Source: an uncultured virus (IMG/VR IMGVR_UViG_3300021256_003716)
Taxonomy: Duplodnaviria; Heunggongvirae; Uroviricota; Caudoviricetes
DNA: 64,000 nt
IMG/VR virus record: IMGVR_UViG_3300021256_003716
Reading direction: 5' to 3' (one strand)
A program made the position numbers and the translations under genes. Below are positions 1 to 64,000 of this stretch, one piece after another (within the stretch, counting starts at the first letter, position 1; each line of letters begins with the position of its first letter). Below the pieces are notes generated by a model that worked only from the letters and a program-made list of their open reading frames with translations, was not told the origin of the DNA and searched no databases.

Positions 1-1
1 A

Positions 2-529
2 AGCGTAAAAGCTACTTATATAGAAAATGGACATATTAGAAAAACTTGTAATATATGTGGAAAAATATTGAATTCTACAAATAAAACCGGTTTTTGTCAT
101 ATATGCTTGCATAGTGATCCTATTGCAAAAGGCCTTTTGACTAAAAGTTTATCTGCAACACATAAAGGTAAATGTGGTGGTTACCGTAAAGGAAGCGGAC
201 GAGGAAAGAAAGGAACCTATAAAGGATATTATTGTGACTCAAGTTGGGAATTAGCTTATGTAATTTATAATTTAGATCATAATATAAAATTTGAAAGAAA
301 TGAAAAACTTTTCCCTTATGAGTTTAAGGGTGAACAACATAATTATAAGCCTGATTTTATTGAGAATGGCATTTATGTTGAAATAAAAGGGTATTTTACT
401 GAGCAAGTAAAAGCAAAAGAATTTGCTTTTCCATATCAGTTAAAATATATAGATAAAAACACTATAAAGCCATATCTTGAATATGTTGAACAAACATATG
501 GAAAAGATTTTACAAGGCTTTATGAATAA
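2..529 (+). CDS. Free-standing PD-(D/E)XK-type endonuclease with zinc-binding motifs (5' partial)
   Basis: Frame is open from the window start. CxxC motifs, then DSSWE...YKPDF...YVEIKG, typical of phage homing-endonuclease-like nucleases. Confidence 0.65.
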   Translation, partial: SVKATYIENGHIRKTCNICGKILNSTNKTGFCHICLHSDPIAKGLLTKSLSATHKGKCGGYRKGSGRGKKGTYKGYYCDSSWELAYVIYNLDHNIKFERNEKLFPYEFKGEQHNYKPDFIENGIYVEIKGYFTEQVKAKEFAFPYQLKYIDKNTIKPYLEYVEQTYGKDFTRLYE

Positions 530-532
530 TTT

Positions 533-581
533 GGAGACGTGGTTAAGCTTGGCTTAAGGTGTTCGACTCCTCTCGGTCCTA
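533..581 (+). pseudogene. Degenerate tRNA remnant
   Basis: D-loop-like AAGCTTGGCTTAA joined directly to GTTCGACTCC. No anticodon arm and poor acceptor pairing. Confidence 0.4.
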
Positions 582-584
582 TTT

Positions 585-749
585 ATGAGTAAAGTTTATC
601 AAGTAAAAGTAATCTATGAATTTGAAATGGAAATAGATGAAGATACTCTTAGCAAAGAACAGCTTAAAGAAGCTGCAAAAGAGCAATTTGATGAAAAACT
701 CATGAATATTGATGTAGATTCTGAAAGCTTTGAGTACATAGTCAACTAA
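585..749 (+). CDS. Small acidic hypothetical protein (54 aa)
   Basis: ATG..TAA ORF below the track cut-off (MSKVYQVKVIYEFEMEIDED...). Confidence 0.55.
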   Translation: MSKVYQVKVIYEFEMEIDEDTLSKEQLKEAAKEQFDEKLMNIDVDSESFEYIVN

Positions 750-779
750 TTTAAACCCTTGCTAAGGTTAAATTATATT

Positions 780-1058
780 ATGACAGTACAAGAGATATTT
801 GAAATAAAATTAAATTATTTAATTCAACTAACGCGAAATTATAAATCTTTCAGAATTCCTCTTTCATGGTGGGAGTATGCAGCTCCTACAAATAAAGATG
901 TAAAAGTAGGCAAAAATGGTATGCATGAATATGGTACATCTTTTACATTAGTAAGGTTAGATAAAGAATTTAATGATATTTATACAAAAAAATTAAAAGA
1001 AGCTAATATAAAATTTAGTAAATTATCTAATGGTATTTTATATGAATATCTACCATAA
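780..1058 (+). CDS. Hypothetical protein
   Basis: ORF track; ATG at 780 preferred. Confidence 0.6.
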   Translation: MTVQEIFEIKLNYLIQLTRNYKSFRIPLSWWEYAAPTNKDVKVGKNGMHEYGTSFTLVRLDKEFNDIYTKKLKEANIKFSKLSNGILYEYLP

Positions 1059-1062
1059 ATTT

Positions 1063-1135
1063 GCTAACTTAGCTCCAGTGGTAGAGCACATCCATGGTAA
1101 GGATGGGGTCATTGGTTCAAATCCAATAGTTAGCT
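1063..1135 (+). tRNA. tRNA-Thr(GGT)
   Basis: Acceptor GCTAACT/AGTTAGC, anticodon arm CATCC-ATGGTAA-GGATG, T loop TTCAAAT. Confidence 0.9.
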
Positions 1136-1137
1136 CT

Positions 1138-1299
1138 AAAATTAAATGCTGTAGTAAAAGACTTACTTAGTTTCTATCCATTTTTTAGAAATATAGCTTA
1201 GGGGTCTAGAGCGCTGCTAGTAAATAGCAGAGACCTGGGTTCGAATCCCAGTTTAGTGCGTAAGCACTGTTAGTTTTTTGCGAATTTTGCTTTAATTTT
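1138..1299 (+). ncRNA. Y-RNA (YrlA)-like repeat, copy 1
   Basis: TGCTGTA..TACTTAG...TTTTGC closing stem enclosing tRNA-like D, anticodon and T arms. Confidence 0.65.
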
Positions 1300-1381
1300 T
1301 TTAAGGAGAACATCTTTGAAAAAACTTCACATAAGGAAAAATACAGTCTTTTAAGTGAATTAATTCACTAAGGAGATTGTA

Positions 1382-2320
1382 ATGAGTAGAAGTTACAAAA
1401 AACACGGCGGATTTGCAATCTGTTCTTCTAATTCTGATAAGGAAGACAGAACATTGTATCATCGCGCTTTTAGAAGAAAAATAAAAGCTCTTCTTCATGA
1501 AATTTCTCTTATGGATATTAAGAGAGATTTATCTGATTCTATTGGAATGTCAGACTCAGAATTTTCTGATATTTGTATTCTTTGTAAAGTAACAAATTCT
1601 GCAAATGAAGATTTTGATTATGATGATTCAAAAGATTACTGGGTAGAATCTGATGAGCCTTATGTATCTTATCACAAATGTGTAAATCATAAATGCTACT
1701 CAATTGAGCCAAATTCAGCAATAGATAAAATTATAACTAAAGGAATTGATTATAGTTTACCAATGGCTGATAAATGGTCTTGGGGATCAGATGGTGGAAC
1801 ACGCTGGAGAGAAGATCTTTTAACAATCAGAAAAGATTTCGATACTGAAGTTTTTGCAGTTACAAATAATCGTTTTAGGCATCATACAATCTGGGATGAT
1901 TATATTTATAATAAAGAAAGATATTCAAATAAAAATCATCCATCATGGATTGTTACTTTAGCATATAAGGTAGTAAAACCTGATTTTGTTCCTTGTTGGT
2001 CACCAACTGGGCATTTATACGGTATGGATTATAAATGGACTTATACTTGGGATGAAAAATGTATAAAGATTCCATATAAGAAATACATAAAAGTATCAGA
2101 TTTACCAAATGATGGATGGGATCATGTTGTTAGACTACGCCATGTAGATAATATCGAGAATAGTTATTATTGTCGCTATGGTGGTGGTTATATTTCTTTC
2201 TTATTTAAGAATGGCGTTATTCCTCAGAACTTTACAAATCCTGATGATTTGATAAGTTGGTTGAGAAAGAATGAAGAAAGAATTGTTCGCCTTTGGTATA
2301 AACGAACATTTGGAAAATAA
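1382..2320 (+). CDS. Hypothetical protein with basic N-terminus
   Basis: 312 aa ORF with AGGAG RBS. Confidence 0.75.
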   Translation: MSRSYKKHGGFAICSSNSDKEDRTLYHRAFRRKIKALLHEISLMDIKRDLSDSIGMSDSEFSDICILCKVTNSANEDFDYDDSKDYWVESDEPYVSYHKCVNHKCYSIEPNSAIDKIITKGIDYSLPMADKWSWGSDGGTRWREDLLTIRKDFDTEVFAVTNNRFRHHTIWDDYIYNKERYSNKNHPSWIVTLAYKVVKPDFVPCWSPTGHLYGMDYKWTYTWDEKCIKIPYKKYIKVSDLPNDGWDHVVRLRHVDNIENSYYCRYGGGYISFLFKNGVIPQNFTNPDDLISWLRKNEERIVRLWYKRTFGK

Positions 2321-2362
2321 AATTTGTACTTTTGAAAGATAAAGTACATATTATAAAAGTAA

Positions 2363-2440
2363 TAAGTGCTGTAATATAAGATTTACTTAGAAAATTGGGT
2401 TATTTTTATAAAAAGAGTCTTATATGATTTTTGCCTTAAG
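2363..2440 (+). ncRNA. Y-RNA-like repeat, copy 2 (minimal)
   Basis: TGCTGTA-ATATAAGATT-TACTTAG..AGTCTTATAT-GATTTTTGC. Confidence 0.6.
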
Positions 2441-2494
2441 TTTTTTAGGCTTTGAATGCCTAAAAAACATATTATAAATGTGAATATAAATTAT

Positions 2495-2619
2495 GCGGGG
2501 CGCTACCTAGAGAATTAAGTGGACGGCAATCTTCTTATAGTATCAAACAATGGCTGGTAGGGTAAAAAATCTGAGTTGCCGCTTGGAAAATGTGAGTGGG
2601 TTCGATTCCCACCCCCCGA
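2495..2619 (+). ncRNA. tRNA-like RNA with expanded anticodon region
   Basis: CGGGG/CCCCG ends, T arm GTGGG-TTCGATT-CCCAC, and a CGGCAA/TTGCCG stem enclosing about 45 nt. Confidence 0.45.
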
Positions 2620-2694
2620 ATATATTAAAAATGTTAATATATAAATATAACAGATTACAAAGGTTTTAGAGGTTCAATTCCTCAGTAATCTATT

Positions 2695-3570
2695 GAGCCT
2701 TCGGGTTCAAACGGCTGGTTTCTGGTCGTTAAGATAAACCACGAATTCATAAGTGGCGAAAGTCATATTCGTAAAGGTATGGCGGTGGTTTTCCACTCTA
2801 TAAGAAAACAATATGTTCAAGGCGTAGTCGGCGTAATTCGATGGTGGTAATCACTGAGAATATAGACGCGTCGCGCGGGAGACAGACGCGCTTAGGCCAA
2901 GCTCCAAAGGCAAGGTTGAAAAAGATTGTGAGTAGAAAGCTTACAAATGAACGTATTTATCATCTAGGAAGAACGTGCAAAATTCTGATGGAGATGATAA
3001 CGAACTGTGTTGACGCTTAAGTGAAAATAAGAGATGTCGACTTAAGTAGATCTAGTAGTTTAGCAGACGAATGAAGAGAGGCGATTCACCTAAAGTACTC
3101 AAAAGGTACCATGGTGTTAAGTTCAACCTCGTCCCTCAAGGGTATGTGACCGAAGCAAATATTAGAAAATTAGCTCATCTGGATAGAGCACTCGCCTATT
3201 AAGCAAGATGTAGCTGGTTCAAGTCCAGCATTTTCTGCCAATATAAAGATATTATATAGCAAAAGTGTTGCGCACAATGAGATGAAAATAGCGTTATTCA
3301 ACTGTAATATGTTGATTTGGTGAGTACCGCAAGGAAAGTCAAGAAGGAGGGCGAAAGCCCATATCAAAGTAATCAACTGGTAAGAGCCTGCAAGCTCTGT
3401 ACTCCGCAAGAGGCTAGGGATGAAACGAGAACTTATAAGTCTTATTGTAGTGGGTAGATAACACCCTTAAGTTATTCGCTATGTGTTTTACTCTTAGAAA
3501 TAAGAGTGTGGTTAAGTTGGGAAACTGATGAGGATAAACACATTATAGGTCAATAAATCTCAGCCTATAA
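2695..3570 (+). ncRNA. GOLLD-like large ornate RNA
   Basis: About 870 nt without a convincing ORF, GC-richer, many GNRA/UUCG hairpins, ends in AATCTCAGCCT and contains an embedded tRNA. Family call is from recalled motifs. Confidence 0.55.
3164..3240 (+). tRNA. tRNA-Asn(ATT) embedded in the GOLLD-like RNA
   Basis: AGAAAAT/ATTTTCT, loop CTATTAA, encoded CCA. Confidence 0.75.
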
Positions 3571-3578
3571 ACCTTTCA

Positions 3579-3634
3579 ATTGCAATAGTTTAACTGGAAA
3601 AACAAATTATGTAGGTTCAAATCCTACTTGCAAA
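3579..3634 (+). ncRNA. Anticodon-less tRNA-like RNA
   Basis: TTGCAA/TTGCAA acceptor, D arm, 7-nt linker, T arm GTAGG-TTCAAAT-CCTAC. Confidence 0.55.
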
Positions 3635-3789
3635 AAATTGTATTGCTTGATCGTTCGAGTTCGTTTAAGCTTAAATGTGAGGACCGACGGAGATAATATT
3701 TTAATTTGTAGCTGTAGTGAGGGACGGCCTCAACAGCATGGTATGTAAAAAAATATTTGAGACGCCCACAGATACAAGGTTTTAGTTAT

Positions 3790-3816
3790 AAGCTCTCTTT
3801 GGTCGAGAGCTTTTTT
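3790..3816 (+). terminator. Intrinsic terminator
   Basis: AAGCTCTC-loop-GAGAGCTT followed by a T tract. Confidence 0.7.
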
Positions 3817-3840
3817 ATTTTTAAAATTGGAGATATTATA

Positions 3841-4257
3841 TTGATTTATTTTATATCTGGAAGTAGCAAAATTAAAAAGTTAACAGCCCAAATGACAGAT
3901 TGCCTTGATAAAATTATAGAAGATGAGTCAGCTGAGGTAATTGTTGGTGATTGTTATGGCGTAGATATTCTAGCGCAAAAGTACCTAAAAGCTCATGGAT
4001 TTGAAAAAGTAACAGTATACTGCTCAACGCCAACTCCAAAAAGAACAGAATACACTAAGTTTGTTTCTACTTGGGATAAAGCTCAGGGTTTAGAAGGTGA
4101 GGATTTTTATCAAGTAAAAGATAAAGAAATGTGTAATTTATGTGATATAGCAATCGCATTTTGGAATGGTGTCAGCTATGGTGTAAAATGTAATATTGAC
4201 CGTATAAAAGCCATGAATAAACCAATACAAGTTATACTAAGTGATGCAAGTTTATAA
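3841..4257 (+). CDS. SLOG-superfamily protein
   Basis: FISGSS...VIVGDCYGVD...IAFWNGVSYG. TTG start after GGAG. Confidence 0.65.
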   Translation: MIYFISGSSKIKKLTAQMTDCLDKIIEDESAEVIVGDCYGVDILAQKYLKAHGFEKVTVYCSTPTPKRTEYTKFVSTWDKAQGLEGEDFYQVKDKEMCNLCDIAIAFWNGVSYGVKCNIDRIKAMNKPIQVILSDASL

Positions 4258-4338
4258 CTATATAGAGGATAATCTTAGGATTATCCTTTTTTATTTACAT
4301 ATAATAATAAACAAAATATTATAAGGAGCATATTTAAT

Positions 4339-5646
4339 ATGTGGGAAATTAATGGAAAGAGAACATCTGATGAAAAAGAAGTAATGAAGGCCTTTGGTTT
4401 GAAATATCCTCCAATGGTTAAATCTCTTTTAGATACTGATTTGTATAAATTTACAATGCTGCAGGTCTATGTGCATCAGTGGAGCTCTGATCACGCAACA
4501 TGGGACTTTAAAGCTCGTAATGTTGGTGAAGGTACAGCTCATGAAAAATATACTGCGGAAGACCGTGAAGAAATTCAGAGACAGGCTAACGCATATTGCG
4601 CGCTTCGTTTTGAAGGTGAAGAACTTGATTGGCTTTCAGACTCAGTAAAGCGTCCTTGGATTCACCATAATTTCTGTGAATATCTTGAAGATTGGACGCC
4701 AAAAGCTAAACATATTACAATTGGAGATGATCCAAAAACAGGTTTGTCAATTCATACTGCAGCAACACAGCCTAAGTGTTCTCCTTATGAAATTCCTGTT
4801 CTTGAAATTTCCGCTGAAGTTTACTATCGTAATCATTATGATTATGAAGAAATGGCAAGAATTTTTAAGGAAAAAACACTTGCAAAAATTGAAGCAATTA
4901 AGCAGGGCATTTACAGACCTGGTGTTTTTTCTGAATTTGGAGCACGTCGTCGTGTAAGCTATGAGCTTCAGGATTGGCTTGTTAAAGAACTTGCTAATGC
5001 AATGAAAGATGAAAACTTTAGAAAGAATTGTACATTTGTTGGAACTTCAAATGTTCATTTGGCAAAGAAATATGATTTGACAGCGGTGGGCACTATGGCT
5101 CATGAGTTCATTATGTCTGTTGGCCAGGGACATCAGTACTATAATCCCGCTTATTCTAACTGGTATGCGCTTGACAGTTGGATTAAAGAATATGGTACAA
5201 TGAATGGTATCGCTCTTACAGATACTATTGGTACTGACGTATTCCTTCGTGATTTTAAGACCACTTTTGCAACTGTATTTAAAGGCGTTCGTCACGATTC
5301 GGGTGATCCTTACGCTTGGGGTGAAAAGATGATTGCCCACTATAAGAGCCTTGGAATTAATCCTGCAGAAAAAACTCTTATGTTCAGTGATGGCCTTAAT
5401 CTTCAGAAAGCAACAGAGCTTAATGATTATTTTAAGGATAAGATTCACGTTGCATTTGGTATTGGTACTGATTGGTCAGGTCCACAGAATATTGAGCCAC
5501 TTAATATTGTATGTAAAGTTGCAATTGTAAATGGTCTTGATGTTGCAAAACTTTCTGATGCCCCTGGAAAAAATATGTGTCGTAACCCAGCTGCTATTGA
5601 TCATCTTAAGAATGAGATTAGTTGGCGTATGGCTACAGATAAGTAA
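4339..5646 (+). CDS. pncB: Nicotinate phosphoribosyltransferase
   Basis: SLLDTDLYKFTM, SEFGARRR, GTSNV, GTMAHE, GVRHDSGD, FGIGT, KLSDAPGK. Confidence 0.95.
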   Translation: MWEINGKRTSDEKEVMKAFGLKYPPMVKSLLDTDLYKFTMLQVYVHQWSSDHATWDFKARNVGEGTAHEKYTAEDREEIQRQANAYCALRFEGEELDWLSDSVKRPWIHHNFCEYLEDWTPKAKHITIGDDPKTGLSIHTAATQPKCSPYEIPVLEISAEVYYRNHYDYEEMARIFKEKTLAKIEAIKQGIYRPGVFSEFGARRRVSYELQDWLVKELANAMKDENFRKNCTFVGTSNVHLAKKYDLTAVGTMAHEFIMSVGQGHQYYNPAYSNWYALDSWIKEYGTMNGIALTDTIGTDVFLRDFKTTFATVFKGVRHDSGDPYAWGEKMIAHYKSLGINPAEKTLMFSDGLNLQKATELNDYFKDKIHVAFGIGTDWSGPQNIEPLNIVCKVAIVNGLDVAKLSDAPGKNMCRNPAAIDHLKNEISWRMATDK

Positions 5647-5736
5647 GATAAGTTTTAAGTAACTTAAAAGGCGTCCTATTTTTTGGACGCCTTTATTTTT
5701 TCTATACTTAGCTTTTATAAAAAACATATTATAAAT

Positions 5737-6366
5737 ATGAGTTGCTATATTTATCCAGCGTATCTTTATAAGGATAACGCTACAATTGAAGACGTATCTA
5801 ATCTCCTAAAGGAACTTTTTGATATTAAACAAAAGTTTTTAGGTTATATGGTTGAAGCTTTTAAGAAAGATTGTATCTTAAAGCATGAGCTAGATGATCT
5901 TTACCCTGATGTAAAAACAGCTTTTAATAAAATATGGGAATGCCATAACCATGAGTTGATTGAAAATATTAAAAAAGATACTGCTAGCTGCATGCGTGGT
6001 TGTATTTTTGATTTTCAATGTAATGTAACAGTTTATTTTGCAGATAATAAAATTGTACTTCAAGGATTTTGCAGCTCAAATACAAAAGATTTTTTTAAGA
6101 AAAATTTTAAGTATAAAGATTATTCTTATTATGATATTTACGCAGCAGGTGGTAGAGTAAGCAAAAAGAAAGCTGCCGATTTTGCAGAAAGACAGGAATT
6201 TTATTTTGATAAGGTTTTTGAAAAATCAGGTATTCCGGCAGATGCTGGATTTACCTATGATTTCTATAGTGATGACCTTTTATATGATCTTGAAGATGAA
6301 CTTTTAGATGAGAAGTTTGGTAAAGATTGGGATTTGGAATTGCGTAAAGCAAAATATAATAAATAA
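5737..6366 (+). CDS. Hypothetical protein
   Basis: ORF track; ATG directly after the ACATATTATA box. Confidence 0.7.
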   Translation: MSCYIYPAYLYKDNATIEDVSNLLKELFDIKQKFLGYMVEAFKKDCILKHELDDLYPDVKTAFNKIWECHNHELIENIKKDTASCMRGCIFDFQCNVTVYFADNKIVLQGFCSSNTKDFFKKNFKYKDYSYYDIYAAGGRVSKKKAADFAERQEFYFDKVFEKSGIPADAGFTYDFYSDDLLYDLEDELLDEKFGKDWDLELRKAKYNK

Positions 6367-6379
6367 GTGAGGTAAGTTT

Positions 6380-6874
6380 ATGGAAGACAAAGAAAAACTT
6401 AAAAAAATTATTGAAATGATTAGTGCTGCTAATAGCGGTAAGCAACTTGAACAGCGTTATAAGGGTGATAGAAAATTTTTTAAAAGAAAAGTTTACGAAA
6501 TGACTTTTGATAGCTTTTATAGAGACATCTATAAAGTTTCTGAATTTAAAGAAAATATTCCTAAGCTTACTGAAGCTGAATATTTTTTTGTAATTGATGT
6601 CTTAAATTGGGTTAAAAATCATAATTTAGGCTATGAAGCTGGCGGTCGTAGTGGTGATATCGATAGCATTGTAAAAAAACTTAGAAATAGAAATATCAGT
6701 GAAGAAAAAGGTAAATATTCAAAATTACTTAAAGTTCTTCGTGGTATGAAACAGGGTAAGCAGTATGAATATAAAGATTTGAGTGGCTGGTCACCTGTGA
6801 CATTGAGCATGAATATCTACCCATTAAATGAGTTAGTTAAAGAGGGTAAAGTTAGAGAGAAAAAAGGAAACTAA
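6380..6874 (+). CDS. Hypothetical protein
   Basis: ORF track, GAGG RBS. Confidence 0.7.
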   Translation: MEDKEKLKKIIEMISAANSGKQLEQRYKGDRKFFKRKVYEMTFDSFYRDIYKVSEFKENIPKLTEAEYFFVIDVLNWVKNHNLGYEAGGRSGDIDSIVKKLRNRNISEEKGKYSKLLKVLRGMKQGKQYEYKDLSGWSPVTLSMNIYPLNELVKEGKVREKKGN

Positions 6875-6875
6875 G

Positions 6876-7310
6876 ATGAATAGTAAAATGGATGATTTAG
6901 CTTGGGAAATCTCAAGAAAAAAAACAGAATTGGAAAAGCTAGAAAAAGAGCTCCATACTCTGCAACGAAATACAGTTTTTGATAATTTAAAAAAAGACCA
7001 TTATTACTCTCTTTCTACTGATAAATCTTGGTATTCCACTAATACTACGTATTATTTTAAGTATGATGGTAATAATGTTTCAATTGAAAATAATGTGGGA
7101 GAATATTTATATATTAATGGGCCTTATATTGAAAAGTATTCTTTTAGTAGAAAAGAATCTGAGGAATATTATAAAACTATAGAACAATATAAATTTTGTT
7201 CTGACCTAGAGCATTATTTGAGTGATAGAGAAGTTTATATTAATGAACTTTCTGATGAAGACCTTAAAGAACTTAAAAAAGCTCTTAGGGCATTAGTAAA
7301 TCATTTTTAG
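6876..7310 (+). CDS. Hypothetical protein
   Basis: ORF track, tightly packed. Confidence 0.7.
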   Translation: MNSKMDDLAWEISRKKTELEKLEKELHTLQRNTVFDNLKKDHYYSLSTDKSWYSTNTTYYFKYDGNNVSIENNVGEYLYINGPYIEKYSFSRKESEEYYKTIEQYKFCSDLEHYLSDREVYINELSDEDLKELKKALRALVNHF

Positions 7311-7320
7311 GAATTAAATT

Positions 7321-7854
7321 ATGCAAAAACTTTTTAAGAAAATATTTGACTTGGACTTAAATAAAGTTGAAGAGTTTATCAAGAAAGATGTATTAGATAG
7401 TTACACACAATATGAGTCGCCTCTTCCAAGAGAATGTTTTAATATAGATATCAATTGGTATCCAACTTGTAATGAAATTTATGTTCATCTTGAGCCTATT
7501 TTGGACCATAATAAAAAATGGACAAAATATTATTTTCAAGGAAAAGAAATTTCACTTAAAGAGTATTTTGAAATTCATTTTAGTCATTGGCATTACACTT
7601 TCCAGGAAATTTATGGTATGATGACCGGAGAAACTGTTTATGTTGAGCCAATTGGTCTAATAGACGATGAAGAAAAAGATAAAAAAGCTTACGACTTTAT
7701 GTATAAAGGTAAACATGTTGAAATCTATATTTATAATGATGGTCATGCTAAACTTGTAGAATATGATTATGAAAAAGATAGAGATATTCTTAAAGAAGTC
7801 CCTGAAGATTTAATGAGAGAAATTGTTAGTCTTAAGGACGAGTTAGGAGATTAA
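7321..7854 (+). CDS. Hypothetical protein
   Basis: ORF track. Confidence 0.7.
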   Translation: MQKLFKKIFDLDLNKVEEFIKKDVLDSYTQYESPLPRECFNIDINWYPTCNEIYVHLEPILDHNKKWTKYYFQGKEISLKEYFEIHFSHWHYTFQEIYGMMTGETVYVEPIGLIDDEEKDKKAYDFMYKGKHVEIYIYNDGHAKLVEYDYEKDRDILKEVPEDLMREIVSLKDELGD

Positions 7855-7858
7855 AATT

Positions 7859-8482
7859 ATGAATACTGTAAATAATTATAATGATAATATTCGGGTAAAG
7901 CTTTTAAAAAAATATAAAATTGATTGTAAAGACCTGGATACTATTGGGTCCTGGATTCCTGAATTAGAGCAAATATTTAATACTTATGAGTCTGCCATGA
8001 AAAAGATGCAGCATAAAGAGGCTCTTAATAAAAAATATATTGAATTGCATCATAAATGGTGGAAAAATCATGGATTTATGCATCTTTTATTTATAGCATT
8101 CTTCTTTGGTTTTGGTTTTTTTGGCTCTGGAATCGCTTTATGGAATTTGCCAATTTTTGCTTTAAGTATGATTTTCTTTATAGCAGATTATATTTTTTTA
8201 AAAATTAAAAATTATATTCCAAAAAAATATCAGTATACAGATCAAGATTTAGTTAAGTATTCAGATATAACAGATGAAGGTGCTTTTGTAGGGCATTTAT
8301 TAGTTTATTTTAAGGAAAAACTTAAAAGTGGTACTTACTTAAAGTATTATGAAAAAGCTTATGATGTTTTAAATGCTATTGCTAAGGAAAGAAATATAAC
8401 TATTGAAGAACTTGTTAAAAAATATTTAAAAAATAAAGAAGATTCAGTAGAATTAACTACAAAAGCTAAAGTTGAAAATTAA
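7859..8482 (+). CDS. Hypothetical membrane protein
   Basis: Two hydrophobic segments. Confidence 0.7.
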   Translation: MNTVNNYNDNIRVKLLKKYKIDCKDLDTIGSWIPELEQIFNTYESAMKKMQHKEALNKKYIELHHKWWKNHGFMHLLFIAFFFGFGFFGSGIALWNLPIFALSMIFFIADYIFLKIKNYIPKKYQYTDQDLVKYSDITDEGAFVGHLLVYFKEKLKSGTYLKYYEKAYDVLNAIAKERNITIEELVKKYLKNKEDSVELTTKAKVEN

Positions 8483-8494
8483 TGGAGAATTAAA

Positions 8495-9118
8495 ATGAAA
8501 CGTTATATCTCAGACCAGCATTTTGGTGGAGAAGAATGCATAACCAATTTTGATAAGCGACAATTTTCTGATGTATCAGAGATGAATAAGTACATGATTA
8601 AGCAATGGAATGATACTATCCAAAGTGGTGATTTAGTAATTGTTCTTGGTGATATGTTCTCTACAAAAGATGTTAAGAAAATAAATGGTATTCTAAATCG
8701 CTTAAATGGTAAGTTTGCTCTTATTGAGGGAAATCATGATTGTGAATGGCTTAAGCTTGAAGGTGTAAATCTTAGTCGTTTCGAATGGATTAAGCCTTAT
8801 GCAGAATTAAATGATGGTAAAAAAACAATTATTGCTAGCCATTATCCTATTTTCTGTTATAATCATCAGCATCAGAAGGATTCAAGTGGCCAGCCTAGAG
8901 CATATATGCTTTATGGGCATGTACATAATAGTGAAGAGTCATCTTTAGTAACAAAATTACAAGAGATTGTAAGAAATACCATTACTACAAATAAGCATGG
9001 AGAAACTATTCCAATTCCAAGTCAGATGATTAACTGTTTTTGTATGAGGAGCGATTATAAGCCGCTTACTCTTAATGAGTGGGTTGAAATAGAAAAACAG
9101 AATGACAGATGGTATTAA
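8495..9118 (+). CDS. Calcineurin-like metallophosphoesterase
   Basis: SDQH, LGD, GNHD, SHYP and GHVH motifs. Confidence 0.9.
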   Translation: MKRYISDQHFGGEECITNFDKRQFSDVSEMNKYMIKQWNDTIQSGDLVIVLGDMFSTKDVKKINGILNRLNGKFALIEGNHDCEWLKLEGVNLSRFEWIKPYAELNDGKKTIIASHYPIFCYNHQHQKDSSGQPRAYMLYGHVHNSEESSLVTKLQEIVRNTITTNKHGETIPIPSQMINCFCMRSDYKPLTLNEWVEIEKQNDRWY

Positions 9119-9187
9119 GTTTAATATAAAATTAAGAGTTCAGGTTTCTAACCTGAACTTTTTTATTTTTAAGTGCTAATTTTCATT

Positions 9188-10396
9188 ATGAAGATAGTCT
9201 TTTCGAAACTACATACCTATTCAGGTATGCTAACGTATAGTTTTAATAGAGGCATTCTTACTCATAGAATTAAAAATGAGATTGCATTAAGAGATGGAAT
9301 TCATATTAATGAAGATGAGTGTGAAGACCTTGATGACATCAGGTTATCTGGAACTGAATTAGGCGGAGTACAGCCAGACGCTGATGAGATTGTAGTTGGT
9401 TCTTACAAAGTTGAAAGGCGATTTAAGAAAGGTATTAACCTGTCTGAACTTGCTGAAGAACTTAGTAAAGTCTCTAATACTCCTGATAAGCCTCTCACAG
9501 TTAAAGTACTACCAGCCGGAAGCTTATGGACAAAGGCTGAATTAAGCGAATTAAATAGTATTATAAATAATGCTAAAGTATATATTGATTTAACACCAAC
9601 AAATCTTAATCATGAATTTGACCAAGAATTACTTGATGAACTTTGTGAGGAAGAACTTAATTTCTGGGGAGAACAAGACTGGGTATTATCCGAAACTAAT
9701 ACCTATGATGATATTGACCTTAGCGAATCATCTACTTATACTGAACTTTGCTTAATTGAAAATGATGAGGGTCTTACCGAAATAGATTCTAATAGTAGAA
9801 ACTTATTAAAGCCTTTTAGTGGTGTATTCTCAGGTAATAAATATATTACTGGTATTACTTTCCCTTCTAATGATAACTTCTCAGTAGGTGGAGTATTTGC
9901 AGGATGTACTAATCTAAAACATGTTCATTTTTCTGATGAAACCCTTTATAAAGTTACTGTTATAGGCGTTAATGATACCGCTAAATATTATCTCTACGAA
10001 GGTCAAGAAGGCTTCTTACGAAAGCAAGATGAATGGATTAATATTCTAGATTCTGAAGAAGAGTTTATTGATAAACTTGTTACTAAAGCTGCAGCAATAT
10101 CTTATTATTATTACTGGCCAGATTGTACTGACCATCCAATATTATTCTGGACTAAAGGACAAGGACCAGAAGGCGCATTAAATATGCCAGATGGTAATGA
10201 ATTTGATTTTGTTGGTACGAAAAATTTACAGGGTATGTCAGTAATGGCTTTACCAAAAAATACTATAGTTAATAATGTAATACTAACATCGCCTAATAAT
10301 GAAGAAGTTACACCAGCTGTTGCAGTAGACTATGATAGTGATATTGTAGAAGCTAAAGATGGCGTTATCTATTTAGACGGACTAGATGAGGAATAA
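9188..10396 (+). CDS. Acidic hypothetical protein with a BspA/LRR-like segment, possibly virion-associated
   Basis: ITFP...VFAGCTNLKHVHF. ATG follows the CTAATT motif. Confidence 0.55.
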   Translation: MKIVFSKLHTYSGMLTYSFNRGILTHRIKNEIALRDGIHINEDECEDLDDIRLSGTELGGVQPDADEIVVGSYKVERRFKKGINLSELAEELSKVSNTPDKPLTVKVLPAGSLWTKAELSELNSIINNAKVYIDLTPTNLNHEFDQELLDELCEEELNFWGEQDWVLSETNTYDDIDLSESSTYTELCLIENDEGLTEIDSNSRNLLKPFSGVFSGNKYITGITFPSNDNFSVGGVFAGCTNLKHVHFSDETLYKVTVIGVNDTAKYYLYEGQEGFLRKQDEWINILDSEEEFIDKLVTKAAAISYYYYWPDCTDHPILFWTKGQGPEGALNMPDGNEFDFVGTKNLQGMSVMALPKNTIVNNVILTSPNNEEVTPAVAVDYDSDIVEAKDGVIYLDGLDEE

Positions 10397-10398
10397 TT

Positions 10399-10626
10399 AT
10401 GGATAGCTTATATGAATTTTCTAAAAGTATATATGAGAGTATGATTCGCGAATTAGACGAATCACCAAAAGTACAGCCTCAATATTATACATCTATTGTA
10501 AAGAAAAAAGAATATTATGAAAATGTAGACGCGATTACTAGAGTCGGCATTATGAATAATCAGCAAAAAATATCTGATTTAATTGAAAGATTACAAGTAT
10601 TAGAATCTAAAATAGGAGATAAATAA
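10399..10626 (+). CDS. Hypothetical protein
   Basis: ORF track. Confidence 0.65.
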   Translation: MDSLYEFSKSIYESMIRELDESPKVQPQYYTSIVKKKEYYENVDAITRVGIMNNQQKISDLIERLQVLESKIGDK

Positions 10627-10628
10627 TA

Positions 10629-12149
10629 ATGAATAGCGATTATCTTAACAATTATAGTAAAACTGACCTTGAAGCATATATTACACACTTAAATGAGTTA
10701 AAGGCTACCTATGGTGATAAGTACCAGCCAAACTATATGACTGTAAAAAATAACTTAAATATGGAAACACTTGATGCCAGAGCGCGCTTAGGCACTGTAG
10801 AAACTAAGGAAGCATTAGATGAGCTAGAGGACCGAATTGCTGCATTAGAAGTAGCTGCATCAAATATTGGTTCAGGATCAGATACTCCTACTATTGTACC
10901 AACAAAAAGATTAGTTTCTGCTGGTAAGCAATTGGTAAGAACATCCGCTTCTGCATATGTATGTTGGGTACGCGAACCTGTTGGTGATGGTAATTTATAC
11001 GCTGTTTCCACTGGAACAGGATTTGGATTAAGCGTATCACGCGATGGTGGAAAAACCTTTAATTATGTTAGCTCAAGCGATGTTACATTTAATGGGCTTG
11101 ATGAAAGTATAGATACTGATTATCTTGAGCGTATATTTAGATACTGTGATATTGAAAAAGTTGGAAATGAATTTTTATTTATAACCTGCTTTGGAACAGA
11201 AGCTTTTATATTTAAGAGTGAAGACCTTAGGACATTTGATAGAGTATCAACACCAATATCTTTATCTACATATTCATTTATTTTATTAAATGGTAATGAT
11301 GTAATTATTATTGATAATAATAATAAACATGCATTAAAATATGTAAATAACACAGTTGAATTATTAGGCGATATATCTTATGAGTTTGATCCAAGCTATA
11401 GTTATAGAGAAAACAGATATAAGATATTTAAGAATAAAATTTATTTTAAAAATTATAAAACTCATAGTGTATGTACTCTTTCGGAGGACTACTTAAGTGC
11501 AACACCTGTAACTTTTAATAATTCATTGGGTCTTCTAGCCGCTTTCCAAATTGATATACAAAATAATATTTTAATTGTATCTGACCAACAGCATGCATTA
11601 TTTACTACAGATGGTGAGGACTGGCAGATGGTTGGACATCCTTATGCAGATGATTATTTTAGCGCAACTCTTTGTGAGGGTGGCATGATGATACTATATA
11701 ATGAAGCGGATGGCCTTTATTATAGCCGCATGGGTATGGGAGGCAGTAATAATATAGATGGTATATATTGTTGGGAAAATTTAGCAGAAGTTCCTACTTT
11801 AATTTCTGACCCTGAAGATAAGATGAAGTTTAGATCACAAGATGGTAAAGACTATATGCGAAAAGCAAATAATAAAATCTATTTTATACTTAATCGTGAG
11901 GTATATACAATAAATAATCGTAAAATAGAAAAAGTATTTGATTTAAGCAATAGCGCTGCAGACTTTTTTGAAACCGCATTTATTGGCTATAGTAGTGGTA
12001 GACAGTCATTAGTAGTATCAGATATTAATGGATATAGAACTTTTACTTGCCCTAGTGGTGGCTATTCCTATGTTGACCAAGAAGTATATACCTTAGAAAA
12101 TTATAATGCGTCTGGTGATGAAACAGATGTCATTTCTGTAGTTTTCTAA
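10629..12149 (+). CDS. Putative beta-propeller / tail-associated protein
   Basis: Asp-box-like SRDGGKTF, SEDLRTF and TTDGEDW after an N-terminal coiled coil. Confidence 0.55.
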   Translation: MNSDYLNNYSKTDLEAYITHLNELKATYGDKYQPNYMTVKNNLNMETLDARARLGTVETKEALDELEDRIAALEVAASNIGSGSDTPTIVPTKRLVSAGKQLVRTSASAYVCWVREPVGDGNLYAVSTGTGFGLSVSRDGGKTFNYVSSSDVTFNGLDESIDTDYLERIFRYCDIEKVGNEFLFITCFGTEAFIFKSEDLRTFDRVSTPISLSTYSFILLNGNDVIIIDNNNKHALKYVNNTVELLGDISYEFDPSYSYRENRYKIFKNKIYFKNYKTHSVCTLSEDYLSATPVTFNNSLGLLAAFQIDIQNNILIVSDQQHALFTTDGEDWQMVGHPYADDYFSATLCEGGMMILYNEADGLYYSRMGMGGSNNIDGIYCWENLAEVPTLISDPEDKMKFRSQDGKDYMRKANNKIYFILNREVYTINNRKIEKVFDLSNSAADFFETAFIGYSSGRQSLVVSDINGYRTFTCPSGGYSYVDQEVYTLENYNASGDETDVISVVF

Positions 12150-12223
12150 TTATTCTCTTGCTATTTTACAAAGGCCCTATTTATGGGCCTTTTTTATTTA
12201 TGTTATGAGCTAATATAATTATT

Positions 12224-12604
12224 ATGTATACAGGATATTTTGCAAGATTAAAAGCATATGAAGCTGCAGGCTTAATCCCACTTTCTATTTGTGGAAAAGC
12301 GCCCGATTGGTATCAAGGAATGCAATATAAAAAATATGCACCTAAGTGGTCATTTTTTAATGAATGGAAAAACGGCACTGAGCATAGAGGTGATAATAAT
12401 TATTATATTGAACATTTTAATTCTGAAGTTTTAGCAAACTTAAATTTTGAAACTGAAAAAGCTGAGTTAGAAAAGTTATCCAATAATCAGCTTGATAAAA
12501 TTATTCTGCTTTGTTATGAAAAGCCTCAGGATTTTTGTCATAGGCACCTTATGGCGGATTGGTTTAATCAAAACGGGCTGGAATGTAAAGAATATATACT
12601 ATAG
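12224..12604 (+). CDS. DUF488-family protein
   Basis: MYTGYFA...APKW...ILLCYEKPQDFCHRHL. Confidence 0.8.
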   Translation: MYTGYFARLKAYEAAGLIPLSICGKAPDWYQGMQYKKYAPKWSFFNEWKNGTEHRGDNNYYIEHFNSEVLANLNFETEKAELEKLSNNQLDKIILLCYEKPQDFCHRHLMADWFNQNGLECKEYIL

Positions 12605-12614
12605 GAGAATAAAA

Positions 12615-12803
12615 ATGGTAGCACAGCAGGTAGCAACAATTTTTCAGGATTATTGTTATCAGGGCCATGCGCAGGATACAGTTGAAGTATTAGATAGTGA
12701 TGGAAATGTAATTTGTGTTTTAGATAAAATTTCTATTGTCAGAGACCATGATAGAAATGTTGCACAGATTAAAGTACATCATAAAAATAATTCTGAATTT
12801 TAA
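12615..12803 (+). CDS. Hypothetical protein
   Basis: AGGAG RBS then ATG. Confidence 0.65.
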   Translation: MVAQQVATIFQDYCYQGHAQDTVEVLDSDGNVICVLDKISIVRDHDRNVAQIKVHHKNNSEF

Positions 12804-12942
12804 ACCTATATTTTATAGGCTAATTATTATACGATAAAACCCTTGGCGAAGGCTGTAATGGATCCCGCCGTTTTACGATACAGATTCATATGAGCTTGTG
12901 GGTCTTAAGTTAAGTTTCCCTAGGTAAAACTTAACATTAAGT

Positions 12943-13710
12943 TTAGGCCATTTTTTTAGACGTTTCTATTTTTTTATCTATCATATCCCAATCAGCGTTA
13001 TTAAAATTATCATGTAATATTTTATATACTTTACTAAAATATAAAGTAGGTATACCTATAGCAAAATTTTTATTATAAGAACTAAAAGGCCGATAGTTAT
13101 AGATAGTATCTATAATGCCCTCATTTATTTCTTCCTTTGATGGATTTTTATTCTTAAATTTTTCCATTTCAGAAAATAAAGCATCTAATGCTATATCATG
13201 AACTTTCTTATATTCTGGACGAGTTAGACATTCTTCTCTTGAATTATACTCAATAGTTTTTTCAAAGGCGGAATCTAATACTTCTACCCTAATACCTAAT
13301 CCACATGGAGTATTTTCTCTATATCTAATTTCCATTTCAGTATGGATAACTCCATCATAATCAGTTTTATTCCAAATAAAATCTATAAAATCTTTATTCC
13401 ATCGATCTAGATAATCTATATAAATATCTTCTACGTCTTCAAAACCATTTGCCTTAGCAAATGCCATATCATCGCTATTATTTATAGAGAATATCTTAAG
13501 TGGTCTTGTATTTTTATATACAAGGACTTTTCCAAAGAAATCGCCATCAATAAAAAAGTGTTTTACTGCATAGGTAAGAGCAGAATAAAGAAAGCTATCT
13601 GATAAAAAATATACTGTTTGGTTATAATCATGATATGTGCTTTTTTTCGGGTCATATTCGTCAAGATAGTTTTGACCATGAAACCAATATAAGTCTTTGG
13701 AATAAATCAT
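12943..13710 (-). CDS. Putative ADP-ribosyltransferase-like protein
   Basis: WFHG..YFLSD..A..YA..YDGVI pattern, similar to 48527-49717. Confidence 0.45.
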   Translation of the reverse strand: MIYSKDLYWFHGQNYLDEYDPKKSTYHDYNQTVYFLSDSFLYSALTYAVKHFFIDGDFFGKVLVYKNTRPLKIFSINNSDDMAFAKANGFEDVEDIYIDYLDRWNKDFIDFIWNKTDYDGVIHTEMEIRYRENTPCGLGIRVEVLDSAFEKTIEYNSREECLTRPEYKKVHDIALDALFSEMEKFKNKNPSKEEINEGIIDTIYNYRPFSSYNKNFAIGIPTLYFSKVYKILHDNFNNADWDMIDKKIETSKKMA

Positions 13711-14465
13711 AAATAATTAGTTTTTTGTACTTAGTCAAAGTAGGTTACATATTATAAAAGTTGATTAGATTTAGCAACTAATTAAAAATAAATATTTTAA
13801 TTACCTTTACATTTTTTGTAAATGCGCTAATTTAATAATATAAGATTTTTGATGATGTTTACATCATTAAAAATAAATCCTTTAAGGTTTTAAGGAGTCT
13901 GGTGAGCTTCTTATAGAAAACTTCCCACCAAGATATTTTTATATCGTTACCCTTCGGGGTAGGTAAAATGCCTGTGTCGCTTTTTTCCTATGATTGCAAA
14001 TTAAGGATAGTGACGTAGATGTAGGTTTACTTAGATAACTATAATACATTAATTCTTGAGTATTGATTGTCCTTCCGAGGATGATTCTCGTCTGAGTAAA
14101 CGATTTTTGTTGTAATGTTTAAGAAACTTTAATGAAAGCAATCTTTCTTAAAATAATCCAACAAGTCGGTTACCAGAAACTTTTTTGTTTATCAGGGAGT
14201 CAAATCTTTGATAAGCCATCGGATAAACTAGATTGTGGATAGTCGCTTGGGTTCACTACCTTAGCCCTTGTGGAAGGAGACTAGCAGTAAACTTTTCCTG
14301 ATAAGTGGTTTCAGTTTTGGGTTTACAATTTTTAACTAATTAAAATATTAAGTTTTATACTTAATAAAAATTGATTACATATTATAAATGTAAATCAATA
14401 AAAGATACTAATTAAAGTATCAATTGAATGGTTTTTAAGACCAAATTTTTTATAGGAGACAGAGC

Positions 14466-14594
14466 ATGAATACTTCTAAGAAGATTATTAAATCAGTTAC
14501 TCTTAGTGTAAAACCCGGCTGTGGGATTGTGCTACCATGTCTTAAAGGAATTTGGCAAAAGGAAGAGAGCTTAGAAACGAATTTAATTATCTAA
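14466..14594 (+). CDS. Attenuator leader peptide A (42 aa)
   Basis: AGGAG RBS; MNTSKKIIKSVTLSVKPGCGIVLPCLKGIWQKEESLETNLII. Confidence 0.75.
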   Translation: MNTSKKIIKSVTLSVKPGCGIVLPCLKGIWQKEESLETNLII

Positions 14595-14621
14595 AATAAG
14601 ATGTAATTAAAAAAGTTTTCT

Positions 14622-14651
14622 AGGCTCGGTTGAAAAAACTGAGCCTTTTTT
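14622..14651 (+). terminator. Attenuator A terminator
   Basis: AGGCTCGGTT-GAAAA-AACTGAGCCT plus T tract. The 5' arm can alternatively pair with 14567-14577. Confidence 0.8.
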
Positions 14652-14716
14652 ATTGGTAAAAGCTGCTAGACTTCCTTCCAGTCTTAGAAGTCGTTCACAA
14701 TGTTTTTGAAAATTAT

Positions 14717-14790
14717 GCATCATTAGCTCAGCTGGCTAGAGTGTCTGCCCTCCAAGCAGAATGTCGTCGGTTCGAATCCGACATGGTGCT
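14717..14790 (+). tRNA. tRNA-Gly(TCC)
   Basis: GCATCAT/ATGGTGC; TCTGC-CCTCCAA-GCAGA. Confidence 0.85.
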
Positions 14791-14792
14791 CT

Positions 14793-14908
14793 AAAAGAAT
14801 GCTGTAGAAGTGGTATACTTAGATTATAGGTTAATCATTTGAATGCTAATCAAACTTAAGCTGGTTCGAGTCCAGCAGTATAAAGCTGCTTCATTTTTTG
14901 CTTCTTTT
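14793..14908 (+). ncRNA. Y-RNA-like repeat, copy 3
   Basis: Conserved stem enclosing a canonical-order D / anticodon (GCT loop) / T cloverleaf. Confidence 0.65.
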
Positions 14909-14999
14909 GATTTTTATGAAAGATTCGACCAAAATCTTTCAAGACCTGTCAAGCTATTAAAGTAGGTTTGGTCGCTGAAAAGATAGCTTGATATTTTAT

Positions 15000-15071
15000 G
15001 TCACAGTCGTATAACGGTTATTACGTGGCCTTGCCAAGGCTGAAATGTGGTTTCGACTACCATCTGTGGCT
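15000..15071 (+). tRNA. tRNA-Gly(GCC)
   Basis: GTCACAG/CTGTGGC; loop TTGCCAA. Confidence 0.85.
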
Positions 15072-15168
15072 TATAGAGGAAAAACCGTCTGTAACCTCTT
15101 AAAAAACTTGTAGTCAATGGTAGTGGTGGACCTTAATCGAAACTGTTTAGCAGTTAAACCAACTCCAA

Positions 15169-15251
15169 CGGTTCGTGGCGTAATTGGCAGCCGCGTCAGA
15201 CTTAGGATCTGATGCTCTCCGAGCGTGTGGGTTCGACTCCCACCGAGCCGA
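15169..15251 (+). tRNA. tRNA-Leu(TAG)
   Basis: TCAGA-CTTAGGA-TCTGA, long variable arm. Confidence 0.9.
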
Positions 15252-15621
15252 CTAAAGGCGACTAATTGACGTGGTTTAAAAACCTACTCAGGTGGTCTTA
15301 ATGAAGCTTAAGTGTACTCCAGCCTGGATTAAAAGAAGGTGGCTGAAAGCCGGGAATAAACTCGTGTGGTTTTAGAATTCTTCCACATAAGGTAAATGCC
15401 TTAAGAGCAACAGCTCCCGTAGCTTGAGTGTGGATATATTGATTTAACACTCCCTGATAGGATGCTATAACTGAGTCCTAGGATAAGTAAACAGCAGGTT
15501 GTAATCTGTTTGAAGTATAGCAAATTTTTTAAGAATGCCAAAATTTATTTTACTGGCCTTCTTTAGTCTTTTCTTGGTATGTGGTAGTAAAAGGCACTTA
15601 TTTTAATATAGGAGAATGGAT

Positions 15622-15747
15622 ATGAGAAACGTAACTGTTAAAACAATTAAGATTACTCAGATTAAATACAACAAACCAGTTGTAATTAAACCCGTATGCC
15701 CATGGTGTCCTATTAAGGTATGGCCAGATTTGGAAGATTCTAAGTGA
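15622..15747 (+). CDS. Attenuator leader peptide B (41 aa)
   Basis: AGGAG RBS; MRNVTVKTIKITQIKYNKPVVIKPVCPWCPIKVWPDLEDSK. Confidence 0.8.
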   Translation: MRNVTVKTIKITQIKYNKPVVIKPVCPWCPIKVWPDLEDSK

Positions 15748-15783
15748 AATTTTTAATGATGCAAAATTAGAAGTTTGATTTAG

Positions 15784-15812
15784 AGTCTTTCAGGAAACTG
15801 AAAGACTTTTTT
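15784..15812 (+). terminator. Attenuator B terminator
   Basis: AGTCTTTCAG-GAAA-CTGAAAGACT plus T tract. Antiterminator 15730-15745/15778-15793. Confidence 0.85.
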
Positions 15813-15819
15813 ATTTTTA

Positions 15820-15891
15820 CGGCGACTGGGTCAGTAGTTGATCACTCGGCTTGGGACCGAGACCAGGGCGGAGCGTAACCGTCGTCGCCGA
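15820..15891 (+). tRNA. tRNA-Pro(TGG), atypical T loop
   Basis: CGGCGAC/GTCGCCG; CTCGG-CTTGGGA-CCGAG; T loop AGCGTAA. Confidence 0.75.
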
Positions 15892-16046
15892 TATAAAAGA
15901 AATGCTGTAAGATAAGAGTTACTTAGCTGTTGGAGCCGTGTGTCGTGGGTTCGAATCCTACTCTGCCGATTTTCGCCGGCAGATAGCTCAGTCTGGTAGA
16001 GCAACGAATAAAAAACTTTTATTTAGTTTTTGCTTTCTTTTTATAT
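15891..16046 (+). ncRNA. Y-RNA (YrlA)-like repeat, copy 4, with a circularly permuted tRNA domain
   Basis: T arm, then a closed acceptor stem TCTGCCG/CGGCAGA, then a D arm, all inside the conserved stem. Confidence 0.8.
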
Positions 16047-16132
16047 AGGTGTGTGGGTGAGTGGTCGAAACCAACAGTCTCCAAAACTGTCGTGATAAAT
16101 TCTCAACGCCTGTTCGAATCGGGCCGCACCTG
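16047..16132 (+). tRNA. tRNA-Trp(CCA), long variable region
   Basis: AGGTGTG/CGCACCT; ACAGT-CTCCAAA-ACTGT. Confidence 0.85.
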
Positions 16133-16137
16133 AAGCT

Positions 16138-16228
16138 AAGTAGTTGGACAAATTGGTAAAGTCGGCATTGTCCAAAGATGCTGTGTATGCGTACGATACA
16201 CTTATAGGTTCGAATCCTATACTACTTG
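16138..16228 (+). tRNA. tRNA-Trp(CCA), long variable arm
   Basis: AAGTAGT/ACTACTT; GCATT-GTCCAAA-GATGC; GTGTAT/ATACAC arm. Confidence 0.75.
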
Positions 16229-16236
16229 TAATATTT

Positions 16237-16308
16237 CGGAATGTGGGTCAAAGGTTGATCGCTGGTTTTGGGAACCAGATTATGTTAGTTCGAGTCTAAT
16301 CATTCCGA
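16237..16308 (+). tRNA. tRNA-Pro(TGG)
   Basis: CGGAATG/CATTCCG; CTGGT-TTTGGGA-ACCAG. Confidence 0.85.
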
Positions 16309-16484
16309 CTATTCCAAAAAGCGCTGGGAGAACATCCAGAAAAGTTTGGGCTAACACAAACCAAGTAAGGATGCCTAAGCGGAATGGTAACTTTGCTGTG
16401 ATTCTATGGCGTAGTTAGAGATGCTGTAGGCTGGTTAAGGAATAAGGCAACATAATAAGAGCCATGTTGATGAGGAATTTTTAT

Positions 16485-16561
16485 GCTAGTGTGGAAACAA
16501 ATTGGTAAAGTTACCACTCTGATAAAGTGGGAATGTGGTAGTTCAAGTCTATCCACTAGCA
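16485..16561 (+). tRNA. tRNA-Ile(GAT)
   Basis: GCTAGTG/CACTAGC; CCACT-CTGATAA-AGTGG. Confidence 0.85.
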
Positions 16562-16646
16562 CGTGCGTTATGAGTGGAAGGCCTCGCATGATAATGTGCT
16601 ATCTAGGGATTTTTCGGTAAACCTTAAAAATAACCGACCATTTTAC

Positions 16647-16720
16647 TGGACATGTTCTCGACGGTTTTTGGGAGCTGGTCTGATAAACCAGTACACGTAG
16701 TTCAACTCTACGGTGTCCAA
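16647..16720 (+). tRNA. tRNA-Ile(GAT)
   Basis: TGGACAT/GTGTCCA; CTGGT-CTGATAA-ACCAG. Confidence 0.75.
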
Positions 16721-16802
16721 GAGGAGCACGATTGAATAGGGGGCTTCTGAAACAAAAACCGCTATTTAGGGATTTTATGGTAAACCTTAAAAAAACCTAT
16801 TT

Positions 16803-16874
16803 GCTCCTTGTCCTCGACGGGTTGAGGAATAGTTTTACAAACTATCACACATTGTTCGACTCAATGAGGGAGTA
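16803..16874 (+). tRNA. tRNA-Val(TAC)
   Basis: ATAGT-TTTACAA-ACTAT; T arm CATTG/CAATG. Confidence 0.75.
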
Positions 16875-16882
16875 TATTATTT

Positions 16883-16953
16883 GTTCTATTCGTATAATGG
16901 TAGTACCTTAGCTTGACGTGCTAATGGCGGAAGTTCGATTCTTTCATAGAACA
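16883..16953 (+). tRNA. tRNA-Val(GAC)
   Basis: GTTCTAT/ATAGAAC; TTAGC-TTGACGT-GCTAA. Confidence 0.85.
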
Positions 16954-17114
16954 GCCTAAGGTTTCATCAGGTATCCAAAGATAGGCGGAAACTTGGTAGG
17001 TAGAAATACCTCTGAAAATATTGGGAGTTAACGTTACCCAATCTATGAGTAAGTTAAGTGAGTTTTCAGGTTTAGCACATTTTTGTGTTAAACTAGAAAT
17101 CTCAAAAATATTTT

Positions 17115-17186
17115 GGTCGGTTTGCCAAGTGGTAAGGCGGGTGGCTGCAACCCATCTATGCAGGTGTTCGATTCATCTACCGATCT
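17115..17186 (+). tRNA. tRNA-Cys(GCA)
   Basis: GGTCGGT/ACCGATC; loop CTGCAAC; U73. Confidence 0.9.
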
Positions 17187-17254
17187 TAATTTATGGCAGT
17201 TTAGCCAAGCGGCTCTTGCAGCGGTCTATACTTATTATTTTTACTAATTATTAT

Positions 17255-17926
17255 ATGAGTTTTAGTGAATATAACAAGAAAAGACAAAAAGACTGGTTTT
17301 GTGATGAATGTAATAAAACATTTAAAACACGTGTTGAATATCGTCAGCATCGTAAGGAAGTTAAGCATAAATCTGCTCATTCTAGGCCTTCTATAAATTG
17401 GACCTGTGAATATTGTGGATGTGAAAGGTTTTCTCCAAAGGGGTCTCAAACACTTCATATGAAATATTGCTTAGCTAATCCAAACCATATTCAGTGTATA
17501 GGACATAAAGTATTAGAAGAAACTAAAAATAAAATTTCTAAAGGTATGGTTCTAGTACATAAAGAAGGTCGTGCTAATGAATGGCAAGGTAGACGCGAGC
17601 GTAGCTATGCGGAACAAAGCTGGTATAATATTTTTACAAAGGATTTTGGTGAAGGCTCTTTTGCTAATAATTATTTTGTAAAGAAATATTGGCTTGATTT
17701 CGCTTGGCCTGAGAAAAAATTATATTTTGAAGTTGATGGCCGAACACACTTTACAGAAGAGGGACTTCTTCATGATAAAGAACGTACTGAGTTTCTTATT
17801 AGTGAGGGATGGACACTAATCGGTAGGTGTAATTGGTCAGAATACCAAAAATTATCTAAAGAAGATAAAGAGTCTTTTGTTAGGGCTATTGAAAATAAAA
17901 TTTTGGCCGTGAATCCGAATGGTTAG
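17255..17926 (+). CDS. Homing-endonuclease-like protein (zinc finger, NUMOD3-like, DUF559/Vsr-like nuclease)
   Basis: CDEC..H..H, EETKNKIS, YWLDFAW..YFEVDGRTH. Inserted inside a tRNA array. Confidence 0.8.
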   Translation: MSFSEYNKKRQKDWFCDECNKTFKTRVEYRQHRKEVKHKSAHSRPSINWTCEYCGCERFSPKGSQTLHMKYCLANPNHIQCIGHKVLEETKNKISKGMVLVHKEGRANEWQGRRERSYAEQSWYNIFTKDFGEGSFANNYFVKKYWLDFAWPEKKLYFEVDGRTHFTEEGLLHDKERTEFLISEGWTLIGRCNWSEYQKLSKEDKESFVRAIENKILAVNPNG

Positions 17927-17977
17927 GTAGCAAGTCTGCAAAACTTGTTGTTGAGGGTTCGAATCCCTCCGCGGTCT
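17905..17977 (+). tRNA. tRNA-Cys(GCA)
   Basis: CAAGT-CTGCAAA-ACTTG; overlaps the endonuclease stop codon. Confidence 0.85.
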
Positions 17978-18034
17978 TTATAAAATGACGGTGGTGGGTT
18001 CGAATCCCACCCCCGCCTCTTAAAGGAGACTTTT

Positions 18035-18190
18035 ATGGATTGTGGCATGGTAATAATAAATGGGCCTATGGCTGAAAGAATTTATAATGCTATGCTAGAA
18101 TCATCTGAAAAATCTAAATCTAATAAGGAAAAGCGTGAAAAGCGTTTAAGAGAGTTTGAAGAACGTATGAAGAAGAAACAGAGGGCTTAA
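18035..18190 (+). CDS. Small hypothetical protein (51 aa)
   Basis: AAGGAG RBS; below the track cut-off. Confidence 0.55.
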   Translation: MDCGMVIINGPMAERIYNAMLESSEKSKSNKEKREKRLREFEERMKKKQRA

Positions 18191-18259
18191 CCTTCTATTC
18201 AGTCCATTGGAATTGAAGGTGCCCAGTTAAATGGAACAAGACATTTTCAATTTTTTAAT

Positions 18260-18331
18260 GGGCTGTTAGGAAAGCGGATAATCCACTGGTCTTTTAAACC
18301 AAGTAGCCGGGTTCAACCCCCGGACAGCTCA
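18260..18331 (+). tRNA. tRNA-Lys(TTT)
   Basis: GGGCTGT/ACAGCTC; loop CTTTTAA. Confidence 0.8.
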
Positions 18332-18339
18332 TCTTTTAA

Positions 18340-18428
18340 GGGCACGTTCCGATAGTAGGTTTAATCGACCAGACTTTTAATCTGGAGAGGCTTGTTCCTC
18401 ATCGTGGGTCCGAATCCCACCGTGCTCA
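18340..18428 (+). tRNA. tRNA-Lys(TTT), long variable arm
   Basis: CCAGA-CTTTTAA-TCTGG; GAGG/CCTC arm. Confidence 0.8.
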
Positions 18429-18435
18429 TTTTTAC

Positions 18436-18527
18436 GGGCGTGTTAGTATAGCCAGGTCGAATACAGCAGACTCTTAATCTGCCGGAGCATTGTTTCTCCC
18501 ACGTGAGTTCAAATCTCACCACGCTCA
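18436..18527 (+). tRNA. tRNA-Lys(CTT), long variable arm
   Basis: GCAGA-CTCTTAA-TCTGC; GGAG/CTCC arm. Confidence 0.85.
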
Positions 18528-18531
18528 TTTT

Positions 18532-18606
18532 TAGCCCATAGCTCAAGTAGTTAGAGCAGCGCCCATTTAAGGCGTCAGGTTCTTAGTGCAAGTCTAAGTG
18601 GGCTAA
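18532..18606 (+). tRNA. tRNA-Lys(TTT)-like
   Basis: TAGCCCA/TGGGCTA; loop CATTTAA with A33. Confidence 0.65.
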
Positions 18607-18653
18607 ATCTTTATAAATGTGAAACAATATACCAGTATATTGCATATTTATTA

Positions 18654-18799
18654 GAATGTTCAGTGCAATAAGTGCCATATGGTTGGCTGCGTATTCAGTA
18701 GGTAAGCTGAGTTCACTGGAGACATTGGTTTAAATCCAATCCGGAAGGTTTCAACTGGTAGTTAGAGAAAGACATAGAACGCCAGTGAATTGAACATTC
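18654..18799 (+). ncRNA. RNA with a permuted tRNA-like domain
   Basis: GAATGTTCA/TGAACATTC and TTCACTGG/CCAGTGAA stems enclose a T arm, a closed stem and a D-like arm. Confidence 0.55.
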
Positions 18800-18836
18800 A
18801 ATTTTTGTTTATAAAAGCATATGTTATTATAAAATT

Positions 18837-19082
18837 ATGTCATCAAGTAATTATGAGGAAGTAGACGCCGTTGAAAAAAGTTCCGGTGGTACTTATAATC
18901 GGTATATTTGTCCATTTTGTAAACGAGTTTTGTATACTCAGAAATCAGGATTCTATCATGATGTACTTTTCGATAAAATAAAATCGCATAAGTTAGTATG
19001 TAAAAAATATCAAGCAGCTGTAGTTTGTGGAAAAGCAAATTCTAGATATTTTTATTATAAAATTATACATTATAAGATTTAA
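18837..19082 (+). CDS. Small CxxC..H..C zinc-finger protein
   Basis: RYICPFCKRVLY..HKLVC; paralog of the 21427-22697 cluster. Confidence 0.7.
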   Translation: MSSSNYEEVDAVEKSSGGTYNRYICPFCKRVLYTQKSGFYHDVLFDKIKSHKLVCKKYQAAVVCGKANSRYFYYKIIHYKI

Positions 19083-19107
19083 CAATATACTCGTTAATAT
19101 TTAATTT

Positions 19108-19407
19108 ATGAATGCTTTTTTATTTATATTATTATGTATGATTACGTACACTTTTATTGCTGTTGCTACTTATTGGATATCTGCTTATATTCTCTTTAAG
19201 AAAGAACGTGCAAAATTATCTAAAGAAACTTTTGCAGAGTGGCTAAAAGATATTGATCCTGATACTCATGATTGTAATGCTGAAGCGCCTGTATTACTTG
19301 GTGTATTTTGGGTGTTAACATTAGTAGTTGCTATAATATATGGTATTGGCTGGTGTTTAATTACAGTATTTTCATGGCCTTTTAAGAAAATTTTTAATGT
19401 AAAATAG
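19108..19407 (+). CDS. Hypothetical membrane protein
   Basis: Two hydrophobic segments. Confidence 0.65.
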   Translation: MNAFLFILLCMITYTFIAVATYWISAYILFKKERAKLSKETFAEWLKDIDPDTHDCNAEAPVLLGVFWVLTLVVAIIYGIGWCLITVFSWPFKKIFNVK

Positions 19408-19459
19408 ATAAGAGTTTACTTTATGTAGACTTTTTCTTTTTTGTAGACATATTATAAAT

Positions 19460-19666
19460 ATGGAAAGATATTACTATACTATTGAATTTGATACTACTTG
19501 TCAAGGTCGGTATTGGTATTTTAAGATTGATGAAAATGGCCAGCTTGCTAGAACAGATATACCAGCTGAAGCGATTCAGTTTGAGAATGCTGAAGATGCC
19601 GAACAGTATATGTCTGATCATGGTATGCAAGGGGTTCATGCTCAACGTATGTATACCAATTCCTAA
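19460..19666 (+). CDS. Hypothetical protein
   Basis: ATG directly after the promoter box. Confidence 0.65.
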   Translation: MERYYYTIEFDTTCQGRYWYFKIDENGQLARTDIPAEAIQFENAEDAEQYMSDHGMQGVHAQRMYTNS

Positions 19667-19743
19667 TTAAGCTTTAGAGTCCACATTATGTGGACTTTTT
19701 CTATTTTATATACATATTATAATAAATAAAGGAGTTATAAGAA

Positions 19744-21423
19744 ATGGCAACAACAACATCAATTGCGGCAGCAATAAAAAATAACTATAATGAAATGAGA
19801 AAATCAAATAAAATTATTTTAGCTGCTTCAAATAAGTCAGTTCAGCGCGTTATGTCTTGGGGAAAAATTCCCCGTGAAGAGGCTTGTTTATTTTCTTATT
19901 TTGCCGCTTTGGCAATAAATGGTGATCAATGGTTTAATTTAACTGATATCCAGAATTATATTGATTGTGAAGCAATTGATTATTGTGGTTATATTCCTGT
20001 AATGGATAATCTTCTTAAAAAAGGTTTTTTCTCTTTGCGATATGATTTTAAGTATCGTGCGGGCCTTTTTAATAAAGATACTCAATTTTATTTACATCCT
20101 CAGACTGAAGAGCTTATTGTATATAATAAGGCATTTAAGCCATATTTTGGGGATGTAAAGGTTCAGACAGATACATTATCATTCTTGTATCGTTGTAAAA
20201 AAGAAGGATTTAATTCAAGATTTATTTATTATAAAGAAACTATTAAGGGTCTTTATAATGATAATACTTTTTTAATGCAGTTTGTAAAAGACGAAATAAA
20301 GTTTCCAAAGGGCACTTTTTCAAATCAGTCTGCTCTTCTTTTCTTTATTCGTGCGGGTATGTATCTTATTGATGGCCAAGAATCTGTATCTGTTCGTGAT
20401 ACTATTGCAGAAAGTTATGAAATGTCATTAACTGATATTGCAAATACTGTAAATACTTTTAAAACTGGTACAAACTGGTTTATCAAGTCAAAAATTTTTG
20501 AGATTAATAAAGCCAACCTTGGTGATGATATTACAATTTCTTGGGGTGATAAAGCTAAGAAAGATTTCTATAAAGGAAATATTGGTTTATTCTTGAATAA
20601 GTCAGACACTCCAAAAGAAGTTGGAAAAATTTCTTATAAGAACATTGCTGAAAAAACTCTTTTTTATAATGAAAAAAATCAAGGTGATGTAGACCGCATT
20701 GAAAATCTTTTATCAGATAAAAGCTATAATGAAATTAGATCACGTCTTGAAGAAAAACATATGCCTAAGGGTGTTATAATTCTTATGCATGGAACTCCAG
20801 GCACTGGTAAAACAGAGACAGCTATGCAGCTAGCAAGAAAGACTGGACGTGATGTTCTCCATGTAAATATTTCAGAAATTCGTTCTTGTTGGGTTGGCGA
20901 GTCAGAAAAGAATATAAAGAAAATCTTTAAGTCTTATACTGAAGTTAAAGGTAAAAAACCAATTCTTTTGTTTAATGAGGCTGATGCTATTGTTTCAAAA
21001 CGAACTACTGATGTTAGTGGTGCAAACTCTTCTGTAAACAAAATGGAAAATGCAATGCAGAATATCATTTTGGAAGAGTTTGAAAACTTTGATGGTATTT
21101 GTATTCTTACAACAAACTTAGCGGATACCATTGATGAAGCTTTTGACCGTCGTATTCTTTTCAAAATGAAATTTGAAAATCCAACAAAAGATGTAAAGAA
21201 AAAGATTTGGAAAGATAAAATTGAGTCTTTGACTGATGAAGATTTGGAGGCATTATCAGAGTTTGATTTTAGTGGTGGTCAAATTGAAAATATCCGCCGT
21301 AAAATTACAATTGATGAAATTCTTTATGGTAATAAGCCTTCTTTATCTACTCTTATAGATTTCTGTAAAAAGGAAAGGCTACATGAAGATAGGTCATGCC
21401 ATATTGGTTTTGGTACTATTTAA
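19744..21423 (+). CDS. AAA+ ATPase
   Basis: Walker A GTPGTGKT, Walker B variant LLFNEAD, TTN, DEAFDRR, SGGQIEN. Confidence 0.9.
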   Translation: MATTTSIAAAIKNNYNEMRKSNKIILAASNKSVQRVMSWGKIPREEACLFSYFAALAINGDQWFNLTDIQNYIDCEAIDYCGYIPVMDNLLKKGFFSLRYDFKYRAGLFNKDTQFYLHPQTEELIVYNKAFKPYFGDVKVQTDTLSFLYRCKKEGFNSRFIYYKETIKGLYNDNTFLMQFVKDEIKFPKGTFSNQSALLFFIRAGMYLIDGQESVSVRDTIAESYEMSLTDIANTVNTFKTGTNWFIKSKIFEINKANLGDDITISWGDKAKKDFYKGNIGLFLNKSDTPKEVGKISYKNIAEKTLFYNEKNQGDVDRIENLLSDKSYNEIRSRLEEKHMPKGVIILMHGTPGTGKTETAMQLARKTGRDVLHVNISEIRSCWVGESEKNIKKIFKSYTEVKGKKPILLFNEADAIVSKRTTDVSGANSSVNKMENAMQNIILEEFENFDGICILTTNLADTIDEAFDRRILFKMKFENPTKDVKKKIWKDKIESLTDEDLEALSEFDFSGGQIENIRRKITIDEILYGNKPSLSTLIDFCKKERLHEDRSCHIGFGTI

Positions 21424-21426
21424 TGT

Positions 21427-21678
21427 ATGTATACCGTAAAAACTCTTATACACATACCTACTTCTAGTAGAGCAGCTTTATGGAGAATTTGTTGTAAATA
21501 TTGTAATAAAGTTCTTTATACTTCAACTTTCCATAAAGAAATTGATTCTCTTTCTGAAGAGATTAGTCAATGGAATTCAATTTCTTTTCAAAGAGATAGA
21601 TTTTTTGAACATGCTGAAGAATGTCCAAACTTTAGGCGAAATCCGCAAACTTATCCAAGGACAATATTTTTAGATTAG
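21427..21678 (+). CDS. Small zinc-finger paralog
   Basis: CKYCNKVLY..HAEEC. Confidence 0.7.
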   Translation: MYTVKTLIHIPTSSRAALWRICCKYCNKVLYTSTFHKEIDSLSEEISQWNSISFQRDRFFEHAEECPNFRRNPQTYPRTIFLD

Positions 21679-21687
21679 AAATATAAC

Positions 21688-21933
21688 ATGAAATATAAAA
21701 GATTGTATATAAGATATATTTGTAATTATTGTAAAAAAGTAGTATATCATGTATATACTGGAGGCCATACTTTAGGTCCAGATTATGATATTAGTGACAG
21801 GTATCATATAAAAAAGGTACGTAATTATTGTATTGAAAAAATAACCAGTCATATGGAAGTATGTGAACGCTTTAATAATGATGTTAAAAATTCTAATGGT
21901 GAATTTTTACCACTTTATAAACAAAGATATTAA
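21688..21933 (+). CDS. Small zinc-finger paralog
   Basis: RYICNYCKKVVY..HMEVC. Confidence 0.7.
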   Translation: MKYKRLYIRYICNYCKKVVYHVYTGGHTLGPDYDISDRYHIKKVRNYCIEKITSHMEVCERFNNDVKNSNGEFLPLYKQRY

Positions 21934-21935
21934 AA

Positions 21936-22178
21936 ATGGCTAGAAAAAATACTTATGTAAGATATACATGTAAATTTTGTGGTAGAGTAGTGTTTACTTG
22001 GGACTTATTTTCAGTAAATACTGCATTTAAGGCAAAAAGTTTTACAGAAAAAATATATTCGGACCAATCACACTCAGTTATCTATGATAAATTGGAAAGA
22101 CATAAAGATGTTTGCAATAAAGCTAAAAGAGATGATTATTCTGATTGGGATAAAGCATTTATAATACAAAAATTTTAG
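21936..22178 (+). CDS. Small zinc-finger paralog
   Basis: RYTCKFCGRVVF..HKDVC. Confidence 0.7.
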   Translation: MARKNTYVRYTCKFCGRVVFTWDLFSVNTAFKAKSFTEKIYSDQSHSVIYDKLERHKDVCNKAKRDDYSDWDKAFIIQKF

Positions 22179-22197
22179 TATTATTAAAGGTATTGTT

Positions 22198-22464
22198 ATG
22201 GCAAGATTTAGATGGGGATTATTTGCAGAAATATTTGGTACTAGCGATGGATCGTATAAGCGATATATTTGTATACATTGCCATAAAGTTATCTGTACCG
22301 TTAAAAGTGCTCATGACCCTAAAGATTCCTTATTTATTCAAGAAAAAATTTCGAGTCATCATCAAATTTGTAAGCCCTACCAACGAGCTATTTTAAAAAA
22401 TCCCCGACTTAAGGATTATCTTTCTGCTAGCTATACAATTATAAAATATAGAGTAAATAAATAA
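22198..22464 (+). CDS. Small zinc-finger paralog
   Basis: RYICIHCHKVIC..HHQIC. Confidence 0.7.
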   Translation: MARFRWGLFAEIFGTSDGSYKRYICIHCHKVICTVKSAHDPKDSLFIQEKISSHHQICKPYQRAILKNPRLKDYLSASYTIIKYRVNK

Positions 22465-22466
22465 TT

Positions 22467-22697
22467 ATGAAAAAATCAAATTTGAGAATTATTTGTCCTT
22501 TTTGTCATAAAACTATATATACATATTATTATATGATACATCCTAATCCTATTGGGTGTTCTCTTAATGAAGAATCTGCTTTTAAAAAGAAAGCTGACCT
22601 TATGTGGGAAAAGCATTTAAGACATATGGATATTTGTAAAGAATATAAAAAAGCAACATTAAATGACTGTGCTAAAATTATACAACAAGAGTTTTAG
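22467..22697 (+). CDS. Small zinc-finger paralog
   Basis: RIICPFCHKTIY..HMDIC. Confidence 0.7.
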   Translation: MKKSNLRIICPFCHKTIYTYYYMIHPNPIGCSLNEESAFKKKADLMWEKHLRHMDICKEYKKATLNDCAKIIQQEF

Positions 22698-23004
22698 GAT
22701 TAGTACAAGGGCAAAGAAAATATGACACTTACAAAAAAGAAATGGGAATTTTTTAGATAAAGTAGAAAGCAGCGTATATGACTGGAGAGTAAATTATTCT
22801 AGAGTGTTGGAGAAATAATTATGATTAAATTAATACTTGAATTAGCATGTTGTGTAATTTGTGGTGGTCCAGTTTTGGCAATGATAATTGTATTTTTCTG
22901 GGTTAACAGAGATTGCAATGATAGTGATGGTGTACCACAAGAATAAGCTTAAGGAGTGTAAACCTTGAAAAAGACTTATAGAGAATTTTTAGAAAGCTTT
23001 GATA

Positions 23005-23450
23005 TGTATGCAGTGTAGCAAGACTGATTGAAAACATTGCTAGCGTTTATGTTACGTATGGCCTTACGCTTTGAACGAAAAGGCTGCTTTCCAAGTGCAT
23101 TTGGACACAGATGCTATCTGTACAGGCTAACAATTTGGACGAGTTAGTATATAGCTATGAAACTGGAGTCTGGAAAGCTTAAGATACCATGCATGAAGTC
23201 CAATGAGGATGACCAAATCCGAAAGAAGCGCTTGATTTTGGTAGCTATTCGTAAGGGTAGCGCGCGTGAACCAGCACGATAATACCTTCTGGAGTGGAGA
23301 CAACATCTGGATATATAATATCGCCGTGGATGCAAAAATTCGCCAGATAAGCTCCCTGAAATTGAGGCACGGATGGGTGAGTACTACACCTAACGACTAC
23401 CTAATAGTACGCTATGATTAGTCCCTCTCTATTGAGAGGGAATTTTTTAT
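23005..23450 (+). ncRNA. Unidentified structured RNA candidate
   Basis: GC-richer stretch without a convincing ORF, ending in a TCCCTCTC/GAGAGGGA terminator-like hairpin. Confidence 0.4.
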
Positions 23451-23461
23451 AGGGGTTAAAA

Positions 23462-23656
23462 ATGGAACAATATATTCATAGTTTTGATATATTTGACGCA
23501 TGTGGGCATTATCAAGACCCCGTTCCAGATATTCAAGATTTTATTGATGATGGTTGGACTGTGAAGTTAATTACGCCAATTACTGGTAAAGAGGATAATT
23601 CTAGCCCAACAGTAGCAGTGCTTGTATTATTTGAAAGAGAAACTAAGAAAGACTAA
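23462..23656 (+). CDS. Hypothetical protein
   Basis: ORF track. Confidence 0.6.
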   Translation: MEQYIHSFDIFDACGHYQDPVPDIQDFIDDGWTVKLITPITGKEDNSSPTVAVLVLFERETKKD

Positions 23657-23871
23657 TTAGGAATTTCATTTTCTTCTATTTCAGCCCAGTCAAGTTGGTC
23701 ATGATAGATAGCACCAATACAATTACATAGTCCTTTTAAGAGACTGTTATCACTATTATTATAGCCTCTAGTTGCCTGAGCTTCATTTTCTATTATGCTT
23801 CGTAATAAATTATATTCATTTGGTTTTAGGCCAAGTATATTATAGGTTCTATTATTATTTAATTGTACCAT
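23653..23871 (-). CDS. Hypothetical protein
   Basis: ORF track. Confidence 0.55.
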   Translation of the reverse strand: MVQLNNNRTYNILGLKPNEYNLLRSIIENEAQATRGYNNSDNSLLKGLCNCIGAIYHDQLDWAEIEENEIPN

Positions 23872-23951
23872 ATTTTAATATTATCTATTTGGAGCTTTTT
23901 CTGATAGAAAACATATTATAATTATGTTAGTTTATTTATAGAGGTGTTTTT

Positions 23952-24710
23952 ATGGAAGTACGAAAATATTTTGATAGGTATAGCTATTTTAATCCTAATA
24001 AGTGGGTTTGGGGTCCAGCAACTACCTTTGGACGAATTGGTACTCTTCAAGAACAAGAAGAATGGAACCAGATCTATCAAAAAACCCGAATGCGTAGGTC
24101 AACTATGGAACATGGTATACCTAAAGATAATGACCTTAATCCTCCTGATTTTCATTCTCAGGAAAGAGACGCAGAACAGTTTGGGCTTTCTGAATATGAT
24201 GTAACCGATACTTTTGGTCTTAAATGGCATGGTAAGAAAGGCGCAAACGTAATTAAAGGTTCACCAGATTATGAAGGCCATCTTTATTATAATTCTGAAG
24301 AATATGATGATGACTATGAATGTGAAATAAGCGAATTTACCCCAGATAGTCCACCAGACCCAGATACTTTTGTTAAATTTAAGAAGGATTATCCATTTGA
24401 GAGAAATGAATGGATTGATATCAAAAATATTAAAGGTGTTGAATATAAATATCTTGTAGATAATCATCTTTTTAAGGATACCCATATTGATTTCTGGTAT
24501 GATGAAAAGGGCGAAGAAAAAGAGTCACTTTATAGTGGGGATAATTATAAAGATTTTATAGATGCACTTAAACAATTTGGAAAGAATAACTTTGTTGAGC
24601 AAATCTTCAAAAGTATGAATGAACATTTTGAAAAACTTAAGAATAGCGAACGTAAAGAAGAGCGGGATTTCTGGCCTGGAAAAACTGCTGAAGAATGGTT
24701 TAATGATTAA
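23952..24710 (+). CDS. Hypothetical protein
   Basis: GAGG RBS and a downstream terminator. Confidence 0.75.
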   Translation: MEVRKYFDRYSYFNPNKWVWGPATTFGRIGTLQEQEEWNQIYQKTRMRRSTMEHGIPKDNDLNPPDFHSQERDAEQFGLSEYDVTDTFGLKWHGKKGANVIKGSPDYEGHLYYNSEEYDDDYECEISEFTPDSPPDPDTFVKFKKDYPFERNEWIDIKNIKGVEYKYLVDNHLFKDTHIDFWYDEKGEEKESLYSGDNYKDFIDALKQFGKNNFVEQIFKSMNEHFEKLKNSERKEERDFWPGKTAEEWFND

Positions 24711-24782
24711 ATAAATAAAAGCTAGCACTAAAAATGCTAGCTTTTTTATTATCTATCTTTTGAAAAATTACTAATTGTAATT

Positions 24783-25283
24783 ATGACAGGACAAGAGTTT
24801 TTAGATATAACAGAAAATATTGAAATTATAGATTTTGATTCAGGTACAATAACTGATCATACTGAAGTGCATTATAAAGGAAATGTTAGCGCAGGTATTC
24901 ATCAGGTTTTTACAAAAGGTGGCGCAATAATATTTTCTGGCAGACTTAAAAATGATTCTGGCTCTTGGGAAAATTGGGATACTAGCTACTCAACTATTGA
25001 AGAAATGAGAGCTCCTTGTAAAGAACACCCTAACTATCCAATTTATTTTGAAATCAGTGATGGTGTTTTTAGTATTGAATCTGTTGAAAAAGTTCATTAT
25101 GACTATTCAGGAGATGGCGATGGCAATTATGAATCATTAGATATTACTTGCTCAGAAGAACCTGTTGCTAGTTCTCTTGATAGATTAGAAAAAATAGATG
25201 TTGACAGTTATGAGGATATGTTTGAATCAGTACATACTAATGCGCAGAATTCTCGTATGTTTGACAAGTTTGAAAGGCCTTAA
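24783..25283 (+). CDS. Acidic hypothetical protein
   Basis: ATG follows the CTAATT motif. Confidence 0.7.
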   Translation: MTGQEFLDITENIEIIDFDSGTITDHTEVHYKGNVSAGIHQVFTKGGAIIFSGRLKNDSGSWENWDTSYSTIEEMRAPCKEHPNYPIYFEISDGVFSIESVEKVHYDYSGDGDGNYESLDITCSEEPVASSLDRLEKIDVDSYEDMFESVHTNAQNSRMFDKFERP

Positions 25284-25417
25284 CTAAAAATAAATATATT
25301 TTTATTAAAAGTCTTTCAGTAATGAAAGACTTTTTTTATACTTGGTGAATAAAACCAACATATAATATAAGTAAAAAATTTTTAGTTAGGTTTTTTAGAA
25401 GAGGCTATTATTATAAT

Positions 25418-25609
25418 ATGGATTCTAAAAAAACTAAAAGTGGTTTTACTCCAGAACAATTACTGGATGAGAATGTATTAGCTTATTGTGGATATAGGTT
25501 AGAAGGAAATAAATTAGTTTCAACTTATTATGAGCCAAATCCTTATACGCCTATTGAAGTAGTTAAAGAGCGAATAAACAAATTTGAAAAAATAAAACAG
25601 TGTGTATAG
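25418..25609 (+). CDS. Hypothetical protein
   Basis: ORF track. Confidence 0.55.
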   Translation: MDSKKTKSGFTPEQLLDENVLAYCGYRLEGNKLVSTYYEPNPYTPIEVVKERINKFEKIKQCV

Positions 25610-25782
25610 ACACTAGTCTTCTGTACCACTTTTAGGGACTTGGTGAAAAAGGTAGTAAGCCTAAAAGTCCTGAAGACCTTCGACAAATTACAATCGGTTA
25701 AAGTTGTCAAAAGGAGAAAACCGTGCTAACTAATCACGGAGGCTGTTAGTCCTCAGCTATATCAAAAGGACATTATTTTTAT

Positions 25783-25940
25783 GTTTTGAGTAAGCAGAAC
25801 TGGTATATGCGCTCTGGTCCCTTGAAATAATAGGGGCGAATAATCATAATGGCAACATTATGGGGCCTCAGTGGCCGGAGGCGACATAAGCGACTCTAGT
25901 AGCCGAAATGTATTGTAGGTTCGAATCCTGCCTTGAAACC
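25783..25940 (+). ncRNA. tRNA-like RNA with a multi-hairpin insert in place of the anticodon loop
   Basis: GTTTTGAG/CTTGAAAC ends, D loop AACTGGTATA, CTCTGGTC/GGCCGGAG stem, T arm GTAGG-TTCGAAT-CCTGC. Confidence 0.55.
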
Positions 25941-26244
25941 TTTGCAATTATAAGTCTGAAAGGAAAGAAGAGTTGGCAACTCTCGTAATCTTGTGCAAGT
26001 GCGTAAAAAACACCCAGAGATTCAAGTGAGAAACGAAAAAACTTCCAAGTAGGAGAGGGAGAGTGGTGCTAGCCACGACCACACACTCAAGTAAGTTGCT
26101 GCTTATCTGGATGAAAGTTAATATCCTGTTGGGAATTTGCGAGCCCATAAAAAGACTGAAGTAACGAGGTCATACCGAAGGAAACAGACAACGATGCACG
26201 TGATACAATTGCGTAGCTAACACGTAAAATAAGACTGGGCACCA

Positions 26245-26318
26245 CGTCTTTCTAGCTTAACTGGTAGAGCCGCATCGATATAAGGTGCGAGGTGTAGGTT
26301 CAAATCCTGCGAGGACGA
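26245..26318 (+). tRNA. tRNA-like gene, TAT in a non-canonical loop
   Basis: Good D and T arms; GCATC-GATATAA-GGTGC. Confidence 0.55.
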
Positions 26319-26716
26319 TAAAATGGGATTCTAGCGTGCTTTGGCATGCATGTGAATAGCGACGTCTAGCACGTCTCCCAAGGTATGTTCCGACCTGGCT
26401 TATCTATCAGAATTTGGGGCGAAGATAAGAGATACGAACACCTAGGAAAATTTATGTAGGAGTTATTAAAAGTATGCCAGTTAAGTGGGTAACCCGCTTC
26501 TGGAGGACTACCAAGGCGTGGCCTGCATTTCGACGGAAATGTACCGACCGGTGAAGGTGCTAGTTAGAACCAGATAATTTCTAGCTGACTTGAATGTCAA
26601 CCATAGACCTTGCGAGCTGAGTGCGTGCATTACGAGCGCTCTTAAAGCAGCCAAATTGCATCGGGCATTCCTTTTTAATTATATGGAGATTTTCGCTTAT
26701 GACTTATCATTAGGTT

Positions 26717-26962
26717 ATGTATAGAGCACAACCTAAAAGACAAGACCATGGAACTCGTGGTTCTAAAAGAGAGTCATTACTCCACTGGGGTAACGTTAAG
26801 AAGGGTATGAAGCAATTTTTAAAAGCTGCATACAGAGAACAAAAACACAATTGGAAAATTGAATTAAACAAGCTAGGAATCGATTGTACTGATGAAGAAA
26901 TCGAGGAATATGAAACAAGAACTCAGTTTAATTCACAATGCATGTGGTATTGGTTTGACTAA
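26717..26962 (+). CDS. Hypothetical protein
   Basis: ORF track. Confidence 0.6.
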   Translation: MYRAQPKRQDHGTRGSKRESLLHWGNVKKGMKQFLKAAYREQKHNWKIELNKLGIDCTDEEIEEYETRTQFNSQCMWYWFD

Positions 26963-27061
26963 TCAATAAAATTATTAAAGAAACTGGCCAGGGATCTCTA
27001 ACGGATGCTGAGAGGCTTAATGATGCTACTGAATGGTGGTAGCCCAGTTTCTTTTTATTTT

Positions 27062-27136
27062 GGCCCTATAGCTCAACTGGATAGTAGCAATTGCCTTCTA
27101 AGCAATAGGTTCCCTGTTCGAGTCAGGGTAGGGTCA
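27062..27136 (+). tRNA. tRNA-Arg(TCT)
   Basis: ATTGC-CTTCTAA-GCAAT. Confidence 0.9.
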
Positions 27137-27332
27137 TAGTAAGTTTTTTGTAGATTTTTTGATATAATAGACTCGTACTGGGAACGAGGGAAGATGTTTA
27201 TTAGCGCTTATGGCATTTTCAATAATCCTACTTCCTGTGTATCTATTTTTGAGGACTATGCATAGCAATAGGTACTGAAAGTTGTATAATAGAGGGACAA
27301 CTTAAAACTTATTAAAAAAATCTACATTTTTT

Positions 27333-27407
27333 GGCCGCATCGTCTACGGTGGTTTAGGACATCGCCCTCTCAAGGCGAAAAACGGAGTTCGACTCTCCGT
27401 GCAGCTA
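27333..27407 (+). tRNA. tRNA-Glu(CTC)
   Basis: TCGCC-CTCTCAA-GGCGA. Confidence 0.85.
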
Positions 27408-27800
27408 AAACGCTCCATTGAATTACGCACTAGGATATGGAGACTAGACTAGACCGAAGCGTAGGGGACATGAGTCAGAAGTTGTGGTGTGCTCTAGTTT
27501 TCACTAGACTGTCCACTCAGGTCAAATACTTGCTATAAAAGGTGCGAGCTGAAATATTGCATAGATCACCCCAAAAGTTTGACCATTTTTAATTATTTTT
27601 ATTAAATATCTACTCATAAAAGCATTTAAAATTTAGATGCTTTTTTATTTTAAAAATTAATGTGAATTTTCTAAAAATGAAGTTATATTAATTAATGAGT
27701 ATTGAGAAGGTATATCTGAGCCTTGCGCTAGCGGCTTAATATATAGGCTTTTTAAAATTTTTATACATATTATAAATATTATAAAGATTTTGGGGTAGTT

Positions 27801-28715
27801 ATGAATAAGGATATAAAACCACTCTATAGAAAGCAGAATACAAGAGTATTAAATCCAGGTTATTGGATTTGGAGTAATGGTGGAGATTATAAATGGGAAC
27901 GCCATTCTCATAAAAATGATTTTGAAACTACAAAATTGTCAATGAAGAAAGATCGTGGCGCTTCTTATGACTATACTCCACTTTATTGGTATCTCCGTAA
28001 GCATGTAGGCGAAAATTGGAATGATATTTATAGCAGTATTTTGCCTAGGTTACCAAATACAAAAGATGGTAGAGAAGCTTGGACATATTTTGTTAATCAG
28101 CCATATGAAAAAAAGAAACCAGTAGTATGTTATGGACCAAGAGCATATTATTCAGCATTATATATTGATGAAAATAATTTGTTGCAAATTGTTGATCCAG
28201 CTCTTGGAGTAGAACATTTTAATGCAACGTATGGTCGAGATTTCCCAGAGACATATACCTTTAATGGTAAACGTATTATAAAAAATGATCCAAAGGTTGG
28301 TGATTTTAATTGTGAACATTATTGGGATATTCGGGATAATCAATGGAAGTATTTTGATTCTAAGTTACCTTGGGACCAGCGTCATCCTACACTAGAAAAA
28401 TACCTTATGGATCGTATGGATATGGATATTGTAAAAAATGGCCAATATACAGTTCATATAAAAGATATTGGTTCCGATGGTAGTTATTCTGTTAAAGTAG
28501 ATTATATACTCCAAAAATATGGAAAATGTCGTTTTTATAAAGTATCCGCTTTTAATAAGGATATTAAAATTGAAATAAGTGATAAAGAAATTATTCAGCC
28601 ATATTTGGATGCTAAAAAGAAAGCTGAAAAGTTGGCTAAAAAGAAGCTTAGAAAATCTATGCTTCATCCAAAACACAGAAAAGAAATTGAGGACCAGGAA
28701 AATAATGCGGAATAG
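27801..28715 (+). CDS. Hypothetical protein
   Basis: 304 aa ORF. Confidence 0.75.
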   Translation: MNKDIKPLYRKQNTRVLNPGYWIWSNGGDYKWERHSHKNDFETTKLSMKKDRGASYDYTPLYWYLRKHVGENWNDIYSSILPRLPNTKDGREAWTYFVNQPYEKKKPVVCYGPRAYYSALYIDENNLLQIVDPALGVEHFNATYGRDFPETYTFNGKRIIKNDPKVGDFNCEHYWDIRDNQWKYFDSKLPWDQRHPTLEKYLMDRMDMDIVKNGQYTVHIKDIGSDGSYSVKVDYILQKYGKCRFYKVSAFNKDIKIEISDKEIIQPYLDAKKKAEKLAKKKLRKSMLHPKHRKEIEDQENNAE

Positions 28716-29661
28716 TATATGTATAGATGGAAAGGATTTTTCTGAGGCAATTCAAAAGTTTTATACTGAAGAAGAATATAAAGATGTATCAAAAGACTTA
28801 AAATATTGTTTTATTGAGCTGCTTAAGCGAGATAAAGAGGGTAGATTCCATATTGGCGAAGATCATTTCTGGACTAAAGGCCCAATTAAAACTATAGGAT
28901 ACGCAGCTTTGAATTGGTATAAAATAATGCCAAGAAGTGTTCGTAAGGCAATAGATAATTTTGATAGTAATAGTAGTATTACTAATGCAAGTAAATTATT
29001 AGTAGCAATAAAAAAAGCTATGGAAAGCTCAAAAAATAATTTACCTATTTCAGCATATCCAGGTATTTTAATTGATGATTATCGTGATTGGGCACATAGC
29101 GTAGTTATTGAATTAAGCGAATATGATAATAAAATATCATTTTCATCATGGGGCGATTTTGATATTTCCTCAAGGCTACGAAAAGACCTTAACTTAGAAA
29201 ATAAAGATGAGTCTTTAGAAAGGATAATTGAAGGCGCAATTGAAAAAAATGTATCCGTTAAAAGGCTTACATTAAGACATGGTTCGCCATATTTAGATTT
29301 TTCAGTTAGCCGATATCAACCGAATAAAGATGCTTATGAAACATTTTGTAAGTCATATGCAGAAAATCATCCAATTGAGCTATTGAATACTTATAAATTT
29401 TATTCAAAAAAACTTCGATGTGGATATAATCCTTGGCATAATACGCATACAAGTACTGAGGAAACTGTTTCTTATGATGTAAGAGCAAAAAATAAAAAAG
29501 AAGCTTATAAGCAATTTAAGAAACTTGTTGAAGAAGAAAATGATAGGTATAGCAGAATGTGGTTTCCTGGAACAGAAGGACGCCCACATGAAAAAGCTTG
29601 TCCATTATCTGAAGGAAAATTGGTATTTAAGCCACGTAAAGGTGAAATTTATTATTACTAA
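28705..29661 (+). CDS. Hypothetical protein
   Basis: ORF track; ATG at 28705 preferred. Confidence 0.7.
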   Translation: MRNSICIDGKDFSEAIQKFYTEEEYKDVSKDLKYCFIELLKRDKEGRFHIGEDHFWTKGPIKTIGYAALNWYKIMPRSVRKAIDNFDSNSSITNASKLLVAIKKAMESSKNNLPISAYPGILIDDYRDWAHSVVIELSEYDNKISFSSWGDFDISSRLRKDLNLENKDESLERIIEGAIEKNVSVKRLTLRHGSPYLDFSVSRYQPNKDAYETFCKSYAENHPIELLNTYKFYSKKLRCGYNPWHNTHTSTEETVSYDVRAKNKKEAYKQFKKLVEEENDRYSRMWFPGTEGRPHEKACPLSEGKLVFKPRKGEIYYY

Positions 29662-29673
29662 TGGAGAAAATAT

Positions 29674-30465
29674 ATGAAGATTGAAGATGTTAAGAAAGTT
29701 CGTGAAATTACAGGCGCAGGCCTTTCTGATTGTAAAACTGCTTTGGAAAAAGCAAATGGCAATGTAGATGAAGCAGTTAAGGTTCTTCAGAAAGAAGGCC
29801 TTGCAGCATCAAATGCTCGTGCACAGCGAGCTACTTCAGAAGGTCGTATTTTTACTCATGTTGAAGATAATGTTGTTACAATGTATGCAGTTAAATGTGA
29901 AACTGACTTTGTAGCTAATAGTGAGGATTTTAAGAATATTGGAAAATGCGTTGATGATGGTGAAACTCTTGGAGCTGTAATTGATAGACTTAAAATTTCT
30001 ATGCGTGAAAATATTCAGCCAGGAAATTTTGTCAAAGTTCCTTTTGACTTAAATGATATTGGCTCAACCTATATTCACTCAGATGGTAAGTCAGGTGCGG
30101 TAGTTCTTATTGAAGGAGTAGATCCTGCTAAAGTAGAAAGTGCAAAGGTTTTTGCTCATGATGTTTGTTTGCATATGGTAGCATTTAATCCACTGTATAT
30201 TTCAGTAGATGATGTTTCCCCTTCTGTTGTTAGTGAAAAACGCGAAATTTTTGCAGCTCAGATGGATAACGATCCAAAAATGACAAATAAGCCAGAAAAT
30301 GTAAAAGCTGGAATTCTTCAGGGTAAACTTAAAAAAGCTATTTCAGAACTTTGTTTGCTTAGCCAGCCATTTGTAAAGGATGATAAAAATACAACATCTT
30401 ATGTACTAGCTCGTGAGTGTGGACCTAATGCAAAAATTAGAGAAGCTAAACTTATTCAGCTTTAA
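29674..30465 (+). CDS. tsf: Translation elongation factor Ts
   Basis: VKKVREITGAGLSDCKTAL, CETDFVA, YIH, LHMVAFNP, KPENV..GK. Confidence 0.95.
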   Translation: MKIEDVKKVREITGAGLSDCKTALEKANGNVDEAVKVLQKEGLAASNARAQRATSEGRIFTHVEDNVVTMYAVKCETDFVANSEDFKNIGKCVDDGETLGAVIDRLKISMRENIQPGNFVKVPFDLNDIGSTYIHSDGKSGAVVLIEGVDPAKVESAKVFAHDVCLHMVAFNPLYISVDDVSPSVVSEKREIFAAQMDNDPKMTNKPENVKAGILQGKLKKAISELCLLSQPFVKDDKNTTSYVLARECGPNAKIREAKLIQL

Positions 30466-30481
30466 TATTTAAGGAAATACT

Positions 30482-31552
30482 ATGGATAGCAGAGACGATT
30501 CAAAAAAGTGTTTGGAACTCTGGAGAAAACATCTAGAAGCTCAATATGATTATCCAAGCACTGAGTTTAGTAATGGATTTGAAAGTGGGCTTCGTCAAGC
30601 TAACGAAGAAATTGCTGCGTTACGTAAAGAAAATTATGAGTTACGTCAAAAAGGTACTTGTCAGCGATTGGAAAATGAAATTCTGCGTCTTAAAGATACT
30701 TTGCGTACATATAGAAATACTGAATACTTAGAAGACCATAATAAATGCTTAAAATGTAAAAATTTTAGAAATTGTTTTAAGGAAGACCCTTCTGAGAGAA
30801 GTGGCTGTCCTTATTATGATAATTATTGTGATGGTGACCATATCCATAGTATTTTTTCTCCGAAGTTTGAAGAAAATCCGGACTATACGCCTACGTTATA
30901 TAAGGGATATACTGGATGGAGTCAGGGTGAAGAAATTAACCTTAGCGGTGATAGGCCTATTATGTATAATGACATGTTAAAACGCTTTAATGAGTTTATA
31001 CATTATTTTTATTCACCAAATAGCTGTATTTCCATTATTGCTAGGGTTGATAATAATAAAACTTCTGTTACTGAACAGGAATTTTTATTTGTTGGAGATG
31101 ATTATAAATATAAAAACAAAGGCTTTGGTATTCTTAATGAGGATAGAAGTAAAGCAGTAGCAAATTTTAAGAGCCGTGAAAAACTTAAAAAAGAAAGTAC
31201 AAAGTATGACGCAAAGTATGCTTGCAAAGGAAGAGATAAACCTTGGTGGGAAGCTCGTGCGGAAGAACATACTGTTCATCCTATAAAAAATGCTATTGAA
31301 GCAAAGAAAAAAGAAAATAGGAAACTAATACCAGAAGGTACAGAAACTATATTTGCAGATATAAATTGTCATACACATACTGATCTTACTGAAGGTGTAG
31401 TATATTGTAATAGCTTTAATCCTTCAGACGAAGCTAAAGTAAAGTTTTTCTGGGACAATCCTATTGATTATGATTGTACAGCATTTAATAAAGATGGTGA
31501 TATTCTGGGAGACAATCAACCAGATACTGATGATATAAATAAAGGAGAATAA
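30482..31552 (+). CDS. Hypothetical protein
   Basis: 356 aa ORF. Confidence 0.75.
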   Translation: MDSRDDSKKCLELWRKHLEAQYDYPSTEFSNGFESGLRQANEEIAALRKENYELRQKGTCQRLENEILRLKDTLRTYRNTEYLEDHNKCLKCKNFRNCFKEDPSERSGCPYYDNYCDGDHIHSIFSPKFEENPDYTPTLYKGYTGWSQGEEINLSGDRPIMYNDMLKRFNEFIHYFYSPNSCISIIARVDNNKTSVTEQEFLFVGDDYKYKNKGFGILNEDRSKAVANFKSREKLKKESTKYDAKYACKGRDKPWWEARAEEHTVHPIKNAIEAKKKENRKLIPEGTETIFADINCHTHTDLTEGVVYCNSFNPSDEAKVKFFWDNPIDYDCTAFNKDGDILGDNQPDTDDINKGE

Positions 31553-31554
31553 TT

Positions 31555-32456
31555 GTGGAAAAATTTTATATTTATGAAACAGGTGCAACTGTTTTTGGTG
31601 TTAAAGATGGCGTTGTAACAGAGTATTCTAAACACGAAAGCCCAAAAGTATGTGATGAGCAAGATACAAAAGTTATTCTTGAAGATATTGATAAAGGTAT
31701 AATGAAGTCAGTTTCATCAGTTAAGGATGGCTTTGGTAGGCTTAATCAGATTGAAGTCTTAGATGATATTTTTTAGGGACTAATTTATATTATGAAGCAA
31801 ATTACAGCAGAGTTTAAAAAGAGACTGTCAGACCGTCTTAATACAATTATAAAGAATAATGAGCAACTTATACTTACACATAAAAATGGCGTAAAAGAAG
31901 AGCTTATTGTGGGACGCTCAAGAGATAGTATTTATATTTATAATAATGATGCAGATCTTATCACTGCTTTTGAAATTGAAGGTGGGAATGGCGCTTATGA
32001 GCTAAATCTCAAAAATGCTTCAATTTGGCTTTATAAAGCTGCATATTTAGATCAACTAGTTTCTGATAAATAGATTTAGTATGTATGAATAATAAAAAAG
32101 AACCAAAAATATTTAAAAAAGGTACAAAAATAGATTTTAATTTTACACATGTTCCAGAATGGGGGCGAGGCGTTCCAAGATGCTTATTAGGTAAAGGATA
32201 TTTTTGTATTGGAAATGAAGAATCTGTTAAAGGCTGGTATGAAATTAAAGGTAATATAGATTACTATTTTGATGATAAATGGAAAGGAAAGATACCATTT
32301 AAGGGTTCATTTCAGCTAATAGAAACTCAAGCAGATATTTTTATTGAGACATTTAGTGGGTATAGTTGGCATTTTATAGAACATCATAATTTTGACCAAT
32401 CAGAATACCCTTTTGAAATATGTACTTTTGATACGCATATTTCAGCTATTCAATAA
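31555..32456 (+). CDS. Three small hypothetical ORFs (31555-31776, 31792-32073, 32085-32456)
   Basis: ORF track, tandem. Confidence 0.6.
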
Positions 32457-32541
32457 TTTTAAGGATTTTATTAGTATTGTTAATTTAATATTAATTGAAT
32501 TAAGTAAAAATAACTAATTTAAATATGTAAGTTTAGTTTTT

Positions 32542-32572
32542 TATACTTATAACTAACTAATTACATATAATA
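32542..32572 (+). promoter_or_regulatory. Putative phage promoter (TATACT-N~15-ACATAT[A/T]AT class) upstream of leader C
   Basis: The motif recurs more than 12 times at the starts of transcription units. Confidence 0.65.
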
Positions 32573-32621
32573 AATGTAGCTTGTGTGGCTACTTAAGAAT
32601 TTTTAATAGGAGTCAAAGAAT

Positions 32622-32735
32622 ATGACTAGAAACGTTAGTTTATTACAGTTTAGTTTTCTCAGCCAGATGCACTTTAGCTTGCATCAGTTCTTTATGCTCT
32701 TATGTGAAGGGGCTAATCGGAATAGTATTAAGTGA
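32622..32735 (+). CDS. Attenuator leader peptide C (37 aa)
   Basis: AGGAG RBS; MTRNVSLLQFSFLSQMHFSLHQFFMLLCEGANRNSIK. Confidence 0.85.
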   Translation: MTRNVSLLQFSFLSQMHFSLHQFFMLLCEGANRNSIK

Positions 32736-32774
32736 TTTTTAGATTTATAAGAACAGTTAATAGATTTTGATTAA

Positions 32775-32809
32775 AGCCCTTTCAGGAAAGATTCTTGAAA
32801 GGGTTTTTT
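32775..32809 (+). terminator. Attenuator C terminator
   Basis: AGCCCTTTCAGGAA-AGA-TTCTTGAAAGGGTT plus T tract. Antiterminator strand at 32705-32723. Confidence 0.85.
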
Positions 32810-32815
32810 ATTTTT

Positions 32816-32889
32816 GCTGAGGTAGCAAAGTAGGTCAACTGCAGCGGACTGAAAATCCGCCGATGTGAGTTCGATTCTCACCCTCAGCA
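32816..32889 (+). tRNA. tRNA-Phe(GAA)
   Basis: GCGGA-CTGAAAA-TCCGC. Confidence 0.9.
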
Positions 32890-33009
32890 TAGCCTATATA
32901 CGAATGTGAAACACCGAGTAGGATATAGGTACAGATTGATGATAAATCGCGGTACAAGAACCATAGGAGCCGCTTAAAAAATGTCCCGAGGTAGGAGTGT
33001 TTCAATTAA

Positions 33010-33091
33010 GGGTTCGTGGCGGAACTGGTATACGCATCCGGCTTAAGACCGGACGCCGTAAGGATTGAGAGTTCGATTCTCTCCGGGCCCA
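33010..33091 (+). tRNA. tRNA-Leu(TAA)
   Basis: TCCGG-CTTAAGA-CCGGA. Confidence 0.9.
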
Positions 33092-33239
33092 AGAGGAAGA
33101 TAATGATGTTTGGTTCGACTCCAAATTTAAGTTGGTCAAGTCAGAGCTCTTTCATGATAAAGCTTATTTTAAGTTGAAGCTTTCAAAACTCTAAAGTCGT
33201 GTACAAGGCTGAGTTACTTTAGTAGATTTAAAAATTTAT

Positions 33240-33312
33240 CCAGACTTAGCGCAATTGGCAGCGCCGCTCGCTGAAGACGAGATGGTTCTAGGTTCGAGTC
33301 CTAGAGTCTGGG
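33240..33312 (+). tRNA. tRNA-Phe(GAA)
   Basis: CCAGACT/AGTCTGG; loop CTGAAGA. Confidence 0.85.
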
Positions 33313-33313
33313 C

Positions 33314-33388
33314 TAAAGAAATGCTGTAGTATAAGAGATACTTAGACTTAAAATCCAAAATACTCTTATTCAATTTTTGCTTTCTTTA
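33314..33388 (+). ncRNA. Y-RNA-like repeat, copy 5 (minimal)
   Basis: Conserved stem with an anticodon-loop-like insert GA-CTTAAAA-TC. Confidence 0.6.
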
Positions 33389-33393
33389 TTTAT

Positions 33394-33468
33394 GGTGACA
33401 TTAGCTCAGCTGGTAGTAGCGGAAGATTGTGGATCTTCAGGTCCTGGGTTCAAACCCCAGATGTTACC
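33394..33468 (+). tRNA. tRNA-His(GTG)
   Basis: G-1:C73; GAAGA-TTGTGGA-TCTTC. Confidence 0.9.
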
Positions 33469-33472
33469 CGTC

Positions 33473-33619
33473 CAAAAATATGCTGTAGAAGAAGACTTAC
33501 TTAGGTAATGATATCTTTTGAAACAGGAAAATCTAATTGGTTCAAATCCAATAAGGGTAAGTGGTTACTGATACCCTTAAAGTGACAAAATAAAGTTTTC
33601 TTCATTTTTGCTATTTTTG
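33473..33619 (+). ncRNA. Y-RNA-like repeat, copy 6
   Basis: Conserved stem; T arm followed by a closed 7-bp AAGGGTA/TACCCTT stem. Confidence 0.65.
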
Positions 33620-33624
33620 TTTTT

Positions 33625-33709
33625 CGGGATATAGCCGAATTGGTATAGGCGACAGGTTGAGGTCCTGTGGGCTGAAAAGCTCGTGGAGGTTCGAGTCCTC
33701 TTATCCCGA
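33625..33709 (+). tRNA. tRNA-Leu(GAG)
   Basis: ACAGG-TTGAGGT-CCTGT. Confidence 0.9.
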
Positions 33710-33710
33710 C

Positions 33711-33783
33711 TGTACAGGTAGAACAATGGCTAGTTCAGAGGTCTGTGGAACCTCCTATGCGGGTTCGATTCCCGTCCTGCACA
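33711..33783 (+). tRNA. tRNA-His(GTG)
   Basis: GAGGT-CTGTGGA-ACCTC. Confidence 0.8.
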
Positions 33784-33906
33784 TTAAAAGGAGCTTTACG
33801 AGTTTACGTGTGCGGAGCCAGAACCAGAAAAGCGGGCGACAGCATTGTGCTAACCTGCTGAATGACTAAGCCAGACTAGAAGGGCTCTGGGAAGCTTCTT
33901 ATTTAT

Positions 33907-33990
33907 GCGAGTGTGGCGAAATTGGTAAACGCAGCATCCTCAAAAGATGCCGTCCGAAAGGACTTGTCGGTTCGAGTCCGACCATTCGCA
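33907..33990 (+). tRNA. tRNA-Leu(CAA)
   Basis: GCATC-CTCAAAA-GATGC. Confidence 0.9.
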
Positions 33991-33998
33991 CTATTTAC

Positions 33999-34072
33999 TG
34001 CTCCATAGCTTAATCAGGTAAAGCAACGCGTTCTGACCGCGGAGAGTCTGGGTTCGAATCCTAGTGGAACAA
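33999..34072 (+). tRNA. tRNA-Gln(CTG)
   Basis: Loop TTCTGAC, canonical D and T arms. Confidence 0.8.
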
Positions 34073-34122
34073 TATAAGTTTTTTACTTATAAAAACTTAG
34101 ATACATATAATATATAATAATT

Positions 34123-34197
34123 TGCAGAGTTAGCTTAGTTGGTTAGAGCATCCGGCTCATATCCGGACGGTCACTGGTTCGAATCCAGTACTCTGCA
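34123..34197 (+). tRNA. tRNA-Met(CAT) (or lysidine-type Ile2)
   Basis: TCCGG-CTCATAT-CCGGA. Confidence 0.85.
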
Positions 34198-34437
34198 TAA
34201 AACTTAAGCTGAATAAGTAAGTTGTGATGAGTTAGTGACCGTGATTACATAGAAGGATGAGCTTTTTCAGAAAAGAAAACGAGTATCAGCGTTTCCGTTT
34301 GGAGCTTATGTACAGAGCTCTATATAAAGTATGATTTAGCAATAGTGTTCCTCGCGGAATCTTAAAAAGGGTAATGTGCAAGCAAAAGAAAATTCAGAAC
34401 GAAGTGGCTTTTAAAGAAGCTGAGTAGGCATGTTTAT

Positions 34438-34509
34438 TCCTCCGTGGTGTAATGGGTAGCACCAGGCACTCTGGATGCTTTAGTCTGGGTTCGAATCCTG
34501 GCGGAGGAA
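34438..34509 (+). tRNA. tRNA-Gln(CTG)
   Basis: TCCTCCG/CGGAGGA; loop CTCTGGA. Confidence 0.9.
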
Positions 34510-34688
34510 CTTTTTCGGGGAAGTTCCGAAGTGCAGAACGTTGTCTTACTTTATGGAAGGTTTGCGACCTGAAAAGATGATATGAAAGCAAGTATCACAT
34601 TCCAATAAAGGAAAAAACCGCGTGACAACAATACCAGTGACCATGCAGAATGATGTTGAGCTGGTAAACTTTTTAGAAAGGTATATGA

Positions 34689-34955
34689 ATGAGTAAAAAA
34701 CTAAAATTTACGGGTGGTGTAACACCCAGAGGTTTTGAAACAATTCATTTTGATGATCTTTATGGTCAGAAGTGTAGGATTCAAAAATCTTCATTAGCAA
34801 CAGAGGAAGCTTGGTGGATTGGAATAGAAAATTCTGGTCCTAATATTAAAGGTCCTAAAGGTGATTATAATGAAGAAGTAAATGATTTAATGCATCTTTC
34901 TAAAAAACAAATTAGAAATTTAATTGATAAGCTAGAAGAAATTATAGCTGATTAA
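34689..34955 (+). CDS. Hypothetical phage protein
   Basis: TPRGF..F.DLYG..C.IQKSSLATE..WIG..MHLS. Confidence 0.7.
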   Translation: MSKKLKFTGGVTPRGFETIHFDDLYGQKCRIQKSSLATEEAWWIGIENSGPNIKGPKGDYNEEVNDLMHLSKKQIRNLIDKLEEIIAD

Positions 34956-34964
34956 GTTATATAA

Positions 34965-35052
34965 GGAGGTGTGGCCCAGAGGCTACGGCAGGGGATTGCT
35001 AATCCCCCGGTTGGGGTAACCCGCCACGCGAGTTCGAATCTCGCCGCCTCCG
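34965..35052 (+). tRNA. tRNA-Ser(GCT)
   Basis: GGGGA-TTGCTAA-TCCCC, long variable arm, G73. Confidence 0.9.
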
Positions 35053-35367
35053 TACTTTTGCCAGTTTCTTAAAACTGGTGGGAATCCCAGGTATTAGATA
35101 AAATCTATACTAAGTCGTCTACCTCCAGCGACAATAAATAATTGGGGGTAGCATTTTTAGGGGTGAATTTATGTCTAGCTGTGATAATTGTAACCATAAC
35201 TGGCTTTGTGCAAGTGATGCTTGGACAGGACATATTTGTAATATATATGGCTATGAAATAGAAAAAATACCTTTAGAAAAGAGAAAGGCTGTATTTAAGA
35301 ATTGTAAATATGCAAAGCTAAAAGTAAATAAAGGTGATAAAAAATAGCCTTTTGGAGGTTCTCAGAT

Positions 35368-35622
35368 ATGGGAAAGAAAACTAAATGGGTTCTGTGTTTA
35401 ACACGCACAGATGTCGTAGTTGGAACAATTGGAGCGGTTATTAGCTCATTTTTTTATGTATTGGGTCTTTTATTTTATTTCTGTAACAGTACTGTAATAA
35501 GTTTTATTTCATTTATGTCAGCTTTGTCTGTATTAGTTTTACTTTTGGTATATTTTATAATTGGAGAAATAAATCTTAGAATTGCGGACAAGAAAAATAA
35601 ACCCAAAGAAAAGATTGTGTAG
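35368..35622 (+). CDS. Hypothetical membrane protein
   Basis: GGAGG RBS; two hydrophobic segments. Confidence 0.65.
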   Translation: MGKKTKWVLCLTRTDVVVGTIGAVISSFFYVLGLLFYFCNSTVISFISFMSALSVLVLLLVYFIIGEINLRIADKKNKPKEKIV

Positions 35623-36375
35623 TTAATATAAAATTACGAATTGGTTTTAATAATATTGTCTAGTTTGGTATTTTAGGAAGGTATCGATATTCCCGTAAGT
35701 TATCGTTTAAATGGGTGAAATGCTGTGGAGCTATAGCCTTCCTTTACTTGTGACCGTGCCAAGTATAAAAGTACGTACGGCGGCACTAAGCAGTCTGCCA
35801 TAGAAGTGACTGTGAGACCTTCGGCAGTTAAGTCGGAAAAGTCCATAGTAATATGGTTAAGCTGCCAATTTTATTGGAGAAATATTTTGGTAGACTTAAC
35901 AACGCTTCCAAATCAGATTGGATGTTATACAAGACGAAGCCCAAAATCTAATGCTTGGATAAATGGTAATATGATTGTTCTAATTACGGATCATAGTGTT
36001 AGCTTTGGAACAGCAATCCCAGTCGGAGCTTGTTTTAGAAAAGCGGAAGTTTCTTCAAATGAAGAAGCTATCGCTGAAGTTAAAAAAGGCTGGAAAAAGA
36101 AAAAGTAATTTTATACTTGCTTTGAATTAAAAACATATAATATATGTAAGTCTTTTCGAAGATAACAGACTAAGAACCAGGTTAAAAACCTGGCATCTCG
36201 CTGGTCGGGGTGGTGAGTGCTACGCTTAGAGGTCAACTGCGAAAATAGAAAAGCCGCTTTAAGTAGAAGCGCCCTAATATAGGGGTCTTTAATGGAATAC
36301 CAGAAATCCTACTTCGTGCTTATATAGGAAGATGATTAAGCTTCGTTAAGGTTGACAGCCATAAAACTTCCATTT

Positions 36376-36476
36376 GGGAAATCAAGCAACATCGGCGATT
36401 GTTATCTATCCGTTAAGGATAGAGGAGTAAGTCCCCGCAAGGGCGTCTATGTTGGTTCGACTCCAATATTTCCCTC
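36376..36476 (+). ncRNA. tRNA-like RNA (7-bp anticodon stem, GTTAA loop)
   Basis: GGGAAAT/ATTTCCC; TCTATCC/GGATAGA; T arm. Confidence 0.5.
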
Positions 36477-36623
36477 TGGGTGCAGCAGCGTCTTGGATAG
36501 CACGTTATTAGGACTAACCTAATTGCACAAAGGAGTTAGCCAGGGGACATAGTAATATGCCTCGTTCTAAGACTAGTGTACTGGGCGGGTTTGGGCTGAT
36601 GGAAGGTACACATTTTAATACGT

Positions 36624-36698
36624 AGCGGGCGAGTGAAACGGAATTATCATGCCGGGCTCATATCCCGGTGATACTAGGTTCGACTCCTAGGTCCGCCA
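36624..36698 (+). tRNA. Initiator-type tRNA-fMet(CAT)
   Basis: 1:72 mismatch and GGG/CCC in the anticodon stem. Confidence 0.8.
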
Positions 36699-36759
36699 AA
36701 TCAGAGAGTTGCAAATTTCTGAGAGTAGATTTAGTATTCTAGATGCTAAGTTGAAAGTT

Positions 36760-36833
36760 TATTCCGTATGCCAATGGTAGAGCAGCGGCCCGTTTGTGCC
36801 GTGGATATGTGAGGTCAAGACTCATCGGAATAA
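36760..36833 (+). ncRNA. tRNA-like RNA with an 8-nt loop
   Basis: TATTCCG/CGGAATA; GCGGC-CCGTTTGT-GCCGT. Confidence 0.45.
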
Positions 36834-37148
36834 TTACTAGTGGGTATTGTGGAACCTTAAATCCACCGGGACGAAAGTCTGAAAGTACCTTAAGTTAGAA
36901 ACAATGTAGTACTTAAGTTGTTTTTAGCGAGCCTTAAGTGGCAGCCGGAAGGTGGTACATGGCCTAAAGTAACTTGGATAGGATCATATCTGAAAATGAT
37001 ATGACAGGTTCTCCAAGGTAGGAAGGGCGCGCGGGTAACCAGTGTCATCAGGGAGGTTACAGGGAGCGGGACGCTGACTAAACGATGAATATGAGAGACC
37101 GCCCAGGCAGTAGGCCTAACCGGCTAAAGTCAGCATTTTTTATTTTAC

Positions 37149-37292
37149 GGGGAGTCTGGTAACTAATCGGTAAGTTACGGCTAGATGTAAACTAGCTGCT
37201 CGTTTCATGCATAATGATGGCCTAAAAGCATGTTGAAGTTTAGTTACGCGTATTAAACAAGAGCTTTGCGTGTTCGACTCCGTGGCTCCCCA
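37149..37292 (+). ncRNA. tRNA-like RNA with a GTA loop and very long variable arm
   Basis: GGGGAGT/GCTCCCC; 6-bp D stem; GCTAG-ATGTAAA-CTAGC. Confidence 0.55.
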
Positions 37293-37389
37293 CTATTAAC
37301 GTTTTAGTTATTATCGTAAAATAATTTGGCGGTGGGGAAGTGCTTTGCACCCCTCTGTTCGGCTTAAAGAACTGAAACTTAAGCAATTG

Positions 37390-37975
37390 AACAAGAAAAA
37401 GTTCTAAAAATCCGTCGGAAATTTTAAGGTGGCGTGAATACCTTAGATCAAGTCTATCGCGTTAAAATTATTAGTAAAAAGTAGAGGTGCGAATCCTCGG
37501 TCGCTCTGTAAAGGGCCACCAAGTCTAAGTCATAACTTAATGTAAAAGACTTTCTAATGTTAGTTACCAGTGGAAAGCTGGCTGCGAGCGAGTTTGATGA
37601 TTTTTGTGGCAACGAGTTTATGGATAAATAAGCGAAAGCTGAATAAAATAGTTCATAGTACCAGCGATGCCAGATATAGCTCAGATAACATACCATATAA
37701 ATCGACTTCGTGTGCGTGTTGGTAATAAAGTTAAGAGCAGCACACTCTTAATGTGCGTGTCGGTGCAAGTTGTTAAGCATCTAACTGGAATCGGTAAAAG
37801 CTCAGAGTCTGTAGCACTAGAAACAATGAGCATGAATGCCAAATAACGGTTCGAAACTAATCCACAATTTTTAGTTTCATTGATAGTTTTACCAATATGC
37901 TACTAGGAAGCTTAAAAGTGCCGATGTGGAGTCAGGCGTTGATATTTAAGCAAAAGAAAAACTACAGGAAAGGTT
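37390..37975 (+). ncRNA. ROOL-like large RNA
   Basis: About 580 nt with GAGGTGCGAATCCTC, TATAGCTCAGATAAC and AAAGCTCAGA..GTAGCAC segments recalled from ROOL. tRNA-island context. Boundaries approximate. Confidence 0.55.
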
Positions 37976-38596
37976 AAATTTATATAGGGACGATAAAGTC
38001 CCTTATTTTGGAATAAGTCGTAACGAGTATTTCTTGTGCAAATAAGACCTCCATTGTGAAAAAAGACTGCTGTATTATATGAGTCATTTGGCCGTAATAC
38101 GGAGTTGGTTAGCCGAGCTGAAATTGATGCATCGAGTAAGCTCAGAGAAAGGATAAGACAAAGTGCATAGTCGTCTAAATGGGAGGGCGCACTCTGAAAG
38201 AGGAGTGAATATGGGTTCGAATCCCATTTATGCTTTGAAGCGCCAGAAAATAACGGACCAAGTGTTAAGTATAGGTCTGGTAGACCGTATAAAGTGCCCG
38301 CTTGGATAGCGGCCGTGACGAGAAGGCTGGGACCTATAACGCCTCATTAGCTTGTTAAACTAAAAGACGCTATACGAGTTGTATATTAGGGTGATTGCAA
38401 CACGAGAGGGTGAAGCTTAAGCCACAAAAATCCCTAATTTTTAAAAGCTGTGTGAGACGAGGAAGTTCCTCTCAATAGCCACAGTAGCTAGCTCGGCTAG
38501 TGGAGCCCCAATTTTTGGGGCGTTATTGTTAATATAAAATTATTAGAATTTTTGAGAAAATACTAATTAAATATAAATTTTAATAAGGAGACGAAA

Positions 38597-38689
38597 ATGG
38601 TAATACGTAGCAGACAAATTCAACAAATAATACGTCAAAATTGTACATATACTAGTTCGTCTTTAATTTTTAAAGTGGTTAAGAAGTAA
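38597..38689 (+). CDS. Attenuator leader peptide D (30 aa)
   Basis: AAGGAG RBS; MVIRSRQIQQIIRQNCTYTSSSLIFKVVKK, with ATA x3 and CAA x4. Confidence 0.75.
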   Translation: MVIRSRQIQQIIRQNCTYTSSSLIFKVVKK

Positions 38690-38721
38690 TCAATTAAAAA
38701 TAATAAAAATATTTTATCATA

Positions 38722-38752
38722 GGCGAACTAGAAATAGTTCGCCATTTTTTTT
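38722..38752 (+). terminator. Attenuator D terminator
   Basis: GGCGAACTA-GAAA-TAGTTCGCC-A-T8. Antiterminator strand at 38652-38662. Confidence 0.8.
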
Positions 38753-38765
38753 GGAAAATTTAATT

Positions 38766-39056
38766 ATGAAATATGATAGATATGCAAAACCTACAAAACC
38801 TTTTATGGTAATACATTATGGAACATCAACTTATAAGGTATTCAAAAGTCTAGAAAGGGCAACAGATTTTGCTATAAAATATTCCAAAAAAGTGCGAGAC
38901 TTTGTTTATTTAACAGAGCCAGTTTTGAAAAGTGATGGTTATAGGTGTGTAATTAAGGAAACCTATAAAGACGGAATATTTATTGATGCAAGTAAAGGTG
39001 CAATTTTATTACATTATATCTTTTATTATTTTGCATCAAAAAAGGGAAAGGAATAA
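38766..39056 (+). CDS. Hypothetical protein
   Basis: ORF track. Confidence 0.6.
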   Translation: MKYDRYAKPTKPFMVIHYGTSTYKVFKSLERATDFAIKYSKKVRDFVYLTEPVLKSDGYRCVIKETYKDGIFIDASKGAILLHYIFYYFASKKGKE

Positions 39057-39059
39057 TAT

Positions 39060-40235
39060 ATGTTTGATATAAATGGAAAATATGGCTCAGCAAAAGTTTA
39101 TGCGGAAACAATTGATGATGCTTGTATTTCACAGATTTATGGATTTTTAAATAATCCTATTACAGAAAATGTAAAAGTAGCAGTAATGCCAGATGCTAAT
39201 GTTGGCAAAGGCAGTACAGTTGGTTTTACACAAGAAATTAAAGATAAAGTAAATCCAAGTATGGTCAGTGTTGATATTGGATGTGGCATGTTGGTATGCA
39301 AAGTATCTAAAGAATATCATATGGATTTACCAAAGTTAGATAAAGTAATTCACCAGCAAATTCCTAGTGGCTTAAAGCACTGTGATAAGGTAAGCCTTTT
39401 TGCTAAGAATATCGACTTAAAAGGTCTTATTGCGGATGTAAATTACAATAAGGAAATTTTAGGTCTTTCATCACTCGGAGGTGGTAACCACTTCATTGAG
39501 GTAGATAAAGATCAAGAAGGTGATTACTATATTGTAATCCATTCTGGATCAAGACACTTAGGTGTTGCAGTTTGTGAGTATTGGGAAAAAGTAGCTAATA
39601 ATTTTCATAAGAAGCTAGCGGTAAAGAAATCAGAGTTGATTAATGCTAAAAATGAAAAAGCGTTAGCAGAATTGCCACCAGTAGTAACTTCTTATGGATT
39701 ATCTTATTTAATGGGAGAAGACCTAAAAGGTTATCTACATGATATGAAGATTACACAGGAGTTTGCAAGGCTTAACCGTGAAGCAATGCTTGATGTAATT
39801 CTTACTGAAATGGGAATTAAGAAGCGATATATTTTGGATAAGTTTTGTACTATCCATAATTATATCGACTTAAATAAAATGGTTTTAAGAAAGGGCGCAA
39901 TTTCTCTTGAAAAAGGTGAAAGAGCAATAATTCCAATTTCTATGGCATATGGCTCTTTAATTGTAGAAGGCAAAGGAAACCCTGATTGGAACTTTTCTGG
40001 ACCACATGGGGCAGGAAGACTTTTATCAAGGTCAGACGCTAAAAATTCTATTTCTATGGAAGACTATAAGAAATCTATGGAAGGAATTTATACAACTTGC
40101 GTAAAAGCTTCAACAGTAGATGAGTCACCAATGGCTTATAAAAATCCTGATGAGATTATTAGAGCTATTGATGGTACAGCAACAATTATAAAGACAATAC
40201 ACCCTATTTATAACTTTAAGGCCGGTAGTGATTAA
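39060..40235 (+). CDS. rtcB: RtcB RNA ligase (2',3'-cyclic phosphate / 5'-OH)
   Basis: MPD, DIGCG, GGGNHF, HSGSR, HNY, RKGA, HGAGR, DESPMAYK. Confidence 0.95.
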   Translation: MFDINGKYGSAKVYAETIDDACISQIYGFLNNPITENVKVAVMPDANVGKGSTVGFTQEIKDKVNPSMVSVDIGCGMLVCKVSKEYHMDLPKLDKVIHQQIPSGLKHCDKVSLFAKNIDLKGLIADVNYNKEILGLSSLGGGNHFIEVDKDQEGDYYIVIHSGSRHLGVAVCEYWEKVANNFHKKLAVKKSELINAKNEKALAELPPVVTSYGLSYLMGEDLKGYLHDMKITQEFARLNREAMLDVILTEMGIKKRYILDKFCTIHNYIDLNKMVLRKGAISLEKGERAIIPISMAYGSLIVEGKGNPDWNFSGPHGAGRLLSRSDAKNSISMEDYKKSMEGIYTTCVKASTVDESPMAYKNPDEIIRAIDGTATIIKTIHPIYNFKAGSD

Positions 40236-40527
40236 AATGGAAAGACCTAGAATTAAGTTTAAGAACTTTTGGTTATGGTTTAGCGATCAGGTATTACGTA
40301 AGAAAGCTTTTTATAACTTTTTTATAAGTAAAAATGCCTGGGGTGCTTTTAGTATCAACTCACATATTAGGGGTGATAATCAGCAACCAAAAGTTACATA
40401 TAATACTAAAAAATCTGCGCTTAAAGCGGCAGAAAGTATGGGTAAAAAGTATAATAAACATTTTTCAGTGTATAAATGTTTATTCTGTGATGGATATCAT
40501 ATTGGAAAAAATATGAATAATAAATAA
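40228..40527 (+). CDS. Hypothetical zinc-binding protein
   Basis: YKCLFCDGYHIG. Confidence 0.65.
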   Translation: MIKMERPRIKFKNFWLWFSDQVLRKKAFYNFFISKNAWGAFSINSHIRGDNQQPKVTYNTKKSALKAAESMGKKYNKHFSVYKCLFCDGYHIGKNMNNK

Positions 40528-40583
40528 CGTTTATAAATATAAACAAAATATAGCATAACGTTTGTTTTTACAAACGTTATCAC

Positions 40584-40657
40584 ACTCCAGTAGCTCAGCA
40601 GTCAGTAGCAGCATCCTTATAAGTTGTTGGTCGGTGGTGCAATTCCATCCTGGAGTA
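40584..40657 (+). tRNA. tRNA-Ile(TAT)
   Basis: ACTCCAG/CTGGAGT; loop CTTATAA. Confidence 0.75.
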
Positions 40658-40747
40658 TCTGAGGTAAACGGTAATTGGTACCCGCCCTGGCTTTGAACCA
40701 GTAGCGACCCAAAAGTTGCTCTGCAGGTCCGAATCCTGCCCTCAGAA
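40658..40747 (+). tRNA. tRNA-Gln(TTG), long variable arm
   Basis: TCTGAGG/CCTCAGA; loop CTTTGAA; AGCGAC/GTTGCT arm. Confidence 0.8.
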
Positions 40748-40759
40748 TATAAAACTTTT

Positions 40760-40788
40760 GAACCATAGCATAAGCTATGGTTCTTTTT
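40760..40788 (+). terminator. Intrinsic terminator ending the rtcB-tRNA unit
   Basis: GAACCATAGC-ATAA-GCTATGGTTC plus T tract. Confidence 0.8.
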
Positions 40789-40941
40789 AGCTACTGCTTA
40801 TTACTATAGTAATTTATATTACTGGTAATTAAATTGCTTTATAATCTGGAACTAAGCCAGATTTAGAAAAATCTGAAGAAAAACAGTTTAATTTTGGCAT
40901 TCTTAAAAATAGCTTACATATTATATATAATAGAGACGTTA

Positions 40942-41766
40942 ATGTATAAACCATTTATAGAATATAATAATAAGACAATAGCATTTTATCGTACTGTAGA
41001 AGACTGGAATTATGATAAAGAGCGTGAAGCAGCTTCGTATGACGGGCCTGTTGATGCAGGTGTAGTGCCTTCTATATGTCTTATAAGTAATTGGCTAGCG
41101 CCAAATACTTGGGCAGTTATTCCAGAATATGAAAAACTTAAAATTCAGCTAGTAGATGATAAATATATTAAAGTTTATGGTGCAGAAGAATATGACTTAG
41201 ATGAGTCTTTATTTAAGTATTTTTATGATGTAGATATTCCTAGTTCTGAAAGACTTGACTATAAAAGTAAAATGGAATATGTAATAACACATTTTCCAAA
41301 TTTACTTGAAGGTGAAATTAAATTTTTACCATTAAGTGAATGGGATACTAATCATAGTAAAGCTAAACCCAAGTCAAAAAAAGAAATGGTTGTACGACCG
41401 TTTTCAAATGTGCCCTATGCACCAAATCTTTTATATACTGTAATTAGAAATGATAGTCAACTTTGTAGCTGTGTTAAGCCTGGTTATAAAATAAGATTGC
41501 CTAATGTTCCTGGAAGTTGTACACTTTGCTATTGGAAAGATGATGATTTGTATACAGAATGTTATCAAATAGCAAAAAGTATGCGTCCTGAAAATTGGCA
41601 AGATAAAATTTTGGTTGAGTTTGATGATGCGGAAGTAAGAAGATTATTAATTGCAAATGCTGAAGATGCAATTAAGCATTATGAAAATGAAAAAAAGGAA
41701 GCTGAAAAAATTATTAGTGAAAATAAAAATCGTATAGCAGAACTTAAAAAAGGTGCTGCGATATAA
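40942..41766 (+). CDS. Hypothetical protein
   Basis: ORF track. Confidence 0.7.
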   Translation: MYKPFIEYNNKTIAFYRTVEDWNYDKEREAASYDGPVDAGVVPSICLISNWLAPNTWAVIPEYEKLKIQLVDDKYIKVYGAEEYDLDESLFKYFYDVDIPSSERLDYKSKMEYVITHFPNLLEGEIKFLPLSEWDTNHSKAKPKSKKEMVVRPFSNVPYAPNLLYTVIRNDSQLCSCVKPGYKIRLPNVPGSCTLCYWKDDDLYTECYQIAKSMRPENWQDKILVEFDDAEVRRLLIANAEDAIKHYENEKKEAEKIISENKNRIAELKKGAAI

Positions 41767-41831
41767 TAGTGGTTCGAATTCTATTTCTAGAATAATCTTA
41801 AAAATTTTTTTAAGTTTACAAATATATAAAT

Positions 41832-42434
41832 ATGATTGAACTTAGAGAAAATAAAGAAAAAGATGACTTTGCTAAAGGTCGCGTTTTAATTTGGGATAAG
41901 CTACCTCGCATTCATAAACTTTGGAAAAATGAATCGGAACGCCTTAAATTAGAATGTGCAATAATGCTGGATAATCAAACTTCATTTTTAGCTAGATTAT
42001 CTGATGATCAGCTTGATGATTTATTAGAAAAGCATCATTTTGAATCAGCTGAAGAATGTTTAGAAAATGTAATTCAGCTTTATAAAGATTTTTCTAAAAA
42101 AGAAAATCTTGATGTAGTTGCATTACAAACTGGAAGGGATGCTATACCATATAGAAATGCTGTTAGAGATGCTGATTATATGGTTTCATGTCGTGAAACG
42201 TCCTATGAAGCTATAGATGTAGTACTTAAAGCTGCCAAGCATGCAGTTTTAGGTATATTGGTTCCATTTATGACCTCTAGGCAAAATAAACCTTGTATGT
42301 TTGCAGACTGGTTTTTGAGCGATATAAAAAAAGATGCGGATGCATCAGCGTTAATTGAGCCATTACCAGAAGGTGCCCAAGCAGCTATTTATGAGAGTGA
42401 TGAACCTTACAAAAGTGAAGAAAGCTTTAAGTAA
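41832..42434 (+). CDS. Hypothetical protein
   Basis: ORF track. Confidence 0.7.
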   Translation: MIELRENKEKDDFAKGRVLIWDKLPRIHKLWKNESERLKLECAIMLDNQTSFLARLSDDQLDDLLEKHHFESAEECLENVIQLYKDFSKKENLDVVALQTGRDAIPYRNAVRDADYMVSCRETSYEAIDVVLKAAKHAVLGILVPFMTSRQNKPCMFADWFLSDIKKDADASALIEPLPEGAQAAIYESDEPYKSEESFK

Positions 42435-42470
42435 CTAATTATTTTAATATTAAATATGGAGAATGTTGAT

Positions 42471-42563
42471 ATGACAATGGTAAGAACAAACAGAACAATT
42501 ACTCGTCGTAGACGTATCACACGTCGTAGATATGTCATGTCTTTATGCGAACTCCAGATTTAA
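42471..42563 (+). CDS. Attenuator leader peptide E (30 aa)
   Basis: GGAG RBS; MTMVRTNRTITRRRRITRRRYVMSLCELQI. Confidence 0.8.
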   Translation: MTMVRTNRTITRRRRITRRRYVMSLCELQI

Positions 42564-42587
42564 ATTTTTGATAATTTGAATTTTAGC

Positions 42588-42614
42588 AGGCAGTTCGCAA
42601 GAACTGCCTTTTTT
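42588..42614 (+). terminator. Attenuator E terminator
   Basis: AGGCAGTTC-GCAA-GAACTGCCT plus T tract. Antiterminator strand at 42546-42553. Confidence 0.85.
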
Positions 42615-42619
42615 ATTTT

Positions 42620-42692
42620 GTGGGTATAGCCTAGCGAATGAGGCACTGGTTTGCGGAGCCAGTCAAGGTAGGTTTGACTCCTATTACCCACA
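42620..42692 (+). tRNA. tRNA-Arg(GCG)
   Basis: CTGGT-TTGCGGA-GCCAG. Confidence 0.8.
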
Positions 42693-42699
42693 CTTTTTT

Positions 42700-42779
42700 C
42701 GGGGTGGTGAGCGGCTGGACGCTCGGTAGTCTTCTAAACTACAGCGAAAGCATTGCAGGTTCGACTCCTGTCACCCTGA
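42700..42779 (+). tRNA. tRNA-Arg(TCT)
   Basis: GTAGT-CTTCTAA-ACTAC. Confidence 0.8.
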
Positions 42780-42785
42780 TATTTT

Positions 42786-42859
42786 GCAAGTATAGAGCAA
42801 CTGGATAACTCACGAAGCTACGAACTTCGGAATTGCGGGTTCGAATCCTGCTACTTGCA
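42786..42859 (+). tRNA. tRNA-Arg(ACG)
   Basis: CGAAG-CTACGAA-CTTCG. Confidence 0.9.
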
Positions 42860-42864
42860 TTTTT

Positions 42865-42944
42865 CGGAATGTAGCCGAGTCAGTTTCCTAAACTGGTAAT
42901 CGTAACTGGAGCTGCAAATGCGTGTTCGATCCACGTCGTTCCGA
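42865..42944 (+). tRNA. D-armless tRNA-Arg(CCT)-like
   Basis: CGGAATG/CGTTCCG; TCAGT-TTCCTAA-ACTGG; only 8 nt where the D arm should be. Confidence 0.6.
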
Positions 42945-42951
42945 TATAATT

Positions 42952-43022
42952 GCTGACTTGTCTTAGTGGTTGAGGCCAAGATTCGTAATCTTGAGAGATT
43001 GGTTCGATTCCAATAGTCAGCT
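42952..43022 (+). tRNA. tRNA-Thr(CGT)
   Basis: CAAGA-TTCGTAA-TCTTG. Confidence 0.85.
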
Positions 43023-43033
43023 CTTAAATATTT

Positions 43034-43106
43034 GTGTCTATGGTCTAGTGGATTGGGCGCTGGTCTTCGAAACCAGTTGAGGCAAGTTCGATTCTTGCTA
43101 GACACA
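43034..43106 (+). tRNA. tRNA-Arg(TCG)
   Basis: CTGGT-CTTCGAA-ACCAG. Confidence 0.9.
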
Positions 43107-43229
43107 TAAAAAATTATTTTATAGGAAAATGTGAAAATGAAAGGAAAACCTAAACGAAAAATTAAATTAAAATTTTAAGGGCTCTGTTAGGCAATCCTAT
43201 GTCCTGACAATCCCTGAGGAGAAACTAGA

Positions 43230-43457
43230 ATGTCAGGACATTCACACGCAAAAAATGTTGGTGCGTCTAAATCTAAGAATGACGCAAAGAAATCGGCTCT
43301 TTATTCAAAATTGAGTAAAGAAATCACACAAGCAGTAATTGAAAATGGCGATAATCCACAATACAATTACAAACTTCGTTCCTTATTAGAAAAAGCTAGA
43401 AAAGAAGGAATGAAAAAGGATACTATAGAAAAAGCAATTAAAAACGGTAAAAAATAA
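43230..43457 (+). CDS. yebC: YebC/PmpR-family N-terminal domain only (75 aa)
   Basis: MSGHS..K..NDAKK..SKL.KEI..NPQYN.KLR..KAR..M.KDTIEKAI. Confidence 0.8.
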   Translation: MSGHSHAKNVGASKSKNDAKKSALYSKLSKEITQAVIENGDNPQYNYKLRSLLEKARKEGMKKDTIEKAIKNGKK

Positions 43458-43461
43458 AATT

Positions 43462-43490
43462 AAAAGCCACCGTAAAAGGTGGCTTTATTT
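43462..43490. terminator. Bidirectional terminator
   Basis: AAAGCCACC/GGTGGCTTT between convergent genes. Confidence 0.75.
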
Positions 43491-45449
43491 TTATTCTTCA
43501 GGAGTTTCTTCTTCTGGCTCAATTATTGTATCATTTTCGTCATACTCTACTTGAATATCTGTAGTGATATCCTCATCTACTTCAAATGTTAAAGTACCAA
43601 AAATATGGGCATTAAATTGGCCAGTAAATGGATACCCATCAATTTTTGCTTTATAAGTAATAGTATTATAGCTACGAGGTAGATCTATATCAACTGAAGC
43701 ATTATCACTTATATTTTTTAAGTCAAAAGATATATAAAATTTATCAGAATCTTCCTTAAAAGAAGCTACTCTTGCTGATATATTACTTATATCAGATGAT
43801 GCAAATCCATTAAAATTCTTAAAAGTAACATTTGGAGAACTAGAGCTAATTTGAACATCTTCTAATTCAAAAGTATGTTCATAATTAGGATTTACCCTGA
43901 TTAAATCATCTATATAAAAGTTTATATTTGTATTTCTATCTTCTACCACTATAGTTTGACTTATATCTATCTCTGGAATAGTTATTAGTTTTACATAAGG
44001 CGTATCTTTTCTAAGGTTTGTCTGTCCATCTATCCAAAGTTCAAATCCAGTAGAAGTAGGCAGTGTTGTGGATTCATCTCTAATAGGCAATGCAATAGAT
44101 TTATGTACACCTCTACAGTCTATAATAAGTTTACTTTGCTCTATATTTATTACACCAACTTCTTCAGCAGAAAGCGAAAATTTATTTATGTGTCCAGCTG
44201 AAAGGTCCGGCGCAATAATGGTAGCATTACCTAATTTTTTAAGGCTTAAAGTAGCATTATAAAAGGTTCCCTCTTTTATTTCTAGATTATCTATAATTAA
44301 ATTCGAGTCATGGAATGGATATTTAGAAGTGCTACCCGTAACATATGCATCTAATTTATCTATTATACAATTTTTTAAGCGGGTATTATATGGTTGATTA
44401 TATATACAGACGCTACTAGTACTAGTAGGTGCATAATAATTTTTTATATACAAATTATCAATTGTAATGTCACCAACATTATATAGGAGCCTAACATTAT
44501 TAATATTGCCCACTTTTATAGTATTTATTTTATCTATTCTAATATTTGAAAATATATAATTTTGAATAGTACAGTCATCCGGTAAAATAATACTCTCTAT
44601 AGATATTGGAGTATCATTAGTTGATATACCATAACCAGATATAAAACTAGTTAATGATTTTAAATTTAAAAGATTATCTAATTTTGGTAATTTTTTAATA
44701 GGCTTACATGCATTACTTCTCGTAATAAAATATCTAATTTCTGTTGCATTACTAAGATCAACCGTACTGAAGTCTATTAAATTTCTATTATCTCCGAAAG
44801 TAGATGTGAAACTCATAATATTTGAAAAATCTAAATTACTAATATCTTCTAAAGATAGCCAATTGTTAAATAATTCATTAGTTTTTATTAAATTTTTTGG
44901 AAGTTGTGGTAATTTAGTAATACTCTCATATCTATTAAGCCATGCATATCCACTTTGATAGTAAATTTTTCCGTTATATGTACAATAAAGAGTACCAGAT
45001 TCATCGGATGTATCAAAAATATCTTTTAGTTTTAAGTTGGATGCGTCTATTTTATAACCAGTGGGTATTTTACTAAAAATCATTGTGAGCTCACCAAGAT
45101 TTGTAACTGTATCCCTATTATAGAGCTCAATTGGTCGATCTTTGTCTACTTCTGACATTCTTGTTGTATTGGCTAGAAAGTCATCTCTTATTTTATTTCT
45201 AGCAAAATAATACCAATTTACTTTATCCTTATAAGAATAATTTGTACCATGCGCCTCATTACCATATAGGTCAAGCTTACTTATATCTGCAACTACACAT
45301 GGGTCTAATTCATATTTCTTATCTATAACATTTTGCCAGTCGTTATCAAAATCGCTTTTATGAAATTCAAAGACATTTTGACCATAACCTCTAACATATA
45401 CATCTTCTGCAGTTGATCTAATACTTTTAATAGAATAAAATAACTTCAT
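43491..45449 (-). CDS. Hypothetical LRR/beta-solenoid protein, possibly virion-associated
   Basis: 652 aa with BspA-like repeats (LFNNWLSLEDISNLDFSNI). Confidence 0.6.
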   Translation of the reverse strand: MKLFYSIKSIRSTAEDVYVRGYGQNVFEFHKSDFDNDWQNVIDKKYELDPCVVADISKLDLYGNEAHGTNYSYKDKVNWYYFARNKIRDDFLANTTRMSEVDKDRPIELYNRDTVTNLGELTMIFSKIPTGYKIDASNLKLKDIFDTSDESGTLYCTYNGKIYYQSGYAWLNRYESITKLPQLPKNLIKTNELFNNWLSLEDISNLDFSNIMSFTSTFGDNRNLIDFSTVDLSNATEIRYFITRSNACKPIKKLPKLDNLLNLKSLTSFISGYGISTNDTPISIESIILPDDCTIQNYIFSNIRIDKINTIKVGNINNVRLLYNVGDITIDNLYIKNYYAPTSTSSVCIYNQPYNTRLKNCIIDKLDAYVTGSTSKYPFHDSNLIIDNLEIKEGTFYNATLSLKKLGNATIIAPDLSAGHINKFSLSAEEVGVINIEQSKLIIDCRGVHKSIALPIRDESTTLPTSTGFELWIDGQTNLRKDTPYVKLITIPEIDISQTIVVEDRNTNINFYIDDLIRVNPNYEHTFELEDVQISSSSPNVTFKNFNGFASSDISNISARVASFKEDSDKFYISFDLKNISDNASVDIDLPRSYNTITYKAKIDGYPFTGQFNAHIFGTLTFEVDEDITTDIQVEYDENDTIIEPEEETPEE

Positions 45450-45509
45450 ATTTAAAGTTAGTATTCAGAAAAAAAATAGGCTGTATATTTACAGCCTATT
45501 TTAATAATT

Positions 45510-45827
45510 CTAATTTGTTTTTTCCATTGTTGGCTCAGTTGAATCTATATCTACAATATCCAAGTTTGGTCGTTCTTCAAAAGTATTTGGAACAATAAAG
45601 ATATGCTCATCGCCCTCCAAGAATGATTTACCAATCAATTGTTTAATAGAACAAATAATTTTTCCTTCTCCAACTAGCACAGTCGGGGTATCTTGATCAA
45701 AAGCATTGTCTATAATAACTTCATCATATTCACAAAGTGGAATGAAATATTGCCATTTATGAGTAAGATTATTCTTAAATAAATAAGCTTTACTATTAAA
45801 TTTTTTAACATATTCTGTAACCGTCAT
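45510..45827 (-). CDS. Hypothetical protein
   Basis: ORF track. Confidence 0.65.
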   Translation of the reverse strand: MTVTEYVKKFNSKAYLFKNNLTHKWQYFIPLCEYDEVIIDNAFDQDTPTVLVGEGKIICSIKQLIGKSFLEGDEHIFIVPNTFEERPNLDIVDIDSTEPTMEKTN

Positions 45828-45839
45828 TTAAGTATTCCT

Positions 45840-48224
45840 TTAATCTGTATAATCAATTTCAAATTCGGGATTTTCGAGAACATCGTAATTTTCCCAAAGT
45901 TTAACATTATTTCTTAATAAATCATTAGATTGTATATAAACATCAATACCAGCATTTTTGTTAGCATATTGTCCATAAATTGCAGTCACTTGAGACCTTG
46001 TAGTATAATCAGGCGTTGGAAAATAGAAAGTATGCTTTCTTGTATGTGCCCATTCAGCCCAAGAATCTTGTATACAATAATTTGAGGTTAAGGAACTACC
46101 TCTTTCACAATAAATATTTATAATATTACTTTCTGAAAAAGTATAGCCCGCAAAAGCTCTAATGGATTTAGGTAAGAAAATAGTTTTAATACGTGAACCA
46201 GCAAAGACGCCAATATAGTCCGTATTCCATGTTGTCTGTCCTAATACTTCCATTTCTGGATTAAAATGTACTTCTCGTAAGAATGAACAATGCATAAAAG
46301 TTCGTGCTCCAGAAGTGGTAACATTATGCGGATAATAAAAAGCGCGAAGTCCTACGCAATAAATGAATAACTGTGTTAAGTCCGCATCTGCAGTCCAGTC
46401 TGTATATCCAGATTCCATAGTACAACTACTTAAATCAACTACTATCTGTGTATTAGAATTTTCACGTATATTTGCAGCAATAGTTAGTAAGGTGGCTTTA
46501 GTAACTGTACCATTAAGTCTTAATATATGCGGCGAGCCATCCTCACCAGTAGGATCAAGCCCTTGAATTACATCTCCAACTATGCCTGCTTCTTCACTAC
46601 CACCAAGTGTAGGATAGTCAACTTTTACATAGTACCAATCGATAGAACCAGTTTCATTTATAAAATAAATATCTTTTGCAGCGCCAGTATAAGAGTATTT
46701 AACTTCCGTTATACCAGTTCTACTAAGTTGTGCAGAAACAGATTTATTCCATAAACTATCAGAAGTATTTAATGTCTCCGTAATCCTAAGATTTGAAGCG
46801 GTACTACCCGGTCTTGATGCGCCAACTGTAATTGTACAAGCGCCCTGAACCCTAAGGGATGCAAGAGGCTCGCTTGTATATGTTCTACCATTTACACGAA
46901 TAATACCATAATTATTGTAAGTTGGGCCTGCAGACCAAGTTGTTCTATTTGTGGTAATTAATTTTAATCCATCACCAAAGTCAAATCCTGAGTTATCCGC
47001 ATTATTTGTCCAATTACCCTTATCAGTAATAGCTTCTTGTTCAACAGTTACAGGATAGTATTCAATTCTGGTAACATAGTTACCAGAACCCTGGCGAATC
47101 CAGTAAATACCTTTGGAAAGCCCATCCCAGCGATATTCTTTAGTAACATGCGCAATATTTGGGTTTGCGGCTATATAACCACCACCGGGAATACGTTTAG
47201 AAAAGTCTGTGTTTCCATCATTATCAGAGCCATATAATACGATATTTGTATCAACATCATTCCAGTTTTTACAAGTAAACACGATAGAAGCATTATCCTG
47301 GTCGACTTCTACACGCCAAGGGGTAATATCACGTCCTTCTACAAGAACAGAGTTCCATTCTGGATGCTGGGTAATTGTTGCATTATTATTATTTGAAGGA
47401 TAAATACGAACAATGCCATAGTCGTAATAGCCATCACTATTAAGATTTGGCGCCTGACTGTTATCTACTGTAATGTCACTAGCAAATTCCCAAGTAACAT
47501 CTTTATAAGTTAAGAACTGGTAATCTATTACTTGCGTCCCTGTGTCTGAATCATCATCGAGTTCGATGATTTCAGACAAATCAGAGTCCTCATACTCTGT
47601 ATATGCGGGAGCAACAATAGAGTCGTCAACATGCTGCCACCCCGCAAAATAAATGCTGGCAGGTATGCCCGACTTAAATTTAATACCATAGTAGTATTCA
47701 TCATTATATTTGGCTAAAACTAATCTGGCTTTTTTATCAAAGGTTGTTGCGCCCTTCAAAAGTCTAGAGCCAGTAGAAGTTAATGAAATTTGGTAGTGTC
47801 CTAGAATTCCATTACCTACTTCTAAAATTTCTCCACCAACAACGGCTGGTGTGTCAGACACCATTGCGCTACTTGTTGTGTCGCCCTCTGCTTTAGTTTG
47901 CTTAAAAAGTAGGAATACAGTATTATTTTCAGAAGTTTCGCCTACTTTAGACTGGGACTTCCAATCAATACCTTCATGGTCAGCGCGAGTTGTTACTGAG
48001 TCAACAACAATGTCACTTTTTAATGCAATTTGATTTTTTTCATTTTTGATTATGTTATTGTGATCTACCGCTGTAAGAGGTAAGGCCTTACGATTTAATA
48101 CAATATTAAGGTCTTTTTTATCCCTATTGTATAATAGAGCGCGGTCCAATAACTGTTCTGCAGCTGTCTCTTCATACTCATCAGTACAAGTGGCAGTTAG
48201 AACTTGGTTAATGCCATTTCCCAT
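45840..48224 (-). CDS. Putative virion/adhesin protein with C-terminal BspA-type LRR
   Basis: TFMHCSFLREVHF, IKTIFLPKSIRAFAGYTF. Confidence 0.6.
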   Translation of the reverse strand: MGNGINQVLTATCTDEYEETAAEQLLDRALLYNRDKKDLNIVLNRKALPLTAVDHNNIIKNEKNQIALKSDIVVDSVTTRADHEGIDWKSQSKVGETSENNTVFLLFKQTKAEGDTTSSAMVSDTPAVVGGEILEVGNGILGHYQISLTSTGSRLLKGATTFDKKARLVLAKYNDEYYYGIKFKSGIPASIYFAGWQHVDDSIVAPAYTEYEDSDLSEIIELDDDSDTGTQVIDYQFLTYKDVTWEFASDITVDNSQAPNLNSDGYYDYGIVRIYPSNNNNATITQHPEWNSVLVEGRDITPWRVEVDQDNASIVFTCKNWNDVDTNIVLYGSDNDGNTDFSKRIPGGGYIAANPNIAHVTKEYRWDGLSKGIYWIRQGSGNYVTRIEYYPVTVEQEAITDKGNWTNNADNSGFDFGDGLKLITTNRTTWSAGPTYNNYGIIRVNGRTYTSEPLASLRVQGACTITVGASRPGSTASNLRITETLNTSDSLWNKSVSAQLSRTGITEVKYSYTGAAKDIYFINETGSIDWYYVKVDYPTLGGSEEAGIVGDVIQGLDPTGEDGSPHILRLNGTVTKATLLTIAANIRENSNTQIVVDLSSCTMESGYTDWTADADLTQLFIYCVGLRAFYYPHNVTTSGARTFMHCSFLREVHFNPEMEVLGQTTWNTDYIGVFAGSRIKTIFLPKSIRAFAGYTFSESNIINIYCERGSSLTSNYCIQDSWAEWAHTRKHTFYFPTPDYTTRSQVTAIYGQYANKNAGIDVYIQSNDLLRNNVKLWENYDVLENPEFEIDYTD

Positions 48225-48320
48225 AATTTTTCCATATCCGTAAGCTTATTATTCTTACGGTCTCCATACTAAAATTAGTAAAGCATTATTATACCTAAAA
48301 TGATTTGCTAATTTAATAAT

Positions 48321-48530
48321 ATGATATTATATTGTCGATTAAAGAGGCTTATTAAAGGAAGAGTATTTTTTGATAGATGGATTGGTAGTATGCTTGTACA
48401 TTATAACTATTATGAAGATACTATCGAAATTAAAAATTCTAAATTTGAAATTCTTGAGTCTTTACCATTAAAATTTTTTAAGTTTAAGCCTTCTCAGAAA
48501 GCAAAACAATATTTGAAACAAATGTTTTAG
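48321..48530 (+). CDS. Hypothetical protein
   Basis: ORF track. Confidence 0.5.
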   Translation: MILYCRLKRLIKGRVFFDRWIGSMLVHYNYYEDTIEIKNSKFEILESLPLKFFKFKPSQKAKQYLKQMF

Positions 48531-49717
48531 TAATTTAATAATTCTAAAACACGTTCTAAGAATTCTTTCTGTGAATCATTTGATTTAGGATCTGACCAAA
48601 TACCTGGAATACTACAAAGAGCGATTTCAATACAATCTTTATCTTTCCAATTATGTGTCATAGATTTTGGCGCTTGACCTGTAAATAATGTCCAAGCCTG
48701 CTCCGCATCAGTTTTTAATGATGAGAGTTTTTTATCTGAGTCTAATAAGTCAATAAAGTTTAGAAGATTTTTATTTAGCGGAAAATACCCTACAGTTTTC
48801 GGGATAGTGATACTGATATAAGTACCATCACCTTTTTTATCACAGGTTAGCTCAAACTCAGCAGCATTATGACCTTCTTTTTCAGATTTATTTATTTGTT
48901 TATCTTTTGACCAGTCATGTAATGCTTTATTTACTCTTTTAATAAGGTTTTCCAATTCTTTAGAAGATGCTTCTCTTAAGCTTGCAGAGTTTTTATATAT
49001 AGACTCAAAAAAGTCTTCAAAATCTTCATCATCCTCATCTTCATAGAGCTCATCAATTTCTAGAGTTGGGCATCTTTGAAATACCCATTCATAAATTGCG
49101 TCAGGGCTCATTGTGCTAGTCATAAGAAGTTCATCTAATTCTTCCTGTGCATATTTTTTTTCTTTTTCATGGACCTCTTTATAGGTTTCACTTTCTGATT
49201 CAAAATCATCATGTTTTAAAATACCAATTTGTGTTAGAACAGACTTATCGAAAAGACCAATAGAGGGAGCTTTAGTATAGTACTCATTAAATTGATAAGT
49301 TCTGTCAGTCTCATCAGCGTCCTCATAATTAAAGAAACCATCATACTTAAGCTCTTTAATAGCATTAGCAATTTTAGTACGCTCAGCTTCACCAAGTTTT
49401 GTCCAATCCTTATTTAATAAGATATCTTGTAATTTTAACCATTCAGCTTCCGGTAATTTAAGATAATTTTTTAAGTTATTTAAGTCGGAATCATTTTCTG
49501 CCATAAATATATTTATGTCGCGATTAATATTGAACTTTCTTATTTGTCCAAAAGTTTCTTCAAATTTTCTAGCATACCTAAGCGCATACATGAAATTTGG
49601 AGTAATAAAGTACCAAGGAAAATTTGCTTTTGAGATATCAGAAGATTCCGATTTAGCTAGAGTTCCATGATAAAAAACTTGATTTTTGTCTATATAAAGC
49701 TGTTCTGCGAGTACCAT
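48527..49717 (-). CDS. Putative ADP-ribosyltransferase-like protein
   Basis: FYHGT..YFITPN..YA..YA..YDGF in the N-terminal domain. Confidence 0.5.
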   Translation of the reverse strand: MVLAEQLYIDKNQVFYHGTLAKSESSDISKANFPWYFITPNFMYALRYARKFEETFGQIRKFNINRDINIFMAENDSDLNNLKNYLKLPEAEWLKLQDILLNKDWTKLGEAERTKIANAIKELKYDGFFNYEDADETDRTYQFNEYYTKAPSIGLFDKSVLTQIGILKHDDFESESETYKEVHEKEKKYAQEELDELLMTSTMSPDAIYEWVFQRCPTLEIDELYEDEDDEDFEDFFESIYKNSASLREASSKELENLIKRVNKALHDWSKDKQINKSEKEGHNAAEFELTCDKKGDGTYISITIPKTVGYFPLNKNLLNFIDLLDSDKKLSSLKTDAEQAWTLFTGQAPKSMTHNWKDKDCIEIALCSIPGIWSDPKSNDSQKEFLERVLELLNY

Positions 49718-49787
49718 AAAAAAATTAGTAATACTCAATTTTGTTCTTTTATCTGATAATTTATATATTATAAAAAGGTATACTTTT

Positions 49788-50879
49788 ATGAAAAAGATAA
49801 AAAATATTTATGGTGTTTATTTAAGTAAAGATTATTTTAGCTTCTATATTATTCATAGAAGTCCAAAATTGGATACTGTCGTTAAAGAAGAAGATGGTAA
49901 AGAGCTTATTATTCAAACATCTAAAATAAATAAAGGTAAAAATTCTCGATTAAGTGTACATTGTTGGTATGGCGAAAAAGGACATGCAACTTTAGTTGGT
50001 AATATCATAGATTCCGATGATTTAGTATATGATTCAGGTTGCGGAGAAAATGGTTCAGTACCTTGGACAAAAGGTAGGTCATATAGATATACTTATCGAT
50101 TTGATGAAAATAAAATGAAAGTTGAGCCTCTTCTTACAAAAGAAGAAGGATTTGAAATTTTAAGAACAGTTCCCCATAGGTTAGGTGGATGGGACCCAAC
50201 TATTGATAACTATGATATTCAGTGTGCTTGTGGCGAATATATGTCTAATCCAATGGATGGTAGAGTAGTAGAATACGTGGGTAATGATCCAAAATTATTT
50301 GAGCCTAGAATAGAAATTGGAAGAAAAAATCACTTCTTAAAAGAAAAACCAGTATTTAAGTATAATGATAAGCTTTATAAGCGTATAGATTGGCGAGATT
50401 GGCATGTTAAAGAATTTTATAATCGTAATGAATATGAGGAATTTCGCCAGTATTATAAAAATGATAGTAACTTTGAAGAAGAATATCCAGATTTTGATAT
50501 TATCTGGGAAAAATATTATAAGGATTCTTCCCAAGAAGCTGTAGATAAAGCAAATATGCCTGCCGCTGGATGGAGAGACCCTACTAGGAAAGTAACGTAT
50601 TTTTCTAAATCACCAATAATTGGGTCTTATGAAAGAGTGTTTTCTAAAGGATATATGTCTGAGCCTGCTCCTGGAACAGTAGACTGTCCATGTTGTAATC
50701 TGCTTCATAGAGTTTATTCTGAAACAGATTGCTATATTCCTTGGTATGGAAAAATTAGACGATGGATTGTTTTTGAAACTTGGCCAATTCAGAAGCTCTA
50801 TAATGACACAAAATATAGACTACAAAAGCGCATATCAAAAATAAAAAATCGTAAAGTGCGAAAGGGTAATAAAGCATGA
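49788..50879 (+). CDS. Hypothetical protein
   Basis: 363 aa ORF. Confidence 0.75.
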   Translation: MKKIKNIYGVYLSKDYFSFYIIHRSPKLDTVVKEEDGKELIIQTSKINKGKNSRLSVHCWYGEKGHATLVGNIIDSDDLVYDSGCGENGSVPWTKGRSYRYTYRFDENKMKVEPLLTKEEGFEILRTVPHRLGGWDPTIDNYDIQCACGEYMSNPMDGRVVEYVGNDPKLFEPRIEIGRKNHFLKEKPVFKYNDKLYKRIDWRDWHVKEFYNRNEYEEFRQYYKNDSNFEEEYPDFDIIWEKYYKDSSQEAVDKANMPAAGWRDPTRKVTYFSKSPIIGSYERVFSKGYMSEPAPGTVDCPCCNLLHRVYSETDCYIPWYGKIRRWIVFETWPIQKLYNDTKYRLQKRISKIKNRKVRKGNKA

Positions 50880-51381
50880 TTGAAAAACATGAATATAAAG
50901 AGGAAGACTTTTCAGAAAATTATACAGTTTGGAAAGGTGAAAAAAGGAATATTCCTTTAGACGGTTGGGTATTTGACAGATTTAATAATGCCTTTTATAA
51001 AGAATGTATAAATAAAGATGAAGTTTTATGTGTATCCTATACAGAAGAGTATCAATGGCATGCAGCTTTTGGTTCTGATGCAAATCTTCTATGGAAATAT
51101 TCAAGTTCAGATGCAGCAGATGTATTCTTAGAAGCGGATAAATTTTTTAAAAAGTGGTATGGAATTGAATAATATACCGCAAATATATAATAAAGCTTAT
51201 GACTAAAAAGTATGTTATTAAGGCAGATAATTTGTACTGGCGAACATGCTATAATGGTACAAAGTCTCTAACATCAATAGAAAATGCTGATGTGTTTTCT
51301 TCATATGTTAGCGCATTATTAAAATATTTTTTTATTATTCTTAATAAAAAAGGTGAAATTATAAAATGGGAAGAGCATTAA
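50876..51381 (+). CDS. Two small hypothetical ORFs (50876-51172, 51199-51381)
   Basis: ORF track. Confidence 0.55.
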
Positions 51382-52172
51382 TTTTTCCAGGTCAGGGATC
51401 AAAACTATTCACTGACACAGATTTGGCTAGAAGCCAATTAAATATTGTTGAAAATGAATTGGAGCTTTTAGATGCTCTAAAAGATTCTAATATTAAAATA
51501 GATAGTGTTGCAGGTTTAAGTTTAGGCGCATTTACTGCAATGTATGCTTGTGGTGCATTAGATAAAACTACTATGCTTTTCTTAGTAAAAGAGCGTAGCC
51601 GAGTAATGAATCTTTATCATAATAAAAATTGTGGTATGGCCGCAGTTATTGGTTTGGATGCTGATAAAATCTTAAAAGTTTGTAATGAGTATTCTAATAC
51701 TACCGGTAATAGAGTTAGATTATCTAATCATAATGCGCCAAAGCATTTTGTAATTTCAGGTTATCTTGCTGATATTGAAAAAGCAAAAGAAAAATTAGAA
51801 AAAATAGGCGGATTTATAGTACCATTAAATGTTACAGATGCTTTTCATACTGACTTAATGGGAATGGCAAATAGAGAGTTTGCTAGGGTACTTGATAATA
51901 TTGAGTTTAATAATATTAAAATTCCTTATGTATCTAATGTGCTTGGTGAATATATTTTAATGCCAAATATTTTGAAATCGTTATTATATCGTCATATGGA
52001 ATGTCCAGTTGCTTGGGAAAAGTCTATTAGAACTATGATTAGTAATGGTATTACGGAGTTTATTGAAGTTGGGCCAGGACATGCGCTTTCTAAGTTTGTT
52101 AAGGAAATTGATCCAACTGTAAAAACTTATGTAATAAATAATATTTCTGATATAGAAAAACTAAAGGACTAA
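51366..52172 (+). CDS. fabD: Malonyl-CoA:ACP transacylase
   Basis: FPGQGS, AGLSLG, AFH, PV.W, EVGPG. Confidence 0.9.
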   Translation: MGRALIFPGQGSKLFTDTDLARSQLNIVENELELLDALKDSNIKIDSVAGLSLGAFTAMYACGALDKTTMLFLVKERSRVMNLYHNKNCGMAAVIGLDADKILKVCNEYSNTTGNRVRLSNHNAPKHFVISGYLADIEKAKEKLEKIGGFIVPLNVTDAFHTDLMGMANREFARVLDNIEFNNIKIPYVSNVLGEYILMPNILKSLLYRHMECPVAWEKSIRTMISNGITEFIEVGPGHALSKFVKEIDPTVKTYVINNISDIEKLKD

Positions 52173-52174
52173 AA

Positions 52175-52456
52175 ATGAAATTAAGAGAAGTATTAAATCA
52201 GCTACCGATTGTTTATATAGATAAAGAACATTTGAAGAGAGATGAAGAAGGTAAAATTGTAAATTGGCCTACTTTCCCTTGTTGGATTCAATGTAAGTAT
52301 TATACTTGGGACATTGATGTAAAAGTTATGGATTTTGTAGAAAAGGAAGCACCTTTCTGGTTTGATGGTAAAGACTTTCATCAGACAACAGATTTATACA
52401 ACGCAGATGGAGCAGACTGGATTTTTGAATTAGGTAAACCAGCAAAGTTGCTATGA
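52175..52456 (+). CDS. Hypothetical protein
   Basis: ORF track. Confidence 0.6.
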   Translation: MKLREVLNQLPIVYIDKEHLKRDEEGKIVNWPTFPCWIQCKYYTWDIDVKVMDFVEKEAPFWFDGKDFHQTTDLYNADGADWIFELGKPAKLL

Positions 52457-52457
52457 A

Positions 52458-53978
52458 GTGATGGATGAAAATTTAGAAAAGTTAACTGCATGGGACAGAA
52501 TTTTATCAGTTATTGATGAGGATGATGAGTTTAATCCTATTTATGATGGATTATCTCCGAAAAATTTATTAGATATCCCAGATTATGACAAAAAGTTAGA
52601 AAATGCTCAAAAATTAACCAAATTAGAGGATAGTATCCTAACCGGTATTGGTATTGTAGGCGGAGTTACTTGTGCTATAGGCGCAATGGACTATAGATTT
52701 CTTTGTGGGAGTCTAGGAAGTGTCTCTGGCGAAAAAATTGCCAATCTTATTGAAATTGCTGGTAGAGGTGGCTATCCTCTTATTATATTTTGCTGTTCTG
52801 GCGGCGCTCGTATGCAAGAGGGAATTTACTCTCTAATGCAAATGAGCAAAATTGTTACAACCCTTGCAAAATATAAAGAACAAATACCAATTTATATTTC
52901 TATTTTAACTAATCCTACAATGGGCGGCGTAACTGCTAGTTTTGGTATGCTAGGCGATATTATTCTAGCAGAGCCTGACGCTACAATAGGTTTTGCAGGC
53001 CCTAAAGTTATTGAGCCACTTATAAAAGAAAAAATTCCAAAAGATTTTCAGAGTGCGGAAAATCAGCTTAAAAATGGATTTATTGATGCAGTAGTACCAA
53101 GAGACCAGTTAAAAAATACATTAGATTTACTTATCAAGAGTACAAAATATCAAGTATTAGACAAAGATACATCTACAGTTGAATTTGATTTAGTAAACTA
53201 CCAAGAAGACGTTTGGCAAAAAATAAAAGGTATTAGGTCTTTCGAGAGGCTTGATAATAAGGATTACATTTCAAAATTATTTAATAACTTTATCGAATTA
53301 CATGGTGATCGAGTATCTGGTGATGACCCTACAATTTATGGTGGAATTGCATATTTTAGGGATATTCCAGTAACTGTAATCAGTATCACAAAAGGACATA
53401 ATACTGATGAAATTATTAAAAATAAATTTGGTATGGTTTCCCCTGAAGGGTATAGAAAAGCTATTAGATTATTAAAATTGCATCCTTCAAGGCCAGTTAT
53501 TATTTTTGTAAATACTCCGGGTGCATATCCAGGTATACTTGCTGAAGAAAAAGGCCAAGGAACAGCTATTGCGAATTGTTTACTTGCTATGGCTGATGTA
53601 ACCGCCCCAACATTATCATTTATTACAGGTGAGGGCGGCTCAGGTGGCGCTTTAGCGTTAGCTACTAGCAATTGTGTCTGGATGCTAGAAAATTCTGTTT
53701 ATTCAGTTATATCTCCAGAAGGATTTGCTTCAATTTTATTTAAGGATGTAAATAGAGCACCTGAAGCTGCAAAACTTATGAGAATGACATCTAAAGACTT
53801 ATTAGAAGCTGAAGTAATTGATGGTATAATTCCTGAGCATGGCGGCGCAACAATGGAGCATTTAGATGAAATTGTTAAAGATATGGCAACTGTAATTGGC
53901 AATTTTATTAGAAAGTCTCATGACAAAAGTGGTAAGACTATCGTAGATGCAAAACATCAAAAGTTTAGTAAGTTTTAA
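52458..53978 (+). CDS. accDA: Acetyl-CoA carboxylase carboxyltransferase beta-alpha fusion
   Basis: SGGARMQEG, PTMGGV, GFAGP (AccD) followed by ELHGDR, PEGYRKA, GEGGSGGALA, YSVISPEG (AccA). Confidence 0.92.
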   Translation: MMDENLEKLTAWDRILSVIDEDDEFNPIYDGLSPKNLLDIPDYDKKLENAQKLTKLEDSILTGIGIVGGVTCAIGAMDYRFLCGSLGSVSGEKIANLIEIAGRGGYPLIIFCCSGGARMQEGIYSLMQMSKIVTTLAKYKEQIPIYISILTNPTMGGVTASFGMLGDIILAEPDATIGFAGPKVIEPLIKEKIPKDFQSAENQLKNGFIDAVVPRDQLKNTLDLLIKSTKYQVLDKDTSTVEFDLVNYQEDVWQKIKGIRSFERLDNKDYISKLFNNFIELHGDRVSGDDPTIYGGIAYFRDIPVTVISITKGHNTDEIIKNKFGMVSPEGYRKAIRLLKLHPSRPVIIFVNTPGAYPGILAEEKGQGTAIANCLLAMADVTAPTLSFITGEGGSGGALALATSNCVWMLENSVYSVISPEGFASILFKDVNRAPEAAKLMRMTSKDLLEAEVIDGIIPEHGGATMEHLDEIVKDMATVIGNFIRKSHDKSGKTIVDAKHQKFSKF

Positions 53979-54030
53979 AAGTCTATACTTAAGCTTTCCT
54001 ATATACATATTATAATATATAGGAGAAATT

Positions 54031-55711
54031 ATGTTAGACTATGGTCATGAAGCTGAAGCTATAGAAAATATCAACCGTGCAGTTAAGCTTACAGAAGAAA
54101 TGTCTGAGATGGCTATAAAATATAAAAAGTTGGCAGAGTTAGCTTATCTTGATGAAATAAATACTATTCAGCATAGCGTTTCATACTGGATGCTTGAAGC
54201 TACTTTAGAAAAAAGTGAAAAGTGGCTTTCAATAATAAAAGAGAAGTATGATAAGCGTAGAAAGTATGAAGAGAAAGGTTCTTTTGAAGTTCTTACTTCA
54301 CATATAATGTCTGAAATAACTGGTACACCTATAGAAATAACAGATATTAGCACTCTGCATTATGCTGGTATGAGTCATGCTGTTAGGTTTAAGTGTGTGG
54401 ATCAGGATTTTGCATTATTTATTCCGCATCTTGCAGGTCTTAATAAAGAGACATATGGGTATTGCCATAAAGGTAAACTTGCATTATCTTATGTAAAAGA
54501 CTCAGACCATGGCTTAATAGCGAGAAGCTATAGGGAAGAGGATTTAAAAGAGCCATTTCAAAAATATATTAAGTCACATCAAGTACATAATGAATATTTT
54601 GAATAAATATTTAGCAGAGGTTTATACTCTGCTTTTTCTTTTTACATATTATAAAATAAGGGGATTATTATGCTTACGCTACTTAAAATAAGTTTAATGT
54701 TAATAGTTATTGGCTTTATGATTGTGGCCATCTGTTTATTAGCTAACCATATAACAAAATTTTTAGAAGTATCTTCTATACCTATGATAGATTCTATTTT
54801 ATTTATTGGGTCTATGCTTTTTTGTATTGGTTTATTACTTGTGACAATATTTTTTGCATTATATATTGTTAAATATCTTATTGCGCTTATACTTGCATTA
54901 TAATTTTAGGTAGATTAACGGAATGAATACTTTAGCTGGAATAATAGAAGATATAAATAAAAGCGAATTAGTTTCTGATAATGTTATTAAAGAAATTATA
55001 AAGCTTATTGGTCAAGACAAGTGGAATGAACTCCAAAATACTGTTAGCGATATTTGCACAACGCCTGGAGAACTTTTAATTACTCTAAAAGAAGCTCAGC
55101 AAATTGAAGAAAATGCTTTAGAAGGATGGTATATCGCTTATCGAGATGAGAATAATAAATTACATTATTATAGCGGTTGTAAGATGGGCTCCGGGTTTGT
55201 AAATGGTGTTTATTCTGCTAAAATCTATAAATCTAAAGATAACGCAATAAAAACAATTGTAGATAAGAATAAAAGTGGTAAACCTGAATGGTTAGAGGCT
55301 TTTCCTCTTTATGTTCAGATTTTATTTCCATAGGAGAAATATATGTCGGATGTAATAACAGTAGAAAATATAGAAGATATTGTACGGGTTTTTAGAAAAA
55401 GTACTGGAAAAAGTATTGATGAAGTTTTACCAGAGATTAAAAATCTAGCCAAACCAAAAGAAACTTATATTAATAATTTAATGAAAGGATATATTGATCT
55501 TTTTATTGATTTAGCAGAAAAACAAGCACCAAATAGTGAAAATTTCAAAAAGTCAGCAAGAATGATTTTATATTCTTTTGTTAAAGAATACTCAGATAAG
55601 CTTTCAGAAGAAATATATTTTGGCGCCTATGATGACCACTGTTTGATAAGTGTGGACGCTGTAGAAAAAATTATTAAGAAAATAGGTATAAATCCTGAGG
55701 TAATCTCATGA
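54031..55711 (+). CDS. Four hypothetical ORFs (54031-54606, 54670-54903, 54923-55333, 55343-55711)
   Basis: ORF track, tandem. Confidence 0.65.
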
Positions 55712-56232
55712 CAGAGTTTAAGATAATGGTTTGTGGTTCTAGAACTATTACTGATAGAGAACTAGTATTTAAGTGGATTGAAAAAGATATTTCTATTCAT
55801 CCAGATGATAAAATAATTATTATCGAGGGTGAAGCAAAAGGAGTAGACTCTATTGCTAAAGATTATGCTTTGATTAACCACTTGGATATTATGTCTTTCC
55901 CCGCTGATTGGAATAAATATGGAAAAGCGGCGGGTATAATCAGAAATGAAGAAATGGTTAAAGCTTGCGACCACTGTCTAATAATTTGGGATGGACAGAG
56001 TAAAGGTACAAAAAATGATATTGATCTTTGTAGGAAATATCATAAAACTTATAGAATAATTGTACCAGGAAAAGTAAATTGTAATTATTGTGATGAAAAA
56101 ATAACTTTTGTAGATAAAACAAATGAAGACAATTTCTGTAATGAATGTCATATGAATACTTATACTTCTTGTAAATGTGAAAATTACAGTTGTTTTAGCT
56201 ATGCTCTTGAAGAGAATATTGTAAAGCTTTAG
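55708..56232 (+). CDS. SLOG (DUF2493/YspA-like) protein with a C-terminal Cys cluster
   Basis: VCGSR, GEAKGVD, PADWNKYGKAAG.IRN, WDGQSKGT. Confidence 0.85.
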   Translation: MTEFKIMVCGSRTITDRELVFKWIEKDISIHPDDKIIIIEGEAKGVDSIAKDYALINHLDIMSFPADWNKYGKAAGIIRNEEMVKACDHCLIIWDGQSKGTKNDIDLCRKYHKTYRIIVPGKVNCNYCDEKITFVDKTNEDNFCNECHMNTYTSCKCENYSCFSYALEENIVKL

Positions 56233-56240
56233 GAGGTATT

Positions 56241-57701
56241 ATGCCACCAAAATATGATATATCTAAAAGTGTAACTTATAAGCATGCGCCAACTTGGAAA
56301 AAGTTTATAAATACTTTTGATAAAACCTTTAAGGATGTATTTAAGGATAGCTTTGAACTCGCAGAAATTATAAAAAAAGCTTTTGAAGATGGGTATTCTT
56401 CTACCTTAAAAGATTATGAAGGTGATTTTATTTGTAGCTATCAAAGAAATAATGCAGAGCCAACAGAAATAGAAGCGAGGGCTTATTTTAATGAATAATG
56501 CTATTGTTTATAATGATAATCTTAAAGGCTCCATAAGTCCTTCAGTCAAAAAGCTAATAGAAGACTGGCGTGTTCTTCTAGAAAATGCGAAGGAAGTACC
56601 AAATGAGTTTACATTTTATCCTGGGGAAATAATTAAAAATCCTAAAAAAATAATTAAAAAAGGTGAGCTCTCCGAGGAAGATGTAAGCCTGTACTTTGAT
56701 GATTATCCAGCTATTAGTTATGAGCATATTGGTCTAGGTTTTCGTCTAGAAAGCTTATCGGAGATATATGTATGCCATTAAGTTCAGATATTATTGAAAA
56801 ATTACCAGATAATATAAAGGCGCTTGTAAATGATGGCTTTATTGATCTTGAAGTAATACAAGTTCAAGATTCTTTTAATGTAACTATTAAATTTCCAAAA
56901 GGTGAACCTGATTTAGAAGTAGACTTTGAGGCGGATTTGGCGGGTATGTACTTTAATGAAGTGTCAGAGTATTCTAAAAAAGCGTATATAGAAGAGGAAG
57001 TTTATAATGCTATAGCAGCAGTATATTTTGAAAATTTTAAGAAAGGAGAAAATTTTGTCAAACTCTACGATTAAAGCAAATATTAAAGGTGATATTACTG
57101 AAGGTAAGCAGACATTGGTTATAAAGTGTTCTAACCCAGAATATTTTTATGATATTATAAAAGCTGTAAATAAGGTTTTACCTGTAAGTAAGGTAAAAGC
57201 TGACAGTTTATTTTGTAACCAGTATCTTAAAGAGAAATTGGCCACTAAAGGAATAAAGCTAAAATATGAGCGTCGTCCTAAAATTGTCGAAGAAAAGCAC
57301 GTTTAATGAATCTGATGTTTTATCAGAAGAGGATATTAAGCAACATATTGGCGAAGATAGATTTCATGCATTAGAAAATGCAATTGCGGCAGATGGCGCA
57401 AGTAAGTCTGAAATTATGTATTTAATCTCCTGCGCAATTAAAAACGACGATGAAGAGGCATCATTATACTTTGATTGAAATAAATGAACATTTATATACA
57501 AAACAATGGCAAACAGATGTTGATGAGCTAGATGAAATTTTTTTGCCAAAGTCAGATGTTGATAAAAAAATTGAGTATAATGATAAGCATTCTCCATTAG
57601 GATTAGAAAACTTTTGGCTTTTTTGTCGAAGTACAAAAGATTGGGTAGAATATAGAAGTAATTTTAAGTTTTGTCCATTTTGTGGTAAAAAGTTAGATTA
57701 G
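56241..57701 (+). CDS. Six small overlapping hypothetical ORFs (starts 56241, 56491, 56772, 57028, 57266, 57450)
   Basis: ORF track; several share a YF[D/N] motif. Confidence 0.6.
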
Positions 57702-57712
57702 AGGAAAATTAC

Positions 57713-58573
57713 ATGATTAATAGTATTAAATTAATTCAAGAGCCAGAGCGAGAATTTAATTATATTCGTGAGCTTACTCGAAAAACACAAATTAGAAAAC
57801 TCTATGAAATGCTTGAAAAAGGTATTGAATTTAAGTCTGGATTGAATTATATTATTGGTGAAAATGGTAGCGGTAAAACTACAATATTGAATATTATCCG
57901 CTCAGCTACAGGTTGTGAGCATTCTTTTATTCCACAGCCAGATTATTTACCTATAACTACTATTACTAGAATGAATGACCTTTTTGAAAGTTTTGAAGTA
58001 AAGGGTGATTACTCTTATGCAATTTTTAATCTTTATAGACTTTTTGAAGATAAAGAAAAAGTTGGTAGCTCATCAGCTATGGACAGAACAGAAGACCTTA
58101 AGCTTTATCTTGCTGGAAAAGAAGAATCTAAAGGCCAAAATGTAATGGGTGACATAAATCAGCTGTTTAACTGGATGTTTGCACGACAAGATGAATGTTA
58201 TCCTATTTTAAAATATATTAAAGATTGGCATGATCAGGGCCATTTTATTGAAATATCCTCTATAAATGATGAAAATGGCACAACCACTAAGCTGCTTAAA
58301 AATATTAATAAAAATCAGGTAAATACTGAAAAAGTTTATACTATTCTTATGGACGAGCCAGATCAAGGCTTAGATATAGAAAACTTAAAAGAGATTTATG
58401 GTGTTGTCAGCTATGATAAGCCAAGCACTCAACTTATTGCAGTTTTACATAATCCTATTTTGATTTATAAACTTTCAAAATTAGAAAATGTAAATTGGAT
58501 TGAAACCACTCCCGGCTATCTTAACTCTGTTAAAAAAGATGTTGAAGAGTTTTATGATTGGATAAAGAAATAA
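57713..58573 (+). CDS. ABC/AAA-type ATPase
   Basis: GENGSGKT, SKGQ, ILMDEPDQGLD, H-loop VLHN. Confidence 0.85.
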   Translation: MINSIKLIQEPEREFNYIRELTRKTQIRKLYEMLEKGIEFKSGLNYIIGENGSGKTTILNIIRSATGCEHSFIPQPDYLPITTITRMNDLFESFEVKGDYSYAIFNLYRLFEDKEKVGSSSAMDRTEDLKLYLAGKEESKGQNVMGDINQLFNWMFARQDECYPILKYIKDWHDQGHFIEISSINDENGTTTKLLKNINKNQVNTEKVYTILMDEPDQGLDIENLKEIYGVVSYDKPSTQLIAVLHNPILIYKLSKLENVNWIETTPGYLNSVKKDVEEFYDWIKK

Positions 58574-58600
58574 GTTAAATAGGATTAGTAGGAAACTATA

Positions 58601-60681
58601 ATGGAACCTTATGTAAAAGATGGCGCAGCGGTTTTATCTAGTATGTATCCCTATAGGTATTCTAAGGACGCTGCTAGAATACTTAAAGAATCTTATGAAA
58701 AAGCCAATGAAGCAATTAAGGATATAGAGAAAAATAATGAGTTTGTTAGGCTTTATAAAGAATTAAGTAAATTTTCTAAGTTGGCAGATATTAAAGATTA
58801 TACACAAAGTAATGTTGAAGATGTATTAAATATTTACAGGTCTCTTGAACAAGAGGAAGAGAATAAACGAATTGCTGAAATATATTTTGATTAGGCTTTT
58901 TTAATATTATCTATATATTATAAATATATGGAAGAAAAGGTTAAAGATTGTACATCCTCTGAAATTAAAACTTATGATGAGTTTTTGCTTTATCTTGATC
59001 GTGACCTCTCAACAAATAAAGGGTCTTTTATTAAAGATTCTAAAAGTCTATGTGCTAGAGCAATTAAGTTTCTTAATAAAGCAGTTGAAGATAAGTATAT
59101 AAGACAAACTACGATGGAGGCATATCTTTGGCTTATTTCTAGAAAAAATTCTATCCCAGTTAGGGATATATTAGATAAGTTTGTATGTATTGAAGAAGAA
59201 TCAATTTCATATTTTAACTAAAGGAATATGCTATGAAACAAGATATAGTTTTGGATAAAGAAGAAAAAATTCCAGATTTTGAAGAATTGAAAAAGCTTGT
59301 AGCAGAAAAAAAGGATGCATGTACTAAACTTCAAGATTTTACAAATTATGAAAGAAAGGTTGCAGAAAACAACCTTAAAGTAATTTGCTCATTTATGAAA
59401 TCTTTGCATAATGCACTTGGCGACCTTGATGCATTTGAAGTTATGGAAGATTATTCTGTAACGCTTTATGACCATTTTTTTAAGATTAATAATCTACATC
59501 CAAATTATGATGACCCTCATATGGGCTATGATGACATAAAATATATTAAAGACCTTAGTTCAAAATGGTCAAAGTTTAAAAAGGCTCTTATGAAAGACCT
59601 TAAAAAATACTTAAAAGAAAAAGTTGATGGATATACAAAAGAGCTTAATGAAAAAGACCCAATTGTAGAATTAGAGGTATAAATATGAGATGTGAACATT
59701 GCAGCCACTGTCTTGGTGGCCAGCTCCCCGAAAGTTATGATGAAGAGTGGTACTGTGAATATGGCTTTGCAGACCCATGGGACGGCGGTGGATGTTTATA
59801 TATTTTAAGTCATATTAGGCGATTCTTTTATCGTATTTATGGCTTTTTATTTAAGCCAAATTATTATTATATATTTTCTGCAACAGAATATAATCCCGAT
59901 ACTTTTGAAACGCCTGTTTTACAGAAAAATAAACTTTTTGCGTATCAGTATGGTAAAACTGCTAAGCGATTTAGAACAAGAAAATGGGCCAATCGGTTTG
60001 CTGATAAAGTTATAGGTAGCCATTCTCATGTTTCACAAAGAGGAATAATTTAAAATGTTAAGCAAAGAAGAAATAAATAAGTTTATATCTGAAAATTTTT
60101 CTGAAGAAAGTATGCCAGAGCTTAATGTGAAGGTATCTATAAAGGGTGAAGAAGTTTCTGTAAAAAACTTATTGAAAGCCGCATATGAAAAAGGCTTAAG
60201 TCGCTCATATGATGAGGAATTAAAAAAGAGATTTAGTTTTTCTAGAGACGTAGAGTTTAAATCAAATGGACTTTTCCCGGGGTATTATGTAGTAGCGCAC
60301 CTCTACTCAGAAATGCCAGAGCTTTGTTATTTTAATGGTCAATGTCTTAGAACTGTTGGTGAAAATATTTATATATCAGAAGATGATATTATAGGTGCAG
60401 TAGAGATAAATATACCATCGGATATACTTGAAGAAGTTAAAAAATGGCGGGAAATGAATACAGCTAAAGTTGTCTGTCATGACATAGCTGACTCAATTGT
60501 ATATCATAAAAATGATAGAGAAGAACAAGAATATAATCTTTATTTGAGACTTAAACAAAAATTTGAAGAGCCAGATGAGTTTTCTTGTTTTCCAAAAATT
60601 ACACTTCCAAAGGGAAGTGAAGAAAAAATTGATAAAATTGTAGATAATATTTATAAGAAAATAAAGGAGGAGACATATTAG
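58601..60681 (+). CDS. Five hypothetical ORFs (starts 58601, 58928, 59233, 59685, 60055)
   Basis: ORF track, tandem. Confidence 0.65.
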
Positions 60682-60682
60682 T

Positions 60683-61020
60683 ATGAAAAAGATTTTGTGG
60701 TTAGACGATTTTAGAGACCCAAAATATTTTTGTACTCTCGCTCCCTGAATAATCAATATAAAATTATTTGGGTAAAAAGCTATAAAGAATTTTGTGATAA
60801 TATAATTGAATGTGGCTTGCCCGATATTATATGTTTTGACCATGATTTAGGTGAAGAAAAAACGGGTTATGATTGTGCAAAGTTTGTTGTTAGCTATTGC
60901 CAAGAGCATAATTTAGATATTCCAAAATTTGATATTCAAAGTTCAAATATTGTTGGAAAAGAAAATATAAGAAGTGTGCTGTTTAGTTGGCATAAGTTTT
61001 TTATGGAGAATATAGTATGA
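60683..61020 (+). CDS. Cyclic-phosphate-processing receiver-domain protein split by a -1 frameshift
   Basis: MKKILWLDDFRDP in one frame; WVKSY..IICFDHDLGEEKTGYD..IQSSN..G in the -1 frame. Confidence 0.7.
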
Positions 61021-63795
61021 ATGTAGGCGCATTGATTGGTCTTGAATCTTATAGAGAGAGCCAGTTTGAATCTATAGCTGCTAAAATTTTCAGATGTGAT
61101 GAAGAGGACGCAATTACATACGAATCAGAAGGTACTGTAATTCTTGACTTAGGATATACACCCTTCTTAAAAGGTGATATTAAACCTGTTATCGGTACAA
61201 ATCTGGAAAAGCCATTTTTTGATTATATAAAAGATAAATATCATTGTATGGTGTCTATTTGTGGTAAGTCTAGCAGGTATTCAGACTATGTTAAACTTAA
61301 AATTCAAAAGTTTGATCCAAATAAAATAAATCTTGTTAAGGGGTAGCTTTATGAAGATAAGAATAAAACGTAAATTATGCGCAAGAAAACGTGCACGGTA
61401 TACAGTAATAACTTTACTCGCATATTTTTTTGAAAATGTACCATATAAAACTGATATAAATAGACCAAATCATAGAATATATACACCACGAGATATGTCG
61501 GACATTGCTGATTTTGAAAAAATAGAATCAAAACATGTTTTAGACGAATGTAAAAGATTATATGGTCATAAAATGAGAGACTTTTTGAAAGCTATTATTA
61601 AAGCGAGTACATAAGAGGTAGCAAATGTCAACCCCAATGCAAGAATTGCCACAAAGAATAAAATGTGCTATGAAGTATATGGAAAATCCTATGGATTTAG
61701 CATATCAGCAATGGTTACTTGCTTACAAGTTTTCTGTATTAGAAGAAACTTTAGGAAATAATAATTTTGATATTAGAGTTCTTTTTGATAAAGATGCTGG
61801 ACAATATACTTTTGATATGTATTATAAGTATTTTCCATATCCGATGACAAATTTTATTAAAACATTTAACTGTACTGAAAAAGGCGTTAGAGAAGCGATT
61901 AAATATTGTAAAAAATTGGATGAAGATAATAATATAAGGCCTAAAACACAGAATGTTGATAATATATTAGATATACTTACAAAAGTATGCGATGAGCTAG
62001 CAGAGCAGAATAGGGCTATAAATTATTTCAATTAAGGAGAAAATAATGTCTGAAGAAAATGTAAAATATGCCGAGGAAAACTTTAATACTGAATTGGTAC
62101 CATGGACAAGAGACTATGATTGGAAAAAGATTAAGTCTTTATATGGAAATCCTAAATATAAAATCAGAATTTATAAAAGTTCATCTTTTAAGCAGCATGT
62201 AATTGATTTTATTTTTGATTATAGTGATGCTGATCTTGAACGCTTAAAAGATAAACTGACAATTAATGGTAAGTACTTTGAATGTACCGAAGAAGGTGTT
62301 AAGGACGCAGTTACTTATTGCGCTGGTTTAGACAGAAATGCTGTAAAAAATAAAAAGAAAAAAGTTTATGTTTTGGGCAGAAAGCATAAACAGTTTTATA
62401 TTACTTTTAATGGTAATAAATTTGAAATAAAGCCTTATGATGAAAATCTTGAATCTATGGAAATGCTTAAAATAATGATTGGTGAACATTATTTGTATAG
62501 TGGTACTTATGCAGAATGTGCTGCTTTTAAGAGGGGATATGAGCATGGTTATAGTATTATGAAAATGTATCTAAAAAGCGTTTTTGAAAAGAACATAAGT
62601 ATGGACTTTACGGAGTAATAAATGTTAGAAGGCATTTGTGACGAAAAAACTTGGAAAAGAGCTATAAATAATAGTGGTTTTGGAAAGCCTAAAGAAGGTT
62701 GTCCAGATTTAGAAGTTGAAAAGCTTCATATGAGGCCTCTTGTAGAGGTCCCATTTAGTTTTAAACACCCTGTTTGCTCTATTATAATAAATACTCAGAT
62801 AAGAGAGATAAATAATAATATCTATAACTTAAAGTCAAAATACTTGGAGAAAGATGTAAATCTTATGTCTGAGGTATATTATGGCAAAACTGACATTAGT
62901 AATATAAGTTATTGTTCTGATATTGCATTTGATTATATGCATAAATTTAATTCTGATGTAGCAAAAATAGAAGTATCAAAAGAAAAACTACGGGTATATA
63001 TTCTATCGAAGTTAGGAGAGGATTGGCTACCGAAAGAAGCTTAAGTGGGCTTGTTAGTATATTTAATATGAAAAGAAAGTATTATATTTTAAGAACCTGG
63101 ACGTATGATTCTAAAGAGCCAGAAACGCCGGTAGAACAAAAAATTGTACATCCAACCAATTTGAGTGTTTATGTAGCAAAACCTATGTTTAAGGACAATC
63201 CAATTCCTTATATTACTACATCCCGCTTAAGTGCTTGGAAATTTTCTTCAAAAAAAGAAGCTAAAAAATGGGCTCGTTTTTATGGAAGTTGTCAAATAGA
63301 CTGCTATTGGGAAATGTCAGAGAGTAGATTATTGGAAATGGGTAAATGGAATATAGTATAGAAAAACCCTGGCAAGTAATGAATAAAGGTCCAGATCATA
63401 TGGTAGAAAATATAATAGAAATATTTTATTATACTCATAAATTTGAGCCTGTAGTTGAATTAGATACAAAGTATTTTAATGGACTACAAATTTATATGCC
63501 AAGATTTTTTGAAGGAAGAACTCTAATAGGTATTGGTGATAAAATTTATGCATTGAGGAAAGTATAAATGGATAAATTAGAACCTGATTATAAAACTGAA
63601 GAAAATAAAAAAGTAATAGAAACTATTATGAAGATTTTACCACTTGATGATATTAGTATTATCCCAGGCCCAAATGATATTATATCAACAGAAGAACAAA
63701 TAAAGGGTCTAAGAGAATTATATAAAATTCAAACGTGTCTTAACGAATCGAGGAGACAAAAATGTTTGGAAAAACAAGAAGAATCAAAGAATTAG
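61017..63795 (+). CDS. Run of small hypothetical ORFs (starts 61017, 61351, 61625, 62046, 62622, 63068, 63346, 63568)
   Basis: ORF track, tandem and co-oriented. Confidence 0.6.
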
Positions 63796-64000
63796 AAAAA
63801 GAAGTAGAAAAACTTAAGTTTTGGGAAGATCAAGGACAAAAGCTCGCTAGAAAAAATTGTGAGCTTGATGATGAAATTGAATATAGAGATATACAAATAA
63901 ATAAGCTTCATGATACTTTAATGAAAGTGTATAGAATGCCAGGAATTAAAAAAGAAATTCTTAGTGAAATAGAAGAAGTTTTGAATTTAAATCCAGAAGG

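Follow-up and report, generated by a model that had tools for sequence, protein, structure and literature searches.

Organization of the unit

The locus described here lies in a 64-kb stretch of DNA (hereafter the window) from an uncultured large phage known from animal-gut samples. It comprises, on the + strand, a short leader open reading frame (ORF), an intrinsic terminator, ORF1, rtcB, ORF3, tRNA-Ile(UAU), tRNA-Gln(UUG) and a closing terminator. We refer to it as unit D, since it is one of five leader units (A, B, C, D and E) in the window; each of the other four is found directly upstream of a tRNA cluster. The gene order, first proposed from inspection of the letters alone, was borne out by ORF calls, ARAGORN and terminator scans. 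The genes are tightly packed, with 13 nt separating the tail of the leader terminator from ORF1, 3 nt between ORF1 and rtcB, and 1 nt between rtcB and ORF3. The leader is thus the sole intergenic room upstream of rtcB, and these gaps support the earlier placement of rtcB inside the unit. Two scans detected no + strand terminator from 38752 to 40760, and both picked up the closing terminator (40760..40788, +), which consists of a 10-bp stem (5 GC) with an ATAA loop (hairpin 40760-40783) followed by T5. Three nucleotides before tRNA-Ile stands an 11-bp hairpin devoid of a T tail, ATAACGTTTGT-TTTT-ACAAACGTTAT (40555..40580, +), a sequence related to which is found directly before rtcB in the 89% relative L084; this hairpin may be a processing site or an mRNA 3′ stabilizer.

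Upstream of the leader, the motif ACTAATTA (38562..38569, +) is a candidate promoter-associated element. Its nine matches in the window equal the number expected by chance overall, and four of the eight on the + strand lie 35-66 nt before the starts of leaders A, C, D and E (P=6e-8). The motif also occurs upstream of three of the four leaders of L081, a relative with 77% identical RtcB, and upstream of the leader in L084; no consistent sigma-70 spacing could be fitted to its copies. Leader D was kept in strain variants from two DNA runs. In run X2, one substitution was found in 164 nt, outside the helices described below, and 37 in the 1787 nt that span ORF1, rtcB and ORF3 (38714-40500). Contigs assembled from RNA runs did not extend over the leader, which speaks neither for nor against its expression.

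The leader ORF is enriched in ATA and CAA codons

The leader ORF (38597..38689, +; 30 codons plus stop) encodes MVIRSRQIQQIIRQNCTYTSSSLIFKVVKK and has a Shine-Dalgarno sequence, AAGGAG (38585..38590, +), 6 nt 5′ of its ATG; it is among the 11 ATG ORFs of 12-70 codons with such a Shine-Dalgarno on the + strand of the window. Codons 3-14 make up a regulatory block (38603..38638, +) which, as the sequence-only reading had it, contains three ATA (codons 3, 11 and 12) and four CAA codons (codons 7, 9, 10 and 14). In 31 long window ORFs, totalling 10,073 codons, ATA and CAA together account for 3.4%. Against this background, their presence at 7 of 29 codons of leader D is significant (P=4.1e-5); their presence at 7 of 12 in codons 3-14 gives P=3.5e-8, but for a span picked post hoc. 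Scoring the leader against its own tRNAs with wobble sets likewise returned 7/29 (P=0.0019).

Comparison with the other leaders points to a choice between synonymous codons. Only D among the window leaders uses ATA, which accounts for three of its five Ile codons and for none of 15 in the other four, and D holds four of the five CAA codons found in all of them. Leader D, with four CAA and no CAG, precedes tRNA-Gln(UUG), whereas leader C, with three CAG and no CAA, precedes two tRNA-Gln(CUG) (Fisher P=0.029 for C versus D). Unit B precedes tRNA-Ile(GAU).

Predicted competing helices in the leader transcript

The leader terminator (38722..38752, +; detected in two scans) is a 9-bp stem (5 GC) of the form GGCGAACTA-GAAA-TAGTTCGCC followed by an A and T8; the hairpin occupies 38722-38743, with an energy of -13.8 kcal/mol, and the T tract 38745-38752. 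Its 5′ arm overlaps segment 3, AGGCGAACTAG (38721..38731, +), which can pair with segment 2, CTAGTTCGTCT (38652..38662, +), to yield an 11-bp antiterminator of 10 Watson-Crick pairs and one G-U. This antiterminator had been recognized from the letters alone. When the upstream region was shuffled 500 times with its dinucleotide content preserved, no shuffle reached the 2:3 duplex energy (-16.5 kcal/mol versus -6.5 +/- 1.6 in shuffles). With its 57-nt loop included, the 2:3 helix amounts to -13.1 kcal/mol. A third helix pairs segment 2 with segment 1 (38587..38603, +), made of the Shine-Dalgarno, the start codon and codons 2-3. It is part of the minimum free energy fold (z=-3.9; none of 200 shuffles folded equally well), and its duplex energy of -14.9 kcal/mol (-7.5 +/- 2.1 in shuffles) was reached by one shuffle in 500. 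As modeled, the three helices of leader D have the classic 1:2 / 2:3 / 3:4 layout. The earlier reading had flagged as a caveat the distance between the antiterminator strand and the stop codon. That distance is real, as the strand ends 24 nt before the stop; the difficulty would be answered by segment 1, which is predicted to hold segment 2 once the ribosome has passed.

The effect of ribosome position was modeled on a transcript cut before the 3′ arm of the terminator, computing the probability of the 2:3 helix for each A-site codon. The helix formed with probabilities of 94-98% for codons 2-9 and of 83% for codon 10. It reached only about 50% for the neighboring ATA codons 11-12, rose to 97-98% for codons 13-15 and dropped to 0-2% for codons 17-26. 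With the ribosome at the last codons and stop, 2:3 fell to 10-17% and 1:2 prevailed (74-80%). When the complete terminator was present, in contrast, equilibrium folding of D favored the terminator at every ribosome position (0.76-1.00). Since the antiterminator helix does not exceed the terminator hairpin in stability, the switch must be kinetic. Since a homologue of the leader, as of ORF1 and ORF3, was found only in the identical contig, the helices of D come without covariation support.

The two tRNA genes

tRNA-Ile(UAU) (40584..40657, +) was called by ARAGORN and matched the Rfam tRNA model with 49.6 bits. Its anticodon loop is CUUAUAA and it reads AUA. The UAU anticodon is rare in bacteria; ARAGORN found two such genes in the window. 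tRNA-Gln(UUG) (40658..40747, +), called by ARAGORN only, reads CAA and measures 90 nt including a 6-bp variable arm. Its predicted fold is a long-armed cloverleaf (z=-3.3). It has no match to the Rfam tRNA model at the cut-off, so that its assignment to Gln is tentative, and has tRNA-Sec as its best Rfam match (27.5 bits, under the 47-bit cut-off).

RtcB and its flanking ORFs

rtcB (39060..40235, +) encodes a 391-residue protein of the RNA 3′-phosphate/5′-OH ligase family, matched over its full length by Pfam PF01139 (1.2e-56) and PHROG 1075 (1.3e-119); the NCBIfam equivalog models scored below their cut-offs (109 bits versus 407, and 85 versus 272). The protein aligns to Pyrococcus horikoshii RtcB, for which the structural literature gives Asp95, Cys98, His203, His234 and His329 as metal ligands, His404 as the nucleophile, and also lists Asn202 and Asn330 (PMC9745838). 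The phage equivalents D72, C75, H144, H161, H266, H316, N143 and N267 are invariant in an alignment of 10 sequences. The protein thus keeps every published metal, GTP and nucleophile residue, and on sequence grounds it is a predicted ligase. The N-terminal PDxH motif reads VMPDANVGKG, confirming the earlier observation of an Asn in place of His. Among the 148 loci covering this region (of 160 in all, some contigs being present in both collections), the position is His in 142, Ser in four and Asn in two. The two Asn carriers are the identical contig and L084, and the Asn, being common to the window and to this 89% relative, is maintained. The portions of the RtcB structure papers that were searched make no mention of the PDxH His.

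ORF1 (38766..39056, +; 96 aa) is of unknown function, with no match in Pfam, NCBIfam or PHROG, a homologue among 162 loci only in the identical contig L083, and an Atlas model with a pTM of 0.68 and no family named. ORF3 (40237..40527, +; 96 aa) is a phage hypothetical protein with weak PHROG matches only (0.0018), for which the closest Atlas clusters consist of viral hypothetical proteins (score 0.96). No endonuclease partner of RtcB was identified in unit D.

Sister units in the window and in related phages

Matching of leader codons to the unit's own tRNA cluster extends to the other units of the window, with 21/42 codons in B (P=6e-5), 23/36 in C (P=3e-9), 9/34 in E (P=5e-6) and 6/41 in A (P=0.14), and the true pairing of leaders and clusters ranks first of 120 permutations. 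L081 carries four such units, whose amino-acid sets differ from those of the window (P=1e-6, 0.023, 9e-6 and 2.5e-4), and its leader-cluster pairing ranks first of 24. The layout with matching codon sets thus occurs nine times, five in the window and four in L081. In L003 and L006, a leader rich in Tyr, Met and Ser precedes Tyr, Tyr, Met, Met, Ser and Ser tRNAs, and in L084 the E-type leader is kept with its Arg runs written in different synonymous codons. When the antiterminator shuffle test was applied to the other units, values of 0.002 (B), 0 (C), 0.004 (E) and 0.006 (iv) were obtained; a significant antiterminator was absent in this duplex test from four of the nine units (A, 0.19; i, 0.13; ii, 0.14; iii, 0.42).

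The position of rtcB varies among relatives. It lies in a unit with an Arg/Thr leader in L084 and in one with a Thr/Leu/Asn/Ser/Pro/Trp leader in the 76-77% relatives L081, L085 and L086, so that rtcB is found repeatedly within attenuator-gated tRNA units; six loci at greater distance have it outside any attenuated tRNA unit, and in other lineages it sits beside an EF-Ts gene or a YebC-N domain gene. Because relatives have their rtcB under other leaders or none, the link between rtcB and ATA/CAA appears recent and perhaps incidental, and a special tie between them is not supported.

A probable leader-peptide attenuator for AUA and CAA decoding

The likely explanation of unit D, given its sequence and the modeled helices, is a ribosome-mediated (leader-peptide) transcription attenuator that yields the machinery needed to decode its own test codons. 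In silico, this proposal is backed by the parts and their arrangement, by the codon statistics and by the competing helices, together with the analogous units. Speaking against it are the equilibrium preference for the complete terminator, an antiterminator helix that does not surpass the terminator hairpin, the value of about 50% at codons 11-12, the absence of covariation support, the four units that lack a significant antiterminator, the changing position of rtcB among relatives, the promoter-like matches near ORF1 discussed below and the Asn of RtcB; should the host belong to the Bacillota, its transcription-translation coupling would, in addition, be loose. From a start a short way before the leader, the transcript would take up a ribosome at AAGGAG. 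With AUA-reading Ile-tRNA and CAA-reading Gln-tRNA plentiful, the ribosome would cross codons 3-14 and cover segment 2; once it has gone past, segment 1 would capture segment 2, so that segment 3 could enter the 3:4 terminator hairpin and RNA polymerase would halt at 38745-38752. Were AUA or CAA decoding slow, the ribosome would wait in codons 3-14, keeping segment 1 masked or out of reach; segment 2 would pair with segment 3 the moment the latter is made, blocking the terminator. Read-through would then allow transcription of ORF1, rtcB, ORF3 and both tRNA genes. Because the test codons are precisely those that both tRNAs decode, the unit would operate as a negative-feedback homeostat for AUA/CAA decoding, and RtcB, which seals 2′,3′-cyclic-phosphate/5′-OH RNA breaks, would be co-produced with them. 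We infer translation of the leader, codon dependence of the read-through, co-transcription over 2.2 kb and the natural cause of slow decoding. The sequence-only reading of an ATA/CAA attenuator matched to the two downstream tRNAs thus finds in silico support at the codon level. Its further claim, co-induction by tRNA damage, is not supported as it stands; the switch would answer any slowing at ATA or CAA, be it from scarcity, cleavage or uncharged tRNA.

Alternative explanations

What RtcB does in the unit is a separate question. It is possible, though less likely than not, that the attenuator works as described and that the ligase does not act on nuclease-cut host tRNAs; it might instead take part in maturing phage tRNAs of unusual form, or tRNA-like RNAs, act on other substrates such as rRNA, or be a passenger of rearrangement, and the His-to-Asn change may alter its activity. 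That three lineages have rtcB under three different leaders, and others next to EF-Ts or YebC-N genes, agrees with this reading, as do the Asn at a position where His is kept in 142 of 148 relatives, the several long-arm tRNAs of the window and the 17 T-loop-like motif matches outside its called tRNAs, about a dozen of which have flanking stems by our own reading. Against it stand the complete set of published active-site residues and the sharing of the Asn with L084; moreover, the intron mode of ARAGORN revealed no extra intron-bearing tRNA in the window, Rfam no intron family, and no endonuclease partner was identified in the unit.

Also unlikely, in our estimation, is the more specific reading of unit D as a damage-triggered countermeasure. 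Loss of the AUA- and CAA-reading tRNAs to host defense would stall leader ribosomes and induce the ligase and replacement tRNAs, and the five attenuators would form a per-codon surveillance panel of host decoding. The tRNAs could be removed by a host defense nuclease or a depletion mechanism; ligase and replacements would come from one transcript, and one of the replacements would be the unusual long-arm tRNA-Gln.

We consider it quite improbable that the attenuator is real and senses general translation status (ribosome supply, coupling or global stalling), with its codon content an AT-rich by-product. The model does yield the antiterminator for a stall anywhere in codons 2-15 and not at ATA or CAA alone, and published leader switches such as PA5471.1-armZ answer stalled or impaired ribosomes generally (PMC12057347). 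This explanation is nevertheless at odds with the occurrence of ATA and CAA at 7 of 29 codons set against their 3.4% background, with the restriction of ATA to D among the five leaders, with the use of CAG in C and CAA in D, each fitting its own tRNA, and with the first-ranked pairings in both the window and L081.

Improbable, too, is the view that the short ORF and terminator are an independent unit, or the end of upstream transcription, with the downstream genes served, unregulated, by internal promoters or constitutive leak. Weak promoter-like matches to 9 of 12 consensus positions occur in the ORF1 region (38851-38880 and 39030-39057) and make internal promoters in ORF1 or rtcB conceivable; such matches are at chance level, with 59 found and 56 expected. 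A TTGACA-17-TAATTT match, read by eye, also lies directly before rtcB in L084. Contrary to this view, the T tract ends only 13 nt from ORF1, leader D is preceded by a terminator-like hairpin (38505-38521) as well as by ACTAATTA, both competing helices surpass at least 499 of 500 shuffles, and the layout is repeated nine times with matching codon sets. Finally, a tRNA- or protein-operated riboswitch (T-box-like or TRAP-like) with an untranslated ORF deserves hardly any credence: T-box elements do switch between terminator and antiterminator in response to uncharged tRNA, but the region is about 150 nt, AT-rich and endowed with a strong Shine-Dalgarno and an in-frame ORF, the codon match concerns reading-frame triplets, and Rfam, run over the 64 kb, gave no T-box or other cis-regulatory match at gathering score and, at E<=1, only a chance-level L20-leader match (22.3 bits versus a 58.7-bit cut-off).

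Relation to known systems

The RtcR-controlled rtcBA operon and the answers of phages to anticodon nucleases, namely T4 Pnk/Rnl1 repair and phage tRNAs standing in for host tRNAs that were cut or depleted, provide RNA repair or replacement tRNAs upon tRNA damage, and unit D would share this logic. It differs in that the trigger would be ribosome speed at two codons rather than a sigma-54 activator, and in that a single transcript would carry both the ligase and the replacement tRNAs. T-box riboswitches, too, couple tRNA status to the choice between terminator and antiterminator, and do so untranslated, by binding uncharged tRNA directly; unit D has no Rfam T-box match at either threshold.

The principle of leader-peptide attenuation in amino-acid operons is described in PMC1183508. 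Like the multivalent attenuators of the enterobacterial operons (thrL and ilvL, also trpL, hisL and pheL), leader D is short, apparently translated and enriched in regulatory codons, with a predicted set of competing 1:2 / 2:3 / 3:4 helices and with an intrinsic terminator ahead of the structural genes. Unlike them, unit D would control tRNA genes and an RNA ligase instead of biosynthetic enzymes, its products themselves read the test codons, it would tell synonymous codons apart (ATA versus ATT, CAA versus CAG), its segment 1 is the Shine-Dalgarno/start region, and it is phage-borne, in five sequence-unrelated copies. Full-text literature searches found no paper on leader-peptide control (attenuation) of tRNA genes. 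The nearest published case found is the PA5471.1 leader peptide of Pseudomonas aeruginosa, which gates armZ (RtcB-like)/PA5470 and lets transcription read through when ribosomes are impaired or stalled (PMC12057347, consulted in part). As far as that part goes, the two systems have in common a leader peptide and downstream terminators before an RtcB-family gene, and differ in that PA5471.1 answers ribosome-targeting drugs and not named codons, regulates no tRNA genes, is chromosomal rather than phage-borne, and controls an ArmZ that serves as anti-repressor of MexZ.

Leader-peptide attenuation, a textbook device for amino-acid biosynthesis, apparently gauges here decoding speed at single synonymous codons, and the phage probably makes ligase and tRNAs when ribosomes read ATA or CAA slowly. 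If so, large phages would have a way of dosing tRNA sets by need rather than constitutively, and phage tRNAs and RtcB would be tied to a defined signal, stalling at ATA or CAA. Such units would be compact natural sensors of codon-specific translation speed, and would bear on why phages carry tRNAs, whether for codon supply or for escape from tRNA-targeting defenses.

Results

Leader, terminator and gene order of unit D

The leader ORF of unit D (38580..40788) spans 38597-38689, is preceded by AAGGAG 6 nt upstream, and carries ATA at codons 3, 11 and 12 and CAA at codons 7, 9, 10 and 14. The two triplets make up 7 of its 29 codons, compared to 3.4% across 31 long ORFs of the window (10,073 codons; P=4.1e-5). 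Downstream lies a terminator (38722-38743, followed by A and T8) ranking among the best in the 30-45 kb region, a scan of which returned 19 terminator-like sites vs 7.9 +/- 2.9 in shuffles. A candidate antiterminator pairs 38652-38662 (segment 2) with 38721-38731 (segment 3) through 10 Watson-Crick pairs and one G-U; the stability of this duplex (-16.5 kcal/mol) was matched by 0/500 dinucleotide shuffles of the upstream region (mean -6.5, sd 1.6). The terminator is followed, in order, by ORF1, rtcB, ORF3, an 11-bp hairpin without a T tail, tRNA-Ile(UAU), directly abutting tRNA-Gln(UUG) with zero spacer, and a strong closing terminator (40760-40783). Between the leader terminator and 40760, neither of two independent scans detected a + strand terminator. 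The gaps are tight (13 nt from the T tract to ORF1, 3 nt from ORF1 to rtcB and 1 nt from rtcB to ORF3), and the leader is therefore the sole intergenic room upstream of rtcB. All that the sequence-only reading had stated about the sequence of this unit was correct.

Within unit D, three exact copies of ATAACGTTT at window positions 40524-40583 form alternative hairpins just before tRNA-Ile, and a related sequence occurs just before rtcB in the relative locus L084 (~1726-1790). These copies may serve as a processing site or mark the junction of a rearrangement. As a genome-wide motif ATAACGTTT was rejected, with 26 matches vs 31 expected at <=1 mismatch; it is local to 40524-40580.

In a covariation search and a comparison of relative loci, homologues of the unit D leader, ORF1 and ORF3 were found in L083 only, a contig identical to the window; the support that relatives lend to leaders and tRNAs thus does not extend to D. 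A strain variant from the DNA run X2 differs by one substitution across 38580-38743, located outside the helices. An exact search of IMG/VR for the D terminator yielded a single match, an unrelated high-GC contig. Contigs from two RNA-library runs contain pieces of rtcB, ORF3 and tRNA-Ile, some of them from relatives, and leave 38484-39071 uncovered; they are neutral on transcription and termination.

Predicted helix switching in unit D

The minimum free energy fold of 38560-38770 (-39.2 kcal/mol, z=-3.9, equalled by 0/200 shuffles) pairs the SD/start region (segment 1) with the antiterminator strand and leaves the terminator formed. The 1:2 duplex alone amounts to -14.9 kcal/mol, a value reached in 1/500 shuffles. 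With its 57-nt loop, the antiterminator helix (-13.1 kcal/mol) is about equal to the terminator hairpin (-13.8 kcal/mol). When transcripts with the complete terminator were folded at equilibrium under a masked ribosome footprint, the terminator dominated at almost every position in each of the nine units (A-E in the window and four analogous units, i-iv, in the relative locus L081). For D, such folding always favors termination, and the switch would therefore have to be kinetic, as in classical attenuators. Equilibrium folding of the complete terminator was accordingly discarded as unfit for a switching test and replaced by a ribosome-position model in which the transcript ends just before the terminator 3' arm and the ribosome masks 28 nt. 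A coarse measure of arm pairing, which also counts unrelated local pairs, was dropped in favor of helix-specific 2:3 and 1:2 probabilities.

In this cut-transcript model, P(2:3) was 94-98% with the A site at codons 2-9, 83% at codon 10, about 50% at codons 11-12 and 97-98% at codons 13-15. It fell to 0-2% at codons 17-26, where the ribosome sits on segment 2, and to 10-17% at the last codons and stop, segment 2 then residing in the 1:2 helix with a probability of 74-80%. Without a ribosome, P(2:3) was 49% vs 44% for P(1:2). The earlier caveat on the distance from the antiterminator strand to the stop (~25 nt) finds an answer here: segment 1 is predicted to capture that strand, and no cover by a terminating ribosome would be needed.

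Sister units in the window

Units A, B, C and E were found by inspecting the sequence upstream of each terminator preceding tRNAs. Unit A comprises an ORF at 14466-14594 and a terminator at 14622-14646, then Gly, Ser, Gly and Leu tRNAs. Unit B (ORF 15622-15747, including KPVVIKPVCPWCPIKVWP; terminator 15782-15809) precedes Pro, Trp, Trp, Pro, Ile(GAU), Val, Cys, Cys and four Lys tRNAs; unit C (ORF 32622-32735, including SLLQFSFLSQMHFSLHQFFMLL; terminator 32773-32807) precedes Phe, Leu, Phe, His, Leu, His, Leu, Gln(CUG), Met, Gln(CUG) and Ser; and unit E (ORF 42471-42563, including RTNRTITRRRRITRRR; terminator 42588-42609) precedes four Arg and one Thr. Units A-E precede 34 of the 41 tRNAs of the window.

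Each leader was scored, relative to background codon usage, for codons that the downstream anticodons can read. Matches were found in B (21/42, P=6e-5), C (23/36, P=3e-9), E (9/34, P=5e-6) and, with wobble sets, D (7/29, P=0.0019), and the true leader-cluster pairing ranked 1 of 120 permutations. Leader A matched its own cluster at 6/41 (P=0.14) and fitted the tRNA set of B better (17/41, P=0.004). Because of this fit, and because A lies directly upstream of B, the only unit without an upstream ACTAATTA motif, unit A may feed unit B. The leader-tRNA contrast extends to the choice between synonymous codons: D has four CAA and no CAG before tRNA-Gln(UUG), whereas C has three CAG and no CAA before tRNA-Gln(CUG) (Fisher P=0.029), and ATA accounts for 3/5 Ile codons in D vs 0/15 in the other four leaders (Fisher P ~0.009). 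Antiterminator complementarity exceeded that of shuffles in 5/9 units (B, C, D, E and iv).

Inside unit B, 70 nt before the four Lys tRNAs, lies an SD-preceded, Lys/Glu/Arg-rich ORF of 51 codons (18035-18190), after which no canonical terminator was found.

The motif ACTAATTA occurs 35-75 nt upstream of most leader starts in three phages (window 14407, 32556, 38562 and 42434; L081 3975, 3999, 9203 and 16527; L084 829). It showed no genome-wide enrichment; in the attenuated units it may act as a promoter or as a site for a regulator. TTGACA-like and TATAAT-like hexamers lie at distances from it that vary by site, and for this reason it was rejected as a -10 or -35 element of a sigma-70 promoter.

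Putative attenuated units and rtcB in relatives

RtcB relatives were collected from 157/159 IMG/VR stretches and 508/579 metagenome stretches, 80 of each being kept, and gene order was inspected in 12 of these 160 loci; one, L096, is cut upstream. In L081 (a 20-kb contig piece; RtcB 77% identical), four units with different amino-acid sets again have leaders matching their clusters (P=1e-6, 0.023, 9e-6 and 2.5e-4; pairing rank 1 of 24). L003 and L006 (55-56%) carry a Tyr/Met/Ser-rich leader followed by Tyr, Tyr, Met, Met, Ser and Ser tRNAs. L084 (89%) keeps an E-type leader with identical antiterminator and terminator, its Arg runs being written in different synonymous codons. Judging from these sequences, the leaders change along with the tRNA content behind them, and this is the strongest argument for a functional arrangement.

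The rtcB gene of L084 lies inside an Arg/Thr unit: three Arg tRNAs and a YebC/TACO1 N-domain gene (1487-1714, encoding a stand-alone 75-aa protein just before rtcB; Pfam 2.8e-21) precede it, and Arg, Arg and Thr tRNAs follow. In L081, L085 and L086, rtcB is inside a Thr/Leu/Asn/Ser/Pro/Trp unit. It lies outside any attenuated tRNA unit in L002, L003, L006, L012, L014 and L021, coming in L003 and L006 after the terminator that closes the Tyr/Met/Ser unit. Given its place inside the gated units of L081, L084, L085 and L086, predicted co-expression of rtcB with attenuated tRNAs recurs in the closest lineages. The tie to ATA and CAA is peculiar to this phage.

In L002, an EF-Ts homologue directly follows rtcB (5234-6010, Pfam 2.1e-38).

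Products of unit D

The window RtcB aligns to P. horikoshii RtcB and keeps the equivalents of Asp95, Cys98, Asn202, His203, His234, His329, Asn330 and His404, all invariant in a 10-sequence alignment; PMC9745838 assigns these residues to metal binding, GTP binding or the nucleophile. The His of the PDxH motif is replaced by Asn. Among the 148/160 loci covering this region, some of whose contigs are in both collections, the position is His in 142, Ser in 4 and Asn in 2. The two Asn loci are the identical contig and L084, the 89% relative; Asn, being common to the window and this relative, is thus maintained in a small lineage. A full-text literature search and a residue look-up in RtcB structure papers found no mention of this His.

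tRNA-Ile(UAU) scores well as a tRNA (49.6 bits). tRNA-Gln(UUG) is 90 nt long with a 6-bp extra arm and folds as a cloverleaf (z=-3.3), scoring under the Rfam tRNA cut-off; its X2 variant misses ~14 nt in 40700-40721, which by our reading would be the extra arm. ORF1 and ORF3 matched no named family in Pfam, NCBIfam, PHROGs or Atlas and are orphans or phage hypothetical proteins.

A tRNA-rich phage

The AT-rich window (GC 28-42% in 2-kb windows) looks like part of a large phage. Its 41 tRNA genes by ARAGORN are all on the + strand, 37 regions reach the Rfam tRNA cut-off, and ARAGORN intron mode found no further tRNAs in the window. It also encodes many family-less ORFs, an EF-Ts homologue (29674-30465, Pfam 5.4e-36; a phage translation factor near rtcB and tRNAs) and auxiliary metabolic genes for nicotinate phosphoribosyltransferase (4339-5646), a FabD-like acyl-transferase domain protein (51366-52172) and a fused acetyl-CoA carboxylase carboxyltransferase (52458-53978). 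IMG/VR contigs with the nearest RtcB genes measure 220-420 kb. Similarity to cultured phages is limited to part of rtcB (65-70% DNA identity, Bacillus and Clostridioides phages). At least half of the sampled words of 38400-40900 occur in each of three sequencing runs; one of these may be the source, and the other two, labelled gut and bovine gut metagenome, carry near-identical contigs.

Long extra arms are a normal trait of Leu, Ser and Tyr tRNAs. Here, tRNAs of 80-93 nt have Trp, Lys, Gln, Arg or Cys anticodons, both in the window (16046-16133, 16137-16229, 18340-18428, 18436-18527, 40658-40747 and 42700-42779) and in relatives (L084 546-634 and 642-729; L006 695-784), and folded examples show a long extra arm. 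At 38163-38236 lies a tRNA-like gene to which ARAGORN assigns a four-base anticodon (aaag; Rfam tRNA 27.6 bits vs the 29-bit cut-off). Flanked by two tRNA-Cys copies and with an orphan tRNA 3' half nearby (~17990-18018), the ORF at 17021-17926 matches DUF559 endonuclease and zinc-finger domains and looks like a mobile endonuclease inserted in the tRNA cluster. Outside called tRNAs, the + strand holds 17 T-loop-like motif matches, about a dozen of them with flanking stems by our reading (e.g., 561, 2600, 2671, 15949, 17998, 18728, 25919, 33113, 33540, 36455, 37272 and 41772), often in ORF-free spacers and also in an ORF-poor, GC-richer stretch at ~35.1-38.5 kb. Such matches could stem from fragments of tRNAs, from tRNA-like RNAs or from tRNAs that carry large insertions.

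Discussion

Unit D is probably a ribosome-mediated attenuator that gauges the speed of AUA and CAA decoding. Slow decoding of these codons would yield a transcript carrying both cognate tRNAs, closing a negative feedback loop, together with RtcB. Decoding could be slowed by the demand of the phage's own codon usage (in sampled window ORFs, 29% of Ile codons are ATA and 54% of Gln codons are CAA) or by loss of host tRNAs during infection. The sequence-only reading had proposed tRNA damage as co-inducer. Cleavage of tRNAs by a host nuclease is attractive as a trigger because RtcB is present, but we consider it rather unlikely.

A full-text literature search turned up no description of tRNA genes controlled by leader-peptide attenuation. 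The nearest published parallel found is armZ, an RtcB-like gene of P. aeruginosa under the control of the PA5471.1 leader peptide (PMC12057347). Unit D would be an instance of an established mechanism that here acts on a new class of genes and is specific down to the isoacceptor.
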